Shown here piece after piece: positions 1-20,000 of a stretch of 20,000 nucleotides of DNA. The DNA comes from an uncultured virus (IMG/VR IMGVR_UViG_3300020578_000044). Its lineage: Duplodnaviria; Heunggongvirae; Uroviricota; Caudoviricetes. Position 1 is the first letter of the stretch. Each line of letters opens with the position of its first letter. Below the pieces are notes generated by a model, which was not told the origin of the DNA, ran no database searches, and saw only the letters and a list, made by a program, of their open reading frames with translations. Where the stretch lies: the IMG/VR virus record IMGVR_UViG_3300020578_000044; one strand, 5' to 3'. The translations under genes were made by a program, and so were the position numbers.

Positions 1-2747
1 TCTGGTTCTTTTATGATATTCTTATAGTTATCTGTCTCAACAAAATCTTCATATAACTTTTCTGCTATTTTTTTTGAAGTAAGACCAGAATCATCTCTGC
101 CCTCTTGCCAGGTTAGGTTTAACATATTGTGCACTGTATGTTGATTAGTTTTATCATCTTTTATTGCTGTTTCAATAAAACTAAGAGACATATTAACTTT
201 ACCCTCAGCCAAAGCTTTACCCATATCGGGTATGCTTGGATCTGAAGCTAGTTCAATTGATTTAAAGTACTCATAAGGAAGAATTAGCTTCTTTCCTAAA
301 GATGACTGAGTTTGAGATTCCATAATTCTCAAAGATGATTGGAATTTAAAGTGCGATACACCAAACTGAGAAACAACATCACCTATCTCTTCAGATGCTC
401 CATATCTCATTGAAGTTCTGAATTGAGATAAATATGAGTCACTTACACCAGCCTTTGGCTGGGTGCTTAAAGTCTGGAATCTTTCTCTAGCCACACCACC
501 GGTTGCCCTTGACATCATATCGCCAAAAGCCAATTCAGTAGGACCTAAGATAGAGTTAGCCATTCCTAAACCAGACATTGTCTGACCATGAGAAACATAT
601 TGAGCCAATATCTCAGAAGAACTGCGTGCATTCATATTGAATCCCATAGAGAACGTTGGTGTTTTTGAGGGATTCATTAAAGAGCGAATTTGCCCAACAA
701 CACCCCTGATTGTACCAGGTGAATCTCCGCCTATTACCCTGGGATTATCTGCAAAGTTTTCATAAAAATTACCAACATTGTGAATATAAGAATCCACATC
801 TACAGGACTAATATTTGTTGGCATGCCGATTTGATCTATTAGTTCTTGTGCTATTAGAATATTTGAATTTTCTCTTCTTGTTAAACCCAAGCTCATTATT
901 TGTTTTTCAAATGGGTTTATTCTTCTCGTAATCGAAGGAGCTGCCCCTTGTGGGGTTAAATTAATTGTTTTGTCATACTGTGTATCTTGAGCTCCTGTAA
1001 TGACACTTCTTAAATATTCTTTTGCTTGAACCTTATCTAATTCTATTGGGCTTCCTTGTCCAGTGAAAATCTTATACGAACCCTGATCATACTTTATAAA
1101 GCCTTTTTCAATATCTGCACCAAAATCTACACCAAAAGTCTTTTTTGCTTCCTGCGCATCAATCATAATGCTTGTGCTAGCCAGTCCCTCATCTGTTTGT
1201 ATGTATCTAAGAGCTGCTTGAGACAACTGTCGCGGATCAGATATGTTTGCTTCTGGTACAATTGCTGAGGACTTTAGCGCTGTTAATCTCGCCATATCTA
1301 TGATATCTTTAGATATTTTTGCACCGGGCTCTTTTGTCTTCGGATTACGAAAATCTAATTTACCCTGATGTATATACTTCAACATGTAGTCCTGCATAAT
1401 TGTGTCAGTTTCAGCTACGTGAGAACCTTCAAATATTTTTGCAAAAACCTCAGGCGCATGATCTTCGGCAGCTATTAAATCCAATAGATTTGTATTCATG
1501 ATGAAGTTTTCCATAGCGGCATATGTAGCTTTTCCTCCACGAGAAATATCAGCTAAGGTTTCTTCCGCAAAAAAGCTTTTTATAAATCTATCTCCTCTAG
1601 CAATAGCATCATCAGGCGATAAACCTTCAGTTTGCTGAAATAGATTTCTCATATATTGACGACCAATTTCAAGTGTATCTATCATGAAATTGGGATTATT
1701 ATCTACTCTATCTAAAAACTTATTAACTACCAGATTAAGTGAAGCATTCTGCTTGTAGCCCCTCATTGACCTAGCTGTATCGAGCAATGTATTTATGTCA
1801 TACTGAATGTTGTGTCCAGTAAGAAAATCAACTTCAGATTCATCAGAAAGATAACCAAATAATTTTGTCATCCTTTCCATAAACTCATCTTCATTACCAA
1901 TAATATTTCCTAATTTGTCAAACCCTTCTTGCTCAGCTATAAACTGGCTCAAAGTTTGACTATCACTAGCCAGAACACCCGCAAGTCTTGGTGAGTCATA
2001 CATAAAATCCATGCCTTCTTCGGCAACCTTAACCATTTTAGCTGCCTCATCCAAACCAGTTCTCTGTATCAAAGAAACAGATCTAGCCTGAGAGCCAAAC
2101 ATTAGTCCAGTAGATTCAATGTCTATCGTTGCTATTTTTGAAGTTTGAGTAAAAAGACTTCCATTAGCAATAGCAGATATCTGAGACATGTTTCTTTGTA
2201 TCTGCGAGGAAGACATGATGTTTTGCGTATTGAATGTCATGTCAGATATAGACTCAGACATAGGGTCAACGTTAAATATCATTTTATTTAAAACTGAAAA
2301 AACAGGATGTTCCATTTTTTGGTTTATGTCAAACATTAAACCAACTCTTACATCATTAGCACCTTCTGGTAAGGCAATATTGGGGAAGCCAACATTTGAT
2401 ATTAGATCACCCAATTTAACAACCTTAGTTCTATAATTAGATATTAATTCTTGTCTTGCCTGATAATTAAAATAAGATAAATCAATTTTACCCATTTTAC
2501 GAAGATGCTCTACATCTACAACGTTTACCATTCCAGGCTTAAGCTTTTCTGGATCAGACAACATCCTGTAATACATATTCTCAAACTCTTTTTGTGACTG
2601 CATAAACTCATCTGCAGTCCCGTATATGCCTGTTGCTGTTTGATCATTTAAGATCACTTCGCCAATACCTTTGTTTTTCTTAAAAGGAAAGGATTGAGTA
2701 CTTTTGTCGACTAATCTAGATAGTCTTTGAAAAAGCTCTTCTGACAT
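1..2747 (-). CDS. Very large protein (>915 aa, runs off left edge) containing a DEDDh/DnaQ-like 3'-5' exonuclease domain
   Basis: Not in the ORF track, presumably because no stop occurs in the window. ATG at 2747 overlaps the upstream TAA (TAATG). Hand translation gives MSEELFQRLSRLVDK..., ExoI-like TIDIESTGL (~2103-2129), ExoII-like GHNIQYD (~1737-1757), MIDTL, and ExoIII-like SHVAETD (~1404-1424). The frame is still open at positions 3-60. Confidence 0.8.
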   Translation of the reverse strand, partial: MSEELFQRLSRLVDKSTQSFPFKKNKGIGEVILNDQTATGIYGTADEFMQSQKEFENMYYRMLSDPEKLKPGMVNVVDVEHLRKMGKIDLSYFNYQARQELISNYRTKVVKLGDLISNVGFPNIALPEGANDVRVGLMFDINQKMEHPVFSVLNKMIFNVDPMSESISDMTFNTQNIMSSSQIQRNMSQISAIANGSLFTQTSKIATIDIESTGLMFGSQARSVSLIQRTGLDEAAKMVKVAEEGMDFMYDSPRLAGVLASDSQTLSQFIAEQEGFDKLGNIIGNEDEFMERMTKLFGYLSDESEVDFLTGHNIQYDINTLLDTARSMRGYKQNASLNLVVNKFLDRVDNNPNFMIDTLEIGRQYMRNLFQQTEGLSPDDAIARGDRFIKSFFAEETLADISRGGKATYAAMENFIMNTNLLDLIAAEDHAPEVFAKIFEGSHVAETDTIMQDYMLKYIHQGKLDFRNPKTKEPGAKISKDIIDMARLTALKSSAIVPEANISDPRQLSQAALRYIQTDEGLASTSIMIDAQEAKKTFGVDFGADIEKGFIKYDQGSYKIFTGQGSPIELDKVQAKEYLRSVITGAQDTQYDKTINLTPQGAAPSITRRINPFEKQIMSLGLTRRENSNILIAQELIDQIGMPTNISPVDVDSYIHNVGNFYENFADNPRVIGGDSPGTIRGVVGQIRSLMNPSKTPTFSMGFNMNARSSSEILAQYVSHGQTMSGLGMANSILGPTELAFGDMMSRATGGVARERFQTLSTQPKAGVSDSYLSQFRTSMRYGASEEIGDVVSQFGVSHFKFQSSLRIMESQTQSSLGKKLILPYEYFKSIELASDPSIPDMGKALAEGKVNMSLSFIETAIKDDKTNQHTVHNMLNLTWQEGRDDSGLTSKKIAEKLYEDFVETDNYKNIIKEP

Positions 2748-3463
2748 TAGTCGATGTCCTTTGGTGAATCTATTTCAATATAATCATCTTTATCATAAAT
2801 GCCCAGTTTTTGTTTAAGAACTTTTTCTCTTTGATTCTCTAAAGACTGAACTTTATAAAGTATATCTGATATAGCTTGAGCGCTATCAAGCTGAGCTTGT
2901 CCAACCTTAGCTTTAGCTTCTCTTGTGGCAAGCAGTTGATTTCTTAGATCTTTTCTACGCTTATGTAATCTGTCTTCCAGTTCTACTGCAAGGTGTAGCT
3001 CTTTTTTAAGGATTGGCTGGCCATCACTATCAACGCCAATAATATTTTCTTGCACAAAATGTTCTTTAGCAAGAAGTTTTGTTTTGCGAATATATTGAAC
3101 CTCTTGATCAACAAGATCTCTAACCATAGAAACTTCAACCAAATTGTCTGGATGAACATCTAGCTGTTCCATGTATTCCTTGGTAAATTGTGCAACTATA
3201 GACATTTCTATAGGACAGGGCTTTCCGCGTGGTGCTAGATTTTCCTTGAGGAGTGGACATGTGTCTGCAAAAGTGCATTTATGCGCCTCACAATTCATAG
3301 GAATAGAAGAAAACATGGATGTTCTAGTTTTCTGAGGCCGGACTAATTCAACAGCCTTTTCTTTTTCTTCATCTGTCCAATTGTCAGGAAAAAACAAATC
3401 TGGACGCAGGGATTCAAAATCTTGTAAAAATTTTCCCTTGTCACTCTTTTCTATGTTGCTCAT
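2747..3463 (-). CDS. Hypothetical protein, 238 aa, with Cys cluster (CEAHKCTFADTCP...CP) and C-terminal coiled coil
   Basis: Long ORF in a tight minus-strand operon, translationally coupled to the downstream gene. Confidence 0.85.
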   Translation of the reverse strand: MSNIEKSDKGKFLQDFESLRPDLFFPDNWTDEEKEKAVELVRPQKTRTSMFSSIPMNCEAHKCTFADTCPLLKENLAPRGKPCPIEMSIVAQFTKEYMEQLDVHPDNLVEVSMVRDLVDQEVQYIRKTKLLAKEHFVQENIIGVDSDGQPILKKELHLAVELEDRLHKRRKDLRNQLLATREAKAKVGQAQLDSAQAISDILYKVQSLENQREKVLKQKLGIYDKDDYIEIDSPKDID

Positions 3464-3626
3464 TTAAATCAATCCACTCGCTATCATAGGAGCCATCAGA
3501 ATGAAATCTTTCTATTGTAGCACTTTTGCAGTAAGAACAATACATGTCTCTTGTTAAATATCTTTTTGAGAAATCAAAATATTCAGTTATAACTTGAACC
3601 ATGCCGTTACATCTGGGACAATTCAT
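3441..3626 (-). CDS. Small Zn-ribbon protein (CPRC...CSYC)
   Basis: Two CxxC motifs; fills the gap between co-oriented overlapping neighbours. Confidence 0.75.
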   Translation of the reverse strand: MNCPRCNGMVQVITEYFDFSKRYLTRDMYCSYCKSATIERFHSDGSYDSEWIDLNEQHRKE

Positions 3627-4029
3627 CTAGAGCTTTCATTAAACCCTTCTGTAGTTTACTGGCTACTTCTGCATTTTGAATTGCATTATAGAAAATGCCA
3701 ACTTCTCTAATTTCATCAGAGGTTAGATAAGGCGATATCCTGTATCTGGATCCCTTACATATTTCGCAATAAAAATCTTTTTCCTCATTAAAACAAGTGC
3801 ACTTTTCAATTAAATCAAAAAACTCTAATGAATCAGCTATTTCAAACCATTTTGACTTAAACAATTTTTTTGTCTGCTCTTTAAATGCTCTAAGCTTTTG
3901 CGGATCATTAGATAATAATGTTCCCATATCTAAAGACTGTTTCATCAAATCATTTATTGTCTTATACAAAAAATTTGCTAACTGAAAATCACCATTAACA
4001 TCTGTAAACTTCTTCCAATCATTCATCAT
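3607..4029 (-). CDS. Hypothetical protein, 140 aa, with CTC...CEIC putative Zn site
   Basis: ORF in operon; AGGA SD-like sequence just upstream (plus-strand tcct ~4033-4036). Confidence 0.8.
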   Translation of the reverse strand: MMNDWKKFTDVNGDFQLANFLYKTINDLMKQSLDMGTLLSNDPQKLRAFKEQTKKLFKSKWFEIADSLEFFDLIEKCTCFNEEKDFYCEICKGSRYRISPYLTSDEIREVGIFYNAIQNAEVASKLQKGLMKALDELSQM

Positions 4030-4048
4030 AATTCCTAACTATTATTTT

Positions 4049-4510
4049 TTAATATCTATACATTGACTGTCTTCCAGAGGAAGCGCCTTCTCCTCTTCTG
4101 TTCATTGCTACTCCAGCTGCAACACCAAGGCCAAGACCTATGCCCAAAAGACTTCTTTTACTCATTTTCATCCCCTTAGTAGTAACCGGGGGAACCGAGG
4201 GACCGTGCATCATTCCCGTGTCAACGCCACCTAATTTTGCAGCTGCCTGTCTCATTGATGACTGCCTTGCTCTTGCTGCATCAATTCCAGCCATTCTCTT
4301 TGGTGTCATAACTGTTCTTTTTGCATCTCTTGCTGACCCCGGTGCATTCGCTGGATTAAAACCTGGCAAAAAGGGTTGTCGCGGTCTTGATGGGCCCATG
4401 GTTACTGGAACTGGCCTTCTTGCTCGTGCATTTCTTGCAGCGGCGGAATGTGGCCCGACCATTGGCCCTCTCGTGGGTGTTTCAAATCCTGGTAATTGCA
4501 TTTGTGGCAT
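4049..4510 (-). CDS. Basic Pro/Gly/Arg-rich low-complexity protein with C-terminal Gly/Ala hydrophobic segment; possible virion-internal protein
   Basis: Co-oriented with neighbours. Internal repeats (LPGFxxP twice, MxGP/MGPS three times). Tail LLGIGLGLGVAAGVAMNRRGEG. Function is inference. Confidence 0.75.
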   Translation of the reverse strand: MPQMQLPGFETPTRGPMVGPHSAAARNARARRPVPVTMGPSRPRQPFLPGFNPANAPGSARDAKRTVMTPKRMAGIDAARARQSSMRQAAAKLGGVDTGMMHGPSVPPVTTKGMKMSKRSLLGIGLGLGVAAGVAMNRRGEGASSGRQSMYRY

Positions 4511-4526
4511 GTCTATCGTTTTTCCT

Positions 4527-5936
4527 CTACTCTATATTTGCTTTTCTTTTTGTTGGCTTTTGAAAATCAAAAGTAAAACTATTATTAAGATAGTCAATAT
4601 AAAATATAGTACCCTTTGGTATGCTGCTATTAACAATAGTTTTAGCAAGTGGTGTTTCTATAACATCACGTCTCACCTGAGAGATGCCTCGTGCGCCTTT
4701 AACTGTATCTATCCCTTTATCTATCAGGGCATTTATAACATTGTCAGTGTAAGCAATTGATAGCCCTTTTCTGGAAAGCTTGTCAGCTATAAGGCTCATT
4801 TCCATTTCTGCTATTTTTTGACAGTTTTCATAATTCAAATGATTAAATATAACAATTTTGTCTAATCGGTTAATTAGTTCTACTTTAAAATATTTATTAA
4901 TAGCCTCGTGAGCGTTTCTTTGTACAACAGATCTTGGTGGTACTTCTTTTGTTTCTCTTTTAAAAACAACATTTCTTGTGAAGCCAGCACCAGTAGAAAT
5001 TATATGATCAACTGTTTTATCGTTTCCTAGATTGGTCGTTAATATAATAATACAATTTCTGAAGTTAACGCTTTCACCTTTAGAATCTGTAACCATACCT
5101 TCATCAAATATTCTTAAGAAGGTGTTCCATATGTCAGCATGTGCTTTTTCGACTTCATCAATCAGCACAACGGTATTTGGATTTTTCTTGATTTGGTTAG
5201 TTAATTGACCCCCATCATCATGACCTATGTAGCCCGGTGGTGAACCTAAAAGCTTTTGATTTTCATGTTTATGTTGATATTCTCCGCAGTCTATTCTAAC
5301 CATGGAGGAATTGCTGTCAAAAAGATATTTGTGCAGTGCATTAGCTAAATGGGTCTTTCCGACACCAGAACTTCCCGCAAACAAAAAGACACCCAAAGGT
5401 CTATTAGGATCATTTAGTTCAGCTTGAGATCTGAACAGCGCAGAAATAACCTCATCAATTGCTTCATCTTGACCTATGACATTACTTTTAAGATATTGCT
5501 CTAATCCTAAAAACTTTTGCTTGTTAAGTTTTTTTATCTTAGAGGGCGCAGAACTATTTTTACTTTTATTTTCAGCTTGACGTAAAAATTTCTTAATTTG
5601 ATCAATATTATAATCTTTTCCAATACCATCAGAAAATTTAGCTGGATTTGTTGAGTATGCGATATTTAACCAGTAATCAATATCCAGGCCAGGATTTAAC
5701 ATAATACAGCCGGCATAAACTGCCTCTAGCGCTCTTTCTGCTGCGTCCCTAGACATCGACGCTAAAGCAGCGGCAACATCTGTTGTTAAATTATAAACAA
5801 TAAATTGTAATATTCTTTTTCTTAAGTCTTTTGCGGCTTTATTCTTCTTAACAAAGTCTTCTAAATCTTTTACTGGCAAAACTTTAAACTTAACATTAGT
5901 GCCTAGCTCAGGTATGAATATCTGATATATGTTCAT
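4527..5936 (-). CDS. ClpA/ClpB-family AAA+ ATPase with only the second (D2) ATPase module plus a novel N-terminal domain
   Basis: VIGQDEAI, RPLGVFLFAGSSGVGKT (Walker A), GSPPGYIGHDDGGQLT (pore loop), VVLIDEVEKAH (Walker B), ELINRLD and GARG motifs typical of the ClpB/ClpC D2 domain. Confidence 0.92.
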   Translation of the reverse strand: MNIYQIFIPELGTNVKFKVLPVKDLEDFVKKNKAAKDLRKRILQFIVYNLTTDVAAALASMSRDAAERALEAVYAGCIMLNPGLDIDYWLNIAYSTNPAKFSDGIGKDYNIDQIKKFLRQAENKSKNSSAPSKIKKLNKQKFLGLEQYLKSNVIGQDEAIDEVISALFRSQAELNDPNRPLGVFLFAGSSGVGKTHLANALHKYLFDSNSSMVRIDCGEYQHKHENQKLLGSPPGYIGHDDGGQLTNQIKKNPNTVVLIDEVEKAHADIWNTFLRIFDEGMVTDSKGESVNFRNCIIILTTNLGNDKTVDHIISTGAGFTRNVVFKRETKEVPPRSVVQRNAHEAINKYFKVELINRLDKIVIFNHLNYENCQKIAEMEMSLIADKLSRKGLSIAYTDNVINALIDKGIDTVKGARGISQVRRDVIETPLAKTIVNSSIPKGTIFYIDYLNNSFTFDFQKPTKRKANIE

Positions 5937-5965
5937 CGGCTATCTCTTTCGTGGGCACGTTCTCT

Positions 5966-6061
5966 TATATAGAGTATATTATTATATGTTACCATATAAG
6001 TATATAGGTATATAGTAACTATATATGTATATAGTAAAGGGGGGAAGGGGGGAAGGGGGGG
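5966..6061. other. AT-rich TATATAG-type repeats followed by G6-AA-G6-AA-G7 tract
   Basis: Seen directly: G runs at 6039-6044, 6047-6052 and 6055-6061, preceded by ~70 nt of TA-rich repeats. Confidence 0.6.
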
Positions 6062-6117
6062 TCATGGCTAGCTTATCATACTGTGTCAAGTCAAGCCAAC
6101 ACATAGTGACAATATAG

Positions 6118-6279
6118 TCAATCTTTTTTTGATGAATAATCCTCTATCCACGGATGATCCTCTAGGCACGGCCCGGAAAAAGCCCAGTACCTAATAAGAT
6201 CTACCGGTGTGTTAAAGCGGTTGTTTAGAAGATACAATGCTAAATGCAACTGCTCGTTAACTTTAATTTTTTTTTGCAT
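6118..6279 (-). CDS. Small hypothetical protein, 53 aa (MQKKIKVNEQLHLALYLLNNRFNTPVDLIRYWAFSGPCLEDHPWIEDYSSKKD)
   Basis: Hand-translated; below the ORF track cutoff. AGGAG SD 4 nt upstream of ATG and an extended -10 further upstream. Confidence 0.7.
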   Translation of the reverse strand: MQKKIKVNEQLHLALYLLNNRFNTPVDLIRYWAFSGPCLEDHPWIEDYSSKKD

Positions 6280-6315
6280 AACGCTCCTAATTTGTAATAT
6301 AAAAACTATTGTAAT

Positions 6316-6374
6316 ATTATATCATTAGTCCTGCACATTGAGTCGGAGACATCTGTGTTTTTTTGTGATATAAT
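6316..6374. promoter_or_regulatory. Divergent pair of sigmaA-type extended -10 promoters (TGATATAAT on each strand)
   Basis: TGATATAAT on + at 6366-6374 upstream of recA, with GAGACA 17 nt upstream of the hexamer. The same sequence is on - at 6316-6324 upstream of the 53-aa gene. Confidence 0.6.
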
Positions 6375-6409
6375 CTATACATCATTAAGATGAAGATCGG
6401 TAGGATTTA

Positions 6410-7429
6410 ATGACAGAAGAGACAGTAGTGGCGGAAAATGAAAACGCATTGGCAAGTAAAAAAGTTTTGAAAGAGGATTCAAAAGCTTTAGAGCTTGCAA
6501 TCGCACAACTGCAGAAGCAGTATGGTTCAGGGGCAGTTATTAAACTTGGTTCCACTAATGTAAAACCTTGGGCTTCAATTCCCACTGGAGCCTTAACCCT
6601 TGACCATGCTCTTGGTATTGGTGGGTTACCACGTGGTAGAGTCGTAGAAATATTTGGTCCAGAGTCTTCAGGTAAGTCTACCATTGCTCTTACTGCTGTG
6701 GCCAAAGCTCAAAAAATAGGCCTTACATGCGCCTATATCGATGCTGAGCACGCTCTTGACCCAGTGTATATGCAGGCCGTTGGAATCGATTTGGACAACC
6801 TCTTGCTAGCTCAACCAGACTATGGCGAGCAAGGTTTTGATATTGCCGATACATTGCTGCGTACAGGTGATATTGGCCTGATTGTCATTGATTCTGTTGC
6901 GGCACTTGTTCCTAAGGCTGAGCTTGAAGGGGAAATGGAGCAACAACAGATGGGCTTACAGGCACGCATGATGGCAAAAGCTATGCGAAAGCTAACGGGA
7001 TTAGCTGCTCAGCATAATACTTTAATTATTTTTGTTAATCAACTAAGAAATAAGATTGGTGTAATGTTTGGTAATCCAGAAACAACGCCTGGGGGCTTCG
7101 CTTTAAAGTATGCAGCCTCTGTTCGAATTGATGTGCGCAAGAAAGAAGATTTGAAGGACAAGCATGGTGATCCGACTGGTATTAGAGTCAAAGCTAAAAT
7201 CATCAAGAATAAAATGGCTCCGCCGATGAAGATAGTGGAATTTGATATTATGTATGCTCGGGGCATCGATGAGTTTGGTTGCATCTTCGATCTTGCAATT
7301 AATAAAGGAATTCTTAATCAAAAGGGCCCATGGGTTTACTATAATGGAGAAAACTTTTCTCAAGGGCGAGATAATGCTATTGAAAAATTAAAAAGTTCTC
7401 CAGAAATAGTGAGTATAATAAAAGGCTAA
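6410..7429 (+). CDS. recA: Recombinase RecA (bacterial type, no acidic C-terminal tail)
   Basis: GGLPRGRVVEIFGPESSGKST (Walker A), AYIDAEHALDP, IVIDSVAALVPKAELEGEM, NQLRNKIGVMFGNPETTPGG, KNKMAPP. Confidence 0.98.
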   Translation: MTEETVVAENENALASKKVLKEDSKALELAIAQLQKQYGSGAVIKLGSTNVKPWASIPTGALTLDHALGIGGLPRGRVVEIFGPESSGKSTIALTAVAKAQKIGLTCAYIDAEHALDPVYMQAVGIDLDNLLLAQPDYGEQGFDIADTLLRTGDIGLIVIDSVAALVPKAELEGEMEQQQMGLQARMMAKAMRKLTGLAAQHNTLIIFVNQLRNKIGVMFGNPETTPGGFALKYAASVRIDVRKKEDLKDKHGDPTGIRVKAKIIKNKMAPPMKIVEFDIMYARGIDEFGCIFDLAINKGILNQKGPWVYYNGENFSQGRDNAIEKLKSSPEIVSIIKG

Positions 7430-7431
7430 CA

Positions 7432-7584
7432 ATGAAGTTTGAACCAACAACTTGCCCGGAATGCTCTTATCCACCTAGATTTATTGTTACCATGGGAAAT
7501 GACAACGGTCAAAAAATTTTTTTTATAAAATGCAGAGATTGTGGTGATTGCTGGGAGGAAGCTGATGACTCAGATGATAAATGA
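7432..7584 (+). CDS. Small Zn-ribbon protein, 50 aa (MKFEPTTCPECSYPPRFIVTMGNDNGQKIFFIKCRDCGDCWEEADDSDDK)
   Basis: Hand-translated; starts 2 nt after the recA stop; CxxC...CxxC. Confidence 0.75.
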   Translation: MKFEPTTCPECSYPPRFIVTMGNDNGQKIFFIKCRDCGDCWEEADDSDDK

Positions 7585-7693
7585 GGCTACCTTACAGATT
7601 GCAACGTATATGAGAGTTTTTTTGTTGTTTGATGCTGTTCGTGATATTATCGATTAATTTTAGGTACTATATTCCGTAACTAAGGGTGGTGTT

Positions 7694-7984
7694 ATGGATT
7701 TTGTTCGAAGGATACTAGATTTATTTAAAAATAAAGTTAACGTTAATTCTTCAGAGTTTTATTCGTTTGCACATTTTTTTGAGAAGGATGAATCTGAATA
7801 CGTTATTACTGTCCATAGTGAACCTAATGGTTATTTGATCTTTTGTGTCTTCTCTTATGATGAGTGGACTATGGTTGTTGATATTTGTGAGTTGACGAGC
7901 CGTAATGCTTGCGATGTTGTTCGTGAACTTGCTGATGATAATGCTGTGATGAACATTGTTGTTGATCCTCGGGATATGAGCTAG
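7694..7984 (+). CDS. Hypothetical protein, 96 aa
   Basis: ORF with AAGGGTGG SD-like sequence; coupled to the next gene. Confidence 0.8.
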   Translation: MDFVRRILDLFKNKVNVNSSEFYSFAHFFEKDESEYVITVHSEPNGYLIFCVFSYDEWTMVVDICELTSRNACDVVRELADDNAVMNIVVDPRDMS

Positions 7985-7986
7985 TT

Positions 7987-9447
7987 ATGGCTACGAATCC
8001 TAAGTTGGATGAGCTGAATAAGCTTGGTTTACAGTATTTTGATAACTGGAAAGACTATGCTGCTGCTACGGCTAACGCTTCTCCTGGTCAGGTTATTGGT
8101 GGTATAAATAAAAAGGGTAAGCTTGTTTTTTATCAGGGTGGTATTGGTGAGATAAACATTAAACAGGCTAAAGTTGAGTTGACTTCTTTAAGAAATGCCA
8201 ATGCTCCTTCACAAGCGCCTGTTGCTGCTGTTTCTCAAACTGTGGCTTCTCAGCCTGCTAATACTCCTGTGTTGCAGGGTACAATTACTCAAACGCAGCC
8301 TTCTAGTAGTGCTGCTGCTGCTGGTGTTCAACAAAATGTTATTGATCCTCAACAGGTGAATCCGTCGACTAAAACAATCGATGATGCTTTAAAAAATCCG
8401 AAAAGTAAAAGTACAAAAAAGGACACTACTTTAAAAACTGGTAAAAGGACGTCTGCTTCTATTGATCGTAGTGCAGCTATCATCAAGCTTGCCAATAATC
8501 CTGATGCTGAACAGGAAATGATGAGTATCATTTCTCGATCTGTTGGAATGAGAAAAGGTGCATCTGGCTATAGTAAGATAGTCAAATCTGCTAAAGGTAC
8601 TTTAGGTAAGCCTAGTCCTGGTCCAAAGTCTAAACAAGGATATATTGATGCTGTAACTAATAGGGATTTCTTTATAGAAGAAGGAAGAGATAATACGAGC
8701 TCTTTGTTGCGTGCAAGGATTCAAGAAGAGAATCCTAACATAAGTAAAACAAAGTTAAGAAGTTTGGTAGCAAAAAAAATGTCAACTTACAGCGATGAAG
8801 CTCTTTTCAATATTGGCGAAGAGATGAACAGAGACTTAATACGGAATTATTACGTAGACACATATGCATATGAGGAATTTGAACGTTTGGCTTCAATGAC
8901 TTCAGAACAACGTTTACAAGTTTTTCAAGGTCAAAGAAGCAGGAACGTTGGTGGAAAAAGAGTTCCTATCAACAATATCTCTGATAGACAGGTTTTAGAT
9001 TTATCCGCAACATATTTGAAACAATACGAAAGATTAGAGCTTGGTGACAGCAGAATCGTCGGCAAACTAGCAAAAGCCGGAGAAAAATTACGAGGAGGTA
9101 TCGCTATGGGTGATATAAGCTATCATCCAGGATACTCTGCCATAGAATCATCGTTAGATGAAGCCTACATGCGCAGAATGGCTAATAAAGCTGCTGGCGT
9201 AGCCAGCGCAGCTGCAGACGACTCCGCTATGGTTGCCGCACAAATCTCTTCAGCGTTATCATCATCTGGGAACATGCTAGAAGACTCTGCCCAAGCCATC
9301 AACAAAGTCACTAGAAAAAAAGCTATCTCAGCGAAAACACTAGAAAAAATCATATCCTCACACAGCCTATCAGCTGGACTAGCAGCCGGAGGAGCAGCTC
9401 TACTATACGGACTCAATAAAAAACGAGGAGAAGAACAAGTAGGATAA
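7987..9447 (+). CDS. Hypothetical protein, 486 aa, Ala/Ser/Lys-rich with C-terminal Gly/Ala hydrophobic tail; possible virion/ejection protein
   Basis: Long ORF; tail LSAGLAAGGAALLYGLNKKRGEEQVG. Function is inference. Confidence 0.85.
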   Translation: MATNPKLDELNKLGLQYFDNWKDYAAATANASPGQVIGGINKKGKLVFYQGGIGEINIKQAKVELTSLRNANAPSQAPVAAVSQTVASQPANTPVLQGTITQTQPSSSAAAAGVQQNVIDPQQVNPSTKTIDDALKNPKSKSTKKDTTLKTGKRTSASIDRSAAIIKLANNPDAEQEMMSIISRSVGMRKGASGYSKIVKSAKGTLGKPSPGPKSKQGYIDAVTNRDFFIEEGRDNTSSLLRARIQEENPNISKTKLRSLVAKKMSTYSDEALFNIGEEMNRDLIRNYYVDTYAYEEFERLASMTSEQRLQVFQGQRSRNVGGKRVPINNISDRQVLDLSATYLKQYERLELGDSRIVGKLAKAGEKLRGGIAMGDISYHPGYSAIESSLDEAYMRRMANKAAGVASAAADDSAMVAAQISSALSSSGNMLEDSAQAINKVTRKKAISAKTLEKIISSHSLSAGLAAGGAALLYGLNKKRGEEQVG

Positions 9448-9477
9448 AATATAGTCATTCGCCGGTAAAAAATTTTT

Positions 9478-9520
9478 AAGGGGTAGGAGTAACAGTAACG
9501 TTGCTCCTACCCCTTTTGTT
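9478..9520. terminator. Intrinsic terminator between convergent genes
   Basis: 16-bp stem AAGGGGTAGGAGTAAC (9478-9493) / GTTGCTCCTACCCCTT (9500-9515) followed by a T-rich tract. Confidence 0.8.
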
Positions 9521-9545
9521 GTATTTAGAAACAGTAAAGAAAAAC

Positions 9546-9764
9546 TCAGTAGTCGTAACCAGACTCCCAGCCCATTTCTTCGTACAATTCATTGCTGGAT
9601 ACATAGGAATTATACTGATCTAGAACAGCAAACTCTACATTAGCTATACCGCCAAACTGATTAATCCATTGGAAACAGTCCGGACAACGTACACTTAGCC
9701 CAATTAGTTCTTCGCTAATAATAAACTCCGAACCACAGTGTGGGCAATCCATATATGAACTCAT
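9546..9764 (-). CDS. Small acidic Zn-ribbon protein (CPHC...CPDC)
   Basis: Two CxxC motifs; AAGGA SD upstream. Confidence 0.8.
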   Translation of the reverse strand: MSSYMDCPHCGSEFIISEELIGLSVRCPDCFQWINQFGGIANVEFAVLDQYNSYVSSNELYEEMGWESGYDY

Positions 9765-9833
9765 ATTTTATCCTTTGCTTTGTTAGGCATTGAGTGAGTG
9801 ATGTTTGCCGGCGTCAATAACCGGACATGTAGA

Positions 9834-9862
9834 AATATAGCCATCCACAGCATTGCTTGCAA
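9834..9862 (-). promoter_or_regulatory. sigmaA-like promoter for the 9546-9764 gene
   Basis: Minus strand reads TTGCAA-17 nt-TATATT. Confidence 0.5.
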
Positions 9863-10183
9863 CACATATGCGAATAATATCCAAAAAATTTCTTGCGGGC
9901 GACTTTTACGATCAGAAACAACACTGATTTATATAAGATTATATAAGTTTAATAAGGGATAATATCAGGAAAAATTTATGGGGGGGAGATAATGAGTACA
10001 TGTTGTGGCTTCAGACTTTTAACGAGGCCACCCCCCCATGGGGTATGTGCTTGCTAGGAACGACAATGAGCGGTCGTCCACTCCCTACAGTGGTGCAGGT
10101 ATCCCGCATAAAAGGACAGCTCCGATGAACACGTTACCATCGTAAAAGAAATGTGTAGCCATGTTAATGAAAGGATCATCAAC

Positions 10184-10477
10184 ATGATAACATGCATCAA
10201 CGATGTCATCGGCAAGTATGCCGTTGACATGAACGGAAACACCCTTCCCTATCACAAGGAGGTGACCGGACTTTTTGTCGCCCACACGGGCACTGAAGTC
10301 TGGATCAAGTCTCCGAGTGGGGACAGCTCGGACGTGCTCATCTTCGGGCATGTACACGGCAACACCGGGTGGTTCGCCCGGGAGTTCGGTGGTCGCATGA
10401 TCACCGTCAGGAGCCAGCGCAAGTGGGACTACCAGAACCAAATGTGGTACTGGTACAACACAGTCCACGCTGCCTGA
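10184..10477 (+). CDS. Hypothetical protein, 97 aa (MITCINDVIGKYAVD...)
   Basis: Start moved from 10151 to ATG 10184, which follows GAAAGGA SD; GC3-rich codons. Confidence 0.75.
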   Translation: MITCINDVIGKYAVDMNGNTLPYHKEVTGLFVAHTGTEVWIKSPSGDSSDVLIFGHVHGNTGWFAREFGGRMITVRSQRKWDYQNQMWYWYNTVHAA

Positions 10478-10511
10478 CAAAGCACCTGGTAGGGCAGGTG
10501 CACAAAGAGTT

Positions 10512-10562
10512 GTTCCCCTGGGATCTTCGGATCCTGGGGGAACTTCTTTTTTGAGGATAGGC
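10512..10562 (+). repeat. Junction J1: hairpin + T-tract + TTGAGGATAGGC
   Basis: Stem 10512-10543 with TTCG loop; motif 10551-10562. Confidence 0.85.
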
Positions 10563-10602
10563 ATCCAGCCATGTCCACTGCACCAAAGAAAGGAGGTGTG
10601 CA

Positions 10603-10695
10603 ATGTTGCAGATTCCGATGTACATCATCGGGATCAGCGTCATCCTCTTTGCACAGGTCACGTTTTTCGTGGATCTGTTCAAGAAGAAGGACTGA
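10603..10695 (+). CDS. 30-aa membrane peptide (MLQIPMYIIGISVILFAQVTFFVDLFKKKD)
   Basis: Hand-translated; strong SD AAAGGAGGTG upstream; single hydrophobic helix plus basic tail; sole ORF between J1 and J2. Confidence 0.7.
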   Translation: MLQIPMYIIGISVILFAQVTFFVDLFKKKD

Positions 10696-10767
10696 TCTGA
10701 AACTGCCACGACACGGGTGGCCAAGCAGTAGTGACGCTTGGGAACAGAATAATCACTAAAAGAAATT

Positions 10768-10803
10768 GGTTCCTTCGGGAATCTTTTTCTTTGAGGATAG
10801 GCC
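10768..10803 (+). repeat. Junction J2: hairpin + T-tract + TTGAGGATAGGCC
   Basis: GGTTCC-TTCG-GGAATC stem; motif 10791-10803; 10777-10812 is identical to 11850-11885. Confidence 0.85.
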
Positions 10804-10889
10804 ATTCTCCTCATCTGGCTGCCGGAAGTTAGGCATAAGACCAGCGTCCCTTGTCAGGATGTAAGTGCACCCAGCGTGCCTAAAAGACT

Positions 10890-10925
10890 ACGTAATAATC
10901 ACGTCCGGTACGTTAAGCCGAGACA
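10890..10925 (+). ncRNA. Candidate structured leader element, copy A (core CGGTACGTTAAGCCG)
   Basis: 15-nt core at 10906-10920 is identical in four leaders; upstream ACGTA is complementary to the loop. Confidence 0.5.
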
Positions 10926-10947
10926 CTTTCAGATTCAGGAGGAATCA

Positions 10948-11253
10948 ATGGGAGTAAAACTTCCTAGGTGCATCCGTGCGCGTCGGATCGGGCATTGGAG
11001 CTATGGCTCCGACACCTTTTTCGACGCGAACGGGAACAAGGCGCCGGTGACCTGGACCTGCAACTGCGGGTCCAGGATCACCCTGGAGGTATACGACTGC
11101 CAGACCGGCGAGTACACCGACACCCCCAAGGAACTGCTGCAGGCGTTCCTGGCAGAGCACACGGCTTGTGTGGCCATGTGCTACAACTGCCGAAAGGTGG
11201 AGGTGGAGCGCCAGGGATACTGGTGCAACGAGTGCGAGGCCGAGCACTACTGA
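10948..11253 (+). CDS. Cys-rich putative Zn-binding protein, 101 aa (MGVKLPRC...)
   Basis: Start reassigned to ATG 10948 after AGGAGG; CNC, CYNC and CNEC motifs. Confidence 0.8.
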   Translation: MGVKLPRCIRARRIGHWSYGSDTFFDANGNKAPVTWTCNCGSRITLEVYDCQTGEYTDTPKELLQAFLAEHTACVAMCYNCRKVEVERQGYWCNECEAEHY

Positions 11254-11257
11254 CATC

Positions 11258-11343
11258 CAGGCTGATGAGCCCAGCCTGAAGAAAAGAGGAGTTCTCTCCT
11301 ACGCATCCAGCGTAGGGGGAACTTCTTCTTTTGACAATAGACC
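11258..11343 (+). repeat. Trailer family T1 + junction J3 (TTGACAATAGACC)
   Basis: ATGAGCC-loop hairpin 11258-11278 and terminator-like stem 11291-11322; near-identical to 12611-12694. Confidence 0.85.
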
Positions 11344-11377
11344 TGCGAACAGCAAGTAACAGGTCGGAAAGGAAGCC

Positions 11378-11818
11378 ATGAACGTCAATGCCATGAACCT
11401 TATCACCAAATACACAGGAGCCATCTCCATTGTTTGGGATGGTGAAGCGATTACTCAGGTAACCCTGGGTATCGGTACCAAGCACCAGAGGACGGTCTCC
11501 AGGTCGTACCTGGAGGACGGTCAAATCATCTTCTCACGGGAAGATGCCCCTTCCGGGACCATCTGGCCCTTGAGCAGGCAAGAGCTGGAGGAGATCGCCC
11601 TCATGGGTGGCGTCGTGATGCTCCATGCCGATGACCTGTATCGGCTCGTTGTCCTCCCTGAGTGGTGGACGGTGGAGTGCGAAATGGCCATTGAGGGTGA
11701 ATGCCCTGAGTGGCCATTAGCAGAAGAAGAGTCCCCCAAGTCCCTTGGGGAAGTAATGCTTGAAATGATCCAGAGGATCATTGAGGAGGCAGACGATCCA
11801 GATCAATGGGACAAGTAA
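11378..11818 (+). CDS. Acidic hypothetical protein, 146 aa
   Basis: GGAAAGGA SD; fills the unit between J3 and J4. Confidence 0.8.
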   Translation: MNVNAMNLITKYTGAISIVWDGEAITQVTLGIGTKHQRTVSRSYLEDGQIIFSREDAPSGTIWPLSRQELEEIALMGGVVMLHADDLYRLVVLPEWWTVECEMAIEGECPEWPLAEEESPKSLGEVMLEMIQRIIEEADDPDQWDK

Positions 11819-11826
11819 TGCTGAAA

Positions 11827-11876
11827 CCCCGGGGGTCGAAAGGTCCTCGGGGAATCTTTTTCTTTGAGGATAGGCC
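11827..11876 (+). repeat. Junction J4: CCCCGGGGGTC-GAAA-GGTCCTCGGGG hairpin + TTGAGGATAGGCC
   Basis: Motif at 11864-11876. Confidence 0.85.
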
Positions 11877-11885
11877 ATTCTCCTC

Positions 11886-12012
11886 TACGCAGAGCCTGAG
11901 CGTATAATAAATCATGGGTGACGCAGCAGGAGCTAAATGCCTGACAGGTTATCTTACCTTGACAAAAGAGAAACGTAATCATCATGTTCGGTACGTTAAG
12001 CCGGACAACAAA
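11886..12012 (+). ncRNA. Candidate structured leader RNA, copy B
   Basis: 11907-12012 matches 13535-13640 at 105/106 positions; core CGGTACGTTAAGCCG at 11989-12003; 5' hairpin TACGC/GCGTA. Confidence 0.55.
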
Positions 12013-12027
12013 TGATTCGGAGGAATC

Positions 12028-12603
12028 ATGAACGAGTTCTTGTTCAAGGTCTTCGTGGTCTTTCTGACCACGCAGACCAACCTAGCACGGGCCCCCTGGG
12101 CCAAGTGGCTAGGCCACTGCTGGGGGGAGACCACCCAGCACATCGTATACTACTTCGTCACGGGCAAGCACATGTGCTGCCCCTGGCGGGAAGTCCCACC
12201 GGTCGCATGTGGGCATGCGCCCACCTGCGACGAGTATTACTACCAGGCGCTGGACCTGGAGGTGGCCATGGAGGCCGCTTTCAAGTCCGGTGCCCTAGAA
12301 GAGTACACCTACGACAGCCTGATGGCTGCTCTAAGTGACCAGTACCTGGTGCTGAAATGCGCCAAGTTCTGGTTGGACAAACAGGGCACCATCGCCGGTT
12401 TTCCGGCCATGGCCGCCCTGAACGAATTTTTGGAGGATAACAACATGATCCTCCGGGATAATGGCGGACTGATGTCGGGTGCCCCCCAGCATCAGTACGC
12501 CAAGAAGACATTGGTCTTCTCCTCGGACAAGGCGTTCGAGGAGGAGGCCAAGCTGTGGCTGAAGATCCACAGCGCGCAACTTAGGGGCTTCAACAACAGC
12601 TGA
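12028..12603 (+). CDS. Hypothetical protein, 191 aa
   Basis: GGAGGA SD; GC3-rich; bounded by leader and trailer. Confidence 0.85.
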   Translation: MNEFLFKVFVVFLTTQTNLARAPWAKWLGHCWGETTQHIVYYFVTGKHMCCPWREVPPVACGHAPTCDEYYYQALDLEVAMEAAFKSGALEEYTYDSLMAALSDQYLVLKCAKFWLDKQGTIAGFPAMAALNEFLEDNNMILRDNGGLMSGAPQHQYAKKTLVFSSDKAFEEEAKLWLKIHSAQLRGFNNS

Positions 12604-12610
12604 CCCAGAA

Positions 12611-12694
12611 AGGCTGATGAGCCCAGCCTGAAGAAGAGAGGAGTTCTCTCCTACGCAACCAGCGTAGGGGGAACTTCTTCTTTTGACAATAGAC
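12611..12694 (+). repeat. Trailer family T1 copy 2 + junction J5 (TTGACAATAGAC)
   Basis: Direct repeat of 11259-11342 with few mismatches; stem 12643-12674. Confidence 0.85.
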
Positions 12695-12729
12695 TTCTGA
12701 AACCAAAGTAAGAGGTCGGAAAGGTGACC

Positions 12730-13050
12730 ATGTTGGTCAATCTCACCCCCCACCAGATCACTCTGGTGGATGACCTGGGTAACATTATCCAGGTTGTTGA
12801 GCCGGAGGCAACTTCGGCTCGGTGCTCCTCGGAGCGCCAATTCGCCTTCGAGGCGGACAGCATCCGGGTCAACCGGACTATGTTCGGAGAGGTTTCAGGC
12901 CTCCCGGACGAGGTAAACGGGACGTGGTACATCGTGTCACGTATCGTTGCCGAAGCGTCGGGCCGGTCGGACCTGATCATCCCGGATGAAACAGTTCGGA
13001 ATGCCGAAGGACAGATTATCGGCTGCAAGTCGTTCGCGACTTTGGGCTGA
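12730..13050 (+). CDS. Small NLTPH-motif protein, 106 aa (possible Crn4-like ring nuclease)
   Basis: ATG 12730 after GGAAAGG. Motifs NLTPH, GLP, YIVSR, RxDL..P and VRN..GQIIGC. The family link is from recollection and unverified. Confidence 0.8.
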   Translation: MLVNLTPHQITLVDDLGNIIQVVEPEATSARCSSERQFAFEADSIRVNRTMFGEVSGLPDEVNGTWYIVSRIVAEASGRSDLIIPDETVRNAEGQIIGCKSFATLG

Positions 13051-13088
13051 TCTGATGTCAAACAACAATTCACCGAAAGGAGGTGAAC

Positions 13089-13361
13089 ATGAAGAAGCAT
13101 CCAAAGCGGGTGTACGTCTTTAGGCGTGCGCTCGTTCTGGTCCTGGCAGTTTTCTTTGCTGCAGCGGCCTACGGAATGTACGAAGAGCTTACGGGCCCTT
13201 CGTACGAGTGCGAGCAAGCACCCGTGGTCGTTGGGCAGGGAGACACTCTCTGGAGGATCGCTGAAAAGCGATGCGACGGAGATTTGCTGGAGGTCCGGTA
13301 CAAGCTGGTGAAGTCCTACGGGACTAATATCCGGCCTGGACAGGTCATTCAGCTGCCCTGA
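13089..13361 (+). CDS. Membrane-anchored LysM protein (YneA/ChiZ-like), paralog 1
   Basis: SD AAAGGAGGTG; basic N-terminus (RVYVFRR), TM helix, LysM signature VVVGQGDTLWRIA...IRPGQVIQLP. Confidence 0.88.
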   Translation: MKKHPKRVYVFRRALVLVLAVFFAAAAYGMYEELTGPSYECEQAPVVVGQGDTLWRIAEKRCDGDLLEVRYKLVKSYGTNIRPGQVIQLP

Positions 13362-13372
13362 GACCAGAGCCT

Positions 13373-13504
13373 ACTGTGCACCTACAGACAACGATGATCT
13401 GTAGGGTGTAGCGGGGTTTTGCACCCTGGGAACAGAAGCGGGGGGGTCGGCAGTGGGCCGGCTCCCTGTTCTGTTTGAGGAAATCTCTTTTTTGAGGATA
13501 GACC
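13373..13504 (+). repeat. Trailer family T3 (132 bp) + junction J6 (TTGAGGATAGACC)
   Basis: Near-identical to 18650-18781; two hairpins; identity ends exactly at GATAGACC. Confidence 0.9.
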
Positions 13505-13512
13505 ATTGTCCT

Positions 13513-13640
13513 TAGCGCAGAACCTGAGCGCTATATAAATCATGGGTGACGCAGCAGGAGCTAAATGCCTGACAGGTTATCTTACCTTGACAAAAGAGAA
13601 ACGTAATCATTATGTTCGGTACGTTAAGCCGGACAACAAA
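13513..13640 (+). ncRNA. Candidate structured leader RNA, copy C
   Basis: Repeat of copy B; 5' stem TAGCGC/GCGCTA covaries with TACGC/GCGTA around an AGARCCTGA loop; core at 13617-13631. Confidence 0.55.
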
Positions 13641-13656
13641 CGTTCACGGAGGAATC

Positions 13657-13923
13657 ATGAACGTAAACAAGAACAAGATCACCCTCGTGGTGACAGCAAT
13701 CATCTGTGTGCTCCTCGTTCTGGAGCCCACCAGTGAGCTGACGGTGGGGATCATCTCCCTGCCGATCAAGGCCTTCTTCACGATCCTGGGCTTCGGCTTC
13801 GGCCTCGTGAACTGGCCCATGCTCACAGTCGTTGTGATTGGAGCGGGAATCGCCTTCGTGGCGAAAACCCGTACGGTCGATTGGACCGTCGTTAAGAGCT
13901 TCTTCCGCTCGGAAGAAAGCTGA
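13657..13923 (+). CDS. Small integral membrane protein, 88 aa (MNVNKNKITLVV...)
   Basis: Start reassigned to ATG 13657 after GGAGGA; 2-3 hydrophobic segments. Confidence 0.8.
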   Translation: MNVNKNKITLVVTAIICVLLVLEPTSELTVGIISLPIKAFFTILGFGFGLVNWPMLTVVVIGAGIAFVAKTRTVDWTVVKSFFRSEES

Positions 13924-13963
13924 CTATACCTGGTGATGAGTCCACCAGATGAGCAATGGGATT

Positions 13964-14046
13964 GTTTTCCCCGGGGATCGAAAGGTCCTCGGGGAAACTT
14001 TCTTTTTTACCAATAGGCCCCCGAACAACCGAAGGGGTCGGAAAGA
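13964..14046 (+). repeat. Junction J7 (TTACCAATAGGCC) with hairpin and leader
   Basis: Stem 13964-13998; 13991-14046 is identical to 14332-14387 (56 bp). Confidence 0.85.
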
Positions 14047-14056
14047 GAGGAAGGTA

Positions 14057-14239
14057 ATGAACATCAAGGGCGTGGAGGTCCTCTCGTACGAGGAGTACGA
14101 GGGTATGCTCCATAAGGTGGTGACACGATACAAGGTCGTGGGCACGACCTTCGGGTTCAACCGCTTTCAGGCGGGCCCCTTCCAGACGAAGGGAGAGGCA
14201 GAGAAGTTCGCAGCTCTTCTGACTCTTCTGAGGGGCTGA
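14057..14239 (+). CDS. Hypothetical protein, 60 aa (MNIKGVEVLSYEE...)
   Basis: Start reassigned to ATG 14057 after GAGGAAGG; the upstream extension in the ORF track crosses the repeat. Confidence 0.75.
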   Translation: MNIKGVEVLSYEEYEGMLHKVVTRYKVVGTTFGFNRFQAGPFQTKGEAEKFAALLTLLRG

Positions 14240-14302
14240 CGAACTTTGTGGGGCACCGTCTTACCCGGCGCATCTGCTTAGACGGGTCATAGGGCAAGGA
14301 TA

Positions 14303-14387
14303 GTTTTCCCCCGGGGTCTTAACGGACCCTGGGGGAAACTTTCTTTTTTACCAATAGGCCCCCGAACAACCGAAGGGGTCGGAAAGA
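14303..14387 (+). repeat. Junction J8 (TTACCAATAGGCC) with hairpin and leader
   Basis: Stem 14303-14339; motif 14348-14360. Confidence 0.85.
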
Positions 14388-14401
14388 AAGGAGAAATCCG
14401 C

Positions 14402-14779
14402 ATGAAAGTTGTAACATGGTTGTCGTCCACGATGGACCCAACCAAGGGAGTAGCTCCCGGTAAGTGCGTATTCACCGGTGAGTACCCAGGGGTGTTTTGT
14501 GTCCCCTTCGTAGAAGATGGGACGCCTGGAAAGGCACTCAATGATTTCTGGCACTCACCCCGGTATGCCAGAGATCTTCAAGTGATCCTTGAAGTTCCAG
14601 TGGAAAATCTCTTCTTCCGGCTCATGGGCCAAGAGAAGCCACTTCCGATTTACAAGGACGGACGAGTGGCCATCAATCTCATCATCAATAAGTGTTTTGA
14701 TGATGATAATGCAATAATCATCAAGAACTTCGATCCTGCGTGGATCGTTTCTATCAGAAAGGAAGAAAACAATGGATAA
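14402..14779 (+). CDS. Hypothetical protein, 125 aa
   Basis: AAAGGAG SD; overlaps the start of the next gene. Confidence 0.8.
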   Translation: MKVVTWLSSTMDPTKGVAPGKCVFTGEYPGVFCVPFVEDGTPGKALNDFWHSPRYARDLQVILEVPVENLFFRLMGQEKPLPIYKDGRVAINLIINKCFDDDNAIIIKNFDPAWIVSIRKEENNG

Positions 14780-16256
14780 CTACTCAGAGGGATGGAAGGC
14801 CCTCAAGGAGTTTGAGCAGAAGTTCTGCTCTGTCATGGCCTCCGAGGTCGAAATGTCGATCCGGGAGGGAGATTCTGAGGTAGTTGGCTCAGAATTGGTT
14901 TACAACCACTCCTACATGCCCATCCCCCAATACAGGAACGGAAGGGTGAGGGCCAACTTTGAGATGGGTGATAAACTTCACCTGGTCCACCAGAGGCTGG
15001 AAACGCCCGGAAAGGGCAGGGTCAAGTGGGCTCTGCGAAGCTTCCACAGTATCCTCGAATGCGAGGATGGGCGCTACATGCCCAAGAGTCGGTACCTGAA
15101 GGAAGTCAAATTCGCAGTCAATCCAACAGAGGATGGCTACCGATTTCAGATCCTGAAGACACAGGGTGGCAAAACTCGCGTTTACTGGGGGTATAACACC
15201 ATTCATTCAGGACTCCTGCAAGAATTTGTCCATATCTCACTGCGAACAGCGGCAACGAAACTCATTGGTCAATATATGGATCCGCAAAGGATTCATGCAG
15301 TGTTGCAGTGGTTTTCCTACGAACAAACAAAGTATCCCGAGTACTTTGCTAGTGACAACCCTGCGAGTCGTCAATCGCAAGAATTGCAACTTGGCGGACC
15401 GGGATGGTCCCGTATCCTGACCGGTAAGACCGGCGCAAAGGACATCCTGAACGGGATCTATGACCCCAAGGGTATCAGAAGGATTCCTAAGAATGCCTTC
15501 GGTGGCGTCGGGGAAATCAGGACTTTGGACCGTTTAGCCAAAGCGGTTTTCATGACTCGTGCGCTGCGCAGTCTTGATCCGCACACCTTTGGCGAAGTTA
15601 GTAGTGTATGGCCAGACAGACCGATAAATTATAAGTATGAGGGATCATTTGAGAAGGCCGACAAGATTGATTGGCTTGTCAATAAACTTCCGAAACTCAT
15701 TTCTGTAAAGAACATTCAGGAATGTCAGACTCCATATACATACATGGAAGACACAGTCAGGATGCTCAAGCAAATGCCACGAACACTGCGTTCTGCATGT
15801 TTGACTGAGATCCGCAGAAATGCAGCTAGAGGCATTGAATGGGCACACGACTTTGTCGCAACTGAACATGCAAAAGTTGGGAAAGAGAACAAGGACATCA
15901 ATGTCAGTGCACTCAGTAAGTTTGAGGGAACTGTCAATGATGACATTGCGTGTGTAGTTCCCAAGTGCACTCACGATTTGGTTCAGTGGGGCGCTGAGTA
16001 CAACATTTGCATTGGCTCATATGCAGATGAAGTTTACAATGGCAGTACTTACTGCATGGGGTTCCAGAATCCCCAGACTAAGACCTTTTATGGTTTTGCA
16101 CAGGTCAACCCGTGGGACGGACATCTTCTCCAGCTATTGGGTAAGCACAACAACCATCTTCCTGATGTGGAGAGGCTTGCAATTGAGCGTTACCTGGTAA
16201 CGCTTGGTGTCAATGTTGATAATTACTGGGGCAAGCCCCTTGTTGCACTTAACTAA
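14772..16256 (+). CDS. PcfJ-like domain protein, paralog 1 (494 aa)
   Basis: C-terminal VVPK.THDL.QWG.EYNICIGSYAD.V..G...QLLGK.N resembles the PcfJ-like signature (L..EG..M.HCVGSY...Q..G..N); clear paralog of 16871-18310. Confidence 0.8.
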   Translation: MDNYSEGWKALKEFEQKFCSVMASEVEMSIREGDSEVVGSELVYNHSYMPIPQYRNGRVRANFEMGDKLHLVHQRLETPGKGRVKWALRSFHSILECEDGRYMPKSRYLKEVKFAVNPTEDGYRFQILKTQGGKTRVYWGYNTIHSGLLQEFVHISLRTAATKLIGQYMDPQRIHAVLQWFSYEQTKYPEYFASDNPASRQSQELQLGGPGWSRILTGKTGAKDILNGIYDPKGIRRIPKNAFGGVGEIRTLDRLAKAVFMTRALRSLDPHTFGEVSSVWPDRPINYKYEGSFEKADKIDWLVNKLPKLISVKNIQECQTPYTYMEDTVRMLKQMPRTLRSACLTEIRRNAARGIEWAHDFVATEHAKVGKENKDINVSALSKFEGTVNDDIACVVPKCTHDLVQWGAEYNICIGSYADEVYNGSTYCMGFQNPQTKTFYGFAQVNPWDGHLLQLLGKHNNHLPDVERLAIERYLVTLGVNVDNYWGKPLVALN

Positions 16257-16264
16257 GTCTGGCA

Positions 16265-16316
16265 GCCCCTACCCCTTAACTGGGGAGGCATAGTGGTTCG
16301 ATTCCACATAGGGGCA
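16265..16316 (+). ncRNA. 52-nt tRNA-like element (acceptor stem + T-arm, no canonical anticodon arm)
   Basis: GCCCCTA(16265-71)/TAGGGGC(16309-15) + discriminator A; GTGG-TTCGATT-CCAC T-arm; one CCCC-TTAACT-GGGG hairpin. Confidence 0.6.
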
Positions 16317-16357
16317 CTGTTCGCAATCCCGCGGACTATAACATGATTGGAGAAATC

Positions 16358-16693
16358 ATGAAGAAGAAAGTTGAGTGGTGCGGATGCATGGACGTCCGTT
16401 CACCGAAAGAAGGGTTCAAGGACATCTTCTCGAAAGAGTTGGTGGACGGGAAACCACGAGGTGAACTTTGGGAGCTGATGGAAGTGAAGAGTTGGGAAGA
16501 GTTCAAGGATGAACTCTCCGACATTTCCTGGGGAATTGGCCGAATCATTGGCGGATTCCGTGGCAAGGCGTACGTGCGTGTGCCTGGGGATCGAATTCAC
16601 TACGAGAAGGTTGTGAACCGAATTGAGGATTATGGCTGCATCCGCAGCAAGAGGTTCTTGATTGACGGACACTGCCCGAACGAGGGTAAGTAA
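16358..16693 (+). CDS. Hypothetical protein, ~111 aa
   Basis: ATG 16358 after GGAGA (alternative start 16343); followed by hairpin 16706-16731. Confidence 0.8.
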   Translation: MKKKVEWCGCMDVRSPKEGFKDIFSKELVDGKPRGELWELMEVKSWEEFKDELSDISWGIGRIIGGFRGKAYVRVPGDRIHYEKVVNRIEDYGCIRSKRFLIDGHCPNEGK

Positions 16694-16789
16694 AGAAAGA
16701 AAGGTGGCCCCGGGGAATTCGCCTCGGGGCCTTTGACTGAAAGGAGAACAGTAAGACGAACTACCGTACTGATCAGAAAAAAGGGGTCT

Positions 16790-16864
16790 GTTCCCGGGGA
16801 GAAATCCCTGGGAACTTTCTTTTTTGAGGTTAGACCTCTGAAACCAAAGTAAGAGGTCGGAAAG
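16790..16864 (+). repeat. Junction J9 (TTGAGGTTAGACC) with hairpin and L3-family leader
   Basis: Stem 16790-16815; leader TAGACCTCTGAAACCAAAGTAAGAGGTCGGAAAGG has 1 mismatch to 12690-12724. Confidence 0.85.
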
Positions 16865-16870
16865 GTCGTC

Positions 16871-18310
16871 ATGACCGATTTCTACTCCAAGGGCTGGAAG
16901 GCCCTCAAGCAGTTCGAGCAGCAGTTCTGCTCGATCCCTGAGCGTGATGCCCAAGACACCATACTATCAGCACCCTTTCAGACATACTATCGGGGCGATA
17001 CCGATGGGTCGACATTGGTGCACAACACCTCGTACCTGCCCACACCAGGGCCTTATGGTGTCTGTATGTGGGAAACCGGTGACAGGATACACCTGATCCA
17101 CACGCGGCTCGACCTTCAGCCGGCTGGCAAGGTCAAGTGGGCGCTGCGAAGCTTCCACGGCATCTTGCAAATGGATCCGACCATAGGGCGCTACATGCCC
17201 AAGAGTCGGTACCTGAAGGAAGTCAAATTCGCAGTCAATCCAACAGAGGATGGCTACCGCTTCCAGATTTTGAAGACACAGGGTGGCAGAACCTGTGTCT
17301 ATTGGGGATATGATCCGGAGAAGTTGATGCAAGAAATCGGCGATCCGGAGATGTGGAGAGCGGCGCGCAACGTCGTTTACAAGTATCTGATTCCGGATCA
17401 GATGTATAAAGTGTTGCAATGGTTTCGTTCGGAAAACCCCGTAGAGGAAACCGAACAATTGCGACTTGGTGGACCGGGATGGTCACGGATTTTGACTGGT
17501 AAGACCGGCGCAAAGGACATCCTCAACGGGGTCTATGACCCGAAGGGTGTCAGAAGGATTCCTAAGAACGCCTTTGGTGGTGTAGGGGAAATTCGAACCC
17601 TTAACGCTTTGGCAAAAGCGGTCTTCATAACTCGTGCGTGGCGCAGTCTTGATCCGCACACCTTTGGCGAAGTTAGCAATGCTTTGTCAAAGGATTTTCG
17701 TCTTGTCTATAATGGGTCATTTGAACAGGCTGACAAAATTGATTGGCTTGTCAGTAGAATTCCCAAACTGCCTATCGGTAGGGAGGAAAACTTTGAATCT
17801 ATTGACCTTTTGTCCATTGAGGACATGATCACAATGCTCAAGCAAATGCCCCGAGCTTTGCGTTCTGCGTGTTTGGCTGAAATACGCAGAAGCGCAAATC
17901 GGGGTATGCAGTGGGCACACGATTACGTTGTCCTTGAGTTTAACAAACTGAAAACAGCCGACAAGGTAATCGAGCAGGATGAGCTCAGCCGGTTCGAGGG
18001 AACTGTCAACGATGACATGATTTGCGTGGTCCCGAAGTCCACCCATGATTTGGTTCAGTGGGGGACTGAGTACAACATCTGTATCGGTTCATACGCAGAT
18101 CGCGTGTACCGTGGAAACACCTTGTGTATGGGGTTCCAGAACCCTCACACCAAGAGTTTCTACGGTTTTGCGGAGGTCAATCCGCAGAACAAGAAGCTTG
18201 TCCAACTGCTGGGCAAGTACAACCACAGTCTTGATAATCTGGACAAGCTTGCCATTGAGTGTTATCTAACCTCGAAGGGAGTTGGTGTTGATTTCTATCG
18301 GGGTAAATAA
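16871..18310 (+). CDS. PcfJ-like domain protein, paralog 2 (479 aa)
   Basis: Colinear paralog of 14772-16256 with the same C-terminal motif. Confidence 0.8.
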   Translation: MTDFYSKGWKALKQFEQQFCSIPERDAQDTILSAPFQTYYRGDTDGSTLVHNTSYLPTPGPYGVCMWETGDRIHLIHTRLDLQPAGKVKWALRSFHGILQMDPTIGRYMPKSRYLKEVKFAVNPTEDGYRFQILKTQGGRTCVYWGYDPEKLMQEIGDPEMWRAARNVVYKYLIPDQMYKVLQWFRSENPVEETEQLRLGGPGWSRILTGKTGAKDILNGVYDPKGVRRIPKNAFGGVGEIRTLNALAKAVFITRAWRSLDPHTFGEVSNALSKDFRLVYNGSFEQADKIDWLVSRIPKLPIGREENFESIDLLSIEDMITMLKQMPRALRSACLAEIRRSANRGMQWAHDYVVLEFNKLKTADKVIEQDELSRFEGTVNDDMICVVPKSTHDLVQWGTEYNICIGSYADRVYRGNTLCMGFQNPHTKSFYGFAEVNPQNKKLVQLLGKYNHSLDNLDKLAIECYLTSKGVGVDFYRGK

Positions 18311-18313
18311 CAA

Positions 18314-18406
18314 GTTTTTCCCCGGGGATCGGCAGAAATGCTGGTCCTCGGGGAAACTTTCTTTATAGGCATCCAGCCATGTCCACTAAACCAAAGAAAG
18401 GAGGTG
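18314..18406 (+). repeat. Junction J10 (degenerate, CTTTATAGGC) with hairpin and L1-family leader
   Basis: Stem 18314-18357; ATAGGCATCCAGCCATGTCCACT..ACCAAAGAAAGGAGGTG matches 10557-10598. Confidence 0.8.
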
Positions 18407-18413
18407 AACAAAC

Positions 18414-18638
18414 GTGTTCAACACACGAATCCCTCTTTCGAACGGATCGTACATCTCGTTGGCCCAAAACGAAATGTGCGTCCTCAGAGAGGAGTTCGTC
18501 CCCACTCTGGAGTGGGCGGGTGTCGAAACGCAGGATGATATCCTGCGGTTCGATAACCTGTCAACACTCCGGACGTTGTTGGATAAGGCGGAAGCCTGGA
18601 GTCTGAAGACTCCGGATCCGTCTTCCGACAACTCGTGA
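18414..18638 (+). CDS. Hypothetical protein, 74 aa
   Basis: GTG start after AAAGGAGGTG SD; bounded by leader and T3 trailer. Confidence 0.75.
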   Translation: MFNTRIPLSNGSYISLAQNEMCVLREEFVPTLEWAGVETQDDILRFDNLSTLRTLLDKAEAWSLKTPDPSSDNS

Positions 18639-18649
18639 CGACGAACGCA

Positions 18650-18781
18650 ACTGCGCACCTGCAGACAACGATGATCTGTAGGGTGTGCCGGGGTTATCCA
18701 CCCTGGGAACAGAAGCGGGGGGGTCGGCAGTGGGCCGGCTCCCTGTTCTGTTTGAGGAAATCTCTTTTTTGAGGATAGACC
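18650..18781 (+). repeat. Trailer family T3 copy 2 + junction J11 (TTGAGGATAGACC)
   Basis: Direct repeat of 13373-13504. Confidence 0.9.
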
Positions 18782-18848
18782 GACCGGGTCTACCTACGGT
18801 CCCAGCACAACAGGATCTAACCAATCCGCTGGGAGAAAGGGAGGCATC

Positions 18849-19121
18849 ATGCAGAAGCTGCCCAAGCGAGTGTACGTCAAAAGGCGTATCCTCGTGGCTG
18901 CTCTCACGGTGTTCTTTCTGATGGCCGGATGTGGCATGATCAAGAAAGTGACGAGCCCCTCGTTCACTTGCCCGGATCGCACCCACACGGTTCTTCAGGG
19001 GGAAAGTCTCTGGACCATTGCTGAAAAGCATTGCGACGGAGACCTGCTCGCTGTACGTTACCATCTGACACAGGCCTACGGGCCCGTGATTCAGCCCGGT
19101 GACGTCATCGAGCTGCCTTGA
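18849..19121 (+). CDS. Membrane-anchored LysM protein (YneA/ChiZ-like), paralog 2
   Basis: GGGAGG SD; RVYVKRR, TM helix, HTVLQGESLWTIA...IQPGDVIELP. Confidence 0.88.
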   Translation: MQKLPKRVYVKRRILVAALTVFFLMAGCGMIKKVTSPSFTCPDRTHTVLQGESLWTIAEKHCDGDLLAVRYHLTQAYGPVIQPGDVIELP

Positions 19122-19259
19122 CGGCAAGTCGGCTCACTGAACCAGCAGTAATCTGGGAAGTCGCAACACACGACTAAAGATAATAACTCATATGAAGTTG
19201 GCATTGGTTACTTGCCTTATATAAGTATGAGTGAATTATTATGTGTTTTATTTGTGGGG

Positions 19260-19347
19260 AAACCCCGGGACTCGTATCGATCCGAAGGGCACACCGATGG
19301 GTGTGTAATTCGTGCGAGTTCTGGGGTTTTCTCTTTGAGGATAGACC
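19260..19347 (+). repeat. Junction J12: long hairpin + TTGAGGATAGACC
   Basis: AAACCCCGGGACTCGTA.../...TGCGAGTTCTGGGGTTT stem; 19323-19347 is identical to 19976-20000. Confidence 0.85.
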
Positions 19348-19531
19348 GCATCCTCAAGGTGACCGTGCTTTAGTCACACGCCCCTCGTTAGGGGAAGGGC
19401 CGTAGGGCCAAGACATCGCACAACTACCGACCCACAACCATGTGAGTGGGACCTAATGGGGAACTGATGGGAAAACTGAGCCACATATTCGCTCAGCCAG
19501 AAGGAAACCAGAAGGTGAGAAAATCATGAGA

Positions 19532-19571
19532 AACGTGGAATCAGCCCTGTCCGGTACGTTAAGCCGAGACA
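19532..19571 (+). ncRNA. Candidate structured leader element, copy D
   Basis: Core CGGTACGTTAAGCCG at 19552-19566 within a TGTC...GACA stem; upstream AACGTG. Confidence 0.5.
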
Positions 19572-19589
19572 CCAAAGGAGGAGGTCCGC

Positions 19590-19919
19590 ATGGACCTGAT
19601 CATAAAATTCGTCACCTACGTGGTGGCGGGTAAGTACAACGACCTGGTGGGTTTCGGCCCCCAGATCGTCGTCAACGGAAAGCCGATCACGCTCGAGGCG
19701 TGGGTCCCCCGCAACAAGAAGGCTCGCAAGGGCTCCGAAGTCACGGGAACTCCCACCATCGAGGTTGAGGAGGGCACTCAAATCACCAAGTCCTACACAA
19801 AGGACGGGGTGGAGGTGCTCCTGCCGGTCTGGAAGTTGCGGGTTGTGGTAAGCGGGGACTACGAGTTCTCGCAGCCGAAAACCGTGTCCCTCCAGGATTT
19901 CTTCAGGGACAACGTCTGA
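19590..19919 (+). CDS. Hypothetical beta-rich protein, 109 aa
   Basis: AGGAGGAGGT SD; GC3-rich codons. Confidence 0.8.
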   Translation: MDLIIKFVTYVVAGKYNDLVGFGPQIVVNGKPITLEAWVPRNKKARKGSEVTGTPTIEVEEGTQITKSYTKDGVEVLLPVWKLRVVVSGDYEFSQPKTVSLQDFFRDNV

Positions 19920-19961
19920 CACCAATTCCGACGGTAAGCGGTCAACCGTCGGACAAGGAGG

Positions 19962-20000
19962 AGCCCCCTATCAAGGGGGTTTTCTCTTTGAGGATAGACC
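19962..20000 (+). repeat. Junction J13: hairpin + TTGAGGATAGACC (array continues beyond window)
   Basis: AGCCCCCT/AGGGGGTT stem; motif 19988-20000. Confidence 0.85.

Follow-up and report, generated by a model that had tools for sequence, protein, structure and literature searches.

Why should one identical 15-mer stand directly in front of several unrelated genes of a phage, and at which level, DNA, RNA or protein, is it read? The window analysed here, a stretch of 20,000 nt from the record of an uncultured lake phage of ~180 kb, contains the 15-mer CGGTACGTTAAGCCG exactly four times, at 10906, 11989, 13617 and 19552, all on the + strand, in agreement with the initial annotation. No additional match appeared with up to three mismatches allowed, shuffled windows held a mean of 0.26 matches, and four were reached in none of 200 shuffles. 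A fifth exact copy (copy E) lies at window coordinate 20649, 1.1 kb past the window end, and the whole 179.6-kb record gives five forward matches, no reverse match and no control match. All five copies fall within a 16-kb GC-rich block of gene cassettes, and in every copy the motif has the orientation of the downstream gene. The elements around the window copies (A to D) are as follows.

10790..10803, + strand: junction box TTTGAGGATAGGCC behind a terminator hairpin, start of leader A, 116 nt 5' of the 15-mer
10890..10901, + strand: upstream element of copy A, ACGTAATAATCA, in which ACGTA complements the loop
10903..10924, + strand: hairpin of copy A, GTCCGG - TACGTTAAG - CCG(A)GAC, with a bulged A
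10937..10950, + strand: Shine-Dalgarno sequence (SD) AGGAGG and ATG of copy A, 101-aa Cys-rich ORF (10948-11253)
11863..11876, + strand: cassette junction box, start of leader B
11972..11984, + strand: upstream element of copy B, AACGTAATCATCA
11985..12007, + strand: hairpin of copy B, TGTTCGG - TACGTTAAG - CCGGACA
12012..12030, + strand: hairpin over the ribosome-binding site of copy B, ATGATTC-GGAG-GAATCAT, spanning the SD (12019-12023) and the ATG (12028) of a 191-aa ORF
13491..13504, + strand: cassette junction box, start of leader C
13600..13612, + strand: upstream element of copy C, AACGTAATCATTA
13613..13635, + strand: hairpin of copy C, TGTTCGG - TACGTTAAG - CCGGACA
13648..13659, + strand: SD GGAGG and ATG of copy C, 88-aa membrane-protein-like ORF (13657-13923)
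19334..19347, + strand: cassette junction box, start of leader D, 218 nt 5' of the 15-mer
19532..19543, + strand: upstream element of copy D, AACGTGGAATCA
19548..19571, + strand: hairpin of copy D, TGTCCGG - TACGTTAAG - CCG(A)GACA
19576..19592, + strand: SD AGGAGGAGG and ATG of copy D, 109-aa ORF (19590-19919)

The initial annotation had also described (A)ACGTR followed by AATCA upstream of each copy, and both are present at 10890, 11972, 13600 and 19532. Its two stem forms, GTCCGG/CCG-A-GAC for copies A and D and TGTTCGG/CCGGACA for B and C, are as it gave them. Leaders B and C have 162 nt in common at 90% identity, leaders D and E have ~220 nt in common, and leader A has no counterpart among the five. 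The earlier observation that leaders A and D are unlike B/C stands, with A alone and D grouped with E. Because B resembles C, D resembles E and A is alone, the five copies represent three independent leader types (A; B/C; D/E) and not five independent events. The SD follows the 15-mer after a gap of 16, 15 and 16 nt in A, B and C, and of 9–10 nt in D. The four downstream ORFs in the window had been called unrelated, and our search found no Pfam family common to them. Megablast of the GC-rich block against GenBank phages gave no match, and a run search listed 20 DNA runs from lake water metagenomes and no RNA run.

The repeat forms a hairpin with a 6–8 bp stem, a U.G closing pair and the loop ACGUUAA (nine letters UACGUUAAG). 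Covariation was assessed in an alignment of 33 distinct rows chosen by the upstream element and loop only, comprising 22 real rows and 11 chance-looking rows that were retained. Across the 33 rows, 75.8% of stem cells pair, compared with 59.2 ± 1.9 in shuffles, and double-sided changes occupy 42 cells, compared with 16.5 ± 3.6. Double changes are present in 7/7 variable pairs, the covariation score was reached by 0/500 shuffles, and slid-control alignments pair at only 22–46%. Related lake phages carry at least 10 distinct stem sequences, all still complementary. A search with the bare 15-mer returned 24 sequence families, 10 of which have at least three additional flanking pairs, an extension expected by chance in ~5% by our own estimate. 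The initial annotation had staked its RNA reading on covariation among homologs; in these the stem does covary, around a loop that stays constant. On these comparisons, the hairpin is evidently kept by compensatory changes, as an RNA-level structure.

This bears directly on a reading in which the site acts as DNA, either as an operator, as a promoter or as a single-strand hairpin promoter for a virion RNA polymerase. Such a site would explain a short conserved sequence just 5' of transcription units, the ACGT palindromes within the element and the one sigma-70-like match (TTGACA-18-TATGTT), which overlaps leader C. A duplex-DNA site, however, does not need a stem that is free in sequence but complementary. 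The closing U.G is invariant and 19 more G.U cells occur across the 22 real rows; on the template strand, the same positions would hold A.C mismatches. The sigma-70-like match is missing from leader types A and D, and a sigma-70 promoter for the leaders was rejected since the match occurs in leader C only. We regard a DNA-level site as improbable. Neither Pfam nor PHROGs revealed an RNA polymerase among 152 Pfam-scanned ORFs (24 + 128) of the record, and none was found in the 3718-aa ORF (Pfam and PHROGs) or in eight other large ORFs (PHROGs). The scans lend no support to the giant ORFs as polymerases; the 2231-aa and 1691-aa ORFs are unexplained after them.

Two further candidates were tried and rejected. 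The 15-mer can be read as the peptide RYVKP, in a frame that is open in copy A and could belong to a leaderless short ORF in leaders B and C. This reading was discarded because stem variants alter the residues while the pairing stays. An antisense partner was dropped since the sole reverse complement of the loop in the genome, at position 113695, sits within a coding frame. That frame encodes a small protein which, judged from its translation, resembles a helix-turn-helix regulator.

The fixed parts of the motif appear from the alignments to be the loop everywhere and, in the lake-phage lineage, the upstream (A)ACGU[A/G]..AAUCA. The invariance of the loop is in part a product of how copies were found, because the searches either kept the loop constant or turned up no related leader in which it differed: a loop-free scan gave 23 loci in 9 distinct forms, of which the related leaders are 3 forms (7 loci), none with a different loop. 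Six bases of the loop are complementary to the upstream element in most lake-phage copies and 4–5 in some, while the related leader L252 keeps 4/6 pairs. The two segments may pair as a pseudoknot, and minimum-energy folding of leaders A, B and C leaves the upstream element unpaired. Unlike the covarying hairpin helix, the loop/upstream helix shows no variation on either side, and covariation therefore cannot test this pairing.

Most lake-phage leaders are also predicted to fold a second, downstream hairpin that buries the SD and start codon. Across 28 leaders, the helix between the pre-SD segment and the SD/AUG region has an energy of -6 to -12 kcal/mol in most, three weaker leaders giving -3.0, -7.2 (z=0.1) and +0.6 kcal/mol, and the mean z against shuffles is -2.4. 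The minimum-energy fold of leader B also contains this second hairpin. Where a lake-phage leader has a clear SD call, the SD mostly begins 3–15 nt past the extended stem of the conserved hairpin, the exceptions being L044 and L011 at 17 and 32 nt. A three-part switch, in which the upstream element would also pair with the pre-SD segment, was rejected, its pairing being weak overall (mean z -1.0). No U run follows the conserved hairpin in any of the five copies in this genome, so it does not qualify as an intrinsic terminator; in L006 and L043, a U run follows the hairpin and the arrangement is like a plain terminator.

We compared these leaders with occurrences elsewhere, which include unrelated phages beyond the reach of the initial annotation; there too the motif is on the sense strand of the unit that follows it. 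The 59 viral matches were judged by flanking pairs and context rather than by chance expectation, the size of the collection not being given. In L010, L014, L021, L041, L035, L058 and L229, the 15-mer ends 8–11 nt before Rfam-called tRNAs, and in three independent phage lineages the motif lies ahead of the first tRNA of clusters. It also stands at the 3' end of structured ncRNAs in L058, the L010 family and L006/L043; in L058, the ncRNA is an Rfam DUF3800-I match, whose 3' hairpin carries an insertion that contains the motif hairpin. The tRNA-linked copies of other phages do not have the ACGU complement. A 17-mer form occurs 19 times in 596 Gb of bacterial genomes, mostly without the stem, and phage DNA carries the motif much more often than bacterial DNA does. 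By BLASTP, we compared four genomes with SD-linked copies and five with tRNA- or ncRNA-linked copies, and the only proteins common to both groups of these nine genomes were a helicase family and one small family in two genomes, in a comparison that may miss very small proteins or remote likeness.

The initial annotation had inferred an undescribed cis-regulatory RNA, possibly riboswitch-like. The conserved RNA hairpin, on the sense strand and matching no Rfam family, supports this inference in part. A riboswitch, in which a ligand or ion would set an H-type pseudoknot that decides whether the ribosome-binding-site hairpin opens, would make use of the six-base complementarity of most lake-phage copies, the unpaired upstream element in leaders A, B and C and the ribosome-binding-site hairpin directly downstream. 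Yet we judge it decidedly unlikely, because the downstream genes are unrelated, and so are not tied to one pathway, and because tRNAs are also preceded by the hairpin. There and at ncRNA ends it occurs without the complement; moreover, the second helix lacks covariation, L252 retains only four of the six pairs, and the conserved portion would make a very small aptamer.

The same placement raises the question of RNA processing, with the motif as a processing signal or self-cleaving element that would part the mRNA or tRNA from the leader or ncRNA in front of it. The constant short distances to tRNA 5' ends and ribosome-binding sites fit this reading, as do the copies at the 3' ends of structured ncRNAs. 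Against it, no ribozyme family matches at E≤10, the conserved core is just a hairpin loop, and BLASTP across the nine genomes found no shared nuclease; we consider processing or cleavage quite unlikely. More broadly, the initial annotation had made novelty depend on the outcome of an Rfam scan, and no family matches the motif, with twister, pistol, hatchet, hammerhead and the riboswitch classes among those covered. The window scan at E≤1 gave no match there, nor did Rfam 15 scans of 15 loci (E≤0.1), 5 loci (E≤1) and 13 loci (E≤10). The resemblance to twister P4 that it had pointed out did not hold up, since neither the twister model nor that of any other ribozyme gives a match, even with the threshold relaxed to E≤10. 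What the two share is a short, GC-closed hairpin whose loop region contains AAGC, whereas the other core elements of twister are absent. The titles listed by a full-text literature search with the motif sequence are unrelated.

The surroundings of the motif suggest a further alternative. Small genes in the block are set apart by a repeated terminator hairpin and a conserved box. The block contains ~13 strong + strand terminator hairpins, and a terminator scan found 30 terminator-like sites compared with 9.7 ± 2.8 in shuffles. Of the 11 junction boxes that mark cassette boundaries, 8 lie in the window; the hairpin motif is present in only 5 cassettes. In nut-like processive antitermination, the element and hairpin would load a factor on RNA polymerase, or act on it themselves, for read-through of the block terminators or of untranslated tRNA and ncRNA clusters. 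A lambda-type nut site consists of boxA, a linear element bound by Nus factors, and a boxB hairpin with specificity in the loop and not in the stem, and it works with an N-type protein. The motif likewise places a conserved linear element directly 5' of a small fixed-loop hairpin with a variable stem, in phage leaders, in a single orientation and in a terminator-rich region. That it is phage-specific and precedes the first tRNA of clusters in the three lineages also agrees with such a role. It differs in loop sequence and size, and the loop here is common to phages with almost no common genes. The motif is also tied to its unit, mostly within ~16 nt of an SD or ~11 nt of a tRNA, whereas a lambda nut site is not known to require such closeness. 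Only five cassettes with the motif stand against the 11 junction boxes, and no N-like or shared protein was found by BLASTP in the nine genomes. On balance, antitermination seems unlikely.

The loop itself invites comparison with a tRNA anticodon arm, as a mimic edited by, or titrating, a tRNA-directed enzyme such as the deaminase TadA, for which the model would be the anticodon loop of tRNA-Arg2. Excerpts of PMC12255301 state that TadA needs the four-base motif UACG set in a stem-loop, and here UACG does open the loop right after the stem (UACGUUAAG); editing of an in-frame UAC would recode Tyr to Cys. The same excerpts give a required seven-base YTACGAA, with point mutations abolishing editing and sites with 2–3 deviations making up 5% of 381. 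The motif, G-TACG-TT, fits only 4/7 positions and is mostly non-coding. Failing the seven-base rule, it was rejected as a TadA editing site, and we hold the mimic to be highly improbable.

The reading we favour, tentatively and at a little under an even chance, is that the repeat is an undescribed phage leader RNA module, recognised by its loop, which acts post-transcriptionally on the unit behind it. We propose that it works in cis, in the 5' leaders of some but not all small-gene cassettes, and that its loop is read sequence-specifically by a trans-acting partner. The likelier partners would be a machine of the host and a phage protein of very small size, because unrelated phages share the loop and almost no proteins. 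In this phage, the hairpin would act after transcription, probably by tuning how easily the neighbouring hairpin releases the SD and AUG and thus controlling translation. Alternatively, it may mark or protect the 5' boundary of its unit and so control processing or stability. The upstream complement could form the pseudoknot or serve as an alternative-pairing strand, in either case modulating access to the loop. A translational role cannot account for the copies before tRNAs, and this genome offers only three independent leader types.

In a bolder version, which we see as fairly unlikely, the hairpin would belong to a wider group of "unit-start" RNA signals, used across phages, that engage a universal host machine; in the lake-phage lineage it would have become part of a pseudoknot switch that gates translation of selected early cassettes. 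Candidates for the machine are RNA polymerase, a ribonuclease and the ribosome, and no phage protein would be needed for such tiny loop-specific modules, which unrelated phages would place before genes, tRNAs and small RNAs. If a host machine does read the loop, the motif would be a compact and portable RNA control element that works across differing hosts and base compositions and on more than one kind of RNA unit. It would also offer a handle on the timing and tuning of early genes and tRNA clusters in large uncultured phages, and a small part for synthetic biology.

Comparison of the favoured leader module with known phage elements indicates where it would differ. Phage translational operators are likewise small 5'-leader structures near the ribosome-binding site with a possible H-type pseudoknot, but they serve one gene and its own protein, whereas the motif precedes unrelated genes and tRNAs. 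An example, the gene 32 leader pseudoknot, is mentioned in excerpts of PMC10690425. Those excerpts, and excerpts of bioRxiv 10.64898/2026.09.22.753630, contain nothing resembling the motif itself. The PeSL (promoter-early stem-loop) cassettes of T4-type phages are similar in their surroundings, with a terminator hairpin, a box and swapped leaders. However, the PeSL is the cassette junction, while the hairpin here is an additional leader element, and the junction box of this phage is not a sigma-70 promoter. In L090, an A-type gene stands behind a B-type leader, an exchange of leader and gene between relatives.

Copies of a 15-mer ahead of four ribosome-binding sites had been described in the initial annotation, and we recovered CGGTACGTTAAGCCG exactly at window positions 10906, 11989, 13617 and 19552 on the + strand (copies A, B, C and D), with no extra window matches at up to three mismatches and four matches in 0 of 200 shuffles. 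A fifth exact copy (E) lies beyond the window end, at window coordinate 20649. The reverse strand of the whole 179.6-kb record holds none, and control matches were likewise absent. The stem sequences, the upstream (A)ACGTR..AATCA element and the distances to the Shine-Dalgarno sequence (SD) also match that first description. The five 5' leaders fall into three types: leader A has no partner among the five, leaders B and C have 162 nt in common at 90% identity, and leaders D and E share ~220 nt.

Every copy folds in ViennaRNA into a stem with a U.G closing pair and the loop ACGUUAA. Scanning viral contigs with the bare 15-mer, and thus with unconstrained flanks, yielded 59 loci, which group into 24 sequence families, and 10 of the 24 family representatives form at least three additional flanking pairs, against a chance of ~5% by our own estimate with equal base frequencies assumed. 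In a 22-row alignment, which omits five families with 0–1 extra flanking pairs (L007, L013, L018, L036 and L059), three pairs beyond the core form in 19, 18 and 15 rows with 4–6 pair types each. Translation of one omitted family, L013, placed its motif within an open frame. A covariance model built from this alignment retrieved one diverged copy, L072, in which the core stem is replaced (GACGGAG/TTTCGTC) and the loop and upstream element are retained. Two scans fixing only the upstream element and loop returned 27 viral and 53 metagenome loci (the latter with 57 matches in 27 distinct forms), with at least 10 different complementary stems, such as TGCACAA/TTGTGTA, GTTCAA/TTGAAC, GTTCAG/CTGAAC, TGTCCGA/TCGGATA and TATTCGG/CCGAATA.

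We then aligned all 33 distinct rows, including 11 chance-like and three bulged rows. Pairing cells reach 75.8%, compared with 59.2 ± 1.9 in shuffles and 22–46% in slid controls, and both sides change in 42 cells (16.5 ± 3.6 in shuffles), with double changes at all seven variable pairs and a covariation score reached by 0 of 500 shuffles. This bears out the earlier claim that stem pairing is kept across varying sequences. The hairpin is selected for pairing and its loop for sequence. The closing U.G is invariant, and the 22 real rows contain 19 more G.U cells; there are also 12 A.C cells, which we suspect lie in the outermost column and the bulged rows. The hairpin always has the orientation of the downstream gene and is placed at the 5' edge of the unit behind it. 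The G.U cells and the gene-matched orientation favor a sense-strand RNA over a template-strand hairpin or a duplex-DNA site, and we regard action at the DNA level as quite improbable.

The 15-mer reads RYVKP in one frame, which is open in copy A and also within what may be a short leaderless ORF in leaders B and C:

Window 11914–12015: possible leaderless short ORF of leader B; ATG at 11914, five bases after a TATAAT.
Window 13542–13736: possible leaderless short ORF of leader C; TATAAT-like box five bases before the ATG.

A peptide reading of the motif was rejected because stem variants alter the residues yet retain the pairing. The short ORF crosses the hairpin, and in leader B its stop lies 12 nt before the main ATG. 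Locus L090 carries two substitutions at the short ORF start, both at third codon positions.

The motif had been taken as undescribed and superficially twister P4-like. Rfam 15 gave no match at the motif, either in the window (E ≤ 1) or in 15, 5 and 13 loci searched at E ≤ 0.1, E ≤ 1 and E ≤ 10, respectively, which excludes the twister resemblance as far as models can. We consider a processing or self-cleavage site rather improbable. Nothing similar was found in Rfam, in a full-text literature search for the sequence or, within the viral structured-RNA catalogue, in its text passages and those supplements that can be searched (all but three files). The first loop bases, UACG, are the motif of TadA, a tRNA deaminase, which would suit a mimic of an anticodon arm. 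However, a TadA study reports a seven-base rule, YTACGAA, for 381 mRNA sites (PMC12255301), and our motif fits at only four of the seven positions, making such mimicry very improbable.

Outside this phage lineage, the hairpin is found 8–11 nt upstream of Rfam-called tRNA genes in four related phage families (L010, L014, L021 and L041), two unrelated phages (L035 and L058) and one bacterial assembly (L229). Sequence likeness assigns 31 of the 59 viral loci to these tRNA-linked families. The downstream tRNA is the first in its cluster in both L035 and L058, and L058 has an Rfam DUF3800-I RNA upstream. The L010 family has a structured non-coding region with compensatory changes upstream, and such regions, ~200 nt upstream of the hairpin, were seen across all four related families. 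The unclassified conserved regions of L006 and L043, likewise structured and with compensatory changes, end in the hairpin, and a U run comes directly behind it. Rfam gave no match for the upstream regions of these six loci at E ≤ 0.1, and the broader surroundings of L010, L006 and L043 gave none at E ≤ 1. Copies linked to tRNAs or non-coding RNAs lack the ACGU complement and often carry GGAAACC 9–18 nt upstream, which resembles the GAAAC opening the lake-phage upstream element; five such genomes have one strong copy each. When nine genomes were compared by BLASTP, the SD-linked and tRNA/ncRNA-linked groups had only a helicase family and a second, small family in common. A 17-mer form occurs 19 times in 596 Gb of bacterial and archaeal genome sequence, of which one is tRNA-linked, two are in Glutamicibacter and non-coding-looking by reading of the flanks, and most others are stemless. 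Thus, the motif is essentially a phage feature. The Glutamicibacter hairpin (L214 and L232) is kept between two species, beside other GC-rich hairpins.

In the lake-phage lineage, (A)ACGU[A/G] lies 15–19 nt upstream and is complementary to the loop bases UACGUU. The complement amounts to six pairs in the majority of copies, falling to five in copy A and L044 and to four in L252. Minimum-energy folding of leaders A, B and C leaves the element unpaired. Neither side of the complement varies in sequence, and a scan with the loop sequence left free found no related leader with a different loop. From this complementarity a pseudoknot between loop and element is possible; that it senses a ligand is distinctly unlikely.

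Across 28 distinct leaders, the segment immediately 5' of the SD mostly folds back onto the SD/AUG region (GGAGGAAUCAUG), at −6 to −12 kcal/mol and a mean z of −2.4 relative to shuffles; leader B, for example, has the predicted hairpin ATGATTC-GGAG-GAATCAT. In L044, L055 and leader D the pairing is either weaker or no stronger than in shuffles. With the upstream element the same segment pairs weakly overall (mean z −1.0), which gives no support to a tidy three-part switch. We tentatively propose, as somewhat short of an even chance, that the hairpin serves as a recognition module, specific through its loop, that works post-transcriptionally. Its most likely role in this phage would be to tune how readily the neighboring hairpin over the ribosome-binding site opens, or how stable the message is or how it is processed, with the upstream complement modulating how accessible the loop is.

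The window spans bases 85425–105424 of the record, a tailed phage of low GC (~36%) rated 85% complete, with genes for a T4-type large terminase, capsid, baseplate J, RecA, ThyX, class II ribonucleotide reductase and a WhiB-type regulator, the last presumably pointing to an actinobacterial host. Pfam and PHROGs found no RNA polymerase in the ORFs scanned, and two giant ORFs are without explanation. All five copies lie within a GC-rich block of ~16 kb (50–57% GC in the window's 1-kb bins), a small-gene array in which a strong terminator-like hairpin (30 sites, 9.7 ± 2.8 in shuffles), a T run and the box TTTGAGGATAGRCC come behind each gene; the box occurs 11 times in the genome, always on the + strand and nowhere outside the block:

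Window 9930–20000 and on to ~27000 (genome 95.4–111.5 kb): GC-rich block, starting near window 10000.
Window 10550, 10790, 11863, 13491, 16823, 18768, 19334 and 19987, + strand: cassette junctions with the box.

The left low-GC/high-GC junction is bridged by contigs from three of four independent lake-water runs, which rules out an assembly chimera. The design is similar to the PeSL cassettes of T4-type phages, and L090 places an A-type gene behind a B-type leader. Five cassettes have long leaders, with 116–218 nt from box to 15-mer and the motif ending each leader; a nut-like antitermination signal there is unlikely.

A second hairpin often follows the box directly before the SD (GACC..GGTC GGAAAGG). 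ORFs D and E, behind leaders D and E, are unrelated yet have the same last codons (..FFRDN; window 19880–19919 and genome 106,440–106,475), the repeated junction sequence starting within the 3' end of the genes. Contigs in two of the four runs link window 10947 to 11256 and thereby omit exactly ORF A, a population variant without the gene but with leader A retained, at low depth (5–6). Two paralogous ORFs, 14772–16256 (494 aa) and 16871–18310 (479 aa), have a PcfJ-like C-terminal domain and are 72–91% identical in DNA over long stretches. Between the PcfJ-like gene and the next cassette, window 16265–16317 holds a tRNA-like fragment with a T-arm-like GGTTCGATTCC, in which ARAGORN called no tRNA and Rfam gave only a weak chance-level match on the opposite strand. 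The block starts (window 9930–10010, and L068) with an AT-rich stretch and then AAATTTATGGGGGGGA, an opening that also lies ahead of the block in another phage record, G003; G runs flank the far end of the block near genome position 112,440. Just beyond it, a small ORF (genome 113,560–113,720) is helix-turn-helix-like by reading of its sequence (..LSGQSITDIAQKHSLTYERTRQII..) and may encode a regulator.
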